Source: Candidatus Latescibacterota bacterium
Lineage (GTDB): Bacteria > Latescibacterota > UBA2968 > UBA8231
NCBI GenBank assembly: GCA_964291625.2
Contig: OZ220089.1
Span: forward strand, 1,216,001-1,280,000
Direction of reading: 5' to 3'
Length of the DNA stretch: 64,000 nt
Position 1 is the stretch's first letter. Every line of letters starts with the position of its first letter. The translations under genes and the position numbers were made by a program. Positions 1 to 64,000 of the stretch are shown here, one piece after another. The notes below the pieces were generated by a model. The model saw nothing but the letters and a program-made list of their open reading frames with translations, was not told where the DNA came from and made no database searches.

Positions 1-453
1 GGCCGGCACTACCGGCTGAGGGTTCTTCCGGGGGAGACGGGAGAGGCGAAGCTGCGGGGCGGGTGGCTCAACGTGCCGGCGCCGGCCGGGGCGGGGCAGC
101 GGGATCACGTGCGAGCGGCGCTGGTCGCGTGGATGCGGCGGCACGCCGCTGAGCGGCTGCCGGAGCGGGTGGAGATGTGGCGGACGAGGGCCGGGATGGA
201 GATGCCCCGGGTCGTGATCTCAGACCAGAAGAGGCGGTGGGGCAGTTGCGACCGCAGTGGGACCATCCGACTGAACTGGCGGATCATCCAAGCCCGGATG
301 CGACTGGTGGACTACGTGGTGGTTCACGAGCTGGTGCACCTGCGGCACCGGGGGCATGGGCGGGAGTACTGGCAGGCCCTCGGGCGGATCATGCCGGACT
401 ATGAGCGCCGGCGGGAGGATCTGCGGGGGCGGGGGGGCGGGCTGGCGTGGTAG
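1..453 (+). CDS. YgjP/DUF45-like M48 metallopeptidase, 5'-partial
   Basis: Frame open from base 1 (GRHYRLRV...), with RWGSC and YVVVHELVH zinc motif. This family often follows type I RM hsdR. Confidence 0.85.
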   Translation, partial: GRHYRLRVLPGETGEAKLRGGWLNVPAPAGAGQRDHVRAALVAWMRRHAAERLPERVEMWRTRAGMEMPRVVISDQKRRWGSCDRSGTIRLNWRIIQARMRLVDYVVVHELVHLRHRGHGREYWQALGRIMPDYERRREDLRGRGGGLAW

Positions 454-501
454 CGCCTATATTTGCCAGCTTTCGGGTGAAACGAATCGGGGAACAACGA
501 C

Positions 502-2271
502 ATGACTGAACAGACGATCGAAAGCCATGATATCACTGTTACCAGTGTATTTCAGGCCTTTTACGCAGTGCCTGACTACCAGCGCGAGTACGTCTGGGAG
601 ACCGAGCAGGTAGAGCAACTCCTAACCGACATCAACGCCGAACTCGCCGGTAACGATTCCGCCAGAGCATCCGAGTACTTCATCGGGAGCATCGTCGTTT
701 GCCCGGGAAGAGACGGCGTCTTCGAACTGATCGATGGACAGCAACGCATGACTACGCTTTACCTGACGCTGTGCGCCATTCGCGACCGAGCAAAGGAACT
801 CGGAGAAAAGCCTCCTGGTTCCCTCGATTCTCTGATTTCGGCAACATGGACCGATGCCTCTGGAGAGGATCACTTTCGGTTTCGCCTTGAACTTCAATAC
901 GAAGACAGTGGGGACATCCTGTTGCGCATCGCTCAGTGTACGCTCGATGGAGAGGAAACGTCCACACGTTCGATCGAAAACATCCGCAATGCCTACAGAG
1001 TAACGGGCGACTTTCTGAAGCGGGAGTTTGGGGAAGACGCAGCAGCGCTAAGAATCTTCTACGGATACCTGATCAACAAGGTTAAGCTGATCCGCATTCG
1101 GACGAAGGATGTCGCCAAAGCTCTGAAGATCTTTGAGACCATCAACGACCGTGGCGTCGGCCTCGACTCTATGGATCTTCTGAAGAACCTGCTCTTCATG
1201 AAAGCTGACCGCGACCAGTTCGAAAAGCTCAGGGTCGATTGGAAGGAGCTACAGGACGTCATATTTGAAATGCGGGAGAAACCGCTCCGCTTTCTCCGCT
1301 ACTTTATCTTCAGCCACTATGACGTCGATGTCCTACGCGAAGACGAGATCTACGGTTGGTTTGCAGAGAACGAGGAGATGTGCGGGTATGCTGCAGACCC
1401 CCTTGCTTTCGCAAAGGAGCTTCTCCGATCTGCCCGAGCCTACCGAAATTTCTTGGCCGGTCAAGATGAGAACGGTTCAAAGAACCCACACCTCGAGAAC
1501 ATGCAACTGCTCGGAGGAAGAGCCGCCCGGCAGCACTTGATCCTGCTGCTAGCTGGTCGCCACCTTAGAGACAGCCTGTTTGATCAGCTTTCCCGTGAAG
1601 TGGAGGATCTGTTCTTTGTGTACGTCATTACACGTGAGCCGACCCGGGACTTCGAGAGGGAATTCGTTCGATGGGCAGAGGAGTTGAGGAGAATCCACAC
1701 GGAGGCTGAGTTAGAGGACTTCATTGCCCATCGCTTCGCGGCTTCAAAGGCTGATCTCTCAATCCGCTTCGACGATGCAATGAAGCGTCTCCATGTCGGT
1801 TACGTACAGCAGTATCGCTTGCGTTACATCTTGGCAAAGCTGACACAGCACATCGAACTGCGGGCCTTTGGCGAAACTGAGGGTACGCGATGGCTGAGCC
1901 GGTTCACGGGAAGCGGTTTTCAGATCGAGCACATCTTCCCTGGTCAGCCAAGCGAAGAAGCGGCAGTAGAGTTTGGAGAGGTGGAAGATCCAGAAGTTAC
2001 CGAATTATTGGGGAACCTGGTCTTGGTTGAGGGATCGATCAACGCCTCCCTCGGCAATCGGCCCTATTCCCGAAAGCGGAAAGTATATCGGCAGTCCCAA
2101 CTCCTCTTGACTAGGTCTCTCGCCGAGCTGCCGCAGGTCGGGGCAAACACCAGAATCGATGCTGCTGTGGCAGGACTCCAGCCTTTTTCGGAGTGGAACC
2201 ATGCGGCCGTGACCAAGCGTCAAGAAGAGCTTGTGAAACTAGCACGGGAGGTCTGGCACTTGGACCAGTAG
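502..2271 (+). CDS. GmrSD-type (DUF262+DUF1524) modification-dependent restriction endonuclease
   Basis: PDYQREYVW, DGQQR and FETINDRG (DUF262); IEHIFP...LGNLVL..SINASLGN (DUF1524 HNH-like). Visibly lower GC than its neighbours. Confidence 0.9.
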   Translation: MTEQTIESHDITVTSVFQAFYAVPDYQREYVWETEQVEQLLTDINAELAGNDSARASEYFIGSIVVCPGRDGVFELIDGQQRMTTLYLTLCAIRDRAKELGEKPPGSLDSLISATWTDASGEDHFRFRLELQYEDSGDILLRIAQCTLDGEETSTRSIENIRNAYRVTGDFLKREFGEDAAALRIFYGYLINKVKLIRIRTKDVAKALKIFETINDRGVGLDSMDLLKNLLFMKADRDQFEKLRVDWKELQDVIFEMREKPLRFLRYFIFSHYDVDVLREDEIYGWFAENEEMCGYAADPLAFAKELLRSARAYRNFLAGQDENGSKNPHLENMQLLGGRAARQHLILLLAGRHLRDSLFDQLSREVEDLFFVYVITREPTRDFEREFVRWAEELRRIHTEAELEDFIAHRFAASKADLSIRFDDAMKRLHVGYVQQYRLRYILAKLTQHIELRAFGETEGTRWLSRFTGSGFQIEHIFPGQPSEEAAVEFGEVEDPEVTELLGNLVLVEGSINASLGNRPYSRKRKVYRQSQLLLTRSLAELPQVGANTRIDAAVAGLQPFSEWNHAAVTKRQEELVKLAREVWHLDQ

Positions 2272-2340
2272 CAGCCTGGAAGCTCGGGCACATGATTCCG
2301 AGTGGCTACCGCAACCAGTGCTGTGTCCCAGATGCCCCCC

Positions 2341-3330
2341 TCACCCATACACCACCTCCACCAGCGCCCGGATGTACCCGATCGCATACGCCTTCCCATG
2401 CAACGCCCCGAACCCCTCCCCGATCGCCGGCGTATGGTCCACCATGTAGGGCCCCTCAAACCCGTTGTCCCGGTACACCTCCATCGCCCGGCGCATGTCG
2501 ACCTCGCCTTCATCGATGAACACCTCCGTAAACTGCGGCAACTGCCCCCGCACGTTCCGGAAGTGGACCCAGGCGATCTTTTCGGCTGAGGCCATCTCGG
2601 CGATGGCGGCGTAGACCTTCTCCGGGCCCAGCAGCTCGGTCATGCAGCCCTGGCAGAAGAGCATGGAGTTGCTCGGGCTGGGGGCGATCTCGAAGAAGAT
2701 CCGGCGGAACTGCTCGAGGGTGGAGCAGATCTGGGCCACGCCGCCCAGGGGCTCGGGGATCGGGGGGTCGTCGGGGTGCAGGGCCAGGCGCACGCCGGCC
2801 TTCTCGGCGGCGGGGACGGCCGCGGCGAGGAAGCGCTCCATGCGCTCCCACATCTGGGCCTCGTCCACGGGGGGATCGTGCGGCTCGGGGCGGTCCCGGT
2901 CGAAGACGGCGTAGTCGAAGGTGCTGTATCTCGCGCCTCCTCTCCCGACATCGGAGGGGGTGCGGAAGTTGCCCATGGGCTTGAAGTTCCAGCCGACGCA
3001 GGGGATGCCGGCGCGGCCCACGCTCTCCACCATGCGGCACCAGTGGCCGATCTTCTCGTCCATGTCCTCCCGGGCCAGGGTGATCTCCTCCCAGGCGGGC
3101 ATGAAGATGTTGTTCAGCTTCAGGCCGTGGGCCTCGACCTTCTCCCGCGCCCGGGCCAGGGCGTCGGTGCAGTCCTTGCCGGCTCTCAGGTCCTGGGCCA
3201 GCGAGGTATCGGCCGCGTTGGCCACGCCGCCGCGCAGGTCCAGGTGGATGGAGTCGACGCCGATGGCGCGGAAGAAACCCAGGTGTCCGGTGTCGAGCTG
3301 GTCGACGGAGACCTGGTCCTGGATGTACAT
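2341..3330 (-). CDS. uxuA: Mannonate dehydratase family protein
   Basis: LALHPDDPP, FCQGC, VHFRNV, FIDEG and DHTP motifs. ATG at 3330 overlaps the upstream stop. Confidence 0.8.
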   Translation of the reverse strand: MYIQDQVSVDQLDTGHLGFFRAIGVDSIHLDLRGGVANAADTSLAQDLRAGKDCTDALARAREKVEAHGLKLNNIFMPAWEEITLAREDMDEKIGHWCRMVESVGRAGIPCVGWNFKPMGNFRTPSDVGRGGARYSTFDYAVFDRDRPEPHDPPVDEAQMWERMERFLAAAVPAAEKAGVRLALHPDDPPIPEPLGGVAQICSTLEQFRRIFFEIAPSPSNSMLFCQGCMTELLGPEKVYAAIAEMASAEKIAWVHFRNVRGQLPQFTEVFIDEGEVDMRRAMEVYRDNGFEGPYMVDHTPAIGEGFGALHGKAYAIGYIRALVEVVYG

Positions 3331-4235
3331 CACGCCACCGGGCGGTCGCGCTGGTTCTGCCCTCCGTAGCGGTAGCCGGGCAGGTTGTCGGCACACCAGG
3401 TCTCGCGGAAGAGGGTCCGGCGCATGGGCGGCATCTGCTCGACGAGCTCATCCGGCGGCGACCACGAGCTCCACCGGGAGCCGACGCTGTTGTAGAGGTT
3501 GAAGACGCCCACCCGCTCGTTGTCCGCATTCGTCCACGGCGAGGTGCTGTGGGCCAGGGCCTCGGTGAAGAACAGGACCGACCCGGCGGGGCACTCGTAG
3601 GTCTCCCACAGAGCCGAGTTCGGGTCCTGGATGGCAGCGCCCCCGGGGTAGGCGGCCTTGTGGCTTCCCGTGGCCAGGAGCGTGCCGCCCTGCCCCATCT
3701 TGACCGGGGTCAGCTCCCACACGACGCGGGTCAGGCCGCTGAAGGACTTGCCGGGAATGCTCTGGTAGTGGTGGGAGTCGACGGCGAAGCGGAAGAAGCC
3801 GCTGCCGTTGTGGGGGTTGAAGGCGCCCTGCCGCTCGGGCGTGGCCGCGGGGTTGCGCAGGTGGGCGCCCTCCATGCGGAACCCGTAGCACTCCGAGCTG
3901 GACAGGCCCGGGAAGGCGAGGAACTCGTTGAGGAAGCCCACCACCACCGGGTGGTCGGTGAGCTTCTCCAGCGGTCCGGCCACGTAGGAACGCTCGTGCT
4001 CCGCCAGCGACTCCGGCTGGTTCGTCACTCGCAATGCGTACTCGCGCATCGCCTCGATCTCGTCGTCGGCCAGCACCCCGGGCACCAGCAGCCACCCCCG
4101 GACATCGAAGAGGTACTTCTGCTCGTCCGTCAGCTCGACCACGGGCTCGCCGTCGGCGTTGTGAGTCGGCAGGTCGCCTTCTTCCACCACCAGCGGCTGC
4201 CCCAGGTTCTTGTCCACCACGTAGGCTTCGGTCAT
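3330..4235 (-). CDS. Phytanoyl-CoA dioxygenase (PhyH)-family Fe/2OG enzyme, HxG variant
   Basis: QKYLFDVRGWL, GSHK, PAGSVLFFTEALAH and distal Arg. GGAGG RBS before MTEAY. Confidence 0.8.
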   Translation of the reverse strand: MTEAYVVDKNLGQPLVVEEGDLPTHNADGEPVVELTDEQKYLFDVRGWLLVPGVLADDEIEAMREYALRVTNQPESLAEHERSYVAGPLEKLTDHPVVVGFLNEFLAFPGLSSSECYGFRMEGAHLRNPAATPERQGAFNPHNGSGFFRFAVDSHHYQSIPGKSFSGLTRVVWELTPVKMGQGGTLLATGSHKAAYPGGAAIQDPNSALWETYECPAGSVLFFTEALAHSTSPWTNADNERVGVFNLYNSVGSRWSSWSPPDELVEQMPPMRRTLFRETWCADNLPGYRYGGQNQRDRPVA

Positions 4236-4258
4236 CCTCCAACATCCCCTTTCGTGAG

Positions 4259-5368
4259 TCAGAACGTGATACGCAACAGCTCCACGGGAATCCCGGTCAG
4301 GCCCATGGCCGCCCATTGGTCCAGCGAAGGCACTGAGATCGAGACCCGGTCCGGCCCGGGGGTCTGGTCGCGTGTGAAACCGTGGGAATACCAGATGCCG
4401 GCGGCCGACCCGAGGATGTTCCCGAGGACGTAGGGCTGGTGCTCCTCCGAGTCGGTCAGCAACGCAACGCCGGTGCCGAAGAGGCTTCCCACGTAGGCGC
4501 CGAGGATGATCCATCTTGCGCGGCCGGGCGTGTACTCCTCCTCGCCCGTCCACCGGTGACCGAGGTAGGTCCCCAGGGGCGCGCCGACCATGGCGGCCAG
4601 GACATGGGCCCGCGGATTCTCCACGTCGCCGAGGCTGAGGACGCCGCTCGCATAGCCGGCGCCGACGACTCCCCCCAGGGAGAGCAGATGGGCCCGGCCC
4701 TGGCTGAGCGATCGGCCGCGCAACCATTCGGTGGTCGCCCACACACCCGCGGGCGTAGCCACCATGGCGGAGGCGACGTAGATGCGGGCCTGGGTCCACT
4801 CGTCGAGATCTTCGATGTCGAGGAGATAGGGAATGGCGACGCCGTAGAGCCCGCCGGTCACGCCGCCGGCGATCATCAGGTCCGTCTCGCCCCTCTCGAA
4901 CCAGCGGTGGGAGCTGAGTCCGTAGGCGAGCAGTCCGCCGGCCGGGGTGCCGATCATGGCGGCGGCCCAGTAGGCCTTGTCGTTCTCCGACTTGAAGAGC
5001 ACGGGGACGCCAAGTCCGTAGAGGGTGCCGGCCCAGCTGCCGCCGAGGATCAGGAGGGAACGTCCGGCGCCGAGCCGGTAGTCGCGGGTGCCCTCGAGGG
5101 CCCAGAAGAACGAGCCGCCGCCGATCAGCATCTGCAGTCCGGCCACCCGGCGCTCGGACTCGACGTCGAGCAGCTGGATCGTCCCCGGCCCGTACAGGCT
5201 GAACCCGTAGATCGTCGCCCAGGTCACCATCCCCCGGCGGCCGGACCGCCGGTCGTCGGGGCCGGCCTGTTGCTCACCGGGACCGCCGGCATGCGCCTCG
5301 GCCGGAAGTCCGAGGAGGGCGAGACTCAGCGCCCAGGAGAGGGCCCAGGTGGTCGTTGTGTGTCTCAT
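4259..5368 (-). CDS. Hypothetical Gly-rich multi-helix membrane protein with signal peptide
   Basis: 369-aa ORF, AHA-type signal cleavage, repeated hydrophobic GxxxG segments, C-terminal Phe. Confidence 0.65.
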   Translation of the reverse strand: MRHTTTTWALSWALSLALLGLPAEAHAGGPGEQQAGPDDRRSGRRGMVTWATIYGFSLYGPGTIQLLDVESERRVAGLQMLIGGGSFFWALEGTRDYRLGAGRSLLILGGSWAGTLYGLGVPVLFKSENDKAYWAAAMIGTPAGGLLAYGLSSHRWFERGETDLMIAGGVTGGLYGVAIPYLLDIEDLDEWTQARIYVASAMVATPAGVWATTEWLRGRSLSQGRAHLLSLGGVVGAGYASGVLSLGDVENPRAHVLAAMVGAPLGTYLGHRWTGEEEYTPGRARWIILGAYVGSLFGTGVALLTDSEEHQPYVLGNILGSAAGIWYSHGFTRDQTPGPDRVSISVPSLDQWAAMGLTGIPVELLRITF

Positions 5369-5472
5369 GGGAGGTCCGGCTATCTTCGACGGTCGGCCAA
5401 GAGGCTGAATTAAACCGCCCCGCGTCCCGGGGAGAAAGTCCGGTCCGGCCGGTATTCCCGCCAGGAAAGCAC

Positions 5473-7578
5473 ATGGCCATTCCCAGACTCTTCCAACCCG
5501 TTCCCGACCTCGACGACCGAGAGCGCCGGCGCGGGCTGGGCCACATGACCCGCCAGGCCATCTGGGCGTCCGGGGCCGACGGCCTGGCCTCCGGCGGGTT
5601 CCTCGCCTCCTTCGCCCTGATCCTCGGCGCGTCCAACTTCCACATCGGCATCATGACGGCGATCCCCTTCGCCATGCAGCCCCTGCAACTGGTGGCCATC
5701 CTCGCCGTCGAGCGCCTGCGCCTGCGCAAGGCCGTGGCCGTCACCGCCTACTTCGTCACCTACGCCACGTGGGTCCCCATCGCCCTGCTCCCCTTCCTCT
5801 TCGAGGTGCCCGGCGCCGCGGCGGTTACCCTCATGCTCGTCTTCATCGGGCTCCGAGGCGCGGGCAACGCCTTCGTGAGCCCGAGCTGGAACGGCTGGCT
5901 CCGCGACCTCGTGCCGCAGGACCTCATGGGCGGGTTCTTCGCCCGGCGCCTGCGGGTGGCGACGATCGCCTCGGCCACCGCGGGGATCATCGCGGCCCTC
6001 TACATCGACTGGTGGAAGAGCTCCGGGCCGAGCGGCGAGGTCTTCGCCTATTCCTACGCCATGCTCTTCGGCAGCGTCGTGCTCGGCTTCGGGGCCGTCG
6101 GCTTCATGGCGCGCATGCCGGAGCCGCGGATGGTCGTCCCCGAAGGCGGCCGCCCCTCGGTGCTCGGCACCCTCGGGGCCCCCTTCCGCGACCGGAACTT
6201 CCGGCAGTTGATCCGCTTCCTGTTCCTCTGGAACTTCGTCGCCCACCTGGCGGTACCCTTCTTCACCGTCTACATGCTGACGAAGCTCGGCATGAGCCTG
6301 ACCTGGGTCGTGGGGCTGGGGGTGCTGAGCCAGGTCGCCAACGTCCTCTTCCTGCGGGTCTGGGGACCCCTCGTCGATCAGTTCGGCAGCAAGGCGGTCC
6401 TCTCCCTGTGCTCGTCCCTCTACTTCCTCGTCATCCTCGGCTGGACCTTCACCACCCTGCCCGAGAAGCACGCCTTCACCGTGCCCCTCCTCGTGGCCCT
6501 GCACATGCTCATGGGGATCGCCAGCGCCGGCATCAACATCGCCACGACGACGATCCGCATGAAGATGGCCCCCCGGGCCCAGGCCATGTCCTACCTGACG
6601 GCCGCCTCCCTGGCCTCCAGTGTCGGGGCGGGCGTCAGCCCGCTGCTCGGCGGCGCCTTCGCCGACTTCTTCAGCGTCCGTCACCTCGAGATCGCGGTGC
6701 AGTGGGTCGATCCGGTCCGCACCGTCGGTTTCCCCGCCGTCTTTCTCACCGGCTTCGACTTCCTCTTCGCCATCGCCTTCGTCCTCGGCCTCGTCACCCT
6801 CGGCGTGCTGGCCGGCCTGCGGGAGGAGGGCGAAGCGGAGAGCAAGGTGGTGATGGACGAGCTTGCGTCGCAGACCCGCCAGAACCTGCGGGTGCTGAAC
6901 TCGGTCCCGGGCCTGAGCTTCGTGGCCAACCTGCCGGTGGCGTCGCTGCGGCGGCTGCCGCCCATCCCCGGGCTCGACGTGGCCGTCGGCGTCACCGCCC
7001 ACCAGCTCTCCTCGACGATCAAGGCGGCCCTGGAGGGACTCGACTACGGACAGATGCGGGCCGGCGAGCTGACGGTGCGCGTCCGGCAGGGGGTGGAGGA
7101 AGCCGCCGGCGCGGTGGAGCAGATCGGCCGCCAGGGCGCCGAGGTGGCCACGGGCGCCACCGAAGGAGCGATGTGGGCGGCGGCGGACCTGACGATGGAA
7201 GTTGGACGCGCGGCGGAGGAGGCGATGCAGGGAACCATGGAAGCCCTCGCCCGGACCGCGGCCGATCCCCTCGACGCGCTGCGCGGCGCCATGCACGGCG
7301 TTATCCAGGGGGCGAGCGAGACCGGACTGCACGTGGGCCAGGCCGTCAGACACGCCGTCAAGGCGGCGCGCGGGGCGGCCGCCAACCTCGGCCTTTCGGA
7401 GCAGCAGGCGGGGAAGACGGCGGCCCGGGCCGCGGTGGAATCGGCCGCGCACCTCGGCCGGGAGACGGAGACCGAGGTCGCCGACGCCGTCCTGCAGGAG
7501 CTGATGGAGGATCCCGGCGCGCGCTCCGCCGGGGAGAGGGCCTCCGGCGATCGCCCGCAAGGGAGCCCCGGCCGGTGA
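5473..7578 (+). CDS. MFS transporter with long Ala/Gly-rich C-terminal extension
   Basis: About 12 hydrophobic segments and WGPLVDQFGSK (motif-A-like). AGGA RBS before MAIPRLF. Confidence 0.85.
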   Translation: MAIPRLFQPVPDLDDRERRRGLGHMTRQAIWASGADGLASGGFLASFALILGASNFHIGIMTAIPFAMQPLQLVAILAVERLRLRKAVAVTAYFVTYATWVPIALLPFLFEVPGAAAVTLMLVFIGLRGAGNAFVSPSWNGWLRDLVPQDLMGGFFARRLRVATIASATAGIIAALYIDWWKSSGPSGEVFAYSYAMLFGSVVLGFGAVGFMARMPEPRMVVPEGGRPSVLGTLGAPFRDRNFRQLIRFLFLWNFVAHLAVPFFTVYMLTKLGMSLTWVVGLGVLSQVANVLFLRVWGPLVDQFGSKAVLSLCSSLYFLVILGWTFTTLPEKHAFTVPLLVALHMLMGIASAGINIATTTIRMKMAPRAQAMSYLTAASLASSVGAGVSPLLGGAFADFFSVRHLEIAVQWVDPVRTVGFPAVFLTGFDFLFAIAFVLGLVTLGVLAGLREEGEAESKVVMDELASQTRQNLRVLNSVPGLSFVANLPVASLRRLPPIPGLDVAVGVTAHQLSSTIKAALEGLDYGQMRAGELTVRVRQGVEEAAGAVEQIGRQGAEVATGATEGAMWAAADLTMEVGRAAEEAMQGTMEALARTAADPLDALRGAMHGVIQGASETGLHVGQAVRHAVKAARGAAANLGLSEQQAGKTAARAAVESAAHLGRETETEVADAVLQELMEDPGARSAGERASGDRPQGSPGR

Positions 7579-10500
7579 GGTCCGCGCGGAAGCTGATGCG
7601 GCTGTCCCTCCCGGCGGCCCTGCTGCTGCTCAACCCTCTGCGGGTGGAGGCGGAGGAAGTCTCGCGGGACCACTTCCCCGGCATCGTTCTGGACGAGCCC
7701 ATACCCACCAGCTTCGAGACGGGGCAGGCCCTCTCCCTGTCGGGGCGCGTGGAGGATGACGGCATCGGCCTCGTGAGCTTCTCCTTCCGGCGCGCCGACG
7801 GCGGCAGGCAACTTTTCTGGGCCTGGGTCGTCGAGGGCCGCTTCGAGCGGGAAGTCGTCTTCCCCCACAGCGCGGCGGGAGAATTCGATCTGGTGGTCGA
7901 GGCCGACAAGGGCGAGGAGAGCCTGTCCCTGCTGGGACGGTTCGACGGCCTGCGGATCGACCGGGGCCGGGGAGCGATCGCGCTCCCCCGGCGCTACTTC
8001 CCCCTCGTGAACCTCGACCAGCCGCTGCCGACCCGCCTTGCCACCGGCGAGGCCCTGCACGTGGCCGGGACGCTGGAGGGAACTTCGGCGCCGGCGCACC
8101 TCCTCCTCCTGGTGGGGTCCGATGAGGAGACGTACTGGACATTCCAGTTCCTCGTCGAGGAAGGCCGGTTCGAGCGCACCATCGTCCTGCCGCGGGCAGC
8201 GGAGGACGCCTTCTACCTGGTCCTGTACCTCCTGCCGCCGGACGAGGACCCGGTAGCCCTGGATGGGTACTCCCACCTGGACATCACGGGCGGGGCCGAG
8301 CCGGTCGAGATCCCCAGGCTCTTCTTCAGCGGGATCGAGCTGGATCAGCCCCAGCCGGTGCGGTGGCCGGTGCGCAGACCCGTCCTCCTGGCGGGTGAGG
8401 TCCGTCCCTTCGTGCGCTCGTTCTGGCTGGTTCTGGAGCCGCTCGGCAGCGGCGGGCGCCGCCTGATCTTTCCCGGAGTGGAGGAAGGACGCTTCCGCTT
8501 TTCCGTGCTGCTGAGGGCGCACGAGAGCGGCCCGGTGCGTCTGAGCGTGATGCTCCAACTGCGGGACTACACGGTCTGGCCCGCCGGGGAGATCGTCATC
8601 GAGGGAGTCGCCGCACCCCTCCCGGACCTGGAGGTAGGGGTGCTGGCCCTGTCCCTGCTGGCCGGCGGCCAGGGCCGGGTCCCCCTGCTCAACCGGGGAG
8701 GCGCCGCCGTCGAGCTGGAAGCGCCGGAGGTGGAAGGGCCCTTCGAGGTCGAGGACCATCCCTCCACGCTGGCGCCCGGCGAGGCCGGGGAGATCGTGCT
8801 GAACTACGGAGGCTCGGGCGGAGACCAGGGTCTGCTGACCCTGGTCAGCGACGATCCCCTGCGGCCCCGGGTCTCGATCGCCCTCTCGGGGCTGGAGCCC
8901 CGGGAAGCGGCCTCCGACCTGGTGCATCTGCGGGCCGACGCCTCGGGTCGCATCGAGGCCGGCGCCGATCTCGAGGAGCGGGACCTCGTCCTCGCCCTCT
9001 ACGCGGCGCCGACAGGGCGCTTCGATCCGTCGAGGGCGTACGACGTCTCCCTCGACGGCTCGACGGCCCTGGCCCGGCCGGCGGTGGGCGCGCGGCCCGA
9101 CCGCCGGGACTCCGTCGACTACCGGGCGCGGCAGCTCGAGCGGACCCTGTCCCTGCGGATGCAGCAGCAGGGGCGGCCGGCGGCCAAGCCGGCGGCGGTG
9201 CACTACGAGGTCGGGGACAGCCGTGATTTCCGCTTCACCGGCGAGGGCCGGGTCCCGACGCACTCCTTCAGGGCGACGGCGGCAGCGGTCAACGATCTCG
9301 TCGTGGCCTGGATCCAGGACGACCTGCGGGAGGACGACGACAACATCGACGCGGGGCGGATGCAGGCGATCATCGACCAGTTCGCCGAGGACTACCCCCT
9401 CGTGGTGGAGACCTTCGGCGCCCCTTCCGACGTCGATGGAGACGGCCGGATCGCCGTCCTCGTCACCCACCTGATGCAGGATGTCGGCGCCGGCGGGCAG
9501 TTCCGCGCCTCCTCGCTGGTGCCCCGACGCGCGGGGGGAGACGGCAACGTGACCGATCTGCTCTGGACGAACCCGCTCGTTCCCGAGGAGTCCTACCGCT
9601 CCCTGCTGGCCCACGAGTTCCAGCACCTGATCAACTTCAACCAGCACGTCCTCGTGCGGCAGGGACTCAGCGAGGCCTCCTGGCTCAACGAGGGTCTGTC
9701 GCACCTGGCCGAGGACCTGGTGGAGGAGCCGCCGAACGACAACTATCAGCTCGTGCGGATCTTCCTCAGCGAGCCGGGCGCGGTGGGGCTGAGCAGGGGC
9801 ATGCTCACCCTGGCCACCCGCGGGGCGGCCTATCTCTTCGTGCGCAGCCTGGTCGACCTGCTGGGCGAGGGGGTGCTGCTGCGCCTGGTGCAGACCGACC
9901 GGGTGGACCGCGAGAACGTCGAGGCCGCCACCGGCGAGAGCTTCGCCGACCTGATGGCCCGCTGGGGGGCCCAGCTCTACGTCAGCGGCACCGGCCTGAG
10001 CGGCCATCCGAGACTCAACTACAGCGTCCCCTCCCTGCGGCCCCCGGAAGGGAGAGGGTTTCCCCTGCCGGTCCCGGTGACCTGGCGCTGGGGCGAGGAG
10101 CCGCCGGGGCTGGGGGTCCGGCCCTGGGGCCTGCAGTTCCTCCGCGTCACCGGCGACGGCCGCGGCACCCTGAGCCTGCAGACCGAGCCGAGGGCCCGCC
10201 TTGGGGCGGTGCCGCTACGGGTGCCCAGGTCCGCGCCGGACGCATCGATGGCCGCGGACCACTTCGCCGGGATCACCCTCGACTCGACGCCGCTCCTGGA
10301 GCTGGCCACGGGAGAGCCCCTGCTCTTCGAGGGGACCACCGCCGACACCGTCGAGACCATCCACCTGGAGTTCGTCCCCGAGGAGGGCGGCGAGCCGCAG
10401 ACCTTCTTCCTACTCGTCGACGAGGGGCGGTTCGCGCGGACCGTCTTCTTCCGCCACGACGAGGCCGGCAGCTACTCCCTCAACGTCTACGTGGTGGAGC

Positions 10501-11207
10501 GGCGGCCGACTCCCTTCGTCGGGGGCTTCCATTCCCTGCGCGTCACCCGGGGCGAGGGTCCCGTGCTGGCTCCCACCCGCTACTTCAACCGAGTCCGCCT
10601 CGACCGTCCCCTGCCCGTCTCCGTCCACGCCGGCCAGCCCCTCCGCGTCAGCGGCGAGGTCTCCGATCCCGGGGCGACCGTGTTGGAGCTCGAGCTGTAT
10701 CCCCTCGACGCAGACGACGAACGCGGGGCCACGCCGGACACCACCCTGACCCTGCCGGTCAAGGCGGGGCGCTTCGACGGCCTGGTGAGTTTCGCGGTCC
10801 CCAGAGGCCGCTACTGGCTGGCCATGAACCTGGGCCCGCCCGGGGACCTGACCTACGTGGGGGCGGTCCCCGTCTTCGAGATCCTGCCGCCGGCGCCCAC
10901 CTCCGTCGAGCCGACGGCCGAGCCCCACGCCTTCGCCCTGCACCCCAACTACCCCAACCCCTTCAACAGCCGCACCCACCTCTCCTTCTCCCTGCCCGAG
11001 GACCAGCCCCACGTCGAGCTGGCCGTCTACGACCTGCTGGGCCAGAAGCTGGCGGTCCTGGCGGCGGGGCCCCGGGACTCCGGGCTGCACTCGGTGGCGT
11101 GGGACGGCCGCGACGACGCGGGACGGCCGATGGCCAGCGGCACCTATCTCTATCGCCTGCGGGCGGGGCCGTACGAAGGGGTGGGCAAGCTGCTGCTGCT
11201 GCGCTGA
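7575..11207 (+). CDS. Secreted HExxH zinc metallopeptidase (M30-like core) with Ig-like repeats and FlgD-Ig/T9SS-like C-terminal domain
   Basis: Signal peptide, DVDGDGRI, LAHEFQH...WLNEGLS and NYPNPFN...WDGRDD CTD. GTG start coupled to the MFS stop (alternative ATG 7596). Confidence 0.8.
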   Translation: MRSARKLMRLSLPAALLLLNPLRVEAEEVSRDHFPGIVLDEPIPTSFETGQALSLSGRVEDDGIGLVSFSFRRADGGRQLFWAWVVEGRFEREVVFPHSAAGEFDLVVEADKGEESLSLLGRFDGLRIDRGRGAIALPRRYFPLVNLDQPLPTRLATGEALHVAGTLEGTSAPAHLLLLVGSDEETYWTFQFLVEEGRFERTIVLPRAAEDAFYLVLYLLPPDEDPVALDGYSHLDITGGAEPVEIPRLFFSGIELDQPQPVRWPVRRPVLLAGEVRPFVRSFWLVLEPLGSGGRRLIFPGVEEGRFRFSVLLRAHESGPVRLSVMLQLRDYTVWPAGEIVIEGVAAPLPDLEVGVLALSLLAGGQGRVPLLNRGGAAVELEAPEVEGPFEVEDHPSTLAPGEAGEIVLNYGGSGGDQGLLTLVSDDPLRPRVSIALSGLEPREAASDLVHLRADASGRIEAGADLEERDLVLALYAAPTGRFDPSRAYDVSLDGSTALARPAVGARPDRRDSVDYRARQLERTLSLRMQQQGRPAAKPAAVHYEVGDSRDFRFTGEGRVPTHSFRATAAAVNDLVVAWIQDDLREDDDNIDAGRMQAIIDQFAEDYPLVVETFGAPSDVDGDGRIAVLVTHLMQDVGAGGQFRASSLVPRRAGGDGNVTDLLWTNPLVPEESYRSLLAHEFQHLINFNQHVLVRQGLSEASWLNEGLSHLAEDLVEEPPNDNYQLVRIFLSEPGAVGLSRGMLTLATRGAAYLFVRSLVDLLGEGVLLRLVQTDRVDRENVEAATGESFADLMARWGAQLYVSGTGLSGHPRLNYSVPSLRPPEGRGFPLPVPVTWRWGEEPPGLGVRPWGLQFLRVTGDGRGTLSLQTEPRARLGAVPLRVPRSAPDASMAADHFAGITLDSTPLLELATGEPLLFEGTTADTVETIHLEFVPEEGGEPQTFFLLVDEGRFARTVFFRHDEAGSYSLNVYVVERRPTPFVGGFHSLRVTRGEGPVLAPTRYFNRVRLDRPLPVSVHAGQPLRVSGEVSDPGATVLELELYPLDADDERGATPDTTLTLPVKAGRFDGLVSFAVPRGRYWLAMNLGPPGDLTYVGAVPVFEILPPAPTSVEPTAEPHAFALHPNYPNPFNSRTHLSFSLPEDQPHVELAVYDLLGQKLAVLAAGPRDSGLHSVAWDGRDDAGRPMASGTYLYRLRAGPYEGVGKLLLLR
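9876..9970 (+). repeat. 95-bp block identical to 13512..13606
   Basis: Base-by-base comparison by eye (CTGCTGCGCCTGGTG...GCTGGGGGGC). Confidence 0.85.
10917..11207 (+). repeat. CTD-coding direct repeat of 14550..14840
   Basis: About 8 mismatches in 291 bp by eye; the last 126 bp are identical. Confidence 0.85.
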
Positions 11208-11231
11208 ACCGATGTCACCAAGGAGATCCCC

Positions 11232-14200
11232 GTGAAGGGAACCCTGCGTCTGGCCCTCCCGATGGTGCTGCTGTTGCTCAACCCCCTCTTGCTGAGGGCC
11301 GACGAGGTGCCGCGGGATTACTTCCCCGGCATCGTTCTGGACGAGCCCATACCCGCCACCTTCGAGACGGGGCAGCCGCTGTCCCTGGCCGGGAGCGTGG
11401 ACGCCGGCATCTACTTCCTTCGCTTCCTCTTCACCCGTGTCGACGGGGCCGAGCAGGAGTTCTGGGACTGGGTCGTCGAGGGCCGTTTCATCCGCGACAT
11501 CGTCTTTCCCCACAGCCTCGACGGAGAGTACAGTCTGCTGGTCGAGGCCGGAAAGGGCCCGGAAGCCCTCACCTCGGAAGCCCTCACCCCCCTGGGGCGT
11601 TTCGAAGGCCTGCGGATAGACCGGGGGCAGGGACCCGTGATGCTGTCGCCGCGCTTCCTCCCCCTGGTGCATCTCGACGAGCCGTTACCGACCCGCCTGG
11701 CTACCGGGGACACCCTGTACGTGGCCGGCACCCTGGAAGGGATCGCCCCGCCCGCCATGCTCCGCTTCCGGTTTCTGTCCGATGCCGGGAACCTGGACTT
11801 CGACATCGTCGCCCAGGAGACCCGCTTCGAGCGGACCCTGCTCCTGCCCCGCGCCGCCGAGGATGCCCATGGTCTGGTCGTGTACCTCGGCCCGTGGGAA
11901 GGGCCCCTGCTAGTCATGGCCTGGTACCTCTTCCTCGATGTCGAGGCCGGGGCCGAACCCGTCGAGGTGCCCCGGCACTTCTTCAACGGGTTTGTCCTCG
12001 ACGAGCCGCTCCCGGTGAAGTGGCCCCTGCACCGTCCGGTGGTCCTCGCCGGCGAGGTCCGCCCCTGGGTACACGCCGCCCGGCTGATTCTCGAGCCGGT
12101 CGAAGGGGAACGCCGCGTGCTCGCCTTCGGCCTGGAGGAGGGACGCTTCCGCTTTCCCGTGCGCCTGACGGCCGACGAGCTGGGCCCGGTGCTGCTGTCC
12201 CTGGCGATCGAGTTCGAGGAAGGGGCGCCCCGGGTCGCCGGCCGCATCGCCATCGAGGGGGTGGATTCGCCCCTCCCGGACCTGGAGGTGGGGGTGCTGG
12301 CCGTCTCCCTGCTGGCCGGACAGGAGACGGCGGTCCCGCTGCGGAACCGGGGAAGCGGCGCCATCGAGCTGGAGCCGCCCCGGGTCGAAGGGCCCTTCCC
12401 GGTCGTGGACTACCCCTCCGTGCTGGAGCCCGGCGAGTCCGGGGAAGTCGTGTTGAGCTACAGCGGCCCGGGGGACGACCGGGGTCTGCTGACCGTGGTC
12501 AGCGACGATCCCTTCCGGCCCCGGGTCTCCGTCGCCCTTTCGGGGCTGGAGCGCAGGGAGGCGTCATCCGACCTGGTGCACCTGCGGGCCGACGCCTCGG
12601 GCCGTCTCGAGGCCGACCTCGATCTCCGGGAGCGGGACGTGGTTCTCGCCCTCTATGCGTCGCCATTGGACGCGCCGGGCCCGGAGGCGCCTTACGACAT
12701 CCTCCTGGGCCGGGCCAGCGGCAAACCCGCGCGGCCCCCGGCGGCCGACCCCCCGGACACCATCGAGCTCGAGGACCGCCGTCTCGAGAAGGAACTGGCC
12801 CTGCGGGTCCAGCAGAGCGGCCCCTGGGCGGGCAAGCCGGCGGCGGTGCAGTACGAGGTCGGGGACCGCCGCTCCTTCCGCCTCGACACCACCCGGGATG
12901 CCCTGGACCAGGACATCGAAGCCCGGGTCGTGGCGGTCAACGAGCGCGCCGTGGCCTTCGTCCAGCAGGACCTGCGGGAGCACCCTCAGAACATCGACGA
13001 GGACGGGATACGGAGGGTGACCGACCAGTTCGCCGAGGACTATCCCATCCTGGTGGAGGCCTTCGGAGCTCCTTCGGACGTCGACGGCGACGGCAGGATC
13101 GCCCTGCTCTTCAGCCACCTGGTGCCCGAGATCGGCCGCGAGGCCTTCTTCAGCGCGGGTGACGTCGTGCCCGCCTGGGTGGGCGGCAACGGCAACATGA
13201 CCGATCTCATCTGGCTGAGCCCGCTGGCGGTTGTCCACCGGGTCCTGCTCGCCCACTACTTCCAGCATCTCATCAATTTCAACCAGCACGCTCTTGTGCG
13301 CCGTTCCGATGTCGAGGAGATCTGGCTCAACGAGGGTCTGTCCCACGTGGCCCAGGACCTGGTAACGCATGAGAACAACAACTACGCCTTTGTGCGCGCC
13401 TATCTGAGGCAGCCGGGAGGAACGGGGTTGAGCACGCCCGGCACCCTGGCCACCCGGGGGGCCGCCTACCTGTTCGTGCGCAGCCTCGTCGATCTCTTCG
13501 GGGAGCGAATCCTGCTGCGCCTGGTGCAGACCGACCGGGTGGACCGCGAGAACGTCGAGGCCGCCACCGGCGAGAGCTTCGCCGACCTGATGGCCCGCTG
13601 GGGGGCGCAGCTCTATCTCAGCGGCACCGGCCGGAGCGGCCATCCGCGCTTCAACTATCGCCTGGCCTCCCTCCATCCGCCGGAAGGCCGGGGATTCCCC
13701 CCGCCCGCCTCGTTGACCTGGCGGCCGGGAGAGGACCCGCCGGCCCTGGCGGTCCAGCCCTGGGGGCTGCAGTTCCTCCGCGTGGCCGGTGACGCCACAA
13801 CCCGTCTGAGCCTGCAGGCCGAGCCGCAGGCCCGCCTGGGCGCCGTGGCCCTGCCGGTGGCCAAGGTCGCGGCCCCGGCCGCCATGGCGGCCGACCACTT
13901 CGCCGGCATCACCTTCGATCCGCCCCTGCCCCTGGAGCTGTCCACCGGGGCGCCGCTCGTCCTCCAGGGAACCACGGCCGACAGCGTCGCCCGGATCCAC
14001 ATGGAGTTCTTCCCCGACGACGGGGGCGAGCCGGGGGAGTACTTCCTCCTCGTCGACGAGGGGAGGTTCTCACGGACGATCTACTTCTACCACGAGGAGG
14101 CCTCGAGCTACTCCCTCCACGTCTACGTCGACAGGCGCCAGCCGACTCCCTTCGCCGGCAGCTTCCACCCCATGCAGATGACCCGGGGTCAGGGCCCCAT

Positions 14201-14840
14201 CCAGGTGCCCACCCGCTACTTCAACAGGGTGCGCCTCGACCGTCCCCTGCCGACCTCCGTCCGCGCCGGTCAGCCCCTTCACTTCAGCGGCGAAGTGACG
14301 GAGCCGGGGGCGACCCGGATGGAGTTGGTCCTGTATCCCCTCGATGGGGTCGAAGTCTCTGCCACCCGCCAGACCGCCGTGACCCTGCCGATCGAGTCGG
14401 GCCGTTTCGACGGCGAGCTGCTCTTTGACGAGGCTCCGACCGGCCCCTACCGGCTGTCGATGTACCTGGGTCCGGCTGGAAGCCTGACCTACGTGGGGGC
14501 CGTGACCCTTTTCGAGATCCTGCCCGTGGCCACGTCCCTTGACCTGGAGGCCGAGCCCCACGCCTTCGCCCTGCACCCCAACTACCCCAACCCCTTCAAC
14601 AGCCGCACCCACCTCTCCTTCTCCCTGCCGGAGGACCAGCCGCAAGTGGAGCTGGCCGTCTACGACCTGCTCGGCCAGAAGCTGGCGGTCCTGGCGGCGG
14701 GCCCTCGGGACGCGGGGCTGCACTCGGTGGCGTGGGACGGCCGCGACGACGCGGGACGGCCGATGGCCAGCGGCACCTATCTCTATCGCCTGCGGGCGGG
14801 GCCGTACGAAGGGGTGGGCAAGCTGCTGCTGCTGCGCTGA
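11232..14840 (+). CDS. Paralog of the upstream secreted metallopeptidase; catalytic Glu replaced (HYFQH)
   Basis: Colinear with 7575..11207 over its full length; LAHYFQH...WLNEGLS; same CTD; AGGAG RBS. Confidence 0.8.
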   Translation: MKGTLRLALPMVLLLLNPLLLRADEVPRDYFPGIVLDEPIPATFETGQPLSLAGSVDAGIYFLRFLFTRVDGAEQEFWDWVVEGRFIRDIVFPHSLDGEYSLLVEAGKGPEALTSEALTPLGRFEGLRIDRGQGPVMLSPRFLPLVHLDEPLPTRLATGDTLYVAGTLEGIAPPAMLRFRFLSDAGNLDFDIVAQETRFERTLLLPRAAEDAHGLVVYLGPWEGPLLVMAWYLFLDVEAGAEPVEVPRHFFNGFVLDEPLPVKWPLHRPVVLAGEVRPWVHAARLILEPVEGERRVLAFGLEEGRFRFPVRLTADELGPVLLSLAIEFEEGAPRVAGRIAIEGVDSPLPDLEVGVLAVSLLAGQETAVPLRNRGSGAIELEPPRVEGPFPVVDYPSVLEPGESGEVVLSYSGPGDDRGLLTVVSDDPFRPRVSVALSGLERREASSDLVHLRADASGRLEADLDLRERDVVLALYASPLDAPGPEAPYDILLGRASGKPARPPAADPPDTIELEDRRLEKELALRVQQSGPWAGKPAAVQYEVGDRRSFRLDTTRDALDQDIEARVVAVNERAVAFVQQDLREHPQNIDEDGIRRVTDQFAEDYPILVEAFGAPSDVDGDGRIALLFSHLVPEIGREAFFSAGDVVPAWVGGNGNMTDLIWLSPLAVVHRVLLAHYFQHLINFNQHALVRRSDVEEIWLNEGLSHVAQDLVTHENNNYAFVRAYLRQPGGTGLSTPGTLATRGAAYLFVRSLVDLFGERILLRLVQTDRVDRENVEAATGESFADLMARWGAQLYLSGTGRSGHPRFNYRLASLHPPEGRGFPPPASLTWRPGEDPPALAVQPWGLQFLRVAGDATTRLSLQAEPQARLGAVALPVAKVAAPAAMAADHFAGITFDPPLPLELSTGAPLVLQGTTADSVARIHMEFFPDDGGEPGEYFLLVDEGRFSRTIYFYHEEASSYSLHVYVDRRQPTPFAGSFHPMQMTRGQGPIQVPTRYFNRVRLDRPLPTSVRAGQPLHFSGEVTEPGATRMELVLYPLDGVEVSATRQTAVTLPIESGRFDGELLFDEAPTGPYRLSMYLGPAGSLTYVGAVTLFEILPVATSLDLEAEPHAFALHPNYPNPFNSRTHLSFSLPEDQPQVELAVYDLLGQKLAVLAAGPRDAGLHSVAWDGRDDAGRPMASGTYLYRLRAGPYEGVGKLLLLR

Positions 14841-14938
14841 AGGGGAGCATGCCTTCCTGGTTGAGGGTATCTGCCCTCCTTGCTATGCTCTTCTCCTCGG
14901 GACGGCCCTCATTCGGACATGTCTCCAGGGAGCGCAGA

Positions 14939-15202
14939 ATGGAACCCTCCGCAACTGTCATAGAGTCCGAGCTCAAGGGCCTCCAGGGGCTCCCCACCCC
15001 CGTCGCTTCGTGGCAGGTGGAGACGGGTCTGGACGCCACGGACGATCCCGCCGTATGGGTATGGGCCATGCTGGAGGAGGAAGATGTCGACAGCGGGACT
15101 CGGGCCCGCCTGCGGGAAATCATTCGGCATGCGGTAAGCCGCCTGGCTCACGATCCGCCCTGGGTCTACGTGCGATTCCGCGGAGCCTCGGAGAGCATTT
15201 AG
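14939..15202 (+). CDS. Small hypothetical protein, possible degenerate MNT-like antitoxin
   Basis: 87 aa, DATDDPAVWVW acidic strand, GGAG RBS, 6 bp upstream of the HEPN-like gene. Confidence 0.55.
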   Translation: MEPSATVIESELKGLQGLPTPVASWQVETGLDATDDPAVWVWAMLEEEDVDSGTRARLREIIRHAVSRLAHDPPWVYVRFRGASESI

Positions 15203-15208
15203 GGCCCG

Positions 15209-15718
15209 ATGAATCTGCATACGGACCTTCTGCGACAAGCTCGACATCTGACCTTCAGGGAGCCGAAGCGGCCTCTGCAGGTCAGTCTGCGTCGCGCAGT
15301 CTCCGCTGCGTACTACGCCATCTTCCACCTTCTGGTCGATGACGCGACGCGTCGCATGTTCCCGGGCAGGAGTCGGGCCTCGCTCCGCAGCTGTCTTGCA
15401 CGGGCATTCGTCCACGGCGACATGAAGAGAGTAGCTCTGCAATTTTCCAGTCAAACCCTCGCGTCAAGGCTCGGCCCCGGGCTGAACGGGGCGACACTCC
15501 AGCCTGAGATCGTCAATGTCGCTACCGCCTTTGTGGACCTTCAACAGGCCCGTCACGAAGCGGATTACGACACGGCTCGCAGGTTCACGAGGGGCGAAGT
15601 GGTCGATCTGTTGGACCAGACGAAAGATGCATTTGCGGACTGGAAGAGGGTCCGAAGGAGCATCCAGGCGGACACCTTCCTCGCAGGCCTGCTGGCCTTC
15701 GCGAACATGCGTGCCTGA
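15209..15718 (+). CDS. HEPN-domain-like protein
   Basis: RRAVSAAYYAIFH and ARHEADYD (Rx4Y-type HEPN signature). Confidence 0.7.
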   Translation: MNLHTDLLRQARHLTFREPKRPLQVSLRRAVSAAYYAIFHLLVDDATRRMFPGRSRASLRSCLARAFVHGDMKRVALQFSSQTLASRLGPGLNGATLQPEIVNVATAFVDLQQARHEADYDTARRFTRGEVVDLLDQTKDAFADWKRVRRSIQADTFLAGLLAFANMRA

Positions 15719-15809
15719 GTAGCCGGGCTGAAGGAGGCGGGCCAGCCCCGGCCTTCGCCCCATCCCAGCTCAGAGACACCCGGACTCGCGTATCTCTGGT
15801 GTTGCGATC

Positions 15810-16598
15810 ATGGACTTCTACGACTCCGCCGCGGACCTCTACGACTCCACCTTCGGGCGGGCCGAGCTGGAGGGCGAGCGCGGCGACGTGGCCTTCTACG
15901 TGGAGGAGGCCCGGCGGGCCGGGGCCCCGGTGCTGGACCTGGCCTGCGGCACCGGGCGGGTCCTGATCCCGATCGCCCATGCGGGGGTGCCGGTGGTGGG
16001 CGTGGACAAGTCGCCGGCGATGCTCTCGGCGGCGCGCAAGAAACTCGCCCGGCTCCCGGAAGCGACGCGGCAGCGCGTCGAGCTGATCGAGGGGGACATG
16101 CGCTCCTTCTCCCTTGGCCGGCGATTCGACCTCGCCATAATCCCCTTCCGCTCCTTCCTGCACCTGATGACCCCGGCCGACCAGCGGCAGGCCCTGGGCC
16201 GCATCCGCGAACACCTGGCCGACGGCGGCCGTCTCGTGTTCAACATCTTCGACCCGCGGCTGGAGATGATCGCCTCCCATCTCGGACAATCCGCCGCCCT
16301 GGAGAAGGAGAGCGAGTTCACCCATCCGGAGACGGGCCGCCAGGTCGTCGAGTGGGTGAGGCGCCGCTTCGACGCGGCCAACCAGACGATCGACGAGGAG
16401 CGGGTCCTCGAGGAGCTGGAGGCAGGGCAGGTCGTGTCCCGAACCCATGCGCCGATCTCCCTGCGCTGGGTCTACCGCTACGAGATGGAGCACCTGCTGG
16501 AGCTGAGCGGCTTCGCCGTGGAGGCCCTCTGCGGCGGCTTCGACCGCGGCCCCTTCCGCCACGGCGGGGAGCAGGTCTGGGTGGCGCGGAGGGCGTGA
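15810..16598 (+). CDS. Class I SAM-dependent methyltransferase
   Basis: VLDLACGTGR, GVDKS and GDMR. Confidence 0.9.
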   Translation: MDFYDSAADLYDSTFGRAELEGERGDVAFYVEEARRAGAPVLDLACGTGRVLIPIAHAGVPVVGVDKSPAMLSAARKKLARLPEATRQRVELIEGDMRSFSLGRRFDLAIIPFRSFLHLMTPADQRQALGRIREHLADGGRLVFNIFDPRLEMIASHLGQSAALEKESEFTHPETGRQVVEWVRRRFDAANQTIDEERVLEELEAGQVVSRTHAPISLRWVYRYEMEHLLELSGFAVEALCGGFDRGPFRHGGEQVWVARRA

Positions 16599-17980
16599 GG
16601 CCTCTCCCCCACCGCGTCAAGGCGGGCTACGGGGCCGCCGATCTGGGCCTGGCCGCCGTCGAGTCGATGGTGCAGGTCTACCTCTTCAAGTTCTACAACG
16701 TCGTCGTCGGTCTGCCCGCCCTCTACACCGGTCTGGCCCTGGCCCTGGCCATCCTCTGGGACGCGGTCAGCGATCCCCTCATGGGCGGCCTCTCCGACCG
16801 CTCCCGCTGGGCCGGCGGCCGCCGGCGGCCCTATCTCGTGCCCGGGGCCGGCCTGCTGGCCGTCTCCTTCCTCTGGATCTTCAACCCTCCGCCCCTCGAC
16901 GGCGACGCCGCCCGCTTCGCCTTCCTCCTCCTCTCCTTCATCCTCCTCAACACCGCCATGACCGTCGTCGGCGTGCCCCACGCGGCCCTGGGGAGCGAGC
17001 TGAGCTTCGACCGCCACGAGCGCACCCAGCTCTTCGCCTACCGGCGGCTCTTCGGCACCGTGGGGGCCCTGGCCGGCCTGTTGCTGCCCGGTCTGCTGAT
17101 GGCCCAGTGGGACGGTCCCGGCGACGGCGCCGACCGAGCCCGCGGCCTGGCCAGCTGGTGGCTGGCGGCTCCCATCGTGGTCTGCGCCTGGGTCACCCTC
17201 CGGGCCACCCGCGGCCTCGATCGATCCGCCGACCATGCCCGGCCCGGTCCCCTCCGTCTCCGGCGCCTCTTCGCCGACCAGGCGGGGGCCCTGGCCAATC
17301 CCTACTTCCGCGTGCTGCTGCTGGCCTTCCTCGTCGCCGCGGTGGCCCGCACCTTCAACGCCTCCATCGCCCTCTACTACTACGAGTACCGCCTGCAGCT
17401 GACCGAGCAGGAGACGATCGCGTGGGTCCTGCTGCCCTTCTTCCTGAGCTTCATCGCCTCCCTGCCGCTGTGGATCCGGGCCGCCCGCCGCTGGGGCAAG
17501 AGGGGGGCCGGGGTCTTCGGCGTCTGCGGCCTGGGGGCCTCCACGGCGGTCGCCTATCCCCTCTTTCCGGTGGGGGAGCTGACGCCGCCGCTGATCTACG
17601 GGATCGCGGGCGGAGGCCTGGCCGGGGCGGTCGTCCTCCTCGACGCCCTGGTGGCCGACACCATCGACTACGACCGGCTCCGGACCGGCCTCGACCGGGA
17701 GGGGCTCTACTTCGGGGTGTGGCGCATGGGGACCAAGCTCGCCCGCGCCCTGGGGCTGGGTCTCAACGGCGTCTGCCTGTGGCTGATCGGATTCTCGGCC
17801 GGGGCGGCCGCCCTGTCGCCGGAGACGGGTTGGCGCCTGGCCCTGCTCTTCGGTCCGGTGGTGGGGGTCCTCTTCGTCGGCGCCGGGCTCGTCCTGCGCT
17901 GCATGCCGCTCACAGACGAGCGGCACCAGCGCATTCAGGAGCTGCTGCGGCGCCGGCGGGAGCGGTCCCCGAAGCGGTAG
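16595..17980 (+). CDS. GPH (MelB-like) MFS transporter
   Basis: [21 protein letters not shown] and [18 protein letters not shown]-coupled start. Confidence 0.88.
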
Positions 17981-18987
17981 TGGGAGACCCACCACTCCTG
18001 CCCGCCCCGGTAGCCCCACAGCTCGGCGCAGGCCATGAAGAACATGCGCCAGCGCCGCAGCCAGCGGCCCCGCTCCGCCGCTCCGTACCGGCCTTCCAGG
18101 ACGGCGAGGGCCTGCGGGCGCCGGGCGTCGAGGTTGGCCAGCCAGTGCTCGGCGGTGCGGGCGTAGTGCCGGCCGTCGACCCGCCACCGCTCCTGAAGGA
18201 CCAGGTCGTCCTGGAAGTGGAGGACCAGGTCGTCGGAGGGCATCATGCCGCCGGTGAAGAAGTGGCGTCCCATCCAGTTGCCGTCTCCCTCGGACTCGAA
18301 GCCGTACGCGTGGCAGCGGTGGACGAAGACGTGGATGAACAGTGAGCCGCCCGGCTCGAGCCAGCCGGCGATGCGCCGCAGCAGCTCGCGGTAGTTGCGC
18401 ATGTGCTCGAACATCTCCACCGAGACCACCCGGTCGTAGCGGCCCGGCGCCGCGAACCGGTTCATGTCCTCGGTGATCACCTCGACGTTGCTCAGACCCA
18501 GGGCCTGGCAGCGCTCTTCGATGAAGCCCCGCTGCAGGGCGGAGTTGGAGACGGCGGTGATGCGGCTGCCGGGATACCGCTCGGCCATCCACAGGGTCAG
18601 GGAGCCCCAGCCGCAGCCCAGCTCCAGCACCCGCTGGCCGTCGTGCAGGTCGGCGCGCCGACAGGTGAGGTCGAGCATGGCCTCCTCGGCCTCGTCGAGA
18701 GTGGCCGTCGCGGACGGGAACCAGCAGCAGCTGTACTTGAGGCGGCGGCCCAGGACCAGCCGGAAGAACTCCGGCGGCAGCTCGTAGTGCTGGTCGTTGG
18801 GGCTCTGCGCATGCAGGGCGACGGGGGCCCGGTCCATCGAGGCGATGAAGCGGTCCAGGGCCGCCTGCTCCGCCTCGCAGTCGGTGCCGCGCTCCCGAAG
18901 CAGCCGCCGGCGGTGGAGGCGGCGGATGCCCCGGCGGACCAGGGCGTCGGGCAGCAGGCCCCGCTCGGCCCAGTCGACGGGGTTCAA
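17935..18987 (-). CDS. Cyclopropane-fatty-acid synthase-like SAM methyltransferase (short type)
   Basis: [33 protein letters not shown] and [12 protein letters not shown] start coupled to the upstream stop. Confidence 0.85.
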
Positions 18988-19775
18988 GGCTCCTCCCGCC
19001 GGGGGAACCACGGGAGGAAGGGGCTGGTGGCGCGCTGGTAGCGGCGGTAGTCCTCGCCGCGGGTGACCAGGGCCCGCTTCTCGGTGTAGGGGATGCCGGT
19101 GACGCGGTAGAGGAGGAACAGCATCAGCGGCGGCCCGACCCAGGCCAGCCACGCGACCGGTGACCCGGCTGCCATGGCCGCGTAGGCCCACCAGTGGACC
19201 CACTCGAAGAAGTAGTTGGGGTGCCGCGAGTACCGCCACAGGCCGCGGTCGCAGGTGCGCCCCCGGTTGGCCGCCTGCCCGCGGAAGGCCGCCAGCTGCC
19301 GGTCGGCCGTCCACTCGCCGGCCACGGCCGCCGCCCAGACCAGCAGGCCGGCCGCGTCCCAGGCGGTCCAGCCCGGCTCAACCTTCGCGGCCACGGCGGC
19401 GAAGGGCAGGCCGAATAGGACCACCAGCACCGCCTGGGCCTGGAAGAGCCAGAAGAAGCGGGCCTGGGCCCTGTCGCCCCATTGAGCGCGAAGCATCTGG
19501 TAGCGGCCGTCCTCCTCGCCGGCCCGGAGCACCCGGTCGACCAGATAGGCGGCCAGGCGGAAGGACCACGCCGCCCCCATGAGGCCGACCAGGAGCCGCC
19601 GCGGCCCCCAGCCGTCCCCGGTGAAGGCGGCGGCCACGGCCACCAGTCCGATGCCGGCGGCCCAGCCCACGTCGACGACGCCGGCGTCCCCCCGGCGCCG
19701 CTGCAGCAGGTACAGGGCGGTCATGACGGCCACGGCCGCCGCCAGGCTCCAGGCCAGCAGGACGGGCACGGTCAC
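18984..19775 (-). CDS. DUF1295 / steroid 5-alpha-reductase-like membrane protein
   Basis: EDGRY, ADRQL and [15 protein letters not shown]. Confidence 0.88.
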
Positions 19776-21046
19776 CAGCCCCCTCCCTCGGCCGGCGTTG
19801 CCGGGCGGCGGTGGCCCGGACGGGCCAGGAGCATCTGCACGTCGGAGATGTAGCCCTCCTCGAAGCCGCCGATGCAGTAGCAGAGGTAGAAGTCCCACAT
19901 GCGGACGAACTCGTCGCCGAAGCCCAGCTGCCGCACCTGCTCCCGGGCGCCGTGGAACCGCTGCCGCCAGGCCCGGAGGGTGCGGGCGTAGTGGGGGCCG
20001 ATGTCCTCCAGGTGCACCAGGCGCATGTCGGTGGCCGCCGCCAGGGAGCTGCAGATGACCGCCACCGACGGGATGCAGCTGCCCGGAAAGATGCAGGCCT
20101 TGATGAAGTCGACGGAGCGCCGGGCCCGCTCGTAGGCCCGGTCGGCGATGACGATCGCCTGCAGCAGCATCACCCCTTCCGGCTTCAGCAGGCGGGCGCA
20201 GCAGCCGAAGTAGGTGTCGAAGTAGTGGTGGCCCACGGCCTCGATCATCTCGATGGAGACCAGCTTGTCGTACTGCCCCCGCAGGTCGCGGTAGTCGGAC
20301 AGGACCACCTCCACCCGCCCGTCGAGGCCGGCCTCGCGCACCCGCTGCCGGGCCAGCTCGCACTGCCGCCGGGAGATGGTCGCCGTCGTCACCCGGCAGC
20401 CGTACTCCCGCGCCGCGTGCAGGGCGAAGCCGCCCCACCCGGTGCCGATCTCCAGGAGGTGGTCCCCGGGCTCGAGGGCCAGCTTCCGGCAGATGCGGTC
20501 CACCTTGTGGCGGCAGGCCTCCTCGAGGGAGCTCTCCGGCCGCGGGAAGACGGCGCTGGAGTACATCATCTCCTCGTCGAGGAAGAGGCGGAAGAAGTCG
20601 TTCCCCAGGTCGTAGTGGGCGGCGATGTTGCGGCGGCTGCCGCGGAGGGTGTTGCGCCGGAGGGCGTGGCCGATCCTCCGGGCGGGAGCGGCCAGCCGCG
20701 CCCAGCCCCGTTCGCCGCGGTGCATCGCCTCCATGTTGGCCACCGCCAGGCGGCACAGGGCCGGCAGATCGCCGCAGCTCCACCACCCCTGCATGTAGGC
20801 TTCCGCGGCGCCGAGGGTCCCCCCGAAGGCCAGGGCCCGGTAGAACCGCGGGTCATGGACCGCCAGGACCACCTCGGGGCCGTCGCCGGGGCCGGGGGCC
20901 AGGGGCCCGCCGTCTTCGACCAGGCGGACCGTGCCCCCGCGCAGGCGCCGCAGCCGCGCCGAGACCGCCCGCCTCGCCCACCGGTCCATCCAGCCCGGGC
21001 CGCGGGCCCCTCTCTCAGCTGCGCCCGACAGGGCCAGGTGCGGCAT
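19772..21046 (-). CDS. cfa: Cyclopropane-fatty-acyl-phospholipid synthase family (UfaM-like)
   Basis: NIAAHYDLGNDFF, LEIGTGWG, SIEMIEAVG, IFPG and YLCYC. Confidence 0.88.
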   Translation of the reverse strand: MPHLALSGAAERGARGPGWMDRWARRAVSARLRRLRGGTVRLVEDGGPLAPGPGDGPEVVLAVHDPRFYRALAFGGTLGAAEAYMQGWWSCGDLPALCRLAVANMEAMHRGERGWARLAAPARRIGHALRRNTLRGSRRNIAAHYDLGNDFFRLFLDEEMMYSSAVFPRPESSLEEACRHKVDRICRKLALEPGDHLLEIGTGWGGFALHAAREYGCRVTTATISRRQCELARQRVREAGLDGRVEVVLSDYRDLRGQYDKLVSIEMIEAVGHHYFDTYFGCCARLLKPEGVMLLQAIVIADRAYERARRSVDFIKACIFPGSCIPSVAVICSSLAAATDMRLVHLEDIGPHYARTLRAWRQRFHGAREQVRQLGFGDEFVRMWDFYLCYCIGGFEEGYISDVQMLLARPGHRRPATPAEGGGW

Positions 21047-21818
21047 GCTCCCCCTTTCCAGCCGACCACTTGGGGTGGGGGTGGACCGGACATCTCTTGA
21101 GCCACAGCCGGAAGGCCTGCCAGTGGATGGCGCCGATGACCCGGGCCGTCATCAGCGGATACCGCGTCAGCACCCGCGCCAGGGCTGCGGAGCCCAACTC
21201 CCGCCGCCGCAGCAGGAGGGTGGCGTCGAAGAGGCGGCCTCCGTCCTGCCGGTTGTCCATGTGCACCGCCAGGGTGCGTCCCGGCGTCGTGAACCGCCAG
21301 GTGTACTCCTGCTCCATGGCCATGAAGGGGGAGACGTGGAACGCCTTCGAGAACTCGTAGCGCTTGCTCGCTCCCCGCCCCCGGTCGAGTCCCTCGTGCA
21401 GGACGTAGCAGTGCCTCTCGCCCCAGGGGGTGTTGCTCACCTCTCCCACCACGCTCTCGACGCGTTCCCCGGCCGGGTCGAAGCAGTAGAAGAAGCTGAC
21501 CGGGTTGAAGCAGTGGCCGCCGTAGCGCAGGTGGGTGAGCAGTCGGACCGGCCCCTCGGGAGAGCGGCCGCTCTCCTGCCGGACCAGTTGCCGCACGCAC
21601 TCGGCCAGGGGCCGGCCGGTCTCCCCGAAGTGGTCGGCGCGGCGGAAGGAGGCGAGGTTGGGGCGCTCCCACGACCACAGCCACCGGCCCTCGAAGAGGC
21701 CGGGCCCTTCGGCCAGATCGAGGTACATCATGAACAGCCGGTACTCGAAGGCGTGGGCCGCCGGCGCGAACCGCCGGTGGCGCAGCCGGCCCTCGTATAT
21801 GCAGCTGTGCCGGTTCAC
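21015..21818 (-). CDS. DUF1365 family protein
   Basis: H-R-R..HAF-Y, FNPVSFFYC, EVSNTPWGERH, KAFHVSPF and IHWQA. Confidence 0.9.
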   Translation of the reverse strand: MNRHSCIYEGRLRHRRFAPAAHAFEYRLFMMYLDLAEGPGLFEGRWLWSWERPNLASFRRADHFGETGRPLAECVRQLVRQESGRSPEGPVRLLTHLRYGGHCFNPVSFFYCFDPAGERVESVVGEVSNTPWGERHCYVLHEGLDRGRGASKRYEFSKAFHVSPFMAMEQEYTWRFTTPGRTLAVHMDNRQDGGRLFDATLLLRRRELGSAALARVLTRYPLMTARVIGAIHWQAFRLWLKRCPVHPHPKWSAGKGEHAAPGPVGRS

Positions 21819-23077
21819 AGGCTTTGCCCGAAGCGCCGGGTCACCTCCAGGGCGCTGGCCACCCCGTCCTCGTGGAAGCCGAAGCCCCAGTAGGCCCCGC
21901 AGTAGTGGATGCGGTCGACGCCGTCGATGCGGTGCCGGTGCTTCCTCGCCGCCACCGAGGCGGGCGTGCAGACCGGGTGGTGGTAGGTCATGCGGGCGAG
22001 GACCCGCTCCGGGGCGATCTCGGCGGTGCGGTTGAGGGTGACGCAGATGGGCCGGCGGCTGTGCAGACCCTGGAGCCGGTTCATGTTGTAGGTGACGGTG
22101 GCGGGGCACCCCTTTTCGGGCGGGATGTAGTAGTTCCAGCTCGCCCAGGCGCGCCGGCGCCGAGGCAGGACCGAGCCGTCGGTGTGCAGCACCACCTCGT
22201 TGGCCTGGTACGGCATGGCCCCCAGGACCTGGCGCTCGGCCGGGGTCGGCTCGGCCAGCAGCCGCAGGGCCTGGTCGCTGTGCACGGCGAGGACGACCTC
22301 GTCGAAGCGCTCGGCTCCGCCCGTCGGCGTGCGCACCTCCACCCCGTGGCGCAGCCGCCGCACGGAGACCACCGGGCAGTCGAGCCGGATGCGCTCCCGG
22401 AAGGGGCGGATGAGGGCCTCCACGTAGCGCCGCGAGCCTCCCTCGATCACCCGCCACGGCGCCCGGCCGCGCACCTGCAGGAAGCCGTGGTTGGCGAGGA
22501 ACTCCACGAGGTAGCGCGCCGGGAACTCGTACATGCGGTCCGGCGGCGCCGACCACAGGGCCGAGCCCAGGGGGATGATGTGGTGCTCGACGAAGGCCCG
22601 GGAGTAGCGGCGGGCGGCCAGGTAGTCCCCGAGGGGGGTGGCGTCGCCCGGGTCGCGCAGCAATTCCGGCGCGGTGCGGTTGAAGCGCACGATGTCGGCC
22701 AGCATGCGGTGGAAGGAGGGCCGCAGGAGATTGCGGCGCTGGGCGAAGAGGCTGCCCAGGGGCGTGCTGGCGTACTCCAGGCCGGTGCGGGCGCACTTGA
22801 CGCTGAAGCTCATCTCCGTCGGCCGCGACGCCACCCGGAGGCGCCGCAGCAGGCGCGTGAACCGCGGGTAGTGGGTCTCGTTGTAGACGATGAAGCCCGT
22901 GTCCACCGGGTGGGAGCGGCCCTCCTCCTCCACCTCCAGCGTGTGGACATGGCCCCCGGCATAGCCGTTGGCCTCGAAGAGGGTGACGCGGTGCTCCGGG
23001 TGCAGCAGCCAGGCCGCCACCAGGCCGGAGACGCCGCTCCCCACCACCGCCACGCTCCGTCCCGGGGGTGGTTCCAT
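21815..23077 (-). CDS. FAD-dependent oxidoreductase (amine-oxidase fold, UfaD-like desaturase)
   Basis: VVGSGVSGL, VDTGFIVYN, WASWNY and GAYWGFGFHEDG. Confidence 0.88.
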   Translation of the reverse strand: MEPPPGRSVAVVGSGVSGLVAAWLLHPEHRVTLFEANGYAGGHVHTLEVEEEGRSHPVDTGFIVYNETHYPRFTRLLRRLRVASRPTEMSFSVKCARTGLEYASTPLGSLFAQRRNLLRPSFHRMLADIVRFNRTAPELLRDPGDATPLGDYLAARRYSRAFVEHHIIPLGSALWSAPPDRMYEFPARYLVEFLANHGFLQVRGRAPWRVIEGGSRRYVEALIRPFRERIRLDCPVVSVRRLRHGVEVRTPTGGAERFDEVVLAVHSDQALRLLAEPTPAERQVLGAMPYQANEVVLHTDGSVLPRRRRAWASWNYYIPPEKGCPATVTYNMNRLQGLHSRRPICVTLNRTAEIAPERVLARMTYHHPVCTPASVAARKHRHRIDGVDRIHYCGAYWGFGFHEDGVASALEVTRRFGQSL

Positions 23078-23091
23078 GGCAGGCCCGCGGC

Positions 23092-24030
23092 TCAACCCGG
23101 GAGGGCCGCCCCGCGCAGGAGGCGCAGGGAGTCCCGCAGGTCGTCCAGGGTGGCCAGGGGAACGGCGCCGGCCCGCTCGAGGAAGGGGGCGTACTGCGGG
23201 GCCGCGCGGCCGCCGGCCAGCAGGGCCACCTCGCCGCCGAGGAGGCCCCGCAGCCGCACCAGCTCGCCGCCCAGGCGGGGGTCGTCCCCGGGATAGACGA
23301 TGCTGAGCAGGACGGCCCGCGCCTCCGTCCCGGCCGCCGCTCCGGCGATCTCCTCGGCCGGCAGGTCGGGTCCCAGGAAGGTCGCGTTCCAGCCCTCCGA
23401 CGCGGCCACGAGGGAAGCGAGCATCGCCCCCAGCTCGTGCTTCTGCCCCGCCGGCGTGGTCGCCACGGCCCGGGGCGCCGCCCCGTTCCCCTGGAAGGGC
23501 CGCAGGTTCCCGATGAAGCTGCGCACCACCGCCGTGGCCATGTGCTCGGCGGCCACCCGCAGGGCGCCCTCCTGCCACATGCGGCCGATGCGCTCCATCA
23601 GGGGCCGCACCACCTCCTCGAGGAGGGCCCGCTGGCTCAGGGCCACGGAAGCCCGGTCCAGCTGCTCCTGCAACGACGCGGCGTCCAGGCCCTGCACGGC
23701 CGCCAGGGCGGCCTCGAGGAACTCGCCGCTACCCTCCCCCTCTCCGCCGGTCCGGCTCCGGGACGGCGGGGCCGCTTCTCCCTCGGGCCGGACCAGCTTC
23801 AGCAGCTCGGCCATGGGGAGACGCGCGATCCGGCCGATGCTCTGGCCGGCCTGCACCGCCTGCTGCAGACATTGCAGGCGGGCGATGTCCTCGTCCGAAT
23901 AGAGGCGTCGGTTGGTCCCGGTCCGGGACGGCACGACGGCGCCATAGCGCTTCTCCCAGACGCGGATCACGTGGGCCGACAGCCCGGTCCTCCTCACGGC
24001 TACCTTGATCGGGTGTCCCGGGGGTTCCAT
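23092..24030 (-). CDS. CarH/LitR-type MerR-HTH + B12-binding transcriptional regulator
   Basis: IRVWEKRYG..P.RT..NRRLYS (HTH); W-x9-EH (WQEGALRVAAEH); GQKHELG; LGPDLP. Confidence 0.85.
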   Translation of the reverse strand: MEPPGHPIKVAVRRTGLSAHVIRVWEKRYGAVVPSRTGTNRRLYSDEDIARLQCLQQAVQAGQSIGRIARLPMAELLKLVRPEGEAAPPSRSRTGGEGEGSGEFLEAALAAVQGLDAASLQEQLDRASVALSQRALLEEVVRPLMERIGRMWQEGALRVAAEHMATAVVRSFIGNLRPFQGNGAAPRAVATTPAGQKHELGAMLASLVAASEGWNATFLGPDLPAEEIAGAAAGTEARAVLLSIVYPGDDPRLGGELVRLRGLLGGEVALLAGGRAAPQYAPFLERAGAVPLATLDDLRDSLRLLRGAALPG

Positions 24031-24047
24031 GCCTGGAATATGGAGAC

Positions 24048-24099
24048 TGTATAAGTTCAGTCAAGTTTTATCTCGCAATTATTAGACATATAATAGACA
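24048..24099. promoter_or_regulatory. Putative CarH-type operator and promoter (AT-rich)
   Basis: TAGACA at 24083 and 24094 (11-bp phase, + strand). TTGACT and TATACA at 24064 and 24053 (11-bp phase, - strand). Confidence 0.55.
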
Positions 24100-24368
24100 A
24101 CAGGAACCAGCCAGATCGAACCCGGCCCTTCGGCCTGGGGGCGAGCAACTCTGGAGGGGCGACAGGCGTGAGGCGCGGTAGAGGGGGCGCTACTTCCTCA
24201 TGGGGGGAGGTGGCGAGCCGGTAACGAAGGGCGCCTCCCCCCTCGACCTCCACGGTGGTTCCGGCAGACAGGGCCGGGAGGGTCCTGGCGGAGAGGATCC
24301 CGGCGCCCAGGGCGGACGCCGGGTCCCGCGGATTGATGGACCGGGGTTCACCAGTCCTTCAACGGGAG

Positions 24369-24414
24369 GTCCCGGGCGCCGCCATGCATGCGAAGAGTGC
24401 CGGGCGCCCGGGAC
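24369..24414 (-). terminator. GC-rich inverted repeat downstream of the Cache gene
   Basis: GTCCCGGGCGCC / GGCGCCCGGGAC 12-bp arms, 10 bp after the stop. No clear U-tract. Confidence 0.35.
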
Positions 24415-24424
24415 GATTGCTGCG

Positions 24425-25489
24425 TCAGCGGCTCTTGACCTGTCCCCAGGACTCTCCGTCAACCGCGGACTCGAGGGAGAGGCCGTAGATGCCGGCGCCG
24501 ACGATGATCTCCCGGCCGGCCTTCGTGGTAAAGGACTGGGCGTAACTCACCTTGGGGGAACCGGTGTCTTCGTCTCCGGCTACCGACGGATCGTCGTAGT
24601 GGTACTGGACGTAGCCGCCCCCATCCCCGGCCACCCGGATGAGTTCCTGGACGATCTTCACCCCGTTGATATCCTCGGAGTCGAGCACGGTCCGGGTCTC
24701 CTGCGTCCGGTCCGCTCCATGGAAGATCACGTAGCCGTTGGAGGTGAACATGAACAGGTAGATGGAGCCGTGCCGCCAGTCTCCTTCTGCGGCCCGGAAG
24801 ACGTTGAAGATGTCCCTGTAGCGCCCGACGCCGTGCTCCTGCAATGCGGCGACATAGGCCTGAAGCGCCCCGATGACGAAAGCCCGGAGACTCTCGAGGT
24901 CCGTAACGTCGGCGGCCGTCACCTCCGGCCGCGGAATGAGCGAGAGGTCGTACACGGGCGGCGGGACATGGGACACATCCTGGTAGAATCCACCGACCAG
25001 GACGTTCGTGTTGCCGTAGGCCTCGCCGGAGAACTGGGTGGCATAGGCTGTCTTCGGGGTGTCTTCGTCGCCGTCCTGGGCCGGATCGTCCCAGTAGTAC
25101 TCGACATGGCCCCCCGCGGCCGAGGCCGCGATGAGGTCCTGGACGACCGGCGTCCCACGGTCGTCCTCGAGGGCCAGGAGGTTCTTGTCTCCCGCAGTCT
25201 CATCGTCGGCGTGAAACAGGACCGTCCCTTCATCGCTCAGGAGAATGATGTACAGGTTCCCCTGCCTCCAGTCTCCTTCTTCCCTGAGGCTGGCGAGAAA
25301 AGGCGTCAGAAGTTCCTTGCCCTCGCTTATCTCCACGATACGCGCCTTCACGCCTTCCACGAAGGCCGCCAGGGTCTGCTCGTCCACGACCTCGCTGGCG
25401 GGTACCTCCGGGGTCTGGGCCGTGGAGGGCCGCGCGGCGGGCAGGAGGCAGGCCAGCCCGAGGATGAGTACTGAGATCAGACGTTGCAC
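24425..25489 (-). CDS. Secreted tandem single-Cache-domain protein with SWGQVK tail
   Basis: Signal peptide; two repeats of GDWRxGxxY..FH..D..G..VQxLI..GGxVxYxxDDP..K.xYA. Purine-rich RBS before GTG. Confidence 0.8.
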   Translation of the reverse strand: MQRLISVLILGLACLLPAARPSTAQTPEVPASEVVDEQTLAAFVEGVKARIVEISEGKELLTPFLASLREEGDWRQGNLYIILLSDEGTVLFHADDETAGDKNLLALEDDRGTPVVQDLIAASAAGGHVEYYWDDPAQDGDEDTPKTAYATQFSGEAYGNTNVLVGGFYQDVSHVPPPVYDLSLIPRPEVTAADVTDLESLRAFVIGALQAYVAALQEHGVGRYRDIFNVFRAAEGDWRHGSIYLFMFTSNGYVIFHGADRTQETRTVLDSEDINGVKIVQELIRVAGDGGGYVQYHYDDPSVAGDEDTGSPKVSYAQSFTTKAGREIIVGAGIYGLSLESAVDGESWGQVKSR

Positions 25490-25600
25490 GAGGGTTCCCC
25501 CTTTCATTATGAGGCTGTGATGTTGCAAACGTAATTTAAGGTCCAATCTCGACCGACAATAGGGGGGAATGGTGATCCAGCCGGCGATCGGGCCGCCCCC

Positions 25601-25718
25601 TGCGGCTATCCGGGCGTCGTGCGGCTGGCGAACGGCCAGCTGCTCTTGCGTGTTCCACACGGACTTCGTCGACGGCGACCGCGAGATCCGCGCCGTCCGC
25701 CTGAGGGAGGAGGAGTGA
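25601..25718 (+). pseudogene. 3' remnant of a BNR/sialidase-like gene
   Basis: CGYPGVVRLANGQLL, a one-base shift, then CVFHTDFVDGDREIRAVRLREEE*. The stop is coupled (TGATG) to the next gene. Confidence 0.5.
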
Positions 25719-27127
25719 TGCCGCCGCGCGCCATCGATCTGAAGGGCTACGGCCTGCCCTACTGGCTGGACATCGAGCGTCCGCGCTACCCGGCGCTGGA
25801 GACGGAGACCCACGCCGACGCGGTTGTCATCGGCGCCGGCATCGCCGGCCTCAAGCTGGCCGATTACCTCTCCGCGCGGGGGCTGAGCTGCGTCGTGCTG
25901 GAGGCGAAGCGGGTCGGCGAGGGGGCCTCCTCCCGCAACCAGGGCTGCATCGTCACCGGCTTGCCGGTCTCCTACGCCGACCTCGCCGCCGCCCGCTCCC
26001 GCGCCGTGGCCCGCGGCCTGGTCGATCTCTGCCACCACAACCAGGAGCTGCTGGAGGAGCAGATCGAGCGCCACGGGATCGCCTGCGACTACGAGGTCCT
26101 CGGCGAGATCCTGCTGGTGCGGGGCGACGAGGCGGACCACGAGCAGACGCTGACGCGGATGCGGCGGGACACCGCCATGATGGCGGAAGACGGTTTCGCC
26201 GTGGACTGCCCGGACGCGGCGGAGGTGCGCGCCGTCACCGGCAACCCCCTCTTCGCCGGCGGCATCCGCCACCGCCGCGACGCCCAGTTCCACTCCGGCC
26301 GCTTCGTGGTCGGCCTGGGAGCGGCGGTGGCCCGTTCCCCCCGGGTGCGGATCTTCGAGGAGTCTCCGGTGGCGGCGATCGAGCCCCCGGACGGGGGCGG
26401 CGCCCACCGGGTCCGCACCTCCCGGGGCAGCGTGACCGCCGGCCATCTGTGCGTGGCCACCAACGCCCTGGTGCCGCAGCTCCTGCCGGAGCTGACCCCC
26501 GCCTTCCGCGCCGAGCGCGGGCAGGTCCTGGTCACGGCGCCCCTGGACGAGCGCCCCTGCCGCGGCTGCTTCGCCGCCGGCCAGGCGTGGTGGCGCGAGA
26601 TCCGCGAGGCCGACGGCCGCTACCGCCTGCTCTTCGGCGGCTGCCGCGACCGCGACGAGCCGGACAGCCTCTTCCCGCAGTACGGGGCCGGCGGCCGCCG
26701 CAGCGGGCGCATCGCCAGCGCCGGCTTCCGGCCCACGGCGGCCCATCAGCGCCGCATCCACGCGCACCTCGCCGAGATCTTCCCCCACCTGGCCGGCGCG
26801 CCGGTGACCCACCGCTGGGGCGGCCTGCAGTCGTTCACCTTCGACGGCCTGCCCGCCGTCGGCCTCTTCGACCCGGAGCGGCGCGTCCACGGCATGGCCG
26901 GGTTCTCGGGGTACGGCAACTCGTACAGCAACGTCGGGGCCGCCCACCTGGCCGCGCGCATCGCCGGGGCCGGCGACGGCCTGGCGGCGCCCTTCGCGGA
27001 GAGCCTCAAGCTGTTGATGGCCCCGGCCCGCCCCGGCCTCCGCTGGCCCGGCGGCGAGCCCACCCGCGCGCAGTGCGACTCCCTCGCCGGCCAGCGGGAG
27101 AGCGGGGAGTCGGCGGCCCGGGAGTGA
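25718..27127 (+). CDS. FAD-dependent oxidoreductase (DAO/PuuB-like)
   Basis: VIGAGIAG, GASSRNQG, RWGG..FTFDGLP and GFSGYG. GGAGGAG RBS. Confidence 0.88.
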   Translation: MPPRAIDLKGYGLPYWLDIERPRYPALETETHADAVVIGAGIAGLKLADYLSARGLSCVVLEAKRVGEGASSRNQGCIVTGLPVSYADLAAARSRAVARGLVDLCHHNQELLEEQIERHGIACDYEVLGEILLVRGDEADHEQTLTRMRRDTAMMAEDGFAVDCPDAAEVRAVTGNPLFAGGIRHRRDAQFHSGRFVVGLGAAVARSPRVRIFEESPVAAIEPPDGGGAHRVRTSRGSVTAGHLCVATNALVPQLLPELTPAFRAERGQVLVTAPLDERPCRGCFAAGQAWWREIREADGRYRLLFGGCRDRDEPDSLFPQYGAGGRRSGRIASAGFRPTAAHQRRIHAHLAEIFPHLAGAPVTHRWGGLQSFTFDGLPAVGLFDPERRVHGMAGFSGYGNSYSNVGAAHLAARIAGAGDGLAAPFAESLKLLMAPARPGLRWPGGEPTRAQCDSLAGQRESGESAARE

Positions 27128-27319
27128 GAGGACCGCCGGGCCGTTCTCGCGGTCCTGGTCTGCGGCTGGGACGCCTCATCGGTCTGCAAGCACCTGCTTC
27201 ACTGGAAGGGGATCTTCGACTCGCCCCTGGTGCGGCCGCCCTACCTCAACGCGCCGGAGTGGCTGCAGCGGGAGTTGCGCGATCCGGCGCGTCAGCTCGG
27301 ACTGCTCGACAGGGCGTGA
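27128..27319 (+). pseudogene. 3' remnant resembling a DapA-family aldolase C-terminus
   Basis: Startless in-frame segment ...VCKHLLHWKGIFDSPLVRPPY...QLGLLDRA*. Confidence 0.45.
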
Positions 27320-27422
27320 CGATGGCGGGTCGGCCGGCGAGCCTCCACCTGCCTTGCCTGCCTATACTTGTTCTTGAGCTTGCGACGGTGCCGGCCCAAC
27401 TCCTGAACAGGATCAAGACAAC

Positions 27423-28673
27423 GTGCTGAAGAGACTTGCCGTCGAAAACTTCAAGTCGCTGAGTCAGGTCGAAGTGGAATTGCCGCGCCTTGCCGTGCTC
27501 TTCGGTCCGAACGCGGCGGGCAAGAGCAATCTGGTAGAAGCCATCCGGGTGCTCTCGTGGATCGGGACGCAGCGCACCTTGGCCGACGCCCTTGGAGGTT
27601 CCATCCGGGGTTACCCGCTCGAGGCGCTGAGCATGCCTGCCGGCGGAATCCCCGACCTGGTTCAGATGGAGGCGGCAAGCTTCCAGTTGGAGGCGGACTT
27701 GTCCGTTCCCTCCGAGAACGGCGGCACGCCCTCTGGCTATCGCTACCGCATCGAGGTCGGAATCAACACCCGGTCCGGCGTACTGACGAATCGCAACGAG
27801 TTCCTCTCCTCGCTATCCGTTTCCGGAGAGCCGAAGGGGCGTCCGGTCATCGAGCCCGACGGCGATCGTGCCCTGGTACGCCGGCAGACGGGCGGAGGCC
27901 GGCCGCGGGCAGAGCAACTGGGCCAGTATGCGCTGCTCTCGGATCGTCGGTTCGTCAGCCCCGCTTACCGTACCATCGATAGAGTGCGTGCGGAATTACA
28001 GGATTGGAGAGCGTACTACTTCAATCCGGCAGCGATGCGAATAGCAGCATCCCCGTTGGGTGTGGTAGACATCGGGACCTCCGGGGAGCATCTGGCGCCC
28101 TTTCTGTATCGGCTCAACAATGAACATCCGAAGCACTTCGGAGCTGTAACGCGCTCACTGCGTTCCATCATCCCCAGCATCGAGGAGGTGCGAGTTCTGC
28201 TGGATGAGCAACGCGGCACCCTCGATCTCTTCGTGCTCCAGGACGGAGTCTTCTACTCGTCTCGCGTCGTCTCGGAAGGAACGCTGCGGGTCCTGTCCCT
28301 CTGCGCCCTGGCCGTGAATCCCTGGAGCAGTTCGCTGCTCGCCTTCGAGGAGCCCGAGAACGGAGTCCATCCGCGGCGGATCGAACTCGTCGCCCAGATG
28401 CTCGCGTCCCTCGCGCTGGACCAGCAGCGACAGGTTGTAGTCACCACCCACTCCCCTCTCTTCTGTGACGCCATACTCCGGGAGTCGCGCAACAGGTCGA
28501 GCCAGGAGGTGCGCCTCTTCAACGTGCGGCGTGACGCGCATCAGACAGTCGTGCAACCCTTCGAGAACACCGACCCAGTGCTTGCCGATCCGGAGATCCT
28601 CACGGAACTCTCCGACCGCGGCGAGGAGGGCTTGTTCGAGAGCTTGGTTCTGCGCGGCCTGATAGATGAGTAG
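27423..28673 (+). CDS. ABC/AAA_21-type ATPase (defence-associated)
   Basis: ENFKS, GPNAAGKSN (Walker A), SEGTLR, FEEPENGVHP and TTHSP. Confidence 0.88.
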   Translation: MLKRLAVENFKSLSQVEVELPRLAVLFGPNAAGKSNLVEAIRVLSWIGTQRTLADALGGSIRGYPLEALSMPAGGIPDLVQMEAASFQLEADLSVPSENGGTPSGYRYRIEVGINTRSGVLTNRNEFLSSLSVSGEPKGRPVIEPDGDRALVRRQTGGGRPRAEQLGQYALLSDRRFVSPAYRTIDRVRAELQDWRAYYFNPAAMRIAASPLGVVDIGTSGEHLAPFLYRLNNEHPKHFGAVTRSLRSIIPSIEEVRVLLDEQRGTLDLFVLQDGVFYSSRVVSEGTLRVLSLCALAVNPWSSSLLAFEEPENGVHPRRIELVAQMLASLALDQQRQVVVTTHSPLFCDAILRESRNRSSQEVRLFNVRRDAHQTVVQPFENTDPVLADPEILTELSDRGEEGLFESLVLRGLIDE

Positions 28674-29271
28674 CCGCATGCTTCTGGACTTCTTCGCCGA
28701 GGACCAGGTGCACGAGAGCCTGATAGGCGCCTTGATCAGGCGGATCGCGAGGGAGGAGGAGATCCAGGTCACCTGTCGGACGCGTTCGGCCCGGGGAGGC
28801 CATCCACGGGCGATCAAGGAGTTCCGACTCTATCAGAGATTCATCTCCAGCAGTCGACTCGATGTACCGACGCCCGATCTGATCGTCGTGGCCATCGACA
28901 CCAATTGCTCCGAGTTCTCCAGGAGCAGAAGCGAAATCAGGGAGGCGACGCTACCACTCTACGAGCACAGGGTTGTCCCGGCGTGTCCGGATCCGCACGT
29001 GGAGCGGTGGTTCCTCGCTGATCCGCCATCCTTCCAGGAGGTAGTGGGAGCCATGCCCAGTCCGGGCAGGGCAAAGTGCGAGCGCGAGTACTACAAGCAC
29101 CTGCTCACCACAACTATTCGCAGCGCCGGGCACCCCTCGACTCTTGGTGGAACGGAGTTCGCTCCTGATCTGGCAGATGCCATGGACCTCTACCGGGCCG
29201 GAAAGACCGACTCCTCCCTGAAGGCGTTCATGGACGACTTTCGCGCCGCCCTCGAGAGATGGAGACGGTAG
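28666..29271 (+). CDS. DUF4276/TOPRIM-like partner of the ATPase
   Basis: FAED near the N-terminus, VVAIDTN and ERWFLAD. Overlaps the ATPase stop. Confidence 0.6.
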   Translation: MSSRMLLDFFAEDQVHESLIGALIRRIAREEEIQVTCRTRSARGGHPRAIKEFRLYQRFISSSRLDVPTPDLIVVAIDTNCSEFSRSRSEIREATLPLYEHRVVPACPDPHVERWFLADPPSFQEVVGAMPSPGRAKCEREYYKHLLTTTIRSAGHPSTLGGTEFAPDLADAMDLYRAGKTDSSLKAFMDDFRAALERWRR

Positions 29272-29371
29272 GCGCCGCAGGCGGGCGTTCCCCTGCGCAA
29301 CCTGCCGAGAGCACTCAAGCGTCCACCGTACGGGGTAGCTCCAGGATTCCGAAGGACCTCTTGGCACGGCG

Positions 29372-29878
29372 ATGAGACTCGCCGTCCGGACCCGCCGCGC
29401 CGTCGAAGCGGACGTCCCCGCCCTCATCGATCTCGCGCAACGCTCCTGGCTCTCCGGCAACTGCGAGCTGGCCCCGATGGAGGCCGTCCGCCACTGGATG
29501 GAGGAGGACCGCGAGAGCCGGCGCTATCCGGAGATCTGGCCGAGGGTCACGGTCGCGGAGCATTGCTCCCGGATCCTCGGCCTCTCCCATGCCGACGGCC
29601 GGGAGGTCGCCGAACTATGGGTCCATCCGTCCTTCCAGAGACGCGGGATCGGCACTCTTCTGCTGGGGATCTGCGAGGAGGAGATCCGCCGCGCCGGCCA
29701 CGAGATCTGCCGACTGCGTTACACCGAGTACAACGTGGCGGCGCCCCTCTTCTACAAAGCACGCGGCTACAGCGAGGTGAGCCGCTCTCCGGAGAGACTC
29801 CCGTCCGGCGTGACCCGCGACATCATCGTTATGGAGAAGGAGCTCACAGCTCCCCGAACCTCTCCCGCAGGTCGATGA
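29372..29878 (+). CDS. GNAT acetyltransferase
   Basis: LWVHPSFQRRGIG and N..A..FYKARGY. Confidence 0.85.
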   Translation: MRLAVRTRRAVEADVPALIDLAQRSWLSGNCELAPMEAVRHWMEEDRESRRYPEIWPRVTVAEHCSRILGLSHADGREVAELWVHPSFQRRGIGTLLLGICEEEIRRAGHEICRLRYTEYNVAAPLFYKARGYSEVSRSPERLPSGVTRDIIVMEKELTAPRTSPAGR

Positions 29879-30884
29879 CCTCGCCGCTGCGGGCCGACTC
29901 GTACCCCGCCTGCACGATGGCCAGGCTCCTGCGTTCGCCGCGCCCCGAGGTGGGCCCCTCGGCGCCGCAGAGCACGTAGTCGGCGAAGGCCTCGATCTCC
30001 CGCGCGAAGGGCGACAGGGCGTCCTCGGGATAGTCCAGCTCCTGCTGCCGGTCGCCGTCGGCCTCGCTCCACGTCGTGCACGACTCCCGGGTCGCCTGCA
30101 GCAGCCCCCTGTCGCCGCAGATCACCCAGCCGCCCGGCGGCTCGGGGAACCTCACCTCGCAGCTCTGCAGCACCGTGGCCTGGAACCCCGCCTCCATGTG
30201 CAGCAGGCCGGTCATCGTTCCCTCCACGTCGTCCCGCTGGAAGCCGCGGGCGTGGTGCTCCCGCATGTAGACGGAGGCGGCCTCGCCGAGGACGTAGCGG
30301 ACCATCGCCATGGTGTGGATGCCGTGGAGCATCCAGGTGCCGGTCCCGCCCCGCCGCGGGTCGGAGAGCCACTCGCGCCGCCCCGTATAGGCGTAGGTCG
30401 GCCGGGCCCGGAAGCCCGCCGAGACCGAGGCCGAGACCACCTCGCCGATGCGGCGTCCCGTGGCCACCTCCTCCCGCAGGAAGCGCGCCATGGGGTGGTA
30501 GCAGATGCTCTCCGCCACGTAGAGGCGGACCCCGGCGCGGTCGGCGGCTTCGATCATCCGCGTCGCCTCCGCCACCGTGAGGGCCATGGGCTTCTCCACC
30601 AGCACGTGCTTGCCGGCGCCGGCGGCGGCCACGGCCTGCGGTGCGTGTTCGGCATGGGGGGTGCAGATGGAGACCGCATCGATTTCGGGATCGGCCAGGG
30701 CCTCGTCGAGATCGGTGCAGGTCCGCTCGATCCCGAACTCCCCGGCCCGGGCCTTCAGGTGGTCCGGGTCCCGATCCACCAGGCAGGTCACCTCGACCTT
30801 GCGGCCCAGCTCGCGGGCGGCCTCGACCTGCCAGCCCCCCACGGCCCCGACGCCGACCACGGCCATTCGGAGTGTGCCGCTCAT
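29844..30884 (-). CDS. Gfo/Idh/MocA oxidoreductase
   Basis: VGVGAVG and HVLVEKPMA. Confidence 0.88.
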   Translation of the reverse strand: MSGTLRMAVVGVGAVGGWQVEAARELGRKVEVTCLVDRDPDHLKARAGEFGIERTCTDLDEALADPEIDAVSICTPHAEHAPQAVAAAGAGKHVLVEKPMALTVAEATRMIEAADRAGVRLYVAESICYHPMARFLREEVATGRRIGEVVSASVSAGFRARPTYAYTGRREWLSDPRRGGTGTWMLHGIHTMAMVRYVLGEAASVYMREHHARGFQRDDVEGTMTGLLHMEAGFQATVLQSCEVRFPEPPGGWVICGDRGLLQATRESCTTWSEADGDRQQELDYPEDALSPFAREIEAFADYVLCGAEGPTSGRGERRSLAIVQAGYESARSGEVIDLRERFGEL

Positions 30885-30897
30885 CCGGGGATTCCCT

Positions 30898-32282
30898 TCA
30901 GCGGCCGAAGGGCTGCCTCAGCTGCGTCTGCACGAGGCGCTCCAGGATCCGCAGGCGCAACGCCGTCTCGATCTCCGCCACTTCGGGCCGGCCAGCAAGA
31001 TTGCGCGTCTCGTCCGGATCCTCCCGCACGTCGAAGAGCAGGTAGATCTCTCCCTCGGCGTTGAGGGCGGCCTTCCACTCCCGATCCAGCAGCATGACCT
31101 CGCCATCGATCTCGGAGATGGCGAAGTCGCGGTGGGTCGTCTCCGGTTGTGCCAGCACCTCGCGCAACGACTTCCCGAACTGGCGGTGCGCCAGCTCTCC
31201 GCCGGCCAGCTCGACAAGCGTCGGACCGATGTCGATCCACTCGACCGGGCTGTCGCAGACGCTCCCCGCGTTGGCGCCGCCCGGGGTCCGCACGATCAGC
31301 GGGATGCGCACGGCGCCGTCGAGGAAGTTGCTCTTGTAGATGAGCCCGTGGTCGCCGTTCATCTCGCCGTGGTCGGAGGTGTGGACGATGACCGTGTTGT
31401 CGAGCTCCCCCCGCGCCTCGACCGCGTCGAGGATCTCGCCGATCTGGTCGTCGATGAGGGTGAGGTTGCCCGCGTAGTCGGCGCGTAGCCTGCCGACCTC
31501 ACCCGGTTCGAAGGCTGGATTCATCCGCGCCATGAGCCTGTCCAGCTGTCCGCGGGGACGCTCGCCGGCCGGCTGGCGCGGTATGGCGGGCGGCATCTCC
31601 CCCGGGTCGTACATGCAGGCGTAGGGCTCCGGCGTGTCCCACGGCTCATGGGGTCCGCCGAAGCTCACCCAGCAGCACCACGGCTCCTGCCGGTCGTAAC
31701 CCTGCAGGTACCGCTTCGCCTGCTGGCCCACGTAGACGTCGGCATAGTCCTCGAGTCCCAGCGTCGACGGGCGCACGAGGTGAGGCTTGGTGCGGAACCG
31801 CTCCCGGTAGTCGGCCCGGTAGGCTTCCCACAGCCCCTTCGCCTCCCAGCCGGCGGTCATGTGCGACAGGACCTGGGCGCTGGCCCGGGGGCCCCCGATC
31901 TCGTCGACGTCGTCCAGGCCGTAGGCATGCATCAGGCCCTCGCGGTCGCGCAGGTCGCCTTGGTGCGGGTGGAGGTGGGTCTTGCCGAAGAGGCTGGTCC
32001 GGTAGCCGGCGCCGCGCACCGCCTGCATCCACGTGGGCGCGTCGGCGGGCATCTGGTGTTGCATGTTGTTCCAGACGCCGGTGTTGTGGGGATACAGGCC
32101 GGTGGCCAGGCTGAGGCGCTGGGGATGCAGACCGGCGAGGTGGCGACGCAGTTGGTGAAGCGCACCCCCTCCGCGGCCAAGCGGTCCAGGTTCGGCGTCC
32201 GCACCCAGCCGCCGCTGCAGCCCATGGCGTCCCAGCGCTGCTGGTCGGTCATCAGGAGCAGGATGTTCGGAGCCCTGGTCAT
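30898..32282 (-). pseudogene. Sulfatase split by a one-base frameshift (pseudogene or sequence error)
   Basis: PNILLLMTDQQRWD...SPVCIP in one frame, then RLSLATGLYPH, GKTH, PHEP and TSDHGE in another. Shift at about 32120. Confidence 0.8.
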
Positions 32283-32340
32283 GGCCCGGTCAAGTTAGGG
32301 CGGGTTGTCCCGCGGATCGACCGCCCTATCTTGGACCCCC

Positions 32341-33642
32341 ATGGCACGCGGAGACATCTTCCCCTCGGAGAAGCGCGAGTTCACCCAGCCGGAGACCGGC
32401 GTCCGCGCCGTCCAGCTCACCAGCGCCGCCTGCGCCAACGTCAACGCCTACTACAACTACGAGCAGTTCATCGGCGACAGCGTGGTCTTCTACTCCGACC
32501 GCAGCGGCGTGCGGCAGATCTACAAGGTGGAGATCGACTCGGGGAAGATCGTCCAGCTCACCGACGCCCCGACCGACGTCGGCAACTTCGCCGCGGTGCC
32601 CCACCAGGGCCGGGTCTACTACGCCTCCGGCGACGAGGTGCGGGCCCTGGACGCGGAGACCCTGGCCGACGAGCCGGTCTCCGGGCGCCTGCCGGGCTGC
32701 GGACGGCCGGGGCTGGAGGACGTCTCCTCCTGCGGGCGCTTTCTCGTGATCAGCGCCCGGCCGGAGCAGGTGGCCGACGAGACCCGGCCGGACACCTCCT
32801 TCCGTTACGGCAGCTGGAACCGGGTCGTCCTGTGCGACGCGGAGCGGGGCGAGCAGGCCGTGGTCTACGAGGGGCCCTCGACGGAGGTGCCGGTGGCCGC
32901 CGACAGCCACCTCTTCATCAGCCGCGACGATCCCTCCTTCGTCTGGTGGGGCAGCTATACCCGCCTGCCGCCGGCGGGCTTCAAGACCGCCTGGGCCCTC
33001 GAGTGCGACACCGACGTCCTGGCGGCGCGCCGCCACCCCCGGCCCCTCTTTCGCCAGCTCCCCTGGGATTTCATCAACCACTACTACCCGGCCCCGGACG
33101 CCCACGCCGAGATGCTCCTCTACCAGTACTCCGGGTATGAACGCGACGGCATGCCCCTGGCCGACCTGTGGAAGGGATTCGTCAGCCGCAAGGGCGAGTA
33201 CCTGGGCTTCATGCTCGACGCCGATCTGCGGACGGGGACGGCGCGCCGGTGGCTGTTCCCCGGGCAGCCGCCGCTGCACTTCCAGCGCAACCGGGCCGGC
33301 GACCTGTGGGCCGGCGACACCGCCGACCCGGGGTTCCTGTGGTTTGAGGGGCGCGACGACGAGGCGCGCCGCCTCGAGGAGGTCGATCCCGAGGCCTGTC
33401 CCCCCCTCCCGGAGAACCACGACTACCACTGGCTGGGGTCGGGCGCCTGGATCGGGGTCTTCAAGAAGCGCGGCGCCTTCCTCGAGATGAGGCCACTCGT
33501 GCGCCACGACACGCAGTGGGCCCACGTCCATCCCCACCCCTCGTTCTCGCCGGACGGCCGCTGGATCGTCTACGCCTCGGGGGACCGGACCCAGTCGCAG
33601 GTCTTCGTGGCCGAGGCCGTCTGGCCCCGCTGGTTCGCCTGA
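32341..33642 (+). CDS. Oligogalacturonate-lyase-like / TolB-like beta-propeller protein
   Basis: TGVRAVQLT, FYSDRSG and HPHPSFSPDGRWIVYAS. Confidence 0.7.
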   Translation: MARGDIFPSEKREFTQPETGVRAVQLTSAACANVNAYYNYEQFIGDSVVFYSDRSGVRQIYKVEIDSGKIVQLTDAPTDVGNFAAVPHQGRVYYASGDEVRALDAETLADEPVSGRLPGCGRPGLEDVSSCGRFLVISARPEQVADETRPDTSFRYGSWNRVVLCDAERGEQAVVYEGPSTEVPVAADSHLFISRDDPSFVWWGSYTRLPPAGFKTAWALECDTDVLAARRHPRPLFRQLPWDFINHYYPAPDAHAEMLLYQYSGYERDGMPLADLWKGFVSRKGEYLGFMLDADLRTGTARRWLFPGQPPLHFQRNRAGDLWAGDTADPGFLWFEGRDDEARRLEEVDPEACPPLPENHDYHWLGSGAWIGVFKKRGAFLEMRPLVRHDTQWAHVHPHPSFSPDGRWIVYASGDRTQSQVFVAEAVWPRWFA

Positions 33643-33674
33643 GGCTGCCACCGCCGGCGCGGCCCGGGTGACGC

Positions 33675-34376
33675 ATGCCCTTCGAGATCGCCGCCGATCC
33701 CGACACCGACTACCGCGAGCTGGTCCGGGCCGCCTATGACCGCTGCGCCGAGGCGTATGCCGGACAGCGGCTCGCCGCGGCCGGCCCCGAGTTGGGCTGG
33801 ATCACCGGGCGCCTGACGGCGGGTTCGAGGATCCTCGACGTCGGCTGCGGCGCCGGCGTTCCCGTGGCGGCGCAGCTGGCGGCGGAGTTCCGCGTCACCG
33901 GCGTCGACATCTCCCCGAAGATGACCGCCCTGGCCAGGAGGAACGTCCCGTCCGCCAGGATCGTCACCGCCGACGCCACACAGATCGACTTCCCTCCGGG
34001 CAGCTTCGACGGGATCGTCAGCTTCTACGCCGTCTTCCACGTGCCGAGGCAGGACCACCCGGAACTCTTCCGGCGGTTCGCCCGGTGGCTGCGGCCCGGC
34101 GGGCTGCTGCTGGTCACCGTCGCCGCCAGGGACGACGGCCCCGGGTACACCGAGGACGACTTCTTCGGGCAGACCATGTACTGGAGCAACTTCGGGCCCG
34201 CGGCCTACAGGCGGTTCCTGGCCGAGGCGGGGTTCCGGATCGAGCGGGAAGGCGTGATCGGCGGCGGCTTTGCAGGCGCCGAGGCCCAGGAGGAAGTCCA
34301 CCCGATCCTGCTTGCCGTCAGGGGCGAGTCCGGGTCGCCGGGCGCGGAACCGAACTCGAGCGCCGGGCGGCCATAG
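33675..34376 (+). CDS. Class I SAM-dependent methyltransferase
   Basis: ILDVGCGAGVP, YAVFHVPR and WLRPGG. Confidence 0.88.
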   Translation: MPFEIAADPDTDYRELVRAAYDRCAEAYAGQRLAAAGPELGWITGRLTAGSRILDVGCGAGVPVAAQLAAEFRVTGVDISPKMTALARRNVPSARIVTADATQIDFPPGSFDGIVSFYAVFHVPRQDHPELFRRFARWLRPGGLLLVTVAARDDGPGYTEDDFFGQTMYWSNFGPAAYRRFLAEAGFRIEREGVIGGGFAGAEAQEEVHPILLAVRGESGSPGAEPNSSAGRP

Positions 34377-34405
34377 CCGGCGACTGCAACCGAGAGGAGC
34401 GATCA

Positions 34406-35341
34406 ATGGAGCGGCGACCGATGACGGGCATGCCGGAGGGAGTCTCCGTCATCACCCTGGGGACCATGCTCTTCGGCCGTCCCGTCCCCCGGCCGGACGC
34501 CATCGACCTGGTGCACGCGGCCCTCGACCTCGGCGTCAACCTCTTCGACACCGCCGACATCTACGAGGGCTACGACCGCTACCTCGGCTCGCCGGGCGGC
34601 GTGGCCGAGGCGATCCTGGGCGAGGCCCTGCGCGGGCGGCGCGACCGGGCGTTCATCACCACCAAGGTGGGCAACCCCGTCGGCAGCGGTCCGGACGGCG
34701 ACCATCCGGCGGGCGCCGACTACTTCGGCACCGGTCTGGGCCCGGCCCACGTGGAGCAGCAGATCGACGCCAGCCTGCGGCGCCTGCAGACCGACTACGT
34801 GGACTACTACCTGCTGCACATCGCCGACGCCGAGACGCCGCTGGAGGAGACCCTCGCCGCCGTCGACCGGATCGTCACCGCCGGCAAGGTGCGGCACTGG
34901 GGGTTCTCCAACTTCGACGCGGACCAGATCGAGACGATGCTCGACCTCTGCCGCGGCGGGGCGGCGCCGCCGCCGGTGATGGCCCAGCCCCAGTACAACT
35001 GGCTGGAGCGGGACCTCGAGTCCGGGTACCTGCCCGTCTGCCAGCAAGCCGGCATCGCCATCACCCCCTACCGGCCGCTGGCCGGCGGCCTGCTGAGCGG
35101 CAAGTACCGGCGCGGCAGCGCGCCCCCGGCCGGCAGCCGCGCCTCGGAGTCGGCCTGGATCGACGAGAGCGAGATCCCCTACCAGGAGTTGGAGCCGTTC
35201 CACGACGAGGCGGCCGCCGCGGGTGTCCCGCCGGCATGCTACGCGGTGCGCTGGCTCCTCGACAGGCCGGGCGTGGTCTCAGTGGTGGCCGGGGTCAAGT
35301 CGCCGGCGCAGCTGGAGGAGCTGGCCGCCTGCGTGCGGTAA
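34406..35341 (+). CDS. Aldo/keto reductase
   Basis: LGTM, DTADIY, TKVG, SLRRLQTDYVD and PLAGGLLSGKY. Confidence 0.9.
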   Translation: MERRPMTGMPEGVSVITLGTMLFGRPVPRPDAIDLVHAALDLGVNLFDTADIYEGYDRYLGSPGGVAEAILGEALRGRRDRAFITTKVGNPVGSGPDGDHPAGADYFGTGLGPAHVEQQIDASLRRLQTDYVDYYLLHIADAETPLEETLAAVDRIVTAGKVRHWGFSNFDADQIETMLDLCRGGAAPPPVMAQPQYNWLERDLESGYLPVCQQAGIAITPYRPLAGGLLSGKYRRGSAPPAGSRASESAWIDESEIPYQELEPFHDEAAAAGVPPACYAVRWLLDRPGVVSVVAGVKSPAQLEELAACVR

Positions 35342-35348
35342 CCCGGCC

Positions 35349-36329
35349 ATGGGCGTTCGCGTAGACTGCCAGACCCACGTGATCCCCCGGGAGTACGCGG
35401 AGGTCCTGGCGCGCAATCCCGAGTGGCCGCGGACCGTGATCGAAGGCGACCGCTACGTCCTCACCTACGGGGACGCCCAGACCTTCGTCATGGAGGGCGA
35501 GGCGTACAGCCTCGAGCGCAAGCTGCGCGACATGGACGAGGCCGGCGTCGACGTGAGCGCCCTGAGCGTGAACATGCCCGGCCCGGAGAACCTGGCGCCG
35601 GATCTGGCGGTCCCCGCCGCCCGCGCCGCCAACGACGGCCTGGCCGAAGCCGCGGCCCTGCACCCGGACCGCTTCGTCGGCCTCGCGTGCCTGCCCTGGC
35701 AGGAGACGGCGGCCGCCCTGACGGAGCTGGAGCGCGCCGTCGTCAGCCTCGGCCACCGGGGGGTGATGCTCTACTCGCACATCACCGGCGTCCCGGTCGA
35801 CGACCCGGCGCTGGATCCGCTCTACGCGCGCATCTCCGAGCTGGGTGTGCCGGTGGTGCTGCATCCGAGCGTCCCGACCTGGGGCGGTGCCATCCGGCGG
35901 CACTCCATGATCCCCATGGCGGGCCTCATGGTGCACCAGAGCTTCGCCACCCTGCAGCTGATCCTGGGCGGCGTCCTCGAGCGCCATCCCCGGCTCAAGG
36001 TGGTGCAGCCCCACTGCGGCGGCGTGCTGCCCTACCTGTGGGGCCGCGTCGTGCACCAGACCGACACCATGGGCCGCGGCCGGGAGAGCATCAGCCAACC
36101 CGTGGGCGCCTACTACGACCGGGTCTACCTCGACGTCGTCTCCCCCTCGCCGCTGGCCCTGAAGCTGGCGTACGACTTCGCCGGCAGCGGCCGCCTGCTC
36201 TTCGCCAGCGACCACCCATGGGTCCGGATCGAGGTGCTCAGCCGGCTGGTGGAGGAGCTGGACATCCCCGCCGGGGAGAAGGACCTCATCTTCGGCGGCA
36301 ACGCCTGCGCCCTGCTCGGCATCGAGTAG
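35349..36329 (+). CDS. Amidohydrolase_2 family protein
   Basis: DCQTH, VLHP, PHCGG, LFASDHP and GGNA. Confidence 0.85.
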   Translation: MGVRVDCQTHVIPREYAEVLARNPEWPRTVIEGDRYVLTYGDAQTFVMEGEAYSLERKLRDMDEAGVDVSALSVNMPGPENLAPDLAVPAARAANDGLAEAAALHPDRFVGLACLPWQETAAALTELERAVVSLGHRGVMLYSHITGVPVDDPALDPLYARISELGVPVVLHPSVPTWGGAIRRHSMIPMAGLMVHQSFATLQLILGGVLERHPRLKVVQPHCGGVLPYLWGRVVHQTDTMGRGRESISQPVGAYYDRVYLDVVSPSPLALKLAYDFAGSGRLLFASDHPWVRIEVLSRLVEELDIPAGEKDLIFGGNACALLGIE

Positions 36330-36334
36330 ATCCC

Positions 36335-38422
36335 ATGCACTACGCGCTCTTTGCACTTCTGCTCCTGGTCGCTCCACGGGGAGCGGCCGCCCTGACCTGG
36401 GAATTCGACGACGGCTCCACCTGGGGCTGGGCCGCCCGGCCAACGGTTCCTCCCATGAATCGGGAAGGCACCAACGCCCCACTGCACAGCGAGGTCGTCG
36501 ATGGCGTCTGGCGCCTGGCGCTGGTACCCGGGCAGTACCCCATGGTTCAGTTGATCTCGCCGGTGATCGGCGAAGACTCGGCCCTCTTCGACCGCCTCAC
36601 CCTGCGGATGCGCTTCATCCACCACAGCCCCATCGAGGGCCACCTCTGGATGCACTGGTCCAATGTCAAGTACAACCGCCGCACCGACTTCAGCGTGAAT
36701 GCAGCGAGATTTCGCGAGGAACGCCGTCAACTCTATCCCATCGAATGGGAAGAGATCACCGTCGATCTGCGCGCCCTGGCGGAAGCAGGTCCAGCGGTCC
36801 GGGACTATCCGGCCACCTGGGAGGATACCCTCTTCAATTTCCATCTGACCATGTGGGGCTCTCGGGACGTGGATGACTATCCCACGTTCCTGGAGATAGA
36901 CAGCATCCAGCTCACAGGAGCCGCAGAGTCGGCGCAGGGGGAACTGGTCCCCAGGGATATCGCGGTGGAGGTGGGCCCTCCCGGCACGTTGTTCGCCGCC
37001 CTCGACTTCAACTCCTTCGGAAGCCCCATCAGGCGGTGGCATGGCGGTGCGGTGGGCGACATCGACGACGATGGCGACGCGGATTTCGCAGCGGCCTGGG
37101 TACGTTACATGGACGGCGAAGCCCAGATAGGCTGGCTCATGGCCTCCAACGACGGGCTGGGCCGCTTTGAGCCCACCCGGGAGATTCCCCTCTCAGCCTC
37201 AGCCTTCTGGAATGACCCCTATGGACTCGTCAGCCTTCAGGGAGGCGACTTCGATGGCGACGGACTCCTGGATCTGGTCGTCAACAAGGGCCGGTTCGTC
37301 GAGGTATGGTACAACTGGGGAGACGAATACGATCCCACCCTCGAACTGGCCAAGGTCCGGCCAATGGGCCTGGCCGATGGGGATGGTGACGGCCATGTGG
37401 ATCTGTGGGTCGTGGGGCATGACGCGGAATCGTCCTACGTGACCCTGTGGCGCGGCGAAGCCTACGGCCTCTTCGGTAGCGATAGACTCGACTACGACAG
37501 CGAGGAGATGGCCCCCTACCTGCCCGCCGGACAACCCCTGGGCGAAGCCGCCGTCCTGGTGCGGGTCCCACCCTGCGGGCAGCGACTCTGCAACCCCCGA
37601 ATCTGGACACTGACACGGCCGTGGGCAGCCGTTCAGGAACCCCCGCTCGTTGTGGAGGTTCCGGGCTATTCCTCCGTGCTGGCCGACTTCGACGGCGACG
37701 GGATGGTGGACCTGCTCGGATTCCCCGAGAGCATTGCGACGAACTTCGGCACCCGGGGCTATGGCCTGGCCCTGTGGCTTCTGGACGCCTCGGGCGGGTT
37801 GACGCGCCACTCCCTGCTCGACTGGAAGGTGCTCCCGACAGGCATGACCACCGCTGATCTCAACGGCGATGGACTCCCGGACATTGCGATGGTCGCCGGC
37901 AACCTGCCCGTCGGTCCGGCCCTGATGGTGTGGCTCGGCCGGGCTGACGACATACCCGCTTTCGAAGGCTGGTACCCCCTGTCCGGAGAGGGTGGTCAGA
38001 TCCTCACCGGCGACGTCAACGGCGATGGCGACACCGATCTGGTCGTGCTGGGAAAGAGCGCCGGGAGCGACCTCGGCGGCGTCTTCGTCTTCATCAACCA
38101 GGGCACGGCCAGCGCCGTGGCCGGCGAGACAGCCACGCCAACGGCCTTTGCCCTGGGTGCCAACTATCCCAACCCGTTCAATCCCGGCACCACCATCCCC
38201 CTGGCCGTGCCCGATGGCGCCAGGAACGTGGACCTGGCGATCTACAACGTCCTGGGACAGCCGTTGCGCCAGGTGTGGACGGGTCCGCTGCCAGCCGGCC
38301 AACACGAGCTGACGTGGGATGGCCGGGATGGGCGGGACCGACCCGTCGCCGCCGGAGTCTACATGTACCGGTTGCAGGTGGACGAGCAGACGCGCGCCCG
38401 CAAGATGGTCAAGCTCGAGTAG
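36335..38422 (+). CDS. Secreted FG-GAP/VCBS-repeat protein with FlgD-Ig/T9SS-like CTD
   Basis: Signal peptide, six DxDGDGxxD-type repeats and NYPNPFN...WDGRD CTD. Confidence 0.85.
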   Translation: MHYALFALLLLVAPRGAAALTWEFDDGSTWGWAARPTVPPMNREGTNAPLHSEVVDGVWRLALVPGQYPMVQLISPVIGEDSALFDRLTLRMRFIHHSPIEGHLWMHWSNVKYNRRTDFSVNAARFREERRQLYPIEWEEITVDLRALAEAGPAVRDYPATWEDTLFNFHLTMWGSRDVDDYPTFLEIDSIQLTGAAESAQGELVPRDIAVEVGPPGTLFAALDFNSFGSPIRRWHGGAVGDIDDDGDADFAAAWVRYMDGEAQIGWLMASNDGLGRFEPTREIPLSASAFWNDPYGLVSLQGGDFDGDGLLDLVVNKGRFVEVWYNWGDEYDPTLELAKVRPMGLADGDGDGHVDLWVVGHDAESSYVTLWRGEAYGLFGSDRLDYDSEEMAPYLPAGQPLGEAAVLVRVPPCGQRLCNPRIWTLTRPWAAVQEPPLVVEVPGYSSVLADFDGDGMVDLLGFPESIATNFGTRGYGLALWLLDASGGLTRHSLLDWKVLPTGMTTADLNGDGLPDIAMVAGNLPVGPALMVWLGRADDIPAFEGWYPLSGEGGQILTGDVNGDGDTDLVVLGKSAGSDLGGVFVFINQGTASAVAGETATPTAFALGANYPNPFNPGTTIPLAVPDGARNVDLAIYNVLGQPLRQVWTGPLPAGQHELTWDGRDGRDRPVAAGVYMYRLQVDEQTRARKMVKLE

Positions 38423-38424
38423 CC

Positions 38425-39264
38425 ATGACAATCGCCATCGACGCCGACCAACGCCGGAAACTGCTGCGAGACGGGTTCTGCCTGTTCGAGCAGGTCCTCG
38501 ACGGCAGGCTGCTCGACCGGACCCGCACGATCGCCGACGCCCTCCTCGACCGGCAGCCGCCGGAGCATTTCGAGCAGCAGAAGTCGACGGGCAGCATGAT
38601 CTCCGTGTACGACGACCCGGCTTTCGCCGAGCTGGTGAGCTGCCCCGCCGCCATCGACGCCCTGGGCCGTCTCGGCTTCCCGCGGCCAAAGTGGTGGTCG
38701 GGGTTCGTCATCAGCAAGCCGGCCCACTCTCCGCCGCTGTTCTGGCACCAGGACTGGTGGGGCTGGAACCACCCCGTCAGCTACGGAGACCCGGTGCCGC
38801 AGCAGCTCTTCCTGATGTACTACACGGTCGACACCGCCCCGGGCAACGGCTGCCTGCGCCTGATCCCGGGATCGCACCTCGAGCGCCATCCATTGCACGA
38901 CGCGGCTCCCAACGCCCACACGAACGCCCTGCGGGAGATGGAGGACCCTCGCAGCCCGGTCTACCAGGCCGTGGAGGAAGCCGTCGACGTGCCGGTGCGG
39001 GCCGGCGACCTCGTGATCGGGGACTCGCGGTTGCTGCACTCGGCCCACGGCAACGACTCCGCCCAACGCCGCACCGTCATCACCCTGTGGTACTTCCCCG
39101 CCTTCGACCAGCTTCCCGAGTCGATCCGGTCCTACATCATCAGCGACCGCAAGATCGACACCTGGCCCGCCGGGACGCGCCGGCGCCTCGCCCACCTCCT
39201 TCCGGAGTACGACGGCGGCGCCCGGCCGATCGAGTGGAACCGCATCCCCGGACCCGCCCTGTGA
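38425..39264 (+). CDS. PhyH-family dioxygenase
   Basis: WHQD, NGCLRLIPGSH and LLHSAHGN. Confidence 0.88.
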   Translation: MTIAIDADQRRKLLRDGFCLFEQVLDGRLLDRTRTIADALLDRQPPEHFEQQKSTGSMISVYDDPAFAELVSCPAAIDALGRLGFPRPKWWSGFVISKPAHSPPLFWHQDWWGWNHPVSYGDPVPQQLFLMYYTVDTAPGNGCLRLIPGSHLERHPLHDAAPNAHTNALREMEDPRSPVYQAVEEAVDVPVRAGDLVIGDSRLLHSAHGNDSAQRRTVITLWYFPAFDQLPESIRSYIISDRKIDTWPAGTRRRLAHLLPEYDGGARPIEWNRIPGPAL

Positions 39265-40334
39265 ACTCGATCTCAGAACGCGCCCGCCGCTTCCACCGCG
39301 ACCACCCGATCGCCGACCTCCTCGCCCTCAACCTCTCCCATCCCCGTTTCACCATCGCCGACATCGACCTCGGCCGGAGGGACGAGACCTCCTGCCGCGG
39401 CGACTTCCCCAAGTTCCGGGACTGGGGCCTGAAGGTGGCGATGTGCAAGGGAGGGGCTGCGGTGCCGGAGATGAACTTCGCCCCCAAGTGGCTGGAGGAT
39501 CCCACCTTCCGGCCCGGCCGCCCCGACAGCGAGCCGATGTACCTCAGCCTCGCCATCAACAGCCCGACCCTGCTCTGCCTCGCGGTGCTCGACCGCTTCT
39601 TGTGCAACGTCGAGGAGAACCCCGACAAGGTGATCCTTGTGCGCACCGTGGCCGACCTCGACCGCGCCCTGAGCGACCCCGAGCGCATCGCCGTGCTCAT
39701 GGGGGCCAACCGCAGCGACTGGTTCGGCGACAGCCCGGGGGCCCTGCGCCAGTTCGCCCGCCTCGGCCTGCGCATGGTCACCATCGGCCAGGCGACGCGC
39801 GAGCTGGGCTGGGACGTCTCGGGCGAGCTGCGCTCCGGCGGCCGCATGACCGCCCTCGGGGTGCGCATGATCGAGGAGATGAACCGCCGCGGCATCCTCA
39901 TCGACCTGGCCCACACCAACGACCCCTGCGCCCTCGACGCCATCGAAGTCTCGGAGAGGCCGGTGATCGACACCCACTCGGGCCCGCGCGCCCTCGAGAA
40001 GGACCCGAGTCCGCGCAGCACTTCCGACGAGGTCATGAAGGCCCTGGCGGAGAAGGGGGGTCTCCTCGGCATCATGCCGCCCATCGCGCGGCCCCACGGC
40101 GACGCCCCGTACGAGTCGATCGACGACGGAGAGATGGAGCAGACCCTGAAGCAGATCCGCTACGCCGTCGACCTGATGGGAGCCGACCACGTCGGCATCG
40201 GCACCCACTTCAATTCGGCGGTCCTGCCCTGGATCACCGAGGCACTGCTCGAGGACGGCTTTTCCGAGGAGGACACGGCGAAGATCATGGGGGGCAACTA
40301 CCTGCGGGTGCTTCGCCAGGTGCTGCCGGCCTGA
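39261..40334 (+). CDS. Membrane dipeptidase (M19)-fold protein with atypical metal ligands
   Basis: EMNRRGILIDLAH, DTHS, HVGIG and KIMGGNYLRV. Confidence 0.75.
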   Translation: MNSISERARRFHRDHPIADLLALNLSHPRFTIADIDLGRRDETSCRGDFPKFRDWGLKVAMCKGGAAVPEMNFAPKWLEDPTFRPGRPDSEPMYLSLAINSPTLLCLAVLDRFLCNVEENPDKVILVRTVADLDRALSDPERIAVLMGANRSDWFGDSPGALRQFARLGLRMVTIGQATRELGWDVSGELRSGGRMTALGVRMIEEMNRRGILIDLAHTNDPCALDAIEVSERPVIDTHSGPRALEKDPSPRSTSDEVMKALAEKGGLLGIMPPIARPHGDAPYESIDDGEMEQTLKQIRYAVDLMGADHVGIGTHFNSAVLPWITEALLEDGFSEEDTAKIMGGNYLRVLRQVLPA

Positions 40335-40335
40335 G

Positions 40336-41079
40336 ATGCATCGATCGGTGAGGAGAGACTGGCGAGCCGAGGAGTTCCGCTGTCTCGTCGCCCTCGGCGA
40401 GAGCACCACCGCGGGCGGCTGGAGCACCTCGCCCGAGCGCTGCTGGGTCGCCGTCCTCGGCGCCCTGATCAACGACTTCCAGGAGAGGCCGGCCCGAGTG
40501 GTGAACTCCGGGATCGGCGCCAACGTCATCTCCACCCGCAGTCCGTCCTACGACGCCAGCGGCAAGCCGGCCGCCTCCGAGCGCCTGGAGAAGCACGTCC
40601 TCGCCCACGACCCCGACCTGCTGGTCATCTCCTACGGCCTCAACGACGCCCGCGGCGGCACGCCGCTGCCGCAGTTTCTCGAGGACCTCGTCCTGCTGGT
40701 GGAGCGAGTGCGCGAGCGCATGGACCCGCTCATCGTGCTCCCCGGCCCCTACTTCATGACCGACTTCACCGTCGGGGGGCGGGACTGGAGCCACGCCGAC
40801 CTGCCGCTGTTCAAGAGCTTCAACGCCGCCACCGCCCAACTGGCCGAGGAGCTGGGCTGTCTCCACGTCGACCTGCTGCAAGCCAGCGGCGAGGCGCCCT
40901 GGACGGTCCACCACGACGGCGTGCACCAGAACGACCTCGGCCACCGCCTCGTGGCCAACCGCATCTTCGAGGTCCTGGCGCAGAGCTGCTCCTGCCTGGC
41001 GAGGAAGACCCGGGAGGCGGAGCAACACAGCCCGAGGTGGCGGGACGAGTCGACCCTGCAGTCGGACTACGGGCACTGA
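40336..41079 (+). CDS. SGNH/GDSL hydrolase
   Basis: LGESTT, NSGIG, YGLND and DGVH. Confidence 0.85.
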   Translation: MHRSVRRDWRAEEFRCLVALGESTTAGGWSTSPERCWVAVLGALINDFQERPARVVNSGIGANVISTRSPSYDASGKPAASERLEKHVLAHDPDLLVISYGLNDARGGTPLPQFLEDLVLLVERVRERMDPLIVLPGPYFMTDFTVGGRDWSHADLPLFKSFNAATAQLAEELGCLHVDLLQASGEAPWTVHHDGVHQNDLGHRLVANRIFEVLAQSCSCLARKTREAEQHSPRWRDESTLQSDYGH

Positions 41080-41084
41080 TACCC

Positions 41085-42590
41085 ATGCACCGGATCCTGG
41101 TGGCCGAGTGCATGCAGGAGGTCTCCTCCTTCAATCCGGTGGAGACCCGGTACGAGCACTTCCGCGTGCGCCGGGGGGAGGAGCTGTTCGCCCGCCACCG
41201 CGGCGTCGAGTCCTACGTGAGCGGGGCCCTCCAGGTCTTCGAGGCGCGGCCCGACGTGGACGCGGTGCCGCTGTGGGGCGCCGACGCCTGCTCCTCCGGC
41301 CTGCTGGTGCAGGAGGACTTCGAGCGGCTGGCCGCGGAGTTCCTCGAGACCGTGGAGCGCCACCGCCACGGCGCCGACGGCTTCTACTTCGTCCTCCACG
41401 GCGCCATGGGCGCCACCGGCGACCTCGACCCGGAGGGGTTCCTGCTGCAGGAGGTGCGGCGCCTCGTTGCACCGGACCTGCCCCTCGTCATCTCCCTCGA
41501 CCTCCACGGCATCCTCACGCGGCGCATGCTGGAGCACTGCGACGCCCTCACCCTGCTGCACACCTATCCCCACGTCGACTTCGTCGACACCGGAGCCCGC
41601 GCCGCCCGCCTGCTGCTGCGCATCCTCGACGAGGGTTTGCGCCCCGTGGTTGGGCGCGTCGTCGTGCCGGCGCTGGTCCGCGGCGACGAGCTGATCACCG
41701 AGACCGGCATCTACGGCGAGTCGATCCGCCGGGCGCAGGAGCTGGAACGCTCGGGGACGGCCCTGGCCGCGGGCATGATGATCGGCAACCCTTTCACCGA
41801 CGTGCCCGAGCTGTGCTCGCAGAGCGTGGTGATCACCGACGGCGACCCCGAGGCCGCGGAGCGGGAGGCGCTGGAGCTGGCGCTCGGCTTCTGGCCCCAC
41901 CGGGCCCGCATGCAGGCGCCGCTCGTCAGCGTAGAGGAAGCGATCGCGCAGGCACGGGACCTGGAGGGCACGGCGATCTTCGCCGACGCCGCGGACGCCA
42001 CCAGCTCCGGGGCCAGCGGCGACAGCAACTTCATCCTCGCCGCACTGCTGGAGGCGGGATACGGAGGCCGCGTGCTCGCCCCCCTCGTCGATCCGCCGGC
42101 GGTCCGGCGCGCCTTCGAGGTCGGCGTCGGCAACTCCGGCCGCTTCTCCCTGGGCGGCGCACTGGATCCCCGCTTCACACCGCTGCAACTCCAGGCGAGG
42201 GTCACCATGCTGCGCACCGGCGACTACCCCTTCGAGTCGTGGGGCACCCGGCAGGACGCCGGCGACACGGCCCTGCTCCAGTCCGGCGGCATGACCATCG
42301 TCGTCACCTCGCTGCCGGTCTACCTCTTCGACCGGTCCCTCTTCCTCGCCCACGGCTGCGATCCGCGGCTCTTCGACATCGTGGTGGTGAAGTCCCCGCA
42401 CTGCCAGGAGCGCTTCTTCACCGCCTGGGCCGCGGCGAACTTCAACATCGACGCCCCCGGGTCGACGAGCGCCAACCTTCCAAGCCTGGGGCACACGGTC
42501 TGCCGGCGCCCCATGTATCCGCTCGACGAGGATGTCGGTTTCGAGCCGCGAGCGGAGGTGTTCTCGCGCCGGGGCCGGGAACCCACATGA
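41085..42590 (+). CDS. M81 (MlrC-like) metallopeptidase
   Basis: QEVSSFNP, LHGAM, LDLHG, YPHVD and VVKS. Confidence 0.88.
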   Translation: MHRILVAECMQEVSSFNPVETRYEHFRVRRGEELFARHRGVESYVSGALQVFEARPDVDAVPLWGADACSSGLLVQEDFERLAAEFLETVERHRHGADGFYFVLHGAMGATGDLDPEGFLLQEVRRLVAPDLPLVISLDLHGILTRRMLEHCDALTLLHTYPHVDFVDTGARAARLLLRILDEGLRPVVGRVVVPALVRGDELITETGIYGESIRRAQELERSGTALAAGMMIGNPFTDVPELCSQSVVITDGDPEAAEREALELALGFWPHRARMQAPLVSVEEAIAQARDLEGTAIFADAADATSSGASGDSNFILAALLEAGYGGRVLAPLVDPPAVRRAFEVGVGNSGRFSLGGALDPRFTPLQLQARVTMLRTGDYPFESWGTRQDAGDTALLQSGGMTIVVTSLPVYLFDRSLFLAHGCDPRLFDIVVVKSPHCQERFFTAWAAANFNIDAPGSTSANLPSLGHTVCRRPMYPLDEDVGFEPRAEVFSRRGREPT

Positions 42591-42724
42591 TGCTCAGGTG
42601 CGCCACAGGCAACCTCGCCCCACGTCAGGGCCGGAGCCAGACATGAACCTCGGGTGCCTCACACGTAGCCTCACGCCGAGGTCCGAGCCGGATGCAGGCC
42701 GCCCGGCCAGGGGAGGATAGTCCC

Positions 42725-43744
42725 ATGCTTCGCGTCGCCATCGTTGGCTGCCACCGGCAGCTCCTCCGCAATCCGGGGAGCCACAACTTCGCCTCCGCCT
42801 TCCGCGACAACCCCGAGACCGCCGTCGCCGGGGTCTTCGACTACGGCGCGGAGGAACGGGCCGGGTTCGTCGAGTGCTGGCGGGACATCTGGGGCGAGGT
42901 GCCGGCCTTCGACGACTACGGGCGGATGCTCGACGAGGTGAGACCCGACATCGTCTGCATCGCCACGCGGCAGACCATGCACGCCGACCAGGTCGAGCAG
43001 GCGGTGGCCGCCGGCGTGCGCGGGATCCTGTGCGACAAGCCGCTGGTGACCCGCCTCGCCGAGCTGGACCGCGTCGCCGCCGCCTGCGAGAGCACGCCCC
43101 TGGCCTTCGCCCTCGACCGGCGCTGGAACCCCGCCTACCACGCCCTCCGCTCGGCCCTTGAGGCCAAGCCGGTCGGCGAGATCACCAGCATCACGGCGTA
43201 CGGCCTCTCCAACACGATCAACCACGGCTGTCACGCGTACGACGCCCTGCTCATGCTCCTCGGCGATCCCGAGCCCGCGTGGGTCAGCGGCTTCCTCGAC
43301 CCGGGCGACCCGGAGGACGAGCGCCGCCGCAGCGATCCGCCCTGCCGCGCCCAGATCGGCCTGGCCGACGGCGTCCACGCATACGTCACCTGCGACGGGC
43401 CGAGGGGCCTCGCCTTCGAGATCGCCGGCGAGGACGGGCGGATCTCCGTGTACTCGGACGCAACAGCCGTACGCATCCATGGGGACGAATCCGAAGAGCC
43501 GATCCCCCTGCCGCCGAAGGCCGAGGGCTGGCCCGCCGGCGCGGGCATGGTCGCCGACCTCGTGCGGGCCGTGAAGGATGGGGGACGCACCGCCTGCGAC
43601 GTCCCGCAGGCCCGGCGCGCCACCGAGATCGGCTTCGCCATCTGGTCCTCGTCGCAGCGGGACGGGGCGCGGGTGCGGCTGCCCGCGGACGACCGCGACT
43701 TGCGCGTGGAGTCGTATCCGTGGGGGAACGAGGCGCCGGCGTAG
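42725..43744 (+). CDS. Gfo/Idh/MocA oxidoreductase
   Basis: VAIVG, PDIVCIAT, LCDKPL and GCHAYD. Confidence 0.82.
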   Translation: MLRVAIVGCHRQLLRNPGSHNFASAFRDNPETAVAGVFDYGAEERAGFVECWRDIWGEVPAFDDYGRMLDEVRPDIVCIATRQTMHADQVEQAVAAGVRGILCDKPLVTRLAELDRVAAACESTPLAFALDRRWNPAYHALRSALEAKPVGEITSITAYGLSNTINHGCHAYDALLMLLGDPEPAWVSGFLDPGDPEDERRRSDPPCRAQIGLADGVHAYVTCDGPRGLAFEIAGEDGRISVYSDATAVRIHGDESEEPIPLPPKAEGWPAGAGMVADLVRAVKDGGRTACDVPQARRATEIGFAIWSSSQRDGARVRLPADDRDLRVESYPWGNEAPA

Positions 43745-43754
43745 GAGGCGAGGT

Positions 43755-44639
43755 ATGACCGAGATCGCACCGCTCGATCGCTTCCATCTCCCCCAGGCTC
43801 TGGAACTCGTCAACAGTCATCTCGGCGCGGCGATACCCGGGTGGAGCCTGACGCCGGACTACCTCTGGGGGCGCCTGCACAGGGAGCCCCAGGAAAGCGT
43901 GACCGATCCCTGGGTTGTCGAGAGAAGGTCGATCGTCGGGATCGTCAAGGACCGCGTCTGCGCCGCGGCGCACCTCCGCCGATACGGCGAAGAGACGCGC
44001 TGGAAGGGAGTCGGCGAGATCGGCTGGATCCTGTTCTGGCCGGAAGAGCGCGAGCCGGGGGAAGCGGTCATGACCGAGTGCCGGCGCCAGATGAAGGCCT
44101 GGCGGGTAACGGAGGAGCGAGTCGGTTCCCTGCCGGGTCCTGGTCTGGCGGGAATACCGGACGTCTGGCCGCACATAAGCGGTCTGATGGAGCAATTCGG
44201 CTATTCGGCGAAGGAGGAATTCGACGAGTCGCTTTATGCCGGCACGCTGGATGGTATCCCTGCGCCTGGTGAGGCGCCGACGGAAGGTGTGACGATCCAC
44301 CGCGCCATGGGCACGTTCGGCGCGCGGTTCGTCGCCCGCCTCGATGGAGAGGAGATCGCGGAGTGTGAGTGTATTGCAGACCTCACCGAAGGCGGCCAGT
44401 TGCCTTCCCTGGCCGGATGGGCCGAGCTCTTCGAGATCCAGACGAACGAAGCGATGAGGAATCGGGGAGTCGGTTCGTGGGTCGTCCGCCACGCCGTGGA
44501 GTGGCTGAGGCTGGGCCGGTACGATCGTATTGTGGTGCCGGTTGCGCGTGACGACGAACAGGCTGGCGCCGGCAGGTTCCACAGGCGGTTCGGATGGACG
44601 CCCCTGGTTCGGCAGAGGCGGGGCTGGAGACGAGCATGA
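43755..44639 (+). CDS. Tandem GNAT-fold acetyltransferase
   Basis: C-terminal RNRGVG...A.RF..RFGW. AGGAGG RBS. Confidence 0.7.
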   Translation: MTEIAPLDRFHLPQALELVNSHLGAAIPGWSLTPDYLWGRLHREPQESVTDPWVVERRSIVGIVKDRVCAAAHLRRYGEETRWKGVGEIGWILFWPEEREPGEAVMTECRRQMKAWRVTEERVGSLPGPGLAGIPDVWPHISGLMEQFGYSAKEEFDESLYAGTLDGIPAPGEAPTEGVTIHRAMGTFGARFVARLDGEEIAECECIADLTEGGQLPSLAGWAELFEIQTNEAMRNRGVGSWVVRHAVEWLRLGRYDRIVVPVARDDEQAGAGRFHRRFGWTPLVRQRRGWRRA

Positions 44640-44670
44640 GACTCGACGGCTGTGAGGAGACCGTCGGCAC

Positions 44671-45378
44671 ATGACACCCAACTTCGACGACTACGCGGAC
44701 AAGATACGCTCCCTGCCTTCCGTCCCCGAAGAGAGCGACGTGCTCACCAGCCGCTTCCTGTTGGACCGCGAGGACCGCCTGGAGGTCTACTACGCACCCC
44801 TCCATGGCATCACCACCGGTGCGCGAGTGGTCATCGTCGGCCTCACGCCCGGCAAATCGCAAGTGCTGAAGGCACTCCAGGCCGCCAGGACGCTGCTCTC
44901 CGAGGGGTGGCGTCCACCGCGGATATTCGACGAGATCCGACGGCGTATGGCATTCGCAGGCCCGATGAGGAGGAATCTCATCACAATGCTCGACAAGATC
45001 GGCGTGGCCGAACGTCTCGATCTCCCGACTACGGCCGCGCTGTTCGACGATGCATCCGGGTACCTTCACTCCACGTCCGCACTACGCTACCCCGTGCTCA
45101 AGAGCGGGCGGAACTACAGCGGCTCGCCGAACATCGACAGCTCGCGGCTTCTCTCGGACCTCACCAGCGCCAACCTGCTGCCTGAGCTTCAACAGCATCC
45201 CAATGCACTGATTGTCCCCCTTGGGCGCGCCGTGGAAAGGGCCCTCGCCCATCTCGGCCTCGACTGCTCTCGCAGGACGCTCTGGGGCTTCCCGCACCCT
45301 TCCGCCGGCAACGGCCATCGCGTCGCCCAGTTCACGTCGGAATACCGCCAACTCCGCAGGGCGGTGAGCGATTGGTAG
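44671..45378 (+). CDS. Uracil-DNA glycosylase-like superfamily protein
   Basis: VVIVGLTPG, IVPLG and FPHPS..NGHR motifs. Confidence 0.65.
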   Translation: MTPNFDDYADKIRSLPSVPEESDVLTSRFLLDREDRLEVYYAPLHGITTGARVVIVGLTPGKSQVLKALQAARTLLSEGWRPPRIFDEIRRRMAFAGPMRRNLITMLDKIGVAERLDLPTTAALFDDASGYLHSTSALRYPVLKSGRNYSGSPNIDSSRLLSDLTSANLLPELQQHPNALIVPLGRAVERALAHLGLDCSRRTLWGFPHPSAGNGHRVAQFTSEYRQLRRAVSDW

Positions 45379-45418
45379 ACGCAGACCCGCTCCTACGCGC
45401 TCTGGACAATGGCGGAAG

Positions 45419-46321
45419 ATGCCGTTGGATCAGCTACCGCGACCGGAGACGAGCATGAGAACCCACAGGCTCACGGAGCACATCGGCGCCGAGGTCCGCG
45501 GCGTTGACATCGCCTCCCCCCTCGACGGCGGAACCTCCTCCCTCCTTCGCGACGCCTTCCACCGGCACTCGGTCCTCGTCTTCCGCGGCCAGGAGATCAC
45601 CGACGAGCAGCAGGTCGCCTTCAGCGAGGGCTTCGGCCCCCTGGAGATGACCATCCCCAGCGATCCCATCGGCAACGGCGGGCCGGTCGGGGTGATCAGC
45701 AACGTCGACGACAAGGGGAAGGTGATCCCCCTCGACGACAGGCGCATGCTCTACCAGAAGGGGAACGGCCTGTGGCACTCGGACGGCGCCTTCCGCAAGG
45801 CGCCGCTGCGGGGATCGCTGCTGTCGGCCAGGGAGGTGCCTCCCGCTGGCGGCGAGACCGAGTACGCCAGCCTGCGGGTGGCGTGGGAGACCCTGCCGGA
45901 GGAGCGCAAGGCCCTCATCGAGGACCTGGTGGCCGAGCACAGCATCGCCTGGTCGCGGCAGCAGATCGCCCCCGGCCTGATGGACGACGAGTTCCTCAGG
46001 GACACGCCGCCGGCGCCCCATCCGCTGGTGCGGACCATCCCCGAGACCGGGGAGAAGGCCCTCCTCGTCGGCTCCTACGCCACCCACATCGTCGGCTGGC
46101 CGTTGGAGAAGGGCCGCGCCCTGCTGGCGGAGCTGCTCGAATGGGCGACGCAGCCGCGCTTCGTCTACCGCCACGAGTGGCGCCGGCACGACCTGGTCAT
46201 GTGGGACAACGTCGGCTGCCCGCACCGCGGCCGGCCCTGGGACGGCCGCCATCGCCGGGTCATGCACCGGACCACCCTGTCGGGGGCCGGCCTGGCCGAA
46301 CAACACGGGAGAGACTCATGA
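45419..46321 (+). CDS. TauD/TfdA Fe/2OG dioxygenase
   Basis: IGAEVRGVD, WHSD, GGETEYA and WDN...HR. Alternative start 45455. Confidence 0.9.
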   Translation: MPLDQLPRPETSMRTHRLTEHIGAEVRGVDIASPLDGGTSSLLRDAFHRHSVLVFRGQEITDEQQVAFSEGFGPLEMTIPSDPIGNGGPVGVISNVDDKGKVIPLDDRRMLYQKGNGLWHSDGAFRKAPLRGSLLSAREVPPAGGETEYASLRVAWETLPEERKALIEDLVAEHSIAWSRQQIAPGLMDDEFLRDTPPAPHPLVRTIPETGEKALLVGSYATHIVGWPLEKGRALLAELLEWATQPRFVYRHEWRRHDLVMWDNVGCPHRGRPWDGRHRRVMHRTTLSGAGLAEQHGRDS

Positions 46322-47811
46322 TCGAGGTACAGAACGGCCTTCCCCATCCGCGGGTGAACGAAGCGGTCCTGTTCCCCTTCGACAGGGAGAGCATCCCCTT
46401 CGCGTCGGGGCTGCGGCTGCACATGGTGAGCGGCAAGGCCCGGGGGCCCGAGGCGCTGGTCGTGCAGCCGGGGCCCGAGGGGGCCCACGACGACATGCGG
46501 GTCCGGTTCTACGGATCGGTGATCCCCTTCGGCGACGAGCTGCGCATGTGGTACCTGGGCAGCGGCCGCCGCGACGGGTTCCGCTCCCACCGCGTCTGCT
46601 ACGCCGTCAGCCGCGACGGACTCCACTGGGAGAAGCCGGACCTCGGCCTGGTGGACTACCACGGCAGCACGAATAACAACATGGTGGACCTGCGGGGCGG
46701 CGCCCCCGACGTGCTCGCCATGCCCGTGCTCCACGACCCGCACGACCCGGACCCGGAGCGGCGCTTCAAGCTCGCCTTCGAGTGCCGCGGCTACGAGAAC
46801 AAGAGCCTCGCCGTGGCCTTCAGTCCCGACGGTCTGCGCTGGACCGAATCGCCCCGCAACCCGGTGGGACCGATGCTCGAGCTGAGCGGCATCATCCGCT
46901 TCAACGGCTGCTACTACGTCAACGGCCACGGCGGCTTCCACTTCGGCACGGCCCGCGATCTCGTGACCTGCGCCTCGTACGACTTCGAGCACTGGACCGA
47001 GGCCACCGCCCTCGGCTTCCAGCGCGACCGTCTGCCCCTGCTCGACATGGCCGGCGTCGCCACCGGCGGCAACTCGGGCGAGCAGGTCCACCTGGGCGCC
47101 GGCCTGTGGGACCGCGGCAACGTGATCCTCGGCGTCTACGACCTCTGGCACGGCCACCCGTCGGGGGACCGCAAGCTGGTGGCCATGGACCTCGGCCTGG
47201 TGATCAGCCACAACGCCATGCACTACCACGAGCCCGCCCCCGACTTCCGGCTGGTCCCGGCCGCCGAGGAGCAGGGCGGCGACGGGGCGCTCTTCCCGCA
47301 GGAAGGCATGCCGCCGATCATCGGCGGACCGGCCATCACCCACGGCCAGGGGATGTGCAACTGGGGCGACGAGACGTTCCTCTACTACAGCGTCTGGACC
47401 ACCGGCGGCGTGCGCCTGGCCCGCTGGCCGCGCGACCGCCTGGGCTGCTTCCGCGCCTTCGAGCCCGAGGAGCTGGGCCGGCGCCCCCCGGCGCGCTGGG
47501 AGAACGCCGCCCGCCACTGCATCACCTGTCCCATACGGGCCGGCGACGCACCGGCCCGGGTGTATGCCAACGTCGACGGCGTGGGCGAGCATGCCGCGAT
47601 CGCGGTGGAGGTGCTGGACGAGGGGTTCCGGCCGCTGCCCGGCTGGTCCGGCGACGCCTGCGTCCCCCTGCGGGAGCCGGGCCTGCGGCAGCCGGTGCTC
47701 TGGAAGGACCGGGACTCCGTGAGCGGGATCGACGGCCCCTTCCGCCTGCGGGTGAGCTTCGACGGGCTGCGGCGCCACGACGGGCGGCTCTACGCGCTCT
47801 ACGTGGGCTGA
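46318..47811 (+). CDS. Hypothetical five-bladed beta-propeller glycosidase-like protein
   Basis: RMWY, YAVSRDGLHWEKPDLG and FSPDGLRW (Asp-box-like). Confidence 0.65.
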   Translation: MIEVQNGLPHPRVNEAVLFPFDRESIPFASGLRLHMVSGKARGPEALVVQPGPEGAHDDMRVRFYGSVIPFGDELRMWYLGSGRRDGFRSHRVCYAVSRDGLHWEKPDLGLVDYHGSTNNNMVDLRGGAPDVLAMPVLHDPHDPDPERRFKLAFECRGYENKSLAVAFSPDGLRWTESPRNPVGPMLELSGIIRFNGCYYVNGHGGFHFGTARDLVTCASYDFEHWTEATALGFQRDRLPLLDMAGVATGGNSGEQVHLGAGLWDRGNVILGVYDLWHGHPSGDRKLVAMDLGLVISHNAMHYHEPAPDFRLVPAAEEQGGDGALFPQEGMPPIIGGPAITHGQGMCNWGDETFLYYSVWTTGGVRLARWPRDRLGCFRAFEPEELGRRPPARWENAARHCITCPIRAGDAPARVYANVDGVGEHAAIAVEVLDEGFRPLPGWSGDACVPLREPGLRQPVLWKDRDSVSGIDGPFRLRVSFDGLRRHDGRLYALYVG

Positions 47812-47948
47812 GGGAGCCCCGACTGCTCCTTCCTCAGGCCTGCGGTCTGCGCCTTGACATGGAACCGACGAAAGGGGACTCTGTTCTACCTTCTACCCCT
47901 CACCGAACTACCGCCTCACCGAAGCACTGTAGCACAGGAACTTCCGCC

Positions 47949-48920
47949 ATGCCCGACCGAGCCCCCCGCAACCGAACGCTCTCCTGCACGACAGAGGAAC
48001 GAGCCCGATTGAGCCGCGACATCATGCGCCTTGAAGAGCCGGCGCGCTGTCGTGACCTCGAAGGCCGGCTTGTGGGGGGCGACTTCTTTGAGGTCGCAGA
48101 GTACTTCCCGCGCGAGTTCGTCGATCTGCTTGTTCTGGATCCTCCGTACAATCTGACCAAGAGCTACAATGGCACTCGATTCCGAAAGAGGAACGGCGAC
48201 GAGTATGGCCGCTGGTTCGCCGATCTCATTGACCGACTCCTGCCGATGATGAAGCCGCAGGGCACGGTGTACGTATGCTCGGACTGGGCAACATCGGCGC
48301 TTGTGTTCCCGATTCTGGAGTCGAGACTGCAGGTTCGGAATCGGATAACCTGGGAACGCGAGAAGGGCCGGGGAGCGAAACGCAACTGGAAGAACAATAC
48401 CGAGGACATCTGGTTCTGCACGATCTCGGACGAGTACTACTTCGATGTCGATGCCGTGAAGCTGAAACGCAGAGTAGTTGCCCCCTACCGTGCGAACGGC
48501 GCGCCCAAAGACTGGACCCGGGACTCGGAAGGCAGATACCGGATGACCCATCCGTCGAACATCTGGACCGATATCACCGTGCCGTTCTGGTCGATGCCGG
48601 AGAACACCGATCATCCTACCCAAAAACCTGAGAAACTGATTGCAAAGCTGATACTCGCCAGCTCGAAGCAAGGCGACTACGTCTTCGATCCATTCGTTGG
48701 CAGCGGGACTACCGCGGTGGTGGCCGAAAAGCTGGCGCGCCGATGGTGTGGAGTCGAGGTAGAACCCGAGTACCTGTGCTGGGGGCTCAAGCGGCTGGCC
48801 GCGGCGCGCACTGATCCTGCGATTCAGGGATACGACGATGGTGTGTTCCTGGAGAGGAACACCAAGCTGGGCCAACGCCGCAAGAGGGGATCCGGCAGCC
48901 AGGCTGACATGTTCCCATGA
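47949..48920 (+). CDS. N4/N6 DNA methyltransferase (beta class)
   Basis: DPPY precedes HPTQKP and DPFVGSGT. Confidence 0.92.
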   Translation: MPDRAPRNRTLSCTTEERARLSRDIMRLEEPARCRDLEGRLVGGDFFEVAEYFPREFVDLLVLDPPYNLTKSYNGTRFRKRNGDEYGRWFADLIDRLLPMMKPQGTVYVCSDWATSALVFPILESRLQVRNRITWEREKGRGAKRNWKNNTEDIWFCTISDEYYFDVDAVKLKRRVVAPYRANGAPKDWTRDSEGRYRMTHPSNIWTDITVPFWSMPENTDHPTQKPEKLIAKLILASSKQGDYVFDPFVGSGTTAVVAEKLARRWCGVEVEPEYLCWGLKRLAAARTDPAIQGYDDGVFLERNTKLGQRRKRGSGSQADMFP

Positions 48921-49585
48921 AGTCGGCTTTCTACTACGATGGTCACCATCGGCAGGTCGCATCCAGTATCCGGAAGCACCTGAATTCCACTCCGGACTTC
49001 CTTACTCCCCAGACGGCTCGCAGTCCCAGGGCGGTTGGCGATGCGATAGAGTCACTCGTAGCGGAGCACTTCCACACCTTTCTTGGTAGCTGGTGTCATG
49101 AGTACTCCAGCGACTTCGCACGCCGTGCAATGGCCGACCTGGCGTTCACCGACAAGGAAGGGATCTACTCCGTGGTGGACGTGAAGACACACCGAGAAGA
49201 GACGCGATTCAATATGCCGAACCTCACATCGGTAGAGCGGCTCGCTCGATTCTACGAGTGTGATACCAACGTCTTCTCAGTCATGCTGATCAGATACTCC
49301 ATCGAAGAGATCCGCCTTACCGTATCGGAGGTCATCTTCTCGCCGATCGAATTCCTGGACTGGGACTGTCTCACCGTGGGCGCGCTGGGCTGGGGCCAGA
49401 TCCAGATCGCGGATGCAAAAGAGATTCGAGTCAGGGAGCAGTACTCGCGAAAGCGATGGATGCTGCAACTGTGCGAAGTGATGATGGAGTTCTATCCGCG
49501 GGAGATCGCCAAGATCCGGGACAGGATGGATCGATTCGACCGGGTGAAGGCGTACTGGGAAACACGAGAGGACGTCTGGGACTGA
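48917..49585 (+). CDS. Putative type II PD-(D/E)xK restriction endonuclease
   Basis: MADLAF...VDVKT. ATGA-coupled to the MTase; lower GC. Confidence 0.65.
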   Translation: MKSAFYYDGHHRQVASSIRKHLNSTPDFLTPQTARSPRAVGDAIESLVAEHFHTFLGSWCHEYSSDFARRAMADLAFTDKEGIYSVVDVKTHREETRFNMPNLTSVERLARFYECDTNVFSVMLIRYSIEEIRLTVSEVIFSPIEFLDWDCLTVGALGWGQIQIADAKEIRVREQYSRKRWMLQLCEVMMEFYPREIAKIRDRMDRFDRVKAYWETREDVWD

Positions 49586-49631
49586 GGGGAACGCACGTGT
49601 AGCGGAATCCCCGTCCGCGGGACGACCTCCC

Positions 49632-51416
49632 TCAGTCGGCTGACGCCCCGAAGCGCCGTTCCGCCACCGCCCGCGCCAGATCCCCCCGAGTCACCGGATC
49701 AGCCCGGTCGGCGCTCAGGCCGGCCTCCCTCAACATGGCGTTCGCCTCGTCCGCCCTCAGCAACTGGTCCGGCTCGAAGTGCAGATGGTCCCCGGCGCCC
49801 GGCCACAGGCCCTCCAGGGCCAGCAGCTGACCGGCCGCGAAAGCGGGATGGCCCTGGGGCAGGTCATCGTACCAGTAGAGCGGCACCCCCACCTCCAGCA
49901 GTTGCCTCTGGAAGGCCCGCAGCAGACCGGCGTCGTCGAGAACCGACCCCGGCCTGACGGCGCGGCCCAGGCAGAAGGCGGCCAGGGCGCCGGCGGCCTC
50001 GCCGATGTTCCATTCGATCGGGTGCAGGCGGTAGCAGCCGTTGGTCATGTGGGTGACGCCGAGGTTCTTGCAGGCGGGCAGCAGGTTGTCGGCGTCGGCC
50101 GGCAGCAGGGCGCCGAGGGGGACCTGGAAGGGCAGGGTCGGCCCGGTGGCGGCCACGTCGCCCGGCACGCCGTGGATGTCCATGGGATAGTGGCCGATGC
50201 CGACGCTGTCGGCGAACGGCTCGGCGCGGGCGCCGAGCCGCAGGCGGGCGAGCACGTCCTGCTCGCGTACCGTCCGCCGGGCGATGATGCGGCGGGACTC
50301 GCGGATGTATGGGTACTGCGACAGCCCGTCGGCGGTGCCCATGACGTCGGGGCGCAGGCGCATCTCCGGGTAGCCGCGGCCCTGGCCGTCGTCCCGCGGC
50401 ACCTCGGTCTGCAGCCAGTAGAGCAGCCCCAGGCTCAGATCCTTCGCCCTCCGCAGCAGACCGGCCCTCTCCGCGGGGGCCGCGTCGATGATGTTGCCGC
50501 CCTTGAAGTCGTTGCCCGCCCAGTTGATCATGGCCAGGTCCCCCTCCACTTGGCCGGGGGCGAACTGGTCGGCGGCCACCAGGCGCCGGTAGGTCCAGAA
50601 GGAGCCGGGCAGGTCGTCCACGCCCTCGAAAACCTTGTAGGTCAGGTCGCGCTCGCCGTAGCGGAGGGTCAGGGTGTAGGGCTGGTGGTCGCGGTTGTGC
50701 TCGTACCCGGGCGGCTTGGGGATGGTGTGGTTCTCGCCGGCGCGGAAGTCGACGGCGAAGGGGAAGGTGAAGGTCTGCACGAGGGCGGGGTCGGCACCAT
50801 CGGCGCGGGCGTCGGGCTCGCCGGTCTGGTCGCGCGACTCGGCGCCGCTGGCGTAGGGCAGGCCGAGCAGGGGCAGCAGGTCGCCCAGCTCGGTGGCGTC
50901 GAGGTAGTACGAGGCGCGGAAGCGGAGGTGGCGTTGGCGGCCGGGCTGGGCGACGGTGACGGAGCCGATGGTCGAGCCCTCGCGGCTGGCGCCGATGGTC
51001 CAGGCGTTGGGGTAGATCCGCAGGCGGCCGGCCTCGACCTGGGGCTTGAGCATGCCGCGGAGGGCGGACAGGCCGGCCCGCGGCTCGAAGCAGAGGCGGC
51101 TCACCCAGCCGTCGCCGGGATTGAAGAAGGGGGCCGTCTCGGCCTTGGGGGAGAGCGGCCAGCGGTTCCGGTAGTGGTCGCGGATGCTCTCGCGGAACTC
51201 GTAGTAGAGGGAGGTGGCCCCGCAGCTCTCGATGTACTGATGCTCGTCGAGGGCCGAGACGCCCTGGGAGGTGCACTGGCCGCCGAGCCAGGGGTTCTCC
51301 TCGGTGAGGCAGACCCGGTACCCGAGACGGGCGGCGCGGAGGGCGGCCGCGCAGCCGCCCAGACCCCCGCCGACGACGAGGATGTCACATTCGACTTCTT
51401 GCGTTGGCAGGTGCAT
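49632..51416 (-). CDS. FAD-dependent oxidoreductase (FAD_oxidored family)
   Basis: VVGGGLGG, LGGQCTSQGVS, DATELGDL, YIRESRR and YRLHPIEW. Confidence 0.85.
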   Translation of the reverse strand: MHLPTQEVECDILVVGGGLGGCAAALRAARLGYRVCLTEENPWLGGQCTSQGVSALDEHQYIESCGATSLYYEFRESIRDHYRNRWPLSPKAETAPFFNPGDGWVSRLCFEPRAGLSALRGMLKPQVEAGRLRIYPNAWTIGASREGSTIGSVTVAQPGRQRHLRFRASYYLDATELGDLLPLLGLPYASGAESRDQTGEPDARADGADPALVQTFTFPFAVDFRAGENHTIPKPPGYEHNRDHQPYTLTLRYGERDLTYKVFEGVDDLPGSFWTYRRLVAADQFAPGQVEGDLAMINWAGNDFKGGNIIDAAPAERAGLLRRAKDLSLGLLYWLQTEVPRDDGQGRGYPEMRLRPDVMGTADGLSQYPYIRESRRIIARRTVREQDVLARLRLGARAEPFADSVGIGHYPMDIHGVPGDVAATGPTLPFQVPLGALLPADADNLLPACKNLGVTHMTNGCYRLHPIEWNIGEAAGALAAFCLGRAVRPGSVLDDAGLLRAFQRQLLEVGVPLYWYDDLPQGHPAFAAGQLLALEGLWPGAGDHLHFEPDQLLRADEANAMLREAGLSADRADPVTRGDLARAVAERRFGASAD

Positions 51417-51463
51417 AGGCAGCTAGTTTGCCCCCGGACTGAATATCGACGAAGGAGACGCCG

Positions 51464-52258
51464 ATGCCCCTGACTTCAGAACAGAAGACCCATTTCGAGG
51501 AAAACGGGTTCCTGCCCTATCACCGCGTCCTCTCCGACGACGAGCTCGAGGCCCTGCGCCGGCGCAGCGAGGAGATCGTCCGGGGCGAGGCCCCCCACGT
51601 CCCCGCGGAGTACGTGCAGCTGGAAATCGCTTTCCGCAACGGGGAGACCGAGGTCGACCGTCTCGACCAGGTGCGCAAGATGACTCACCTGTGCTACTTC
51701 GATCCCTTGTTCGAGGCGGTGGCCCGCAAGGCGGAGATCGTCGACGTCGTCGAGGAGCTGCTGGGGCCGGACATCAAGCTCTACTGCGACCAGCTGATGA
51801 TGAAGGCCCGCCATCACGGCACGGTCACCGACTGGCACCAGGACTCGGTGGCCTGGCCCCAGTTCGCGCCCCAGGACCACGTCTCGTGCTGGGTCGCCAT
51901 CGACGACGCCACCGTGGCCAACGGCTGCATGACCATGCTGCCGGGGAGCCACAAGTGGGGACCGATCGGGAAGGAGCAGAGAGCCCTTTTCGTGGACAAC
52001 CCCCTGGTCGCCGATCCCGTACCGGTGGAGCTGCCCGCCGGCTCCTGCCTCTTCCACCACGGGCTGAACTTCCACCGCACCGGCGCCAACCCCACCCCCC
52101 ACCGGCGGCGAGGCTTGGCCCTTCACTACCTCAGCTCCGAGACGATGTACCTCGGCATCGAGAACGAGGAGCACCGTCTGAAGATGGAGTGCGGCAAGCG
52201 GCGCGGGGAGTTCCGCTTCATGCTGATCCGGGGCCGCGAGTTCGAGGGGCGCGTCTAG
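51464..52258 (+). CDS. PhyH-family dioxygenase
   Basis: WHQD, NGCM..LPGSH and FHRTGAN. Confidence 0.88.
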   Translation: MPLTSEQKTHFEENGFLPYHRVLSDDELEALRRRSEEIVRGEAPHVPAEYVQLEIAFRNGETEVDRLDQVRKMTHLCYFDPLFEAVARKAEIVDVVEELLGPDIKLYCDQLMMKARHHGTVTDWHQDSVAWPQFAPQDHVSCWVAIDDATVANGCMTMLPGSHKWGPIGKEQRALFVDNPLVADPVPVELPAGSCLFHHGLNFHRTGANPTPHRRRGLALHYLSSETMYLGIENEEHRLKMECGKRRGEFRFMLIRGREFEGRV

Positions 52259-53417
52259 CGGATTCCCAGGGCCTCGTCGATCTCGGCCTGGTACCCCTCC
52301 AGGTCGCCGCGCTCGATCTCGGCCATGGTGACCGGCCGCCGGAACCACTCCGACTCGAAGACGGCCATGCAGATCGCCTGCGAGCGGTAGCCCTCCAGGC
52401 CGTCGACCTCCGGCACCCCCTCGCCCCTCGCCGCGTCGGCGAACTCCTTCAGCTCCGTGGCCACGGAGTTCTCCACGCCGCCGGGGAAGAGCCGCTCCTC
52501 CTCCTCTTCCGACAGGCTCTGCCGGTACTCGGCCACCAACGCCTCGTTGGGCACGTTCTGCCCGTCCCGGGTCCACAGCCCACTCCCCCAGTCGATGCAG
52601 CCCTCGCTGCCGTAGATCGTCCGCCGGCCGAACCCCTGGCCCGGCGCCGAGCCCTGCCAGGTCCACTGCACCACGGCGCCGCCGTCGAAGTCGATCAGGG
52701 CCATGGCGCTGTCCTCCACGTCCCCGGCCAGGCGCCCTCGCGCTCCACCGGTTTGTCGTAGCGGTAGGGCTCGAACTCGCGGACCCGCGCCATCACCTGC
52801 TGCGCCTCGGCGCCCAGGCTGTAGCGGAAGAGGTCGGTGAAGTGGACGCCCCCGTCGAGGAGCCACCCGCCCCCGGCCTCGCGCCGGAAGTTGCGCCAGC
52901 CCCACTTGCCCATCTGCAGTCCCGCCTCGACCCAGTAGAAGGTGCGCGGCCGGCCGATGCGCCCCTCGGCCACCGCCCACGAGCGGGCCCGCTCCCCCGG
53001 GGAGCGGCGGTAGTTCTCGGCCACGGCGAGCTGGCAGCGGCTGTCGACCGCCGCTTCGAGGATCCGGCGGCCGGCGCGCAGGGTGATGGCCAGGGGCTTC
53101 TCGATGCTCACGTGCCTGCCCTCCTCCAGGCAGGGCACGGCGAGGACGTGGTGCTGCGAGTGGGGGGCGCAGATGTCCACCGCGTCGAGCCCGTCGACGC
53201 GCATGAGCATCTCCTCCACGTCCGTGTGGACCGCCGGCTTGCCCCTCTGGAATCCGGCGAGCTCGGCGGCCTTCTGCTGCGCCGCCTCCTCCACCTGATC
53301 GCAGCAGGCGACGACCTCGATGTCGTCGATCCCGGCCTTGCGCAGCTCCTGCAGGCCCTGCACGTGGGCCCCGGCCATGCTGCCGCATCCCACGAGGGCC
53401 AACCGCAACTGTTCCAC
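52255..53417 (-). pseudogene. Gfo/Idh/MocA oxidoreductase with a one-base frameshift
   Basis: VGCGSMA, EKPLA and DGGVHFTD, then DVEDSAMA in another frame. The shift lies in a G4 run at about 52722-52725. Confidence 0.8.
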
Positions 53418-53433
53418 TATATCTCTCTCCGTT

Positions 53434-54588
53434 TCAGGGATCGATGATGTAGCGGGCCACGGCCTCCTCGTCCAGCTCGATGCCCAACCCGGGGCCGTCG
53501 GGGACGCTGGCGAAGCCGTCGGCCACGACTACCGGCGAGCTGGCCAGCTCGGTCATCATCGGGCTCGGGCCGTGGTGCCAGTCCTCCATGCTTCCCCGGG
53601 GGGTGATGGGGTACTCGCACAGGAATCCCCGCGGCATGGCCGCCACGAGGTGGATGCTGGCGGCGAAGTTGACCGCCGTCCCCCAGTTGTGGGGCACCAC
53701 CGGGATGTTCGCCAGTCTCGCCATCTCGGCGATGCGGCGCGCCTCGGTCAGCCCTCCGACCCACGACAGGTCGGGCTGCAGCAGGTCGACGGCGCGGCGC
53801 TCGATCAGGTCCCGGAAGGCGAAGGCGGTCATGTCCGATTCGCCGGCGGCGATGCGCACCTCGGTGCGGGCGGTGAGCTCGGCCATGTTGGCGGCGTGGT
53901 CGGCGCTCGAGAGCGGCTCCTCCCACCAGTAGACGCCGGCGCCCGAGTCCTCGATCATGCGCGCCGTCCGCAGGGCCTCGGCGAGGCTGGCGGGGCGGCC
54001 GAGGTCGAGCATGAGATCGACGTCCTCCCCGGCGCGGGCGCGGATCTCCCGCAGGATGGCCGTGTCCCGCGAGGGGCGGTGGCCGAAGTCGGGCCAGCCC
54101 CAGTACTTGATCGCCCCGTACCCCTGGTGGACGTACTCCTCCGTGGAGGCGTAGGCCCCCTCCGGACTGGAGCTGTCGACCCAGATGCTGCTCACGTAGA
54201 CCTTGACCCGCTCCCGGAAGCGGCCCCCCAGCAGATCGCACAGGGGGACGTTCAGGGTGCGCGCCGCGGCGTCGTGGACGGCCATGTCGATGCCGCTCAT
54301 GGCGTGGACCATCATGCCGCGGCGGTCGTAGAGCCGCTCGCAGGCGTCGTACATGCGCTCCCAGACGACGGCGGTGGCCAGCACCTCCTGGCCGACGGCC
54401 TCCTGCGCCAGGCGGCGGTCGATCAGTTCCTTGGCGGCGAAGACGCCGCTGCCGTCGCTGTCGGGGACGAAGCACTCCCCCAGGCCTTCGACCCCCTCGT
54501 CGGTGCGCACCCGCACCAGCACCCAGCCGCCGTTGGGGTACTCGTAGGACTTCAGGACGTGAGCGCCGACTTCCGTGATTCGGGACAT
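53434..54588 (-). CDS. Mandelate racemase/muconate lactonising (enolase superfamily) protein
   Basis: SGIDMA, MLD, WEEP, AGES, QPD and VPH. Confidence 0.88.
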   Translation of the reverse strand: MSRITEVGAHVLKSYEYPNGGWVLVRVRTDEGVEGLGECFVPDSDGSGVFAAKELIDRRLAQEAVGQEVLATAVVWERMYDACERLYDRRGMMVHAMSGIDMAVHDAAARTLNVPLCDLLGGRFRERVKVYVSSIWVDSSSPEGAYASTEEYVHQGYGAIKYWGWPDFGHRPSRDTAILREIRARAGEDVDLMLDLGRPASLAEALRTARMIEDSGAGVYWWEEPLSSADHAANMAELTARTEVRIAAGESDMTAFAFRDLIERRAVDLLQPDLSWVGGLTEARRIAEMARLANIPVVPHNWGTAVNFAASIHLVAAMPRGFLCEYPITPRGSMEDWHHGPSPMMTELASSPVVVADGFASVPDGPGLGIELDEEAVARYIIDP

Positions 54589-54661
54589 CCATTCCTCCGA
54601 TTGACAGCGGTCCGGCCCCCGGTCCACCTTCACGGCCCCGCCAACCAACCTGGAGGCCGCC

Positions 54662-54958
54662 ATGCCGGAACGAACCGTCTCCGACGACGTCGGGTCGAAG
54701 CTGCTCTTCGAGAACGATCGCGTGCGTGTCTGGGACCTGCGCCTCGAGCCGGGCCAGAGCACCGGTCTCCACCGCCACACCAGGGACTACCTCTACGTCG
54801 TGATCGGCGGCGGCGCCCTGAGAGGGTCCGACGGCGAGCCCAGGGAGATGGCCGACGGCCACGTCGTCTTCCGGGAGATCCCGGGAGAGGATGTCCACGA
54901 GGCCGTCAACGCCGGGGACGAGCCCTGGCGGAACATCATCGTCGAGCTGAAGGACTGA
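54662..54958 (+). CDS. Cupin-domain protein
   Basis: ENDRVRVW..L.PG....HRH...H...N.G...IVELK. Confidence 0.85.
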   Translation: MPERTVSDDVGSKLLFENDRVRVWDLRLEPGQSTGLHRHTRDYLYVVIGGGALRGSDGEPREMADGHVVFREIPGEDVHEAVNAGDEPWRNIIVELKD

Positions 54959-55240
54959 CCGGCGCCGCTCCCTCCGGCGGGAAAGATAGTCGGCCGGCGG
55001 AGGATGCCGCCACCTGGCTCAGCCGCCCGGGTAACCGTTCACCTTGTGACCGGGAAAGCCCCCGCCGCCGTCCGGAAGTGTGTACACATCCAGGCGACAG
55101 CCGCTGGTCTTCAGGTGGTTGGGTCGGCCGAGTCAGCGAAGGTCTCGAGGTCTCATCCTCTCAGTCGGTTGAGTGGGTGGGTTGGTTCCTCCTTCACGGG
55201 GGGGTTGCTCGGCCGGCATCGGCCATTCCGTGAGATCTGA

Positions 55241-55285
55241 TTGACCAGCCATGCCCCGGGGTATATACTCAGGTATATACCCCGG
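55241..55285 (+). promoter_or_regulatory. vapBC promoter with palindromic operator
   Basis: TTGACC-17 bp-TATACT, overlapped by the perfect inverted repeat CCGGGGTATATAC-TCAG-GTATATACCCCGG (55256..55285). Confidence 0.8.
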
Positions 55286-55322
55286 TTTCTGTACCAGCCA
55301 TCATGCTGCAGGAGGTACACCC

Positions 55323-55550
55323 ATGCAGACAGCGAAGCTGTTCAACAACGGCCGCAGCCAGGCCGTGAGACTCCCGAAGGAGTTTCGCTTCAGCGGAGGT
55401 GATGTCTATATCAAGAAGTACCAGGGCATCGTCATGCTCTTGCCCAGGGACTCCCCCTGGACCTCGCTCGTGGACAGCCTGGACCGCTTTTCCAGTGATT
55501 TCATGGACGAGAGGAACCAGCCCGACCAGCAGCAGAGAGCATCCCTGTGA
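55323..55550 (+). CDS. vapB: AbrB-type antitoxin VapB
   Basis: TAKLFNNGRSQAVRLPKEFRF. AGGAGG RBS. Confidence 0.92.
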   Translation: MQTAKLFNNGRSQAVRLPKEFRFSGGDVYIKKYQGIVMLLPRDSPWTSLVDSLDRFSSDFMDERNQPDQQQRASL

Positions 55551-55951
55551 TCGATTTCCTGCTCGACACCGACACCTGCATCTACCTCATCAAGAGACAA
55601 CCGCCGCAAGCTTTGGCGAGACTACAAGCCTTGGATGTCTCGCAAGTCGGAATCTCCACGATCACGCTCAGCGAATTGGAGTACGGAGTTTCGAGGAGTT
55701 CGAAACCAGAGCACAACAAGCTGGCTCTGGCCGAATTCGCCGCTCCCCTGGAGATCATCCCGTACGGCGACGCGGCAGCAGCACATTACGGCCGCATCAG
55801 AACCTTTCTTGAGCGCCAAGGTACCCCGATTGGCCCGCTGGACACCCTGATCGCAGCACACGCATTGGCCCTCGCCTGTACCCTCGTGACGAACAACGAC
55901 AGGGAGTTTTCTCGCATTCCCAGCCTCGTGGTCGAGAACTGGACCTGTTGA
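55547..55951 (+). CDS. vapC: PIN-domain toxin VapC
   Basis: LLDTD, ELEYG, IGPLDTLIAAHA and VTNNDREF. Confidence 0.92.
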   Translation: MIDFLLDTDTCIYLIKRQPPQALARLQALDVSQVGISTITLSELEYGVSRSSKPEHNKLALAEFAAPLEIIPYGDAAAAHYGRIRTFLERQGTPIGPLDTLIAAHALALACTLVTNNDREFSRIPSLVVENWTC

Positions 55952-56126
55952 TGCGCACTCTTGACCACCCCCGGCAGGTCGCGCTGGTAGTCCGCACCCC
56001 GAGTCGAGCGCGAAGGGGGAGTCCTCCCGGCCGCTTGAACGGGCGGGGTCACTGGGAGATTCCAGACCGCAGTTTGCCGCTCAGGTTCTCGCTGGATTGC
56101 AGCAAGATGGCCGGTGTGTAGCCTGC

Positions 56127-56990
56127 CTACAGGATCCCCCGGTCCCGCGACCGCCCGTCCCTCACCAGCCGGCCGCTGTGGAGCACCCCCCGCATGCAGC
56201 GGTCCCGCCAGTCGGCGGAGGCGTCGTAGAGCTTCTTCGCCGTGTCGATCTCGGTGATCAGCACCGCGGGCCGGTGGGACGGCGCCTTGTTGACGATCAG
56301 GCCCTCGGCGTTGACGACGAAGCTCGGCCAGGCGTAGCGGCGGGTGCCGTTGTTGGCGCTCACGGCGTAGTAGTTGCTGGCCGCCGCGGCCTGCAGGGTG
56401 GCCGGCACGGTGACCCGGTACTTGTCGCGGGCCTCCTTGGGGCCGCCGGCGTTGTGGAAGGAGACCAGCATCAGGTCGACGCCCTGCCGCTTGTACTCGC
56501 GGAACAGCTCGGGATAGCGGAAGTCGTGGCAGATCAGCAGCCCGCAGGTGAGGCCCCGCGCCCGGAAGGTGATCAGCGCCTCGCCGGGGCTGTAGTTGGC
56601 GAGGTCCCCGTCCTTCCCGCCGGCGCCGCCGGTGCAGAACATCTTGTCGTAGCGCGTGACGATCCGCCCCCGGGTGTCGATGACGTAGAGGGAGTTGTGG
56701 GGCTTGTGTCTCCCCGAGAGGCGGTGGTTGCAGCCGACGACGACCCAGACCCGGTGCCGCCGGGCCGCGGCCATCACCCCTTCCATGGCCGCCGTGATCC
56801 GCTCCCAGTCGGCGGCGTCGTGGGCGGTCACCTCGACACCGAGATAGGCGGAGATGCAGGCCTCGGAGAAGTGCACGAGGTGGGCGCCCCGGGCCCGGGC
56901 GGAGGCGATCTGACGGGCCGCGAACCTCAGGTTGCGGCGGGGGTCCTCGTCGACGGGGAACTGGCAGGTCGCCAGGACGAGCTTGGCCAA
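56127..56990 (-). CDS. Carbon-nitrogen hydrolase (nitrilase superfamily)
   Basis: FSE, YDK and ICHDFRYPE (E-K-C triad). Confidence 0.88.
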   Translation of the reverse strand: MAKLVLATCQFPVDEDPRRNLRFAARQIASARARGAHLVHFSEACISAYLGVEVTAHDAADWERITAAMEGVMAAARRHRVWVVVGCNHRLSGRHKPHNSLYVIDTRGRIVTRYDKMFCTGGAGGKDGDLANYSPGEALITFRARGLTCGLLICHDFRYPELFREYKRQGVDLMLVSFHNAGGPKEARDKYRVTVPATLQAAAASNYYAVSANNGTRRYAWPSFVVNAEGLIVNKAPSHRPAVLITEIDTAKKLYDASADWRDRCMRGVLHSGRLVRDGRSRDRGIL

Positions 56991-57079
56991 GGGAGCCTCC
57001 TCCGGGTCGGTCGGTGCGCGGGTTGAGAATTGCCGTATTATAGGCTGTGGCGCCCGCCCGGGCGGCTGCCGCTCCCTCC

Positions 57080-57358
57080 ATGCCGAGAGTCGAGATCTAC
57101 CTGAGCCCGTTCTGCGCCTTCTGCTGGAAGGCGCGGCTCATGCTGCGGCGCGAGGGGATCCGCTACCGGAAGATCCCCATCCGCTTCTACTTCGGGATCA
57201 AGCTGCCCACGGCCCGCTTCAGGGAGATGGTGCGGCGCACCGGCGGGGACTCCACCATCCCCCAGATCTTCGTCGACGGCGAGTACCTGGGCACCGAGGA
57301 AACCCTCGAGGAGCTGCAGCGCCGCGGCGAGCTGAAGAGACGCCTCGGAGACGGCTGA
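57080..57358 (+). CDS. grxC: Glutaredoxin
   Basis: CAFC and TIPQIFVDG. Confidence 0.75.
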   Translation: MPRVEIYLSPFCAFCWKARLMLRREGIRYRKIPIRFYFGIKLPTARFREMVRRTGGDSTIPQIFVDGEYLGTEETLEELQRRGELKRRLGDG

Positions 57359-57376
57359 AACAAGGACGAACTCACG

Positions 57377-58756
57377 ATGTCGATATCAAGGCGGCTGGAA
57401 TCCTGCTCTCTCGAACGCATCACCCGCATGAAGGAGGTGGTGGAGCAGGAGATCGGCCGCATCGACGGCCAGGTGGCCGAGGTCGAAGCCGAGCTGGACG
57501 AGATGACCGCCAAGGCGGACACGGTCAGCCTGAGCATGAGGCACGGCCAGTACGAGCTGGGCCTGGACAAGGCCGAAGCCCAGGTCGGCAAGCTGAACGC
57601 CGCCCGGGAGAAGCTGCAGGACAAGCTCCGGCTCATCGAGCAGGCCAGACAGAAGCGGCATCTCTTCGACGAGCAGGCCCGGGTGCTGGGCGGCACCGCC
57701 CGAGTGAGGATCAAGGACCTGCTGATCTTCTTCCTCATCCTGGGCCTGGTGACCATCCTCGTCGTCGACCTGATGGGCATCGGGGCCACGGGAGGAGGCG
57801 CCCTGGCCAGCGCGGAAGTGGTGGAGGGAAGCATCGATCGGATCACCATTCTGGAGGGCGGTGAAGGCTACGAGCGGGTGATCCTCCACATAGCCGACGC
57901 CCACGGCTCGGGCGGCCTCGCCATTGGGGAGGTCACCGGAGGCAAGCTGACGCAGGTGGACATCATCCACCGCGGCGAGAGCTACGTCGACCCCGTGGTG
58001 GAGGTCCTCCCCCATTTCTCCGTGGCCAAGCTGTGGATCTTCTGGATCATCGACGTCATCTGCTGTGCCCTGTTCATGGCCAACTTCATCTTCGAGCACA
58101 AGCTGGCCGCCTCCAAGAAGTGGTACTGGAAGAACAACTGGATCGACTTCATCACCTCCATCCCCCTGCCCCCGTTCCAGATCATCGCAGCCGCCGGCGG
58201 CGACTTCGGCGTCATCCGCCTGGGGCGCCTGCTCCGGGCGGTGCGCATCCTGCGGGCCCTGCGGTTGTTCCGCATCGCCCTGTTCTTCTGGCGGGGGATG
58301 GACCACCTGAGCACAACCCTCGACGTGAGGCTACTCAAGCGGTCGCTGCTCTACGGCCTGCTCTCCCTCGTCTTCGGCGCCATCATCTTCATGGGCGTGG
58401 AGCGCATGGAGTCCGGCTCGGGCTTCGGGCCGAGCCTCTGGTGGAGCTTCACGACGCTGGTCACCGGGGGCTACCCCGACATCCACAACCCCGAGACCGC
58501 CCCCGGAAAGATCCTCACCGTCTTCCTGGTGATCACCGGCATGGTGCTGGTGGGTGTCTTCACCGCCACCCTGACCAGCATCCTCGTGAGCGACGAGGAC
58601 TCGCTGAAGGCCGAGGAGCTGGAGGAGCAGGTGGGGATCGTCACCAAGATCCAGCAGGAGATCCAGGACACCAACGAGCGCCTGGCTCGACTGGAGGGCG
58701 CCGTCCGCGACATCGGCGACTCGGTCAGGGGGCGGGGAAACGACTCCGGGACGTAG
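57377..58756 (+). CDS. Voltage-gated-type ion channel (6TM) with N-terminal coiled coil and extracellular insert
   Basis: WIDFITSIP (S3), RLGRLLRAVRILRALRLFR (S4), LWWSFTTLVTGGYPD (pore) and a C-terminal coiled coil. Confidence 0.85.
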   Translation: MSISRRLESCSLERITRMKEVVEQEIGRIDGQVAEVEAELDEMTAKADTVSLSMRHGQYELGLDKAEAQVGKLNAAREKLQDKLRLIEQARQKRHLFDEQARVLGGTARVRIKDLLIFFLILGLVTILVVDLMGIGATGGGALASAEVVEGSIDRITILEGGEGYERVILHIADAHGSGGLAIGEVTGGKLTQVDIIHRGESYVDPVVEVLPHFSVAKLWIFWIIDVICCALFMANFIFEHKLAASKKWYWKNNWIDFITSIPLPPFQIIAAAGGDFGVIRLGRLLRAVRILRALRLFRIALFFWRGMDHLSTTLDVRLLKRSLLYGLLSLVFGAIIFMGVERMESGSGFGPSLWWSFTTLVTGGYPDIHNPETAPGKILTVFLVITGMVLVGVFTATLTSILVSDEDSLKAEELEEQVGIVTKIQQEIQDTNERLARLEGAVRDIGDSVRGRGNDSGT

Positions 58757-58923
58757 AGGCAGTGCGCGATGAGGCCCCGCGGATCGAGCGCGAGGTCCAC
58801 GACATCCGACTCCGGCCCATACAGGCTGTGCGCCCCTGCGCGCAAGGCCGGGGGCCGCACAGCGCCTGCCCGGCGCGGGGCCGGCTCACCCGCCCGGATG
58901 GAGGCGCGGAACCCGGGGTCGGC

Positions 58924-59709
58924 TCACCCCCAGCGGTACTCCGGCGGATCGAAGACGAAGCCGTGGAAGAACCGGCGCTGCGCCGGCGACAGCCCCTGCA
59001 GGAAGTCGCGGCCGTAGCGCCACTGCTCGGCGCAGGCCAGCATCCACGGGTGCTCGTACCCGTAGTAGAGCATCACCCGCTTTCCCCCGGGGCGGGTGAA
59101 GGGGCCGGCCGAGTGCCACAGGGCGTTGTGGAAGAGCACCGCCGTCCCCGGCCCGCCGCATACCTGCACCGCCCCCGGCAGCGCACCCTCCGCCTCCGGC
59201 TCCAGCAGCGCCTTGTGACTCCCCGGGACCACGGTCAGGTTGCCCTGGTCGGGGGCGCTCATGTCGCTCAGGTAGTAGCCGACCTTGAACTGCAGCAGCG
59301 GGATGTGGGGCTTGAGGTTGCGGAAGCCGTCCTGGATCCCGTCGATGTGCCAGCCCCGCCCGTGGTGCTCGCCGGGCTCGACCTCGTAGAAGGCGTCGGT
59401 CGAGTGCAGGTGCGGCATCTCGTTGAAGAGGCCGTGGACGTAGGACATCATCGGTCCGTGGTCGAGCATCTCCAGAAAGAGCGGGTCCTCGTCGAGCAGG
59501 TGCATGACCCGCGCGTTGGGCCCGTCGAGCCGGTCGGCGAAGGCCGGATCGTGCTCCCGCCGGAACCCCGGCGAGCGCCGGCGCTCGATGGTCCGCTCCA
59601 GGGCCGCGAAGAGGGCCTCGACCCGGTCCGGGGCGAGGAACTCCTCCAGCACGAGGTAGCCGTCGACATCGAAGGAGAAGCGCTCGGCGGCGGTGGGATG
59701 ATCGGTCAT
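58924..59709 (-). CDS. PhyH-family dioxygenase
   Basis: FDVDGYL, WHID, VVPGSH and ALWHS. Confidence 0.85.
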   Translation of the reverse strand: MTDHPTAAERFSFDVDGYLVLEEFLAPDRVEALFAALERTIERRRSPGFRREHDPAFADRLDGPNARVMHLLDEDPLFLEMLDHGPMMSYVHGLFNEMPHLHSTDAFYEVEPGEHHGRGWHIDGIQDGFRNLKPHIPLLQFKVGYYLSDMSAPDQGNLTVVPGSHKALLEPEAEGALPGAVQVCGGPGTAVLFHNALWHSAGPFTRPGGKRVMLYYGYEHPWMLACAEQWRYGRDFLQGLSPAQRRFFHGFVFDPPEYRWG

Positions 59710-59992
59710 GGGGGCAGCGGTTCCTTGCGCGGGACACCCGTGGGGTTCTCTTCCCCGGGCCGGCAATATAGGCGGGAGCGGGCGCAGGCAGGGCGCCGCC
59801 CCCTGTCGCTGAGGATCCGGCCAGGACCGGCGCGGCGCTCGGGGGGGCTTCCGCCTCCCGGCCTCCGAGTCCGCCAAGCCGCCCACCTGGCAGAGATAGA
59901 GACCGGGGGGCGCCAGGCCCGACACCGGTTGGCCGCGGCATGCCCCCCCTCTATCTTGCCGATCCTCGCAAACGCCACCGGAGAGACCTCCG

Positions 59993-60808
59993 ATGCTGAC
60001 GCAAGAACAACTGCAGCACTTCGACGTCTTCGGCTTCCTCTGCCTGCGCCAGATCTTCTCCCCGGAGGAGATGCAGGAGATCACCGAGGCCGCCGACCAG
60101 CTGTGGCTCGAGGACCGTGGCGGAGAGCCCGACGACGGGCGGCCCCAGAGCCTGGGGAAGTTCGCCGAGCACAGCCCCCGGCTCCTGGACCTGGCGGAGG
60201 ACGACCGCATCTTCGGCGTCGCCTCCGACCTGCTGGGCCCCGGCTTCCTGTGGTCGGGATCGGAGGGCAACAAGGACGGAGCCGACGACGGGGAGCACAA
60301 CTGGCACGCCGACCGCCCCGGGGCCGCCGAGACCGAGTACCGTCGGCTCAAGATGATGGTCTACCTGGCGCCCACCACCCGGGACCGGGGCGCGCTGCGG
60401 GTGATCCCCGGCTCCCACCGCATGCCCTTCCACGAGTGGCTGTGGCCCCTGCAGGCCAACCACTTCAAGGACGGCACCGTGGGCGACAGCTTCGGCCTGG
60501 ACGGGGGCGAGGAGGTCCCCTGCTGCCCCCTGGAGACGATGCCCGGCGACGTGGTCTACTTCCACCACAGCCTCTTCCACTCCGCCTACGGCAAGTTCCC
60601 CGAGCGCCGCTACGTCGCCTTCAAGTTCGTCACCCCGCCCGACACCGAGGCCAAGCTGCGCTCGATGAAGCACTACGCGGGCCACGCCTTCGACGTCGAC
60701 CCCGCCCTCCTGGCCCGGCCGCGCCTGCGGACGATCACGGAAGGCCTGCTGGAGCTGGGAGAGAAGGCGGCGGCTCTCACCGACGGCGAGGGCTCCCAAG
60801 ATCGATGA
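59993..60808 (+). CDS. PhyH-family dioxygenase
   Basis: FDVFGFL, WHAD, LRVIPGSH and LFHS. Confidence 0.88.
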   Translation: MLTQEQLQHFDVFGFLCLRQIFSPEEMQEITEAADQLWLEDRGGEPDDGRPQSLGKFAEHSPRLLDLAEDDRIFGVASDLLGPGFLWSGSEGNKDGADDGEHNWHADRPGAAETEYRRLKMMVYLAPTTRDRGALRVIPGSHRMPFHEWLWPLQANHFKDGTVGDSFGLDGGEEVPCCPLETMPGDVVYFHHSLFHSAYGKFPERRYVAFKFVTPPDTEAKLRSMKHYAGHAFDVDPALLARPRLRTITEGLLELGEKAAALTDGEGSQDR

Positions 60809-60887
60809 CGGGGCCGCGGCATCCGGCGGGCGCTGGCAGGCCGACACGCTTCCGGGAATGATGGCCGGGCGACGCGCCTCGAATCGT

Positions 60888-62165
60888 ATGGCAGAGTGTG
60901 GCCCGACCGTCGAGCCATGGCACGTGCCCCGCATCCTCGCGGTCGATCCCACCGGTCCGAGGGTATCGGCGCGAGTCGGCGAAGCCGTGGCGCTGCGGCT
61001 GGAGCTGGAGCCCTTGCAGCGTCTGCCCACCAGGCAGGAGTGGCGGCGCCTCCCCGGGCCGATCCTCTCGGCCGCCGCCACGCGCCAGCACTGGTGCCGG
61101 GTGATCCTCTACATGCCCTGCGTGGTCCGGGCCGACGGCCTCTTCAAAATGTGGTACGTGGGCAGCTCCGATCACGCCCGCGCGCCTTCGTACATACACC
61201 TGGGATATGCCGAGTCCACGGACGGACTGCGCTGGGAGGAAGACCCGCACAACCCCATCGTCACCGACGACGCCATCCCCTGGGGGCACAGGTTCCAGGC
61301 GCCCCACGTCCTCTACGACCTGCAGGACCGGGTCTACAAGATGTGGTTCACGGCCGTGGACCAGGCCGACACCGAAGGCGCCCCGTACCTGAACCAGCGC
61401 GTCGGCTACGGCGAGAGCCCGGACGGGCTCTCCTGGACCTTCCATCCCGGGCCGGTGCTGAGGACGGGGAGACGACCCTGCGTGCTGAAGCTGGACGACG
61501 GGACGTACCGCATGTGGGTGAACGCGCCGTCGAAGGAGGACCCCGATCTGAAGATGACCCTGAACATCGCCTCCTTCCGCTCCGCCGACGGTCTGCACTG
61601 GGAGCCGGAAGGGGACGCCGTCCGCTACGGCGGCATGTACCGCTCCTGCGTCTATCCCTTCGTGATGCCGGACCGGGGCGGGCTGGCCATGTGGTTCGGC
61701 GGCCACCGGGACGGCGGGTACTTCGACATCTCCTTCGGTCGCGCCCACGACGGCCGCACCTGGTACTACCAGAACGACATGCCCATCTTCCCGCCGAGCC
61801 CCGACCGGCAGGCCTTCGACGCCCGCTACACTTCCACCCCCCACGTGGTCAAGCTGCCGGGCCGCTACCTGATGTACTACTCGGCCCGCGACCTCGATGA
61901 TTGGTGGACCGCCCCCGACGGCTCCCGCCAGCGGGACCCGGACGGCGTCTACCGCCACATCGGGTGCGCGGAGCTGCCCGTCTCCGAGGCTGAGGACCCG
62001 GATCTGCAGCTCTCCTGGTCCGCCGACGGCGAGGCGATCCCCGGGGAGGGAGGGTCCCGGCGCTTCCTGGCGGAGACGGCCGGACTCTACCGGGTCACGT
62101 GCCGCGCTGAGAACGTCAACGGTTCCGCCGAGTACACCTGGGACGTGGAGGTGACCGATGGATAG
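60888..62165 (+). CDS. Five-bladed beta-propeller glycosidase-like protein with Ig-like C-terminus (start uncertain)
   Basis: Repeated KMWY / YAESxDGLxW blades. Confidence 0.65.
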   Translation: MAECGPTVEPWHVPRILAVDPTGPRVSARVGEAVALRLELEPLQRLPTRQEWRRLPGPILSAAATRQHWCRVILYMPCVVRADGLFKMWYVGSSDHARAPSYIHLGYAESTDGLRWEEDPHNPIVTDDAIPWGHRFQAPHVLYDLQDRVYKMWFTAVDQADTEGAPYLNQRVGYGESPDGLSWTFHPGPVLRTGRRPCVLKLDDGTYRMWVNAPSKEDPDLKMTLNIASFRSADGLHWEPEGDAVRYGGMYRSCVYPFVMPDRGGLAMWFGGHRDGGYFDISFGRAHDGRTWYYQNDMPIFPPSPDRQAFDARYTSTPHVVKLPGRYLMYYSARDLDDWWTAPDGSRQRDPDGVYRHIGCAELPVSEAEDPDLQLSWSADGEAIPGEGGSRRFLAETAGLYRVTCRAENVNGSAEYTWDVEVTDG

Positions 62166-62988
62166 GCCGGAGGATCAACAGCAGGTCAACGTCTATGCCC
62201 CCACCTGTCTCGACATCTGGCTGAACGAACCCCGAAACGCTCCCGAGAGCAGGGCGCCCGCCAACCTGCTGCGCCTGTGGTTTCCCGAGTCGATCCTGGC
62301 CCATGACTCCAAGGACAATCTCCTTTGGGAGTACACCTTCGAGAGGCGAAGCGCCTCGTGGAAATACGTGAACGAGTCGATGGGCGACATGAAGAGGGGA
62401 CAGGCGGTCCGCAAGGTCCTCCACAGCGTCGATGCGTTCGACGGACTGGCCCTCATCGACTGCAGCGCCCGGTGGCGAGAGACCGATATCGACCTCGCCC
62501 TGAGAATCACCAACATCGGCCGCACGCCATGGTCGCGTCTGCAGACCAGCATCTGCCTGCAGCGGCCGGCGGCCCCGGACTACCTGGACGAAGACGACAC
62601 CCGGACCTACCTGGTCAGCGACGAGGGATTCGTCGCCAGCGCCGACCTCGTCTTCCCTCCGCGCCGCAGGTTGGTCTATGCCTGGATGGGTGAAGAGCTG
62701 CCGATGAAGGAGGGCGCGAGGCGCCGATTGGCGGCGCCAGCCCTGTTCGTGGTCTCGAGAGACGAGCGCTATGTCCTCGGGTATGCCTGGCAGCAGGCGC
62801 GGCGGCTCTTCCTCAACCGGGCCGGATGCGTCAGGTGCCTTCATTCCGACCCTGAGTTCGGCCCTTGCGAGCCTCAGCACCAGCAGCAGCGACAGGGTAT
62901 CATCTTCGTGAACGAGGGGACCCTCGAGGACGCGTACCACCGCTACTGCGCCTGGAACGACATGAACGACCCGTCCGACAATGGATAG
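62158..62988 (+). CDS. Hypothetical protein
   Basis: 276-aa ORF overlapping both neighbours, GGAGG RBS, CLHSDP motif. Confidence 0.65.
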   Translation: MDRPEDQQQVNVYAPTCLDIWLNEPRNAPESRAPANLLRLWFPESILAHDSKDNLLWEYTFERRSASWKYVNESMGDMKRGQAVRKVLHSVDAFDGLALIDCSARWRETDIDLALRITNIGRTPWSRLQTSICLQRPAAPDYLDEDDTRTYLVSDEGFVASADLVFPPRRRLVYAWMGEELPMKEGARRRLAAPALFVVSRDERYVLGYAWQQARRLFLNRAGCVRCLHSDPEFGPCEPQHQQQRQGIIFVNEGTLEDAYHRYCAWNDMNDPSDNG

Positions 62989-63892
62989 GCCGGTGGTCCT
63001 GGCCGCCGGCGGCCGGGCGCGCTGCTCGGTGGAGGTGGCGGCGGACCCGACGCCGGGGGAGGAGACGGCCGCCCGGGAGCTGGCGTGCTCGCCCCACGGG
63101 TTCGCCGCCTTCAACCGGCCCCTCGAGGACCCCGCGGGGAACCACTGGGTCTTCCAGCGGGCCATCGAGGGCTGGGCGGAGCTTGGAGTGCCCCTGGCCT
63201 ACTACGGGTACAACCCGCACAGCACCTTCGCCCACGCCCCGTTCCCGGCGGGGCGGCGGTTCCACCAGGACATCCGCTGGCTGCACCGCCGCGGCTTCGT
63301 GGGCGCCCAGTTCCAGAGCGAGGGCACCCTGTGGGGCTTCTACGGACTGAACCACCTGGTGCAGTCCCGGACGATGTGGGACGTGGACGTCGACTTCGAC
63401 GCCCTCCAGCAGGACTACTTCCGCTGCCTGTACGGCGCGGCGGCCGAGCCGGTGCGGGACCTCCACGAAGCCTTCGAGCAGGCCCTCGTGGAGCACGAGC
63501 CGATGATGAAGGGTCTCGGCGCCTTCCTGTCGCCGGAGGTGATCGCCCGGGGGAAGGAACTGATCCGCGAGGGCCGGGAGGCGAAAGGCTCGGACCAGGT
63601 CCGGGTCCGCCTGGACGTGCTGGCGGCCCAGGTGGAGTACGGCGACCGGCTCATGGGCGCCCGGCGGGCGGCCGAGACCTGGAACCGCACGAAGGACCCC
63701 GCCCACCTGGAGGCCCTGCTCCGCACACGGGACTCCGTGGTGAGCCACGTCGAGGACAACCCCGTGGACGGCGCCTACCACCTGGGCGGCGTCGGCGGCC
63801 AGCGGGGCAACATCAACAACTACCTGTCGGGGAACCTCTGGGGGGTGGAGGAGATCAAGGACCACCCCTTCAGGATGTTGCAGAAAAGGTGA
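62981..63892 (+). CDS. DUF4838-like protein, apparently internally deleted
   Basis: N-terminal E..AAREL joins directly to C-terminal-type motifs (WDVDVD, DYF..LYGAAAEPV). Confidence 0.5.
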   Translation: MDRPVVLAAGGRARCSVEVAADPTPGEETAARELACSPHGFAAFNRPLEDPAGNHWVFQRAIEGWAELGVPLAYYGYNPHSTFAHAPFPAGRRFHQDIRWLHRRGFVGAQFQSEGTLWGFYGLNHLVQSRTMWDVDVDFDALQQDYFRCLYGAAAEPVRDLHEAFEQALVEHEPMMKGLGAFLSPEVIARGKELIREGREAKGSDQVRVRLDVLAAQVEYGDRLMGARRAAETWNRTKDPAHLEALLRTRDSVVSHVEDNPVDGAYHLGGVGGQRGNINNYLSGNLWGVEEIKDHPFRMLQKR

Positions 63893-63896
63893 GCGT

Positions 63897-64000
63897 ATGT
63901 TCAGTGATGTGCACGTCTTTGAAGTCGAGGCTCCGTATTTCACCAGGGGGATGAACGGAGACATCGCGGAGCTTCGGGACGGCCGGCTGTTGTATGCCTT
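63897..64000 (+). CDS. Probable BNR/sialidase-family protein, 3'-partial
   Basis: MFSDVH...GDIAELRDGRLLYA, open to the window end. Confidence 0.45.
   Translation, partial: MFSDVHVFEVEAPYFTRGMNGDIAELRDGRLLYA

Follow-up and report, generated by a model that had tools for sequence, protein, structure and literature searches.

A Kv-like bacterial channel subfamily with a predicted phage-type Ig-like module in the S1-S2 loop of its voltage sensor

Introduction

Prokaryotic voltage-gated channels are workhorses of channel structural biology. To our knowledge, none has been described whose voltage sensor bears a folded domain on its outer side. The KvAP/Shaker-type K+ channels share a common plan of six transmembrane (TM) helices, an arginine at every third position of S4, acidic counter-charges in S2 and S3 and a P-loop pore. 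In the TRPP and TRPML channels of eukaryotes, a polycystin-mucolipin domain (PMD) of ~200 residues lies between S1 and S2. This domain is folded, sits on the extracytoplasmic side atop a 6TM tetrameric cation-channel core and is thought to gate the channel allosterically, as laid out in PMC7054860. Inserted domains are also found in phage proteins. In the tailspike depolymerase Dpo31 of phage Carin-1, PMC13317679 describes an inserted Ig-like domain, D3*, which is reported there to be soluble and for which its authors speculate on a sugar-related role.

Here we describe a channel gene in a stretch of 64,000 nucleotides (the window) from a Candidatus Latescibacterota bacterium. An earlier note on this DNA, made from the letters alone, had pointed to two repeats between the first two TM helices of the gene product, compared them with repeats of T4-like myophages, called the module virus-derived and suggested a depolarisation-type defence. 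We find that the protein is of the known Kv-like kind and shares with the KvAP/Shaker-type channels all the features named above. What is new is the Kv-like subfamily to which it belongs, defined by an uncurated, phage-type Ig-like module predicted on the voltage sensor and by a non-canonical selectivity filter.

Results

The gene encodes a Kv-like channel with a complete voltage sensor

The gene (57377..58756, plus strand, as are all features below) encodes a protein of 459 amino acids, identified from the open reading frame, Pfam and its match to KvAP as a Kv-like 6TM channel whose two ends form helical or coiled-coil domains. Pfam Ion_trans (PF00520) covers residues 221-404 (2e-15; 57.1 bits against a cut-off of 25), and Ion_trans_2 covers residues 329-404 (38.1 bits against a cut-off of 22.5). 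The nearest solved sequences are those of KvAP (6uwm at 1.5e-12; 2a0l, 1orq), followed by Kv2.1, Kv1.3 and Kv1.2. The full-length AF2 model has a mean pLDDT of 76.4, with values of 81-92 over residues 131-220. Foldseek searches with this model found Kv4.2, Kv1.2-2.1 and Kv1.3, with TM-scores that are low because a monomer model lacks the true domain arrangement.

According to the model, the protein begins with a cytoplasmic helical hairpin (residues 1-106, 57377..57694; DSSP helices 12-45 and 62-104), which has weak coiled-coil-type Pfam matches at most. It leads into S1 (residues 107-133, 57695..57775), a model helix that aligns with S1 of insert-less relatives. Beyond the inserted module follow S2 (residues 216-243, 58022..58105), the S3 region (residues 247-272, 58115..58192, with helices 247-259 and 267-272), S4 with the S4-S5 linker (residues 279-312, 58211..58312) and S5 (residues 318-342, 58328..58402). 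The pore helix (350-363) and the selectivity-filter region take up 58424..58483, placed by the model and by alignment to KvAP. S6 (residues 375-405, 58499..58591) is continuous with a coiled-coil-like C-terminal helix (residues 406-454, 58592..58738), assigned from the model and Pfam.

S4 carries seven arginines at every third position (281, 284, 287, 290, 293, 296 and 299). In 63 homologues, S2 always has D226 and S3 almost always D257. The seven arginines and the two acidic residues therefore show that the voltage sensor of this Kv-like channel is complete. From sequence and model, the gene product is predicted to be a voltage-sensor-bearing cation channel of the Kv/KvAP kind and of tetrameric type.

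Several features set this protein apart from the KvAP/Shaker-type channels. It has an N-terminal helical hairpin of ~105 residues instead of a T1 domain, its S6 runs on into a long helix, and its S1-S2 loop holds a folded β module of 77 residues. Its filter, T363-G-G-Y-P-D368 (58463-58480), aligns with the TVGYGD of KvAP but departs from the K+ signature T-V/I-G-Y/F-G-D. Relatives carry TGGYAD or TGGFGD in this place: among the channel sequences collected, the counts are 122 for TGGYAD, 36 for TGGFGD, 21 for TGGFAD and 7 for TGGYPD, and most of the channel clade has TGGYAD.

A two-repeat module is inserted between S1 and S2

In the insert-less relative P0127, the Ion_trans match begins at profile position 7 and takes in the helix before the loop. 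Compared with the limits of the match in the window's channel, this places the insert between S1 and S2. The insert spans residues 136-212 (57782-58012) and consists of two repeats of ~38 amino acids. From the model and the repeat alignment, repeat 1 covers residues 136-174 (57782..57898; strands 143-149, 152-160 and 167-173) and repeat 2 residues 175-212 (57899..58012; strands 181-187, 190-198 and 207-213). Both repeat peptides quoted in the earlier note are present as written. The start it gives, 57782, coincides with the G of GATGGG that opens codon 136, but its end, 58013, lies one base too far, as residue 212 ends at 58012. Aligned with each other, the two halves reach a Smith-Waterman score of 58 over 34 positions. 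Shuffles of repeat 2 average 22.1 (sd 4.5, maximum 44), and 0 of 2000 reach 58, which bears out the reported pair of repeats.

Folded alone with an alignment of 42 homologues, the insert piece of 84 residues gives a pLDDT of 92.3 and a pTM of 0.80, with three strands per repeat. As modelled, the insert is a compact six-stranded Ig-like β module of ~77 residues made from two repeat copies. Across the 42 aligned homologues, the invariant residues of the piece are G5, G8, G20, G31, Y34, G58, G69 and Y72. These are the G...G-x-Y positions of each repeat, and to judge from this pattern the invariant Gly and Tyr residues look structural.

The connections to the membrane helices are short. DSSP of the model gives linkers of ~9 residues from S1 to the first strand and of 2 residues from the last strand to S2, with a conserved P-H-F at the junction of module and S2. 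The model therefore suggests that the module is almost rigidly mounted on the voltage sensor. The insert is acidic: its net charge is -8 here, and 13 of the 15 inserts compared range from -4 to -8. By contrast, the S2-S3 loop and the flanks ahead of S1 are basic. In the established Kv topology, the S1-S2 loop lies outside. With the charge distribution in agreement, the insert should face outward, and since both phyla that carry the insert-bearing channel are ones that we take to be diderm, the module would face the periplasm. We thus infer a periplasmic location from Kv topology and charge distribution.

The module is related to repeats of phage virion proteins

The insert of the window matches phrog_2885, annotated 'baseplate wedge subunit', at E values of about 1.2e-5 to 1.8e-5, and also phrog_701 and phrog_19630 ('virion structural protein'), phrog_438 and phrog_708. 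When inserts from 15 genomes are considered, all 15 match phrog_2885 at E<=0.001 (best 3.3e-10), 14 match phrog_701, 11 match phrog_19630 and 10 match phrog_708. A search of BFVD with the insert model returned 13 matches at E<=1e-3, all with a probability of 1.00 and identities of 24-32%. Twelve of these superimpose with a TMq of 0.80-0.87 and an rmsd of 0.8-2.4 Å over 76-91 columns, and the weakest has a TMq of 0.76 and an rmsd of 6.5 Å over 94 columns. Named matches, with E values up to ~2e-3, include Stenotrophomonas phage Mendera, Synechococcus phage S-ShM2 ('structural protein'), Bellamy ('baseplate wedge initiator') and ACG-2014d ('structural protein').

Searched with an HMM built from channel inserts only, the first 2569 residues of gp084 from Synechococcus phage ACG-2014g yield 12 copies (E 1.6e-47). 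This protein is the product of a 21-kb gene that lies directly after gp6 and encodes a 'virion structural protein' of ~7000 aa. One of the copies in gp084 reads GSGAAATAIITKGTVSNILITNGGSGYTSQPSITI. In a phmmer search with the whole channel, P0140 (26 stretches) and P0266 (5 stretches) were matched as well, and these two match phrog_701 at 1.4e-126 and phrog_2885 at 2.4e-51. By contrast, single-sequence BLAST is too weak for this repeat, and tblastn of the insert against the phage collection was nearly empty for that reason, with one phage (two records) at E 9e-3.

Profile matches and the superposition of predicted folds thus confirm the module as a homologue of the G-x-G-A...G-G-S-G-Y repeat of cyanophage and T4-like virion or baseplate proteins, and the myophage resemblance stated in the earlier note holds. 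The phage family (phrog_2885, 701, 19630, 708 and 438) shares with the channel insert a unit of ~35-38 amino acids, G-x-G-A...G...G-G/x-G-Y...P-x-V, and the same predicted six-stranded module of two repeats. The setting differs. The phage proteins are soluble virion proteins with many tandem copies, whereas the channel, a membrane protein, has exactly two in one of its loops, and its repeats have drifted from the canonical GGSGY of the phage to GGEGY and RGESY in the window.

The repeat has escaped curation. Neither Pfam nor NCBIfam has a family that matches the insert, even at E<=10, and P0140, a protein of 3161 aa built largely of the repeat, matches no Pfam family at E<=0.01. In a search of literature listings, we found no paper on the repeat or on a prokaryotic Kv channel with an S1-S2 domain, and a text search of PMC3037559 gave no mention of such a repeat.

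Among solved structures, the structural neighbours of the module are weak Ig-like matches only. By sequence, the sole plausible solved relative is Dpo31, of which residues 441-509 (28lx, 28mg, 8ck1) are matched by the profile of 15 inserts. The E value is marginal, at 0.026 when the whole sequence is scored and 0.35 for its best stretch. Both G-x-G-Y motifs of the insert profile are aligned in this marginal match, and the Dpo31 entries are absent from the Foldseek and VIA structure matches of the insert. Dpo31 is a β-helix tailspike whereas the protein of the window is a channel, and the likeness to D3* is one of sequence at this marginal E. If the match is true, the module would have served as a loop insertion on at least two occasions.

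The module also occurs in large proteins of bacterial genomes

The neighbours of the module in the ESM Atlas fall into clusters with few recorded taxa, mostly Uroviricota. P0266, a protein of 821 aa, consists of RCC1 repeats followed by at least 9 copies of the module. In a genome labelled Puniceicoccaceae, two large proteins carry one module each (E 5e-4 and 2e-3), one of them with an N-terminal hydrophobic leader. Across the phylum of Roseibacillus persicicus, 5 of the 151 genomes sampled encode the module in open frames of 656-9178 aa, a count in which prophage and non-prophage frames are not told apart. The window's own genome has no further copy of the repeat by tblastn or HMM among 66,062 six-frame ORFs, which makes the channel its sole carrier there. 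A word-indexed homologue search with the insert among longer proteins returned the channel's own orthologues only and is uninformative on the range of the repeat.

As giant and secreted proteins of bacterial genomes carry the module too, a viral origin is unproven, and the term 'virus-derived' goes further than these sequences allow. The direction of transfer cannot be read from them.

The insert defines one channel clade

Both repeats are present in every one of the best 120 orthologues, which are 67-96% identical at 95-100% coverage and come from contigs of up to 7.4 Mb. In the phylum sample, the gene is present in 50 of 168 genomes, always as a single copy, on chromosomes of 4-8 Mb and in five genera: 4 of 9 genomes plus the window's own in genus g1, 3 of 3 in g9, 2 of 2 in g11, 26 of 31 in g13 and 14 of 15 in g24. 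Five mates of the window's genome in its genus, 76-96% complete, have no match to the channel at E<=1e-20, which at this completeness falls short of proof that the gene is missing.

Among the 150 representatives listed after clustering at 50%, nine channel-type entries, some of them fragments, have the repeat (P0015, P0123-P0126, P0128, P0141, P0200 and P0224), and the remaining channel-type ones lack it. At the level of titled genome loci of channel relatives, 57 of 80 carry the repeat. Labels of Gemmatimonadota, Gemmatimonadetes, Gemmatimonadaceae, Latescibacterota or Latescibacteria account for 46 of these loci and Verrucomicrobiota groups for 7; a 'Pseudomonadota' MAG contributes 2, 'Aminicenantes' 1 (a fragment), and 1 has no group label. 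The 23 loci without the repeat come from Planctomycetota, Myxococcota, Kiritimatiellia, Leptospiraceae, archaeal MAGs and Roseibacillus persicicus KCTC 12988.

In the family alignment, most insert-less relatives have an S1-S2 loop of ~10 residues, so the earlier statement that this loop is normally short was correct. The site has received other sequences as well. In a subgroup of Planctomycetota, an unrelated stretch of ~55 residues occupies this position, and P0189 has a third, longer insert, again unrelated. In R. persicicus, a close homologue has a loop of 17 residues in place of the module, which suggests that the module is dispensable for the core channel. Eight Kv-like channels on viral contigs have neither the insert nor the N-terminal hairpin, and 7 of the 8 have the canonical TVGYGD.

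A channel tree was built by a quick method from 57 rows and, after removal of the insert columns, 368 columns. In it, all 22 insert-bearing rows fall inside one clade of 24 (SH-aLRT 99). Nested within this clade, R. persicicus and the identical P0127 group with three insert-bearing rows from Verrucomicrobiota (SH-aLRT 97), a position that calls for two changes, either one gain and one loss or two gains. An AU test does not reject an exclusive clade of the 22 insert-bearing rows (delta lnL 14.4, p-AU 0.074). A single origin of the insert thus fits the tree, and one origin would suffice. On this phylogeny, the insert defines a channel clade of genomes labelled Gemmatimonadota or Latescibacterota together with Verrucomicrobiota genomes. 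It is a standard, conserved domain there, of a channel subfamily that is itself uncharacterised.

The insert is under purifying selection

Omega was estimated from 43 distinct orthologous coding sequences, using the 542 of 903 pairs that have a dS of 0.1-1.2; the pairs are not independent. The insert has an omega of 0.19, compared with 0.07 for S2-S6, 0.23 for the N-terminus, 0.21 for S1 and 0.20 for the C-terminus. The insert therefore behaves as a constrained domain under purifying selection, less so than the membrane core, and the omega values from the 43 sequences give no sign of diversifying selection in it. As its omega is not below that of S1 or the termini, a structural domain that is merely tolerated would fit these values equally well.

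Neighbouring genes are mainly metabolic and vary between genera

A glutaredoxin gene lies 18 nt upstream of the channel gene on the same strand. Other neighbours encode a CN-hydrolase, two PhyH dioxygenases and an enolase-superfamily enzyme, and a MazE-type/PIN (VapBC) pair is located 1.4 kb upstream. This gene order is common only to two genus-mates, and six loci of other genera share the channel alone; no partner gene is conserved beside the channel across genera. A sulfatase occurs near the channel in 8 of 23 loci. Its position and strand vary, and the phyla of these loci are rich in sulfatases, so we treat the recurrence as chance. Searches of PADLOC-DB 2.0 matched 0 families for the channel and, among seven neighbours, gave a weak CARF match on the CN-hydrolase alone (E 0.0066).

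In one metatranscriptomic library, contigs cover 57707-58296 and 58334-58564. The neighbours are covered in the same library on both strands at similar depth, which makes DNA carry-over possible, and the cover is therefore no proof of transcription. Most sequencing runs that contain part of the window are labelled sponge metagenome.

Discussion

We propose that the insert-bearing channels are voltage-gated channels whose gating is tuned by the module as an accessory domain in the periplasm, a reading that we rate, architecture and modulatory role together, as having an even chance of being right. An Ig-like module of ~77 residues would have been inserted once, at or near the base of the channel clade, into the periplasmic S1-S2 loop and would have been retained since under purifying selection. 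Being almost rigidly fused to S2, the helix with the counter-charges for S4, it would be well placed to bias the voltage sensor. This could happen by two routes. In the first, the module contacts, or packs on, the periphery of the sensor or the pore, and gating would be tuned by this contact. In the second, it binds a periplasmic ligand, and the effect would be passed on to S2. The ligand would most plausibly be a glycan or cations, an idea that comes from the strongly acidic character that the module usually has.

The alternative that fares best is that the module is a passive structural domain, which stabilises or shields the voltage sensor or aids its membrane insertion or assembly, with no ligand and no regulation. 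The invariant residues are the Gly and Tyr of the fold, the omega of the insert resembles that of linker and terminal regions, the S1-S2 loop tolerates two other unrelated inserts elsewhere in the family, and one lineage does without the module. A purely passive domain sits less easily with the presence of both repeats in 120 of 120 best orthologues and across two phyla, with the tight fusion of the module to S2 and with the consistently acidic character of the inserts. We consider it a minority possibility, though one to be taken seriously.

In a stronger form of the second route, the module would be a periplasmic ligand sensor wired into S2 that responds to a glycan or to another molecule, from the envelope or from a host, and the protein would be a ligand-modulated voltage-gated channel. 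We regard this as unlikely on present evidence. If it holds, prokaryotes would have in this channel their own counterpart of the TRP channels that bear a PMD, and a very abundant, uncurated structural repeat of phages would have its first assigned function.

Alternatively, the module may serve as an envelope tether that binds peptidoglycan, a lipoprotein or a periplasmic glucan and thereby fixes where the channel sits or links it mechanically to the envelope. Relatives of the module do occur in phage proteins directed at surfaces and in bacterial proteins that are secreted or giant, and the authors of PMC13317679 suggest a sugar-related role for D3* of Dpo31. Such a tether is nevertheless improbable: no partner gene is conserved beside the channel across genera, and a domain of such a size is short for the task. 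With ~77 residues and linkers of 2-9 residues, the module would reach only a few nanometres from the inner membrane, given the usual dimensions of the envelope.

Finally, an anti-phage sensor, in which the module would recognise a phage component and the channel depolarise the cell as an abortive-infection defence, recalls the suggestion of the earlier note and can point to the family resemblance to phage virion repeats and to the VapBC pair upstream, but it is very improbable in view of a channel without a PADLOC match, a neighbourhood of glutaredoxin, CN-hydrolase, PhyH and enolase-superfamily genes, synteny that is kept within the genus with no recurring defence genes, a single-copy gene on chromosomes of 4-8 Mb in 5 genera, purifying selection on the insert with no sign of an arms race, a module that appears to face the periplasm on a channel that keeps its full voltage sensor, and Kv-like channels of viral contigs that lack the insert.

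If the module indeed tunes gating as an accessory domain, it would be functionally analogous to the PMD of TRPP and TRPML. The PMD is eukaryotic and much larger than 77 residues. The likeness is one of position and presumed role only, and we claim no homology.

The clade offers a natural experiment: its close homologues include channels that have the module, channels that lack it and channels with unrelated inserts in the same loop, which allows a direct test of how an extracytoplasmic domain can bias a voltage sensor. The atypical filter, TGGYAD or TGGYPD, adds the ion selectivity of the channel as a second question. For phage biology, the channel provides a tractable, loop-inserted form, in two copies, of a repeat that fills thousands of residues in the baseplate-region proteins of cyanophages, and the binding target of the module on the channel may hint at the job of the repeat on the phage.

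Pore and N-terminal domain

In an alignment to KvAP, the selectivity filter of the channel reads T-G-G-Y-P-D (window 58463-58480), at the position of T-V-G-Y-G-D in KvAP. Among the homologues compared, the filter variants were TGGYAD (122), TGGFGD (36), TGGFAD (21) and TGGYPD (7). The clade of insert-bearing channels carries Ala or Pro in place of the second Gly of the GYG signature, and because of this substitution, K+ selectivity of these channels is doubtful.

The N-terminal ~105 residues of the channel (window 57377-57694, forward strand) form a helical hairpin and a short ß-hairpin (residues 52-61). Residues 5-13 make up a motif, R-L-E-S-C-S-L-E-R, that is kept throughout the clade. This N-terminal domain, to which no Pfam family could be assigned, may be a stand-in for a T1 domain.

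Neighbouring genes

A glutaredoxin gene (window 57047-57358; PF00462, 2.9e-10) lies on the strand of the channel and ends 18 nt upstream of its start, so that the two genes may form an operon. The pairing is present in two genus-mates and absent from six loci of other genera. Further upstream lies a VapBC-like pair (window 55251-55951), made up of an antitoxin of the MazE/AbrB type and a toxin with a PIN domain, with a 4-nt overlap between them; neither member was matched in PADLOC. Directly downstream of the channel, two PhyH-family dioxygenase genes are found back to back (window 58924-60808). A sulfatase-family gene lies less than 3 kb from the channel, in variable position and strand, at eight of the 23 loci compared (L018, L032, L033, L034, L088, L089, L090 and L092); this proximity is probably due to chance.

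Related loci and habitat

The channels nearest to the protein in the window are those of L048 (Gemmatimonadaceae) and L037 (Latescibacterota). Near-identical channel genes (L035-L086) are recorded under the titles Gemmatimonadota or Candidatus Latescibacterota, and the phylum labels conflict among records. Two close copies of the insert-bearing channel, L038 and L087, are located on different contigs of one Pseudomonadota-labelled MAG and in the tree are sister to the Gemmatimonadota-type clade. The two copies could reflect a paralogue pair, a strain mixture or a binning problem. Public runs containing part of window 56000-59600 (21 rows from 12 studies) are mostly labelled as sponge metagenome; the source organism seems to be sponge-associated.

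Insertions into the S1-S2 loop

The repeat family of the insert is without a model in both Pfam and NCBIfam, and a curated family for it seems to be missing. With a profile built from channel inserts only, at least 35 copies of the repeat were detected in P0140, a representative protein of 3161 aa to which no Pfam family is assigned. Another carrier of the uncurated repeat is the 821-aa protein P0266.

In other branches of the channel family, the same loop holds two more inserts, which are unrelated. One, of ~55 residues, occurs in a Planctomycetota subgroup (P0148, L089, L091, L092, L095, L097, L100, L101 and L106) that forms a single clade (SH-aLRT 99); in P0148, the insert had no match in a Pfam search. 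The other, a longer insert, is found in P0189. Judged by sequence comparison across the family, the S1-S2 loop is a hot spot of domain gain.
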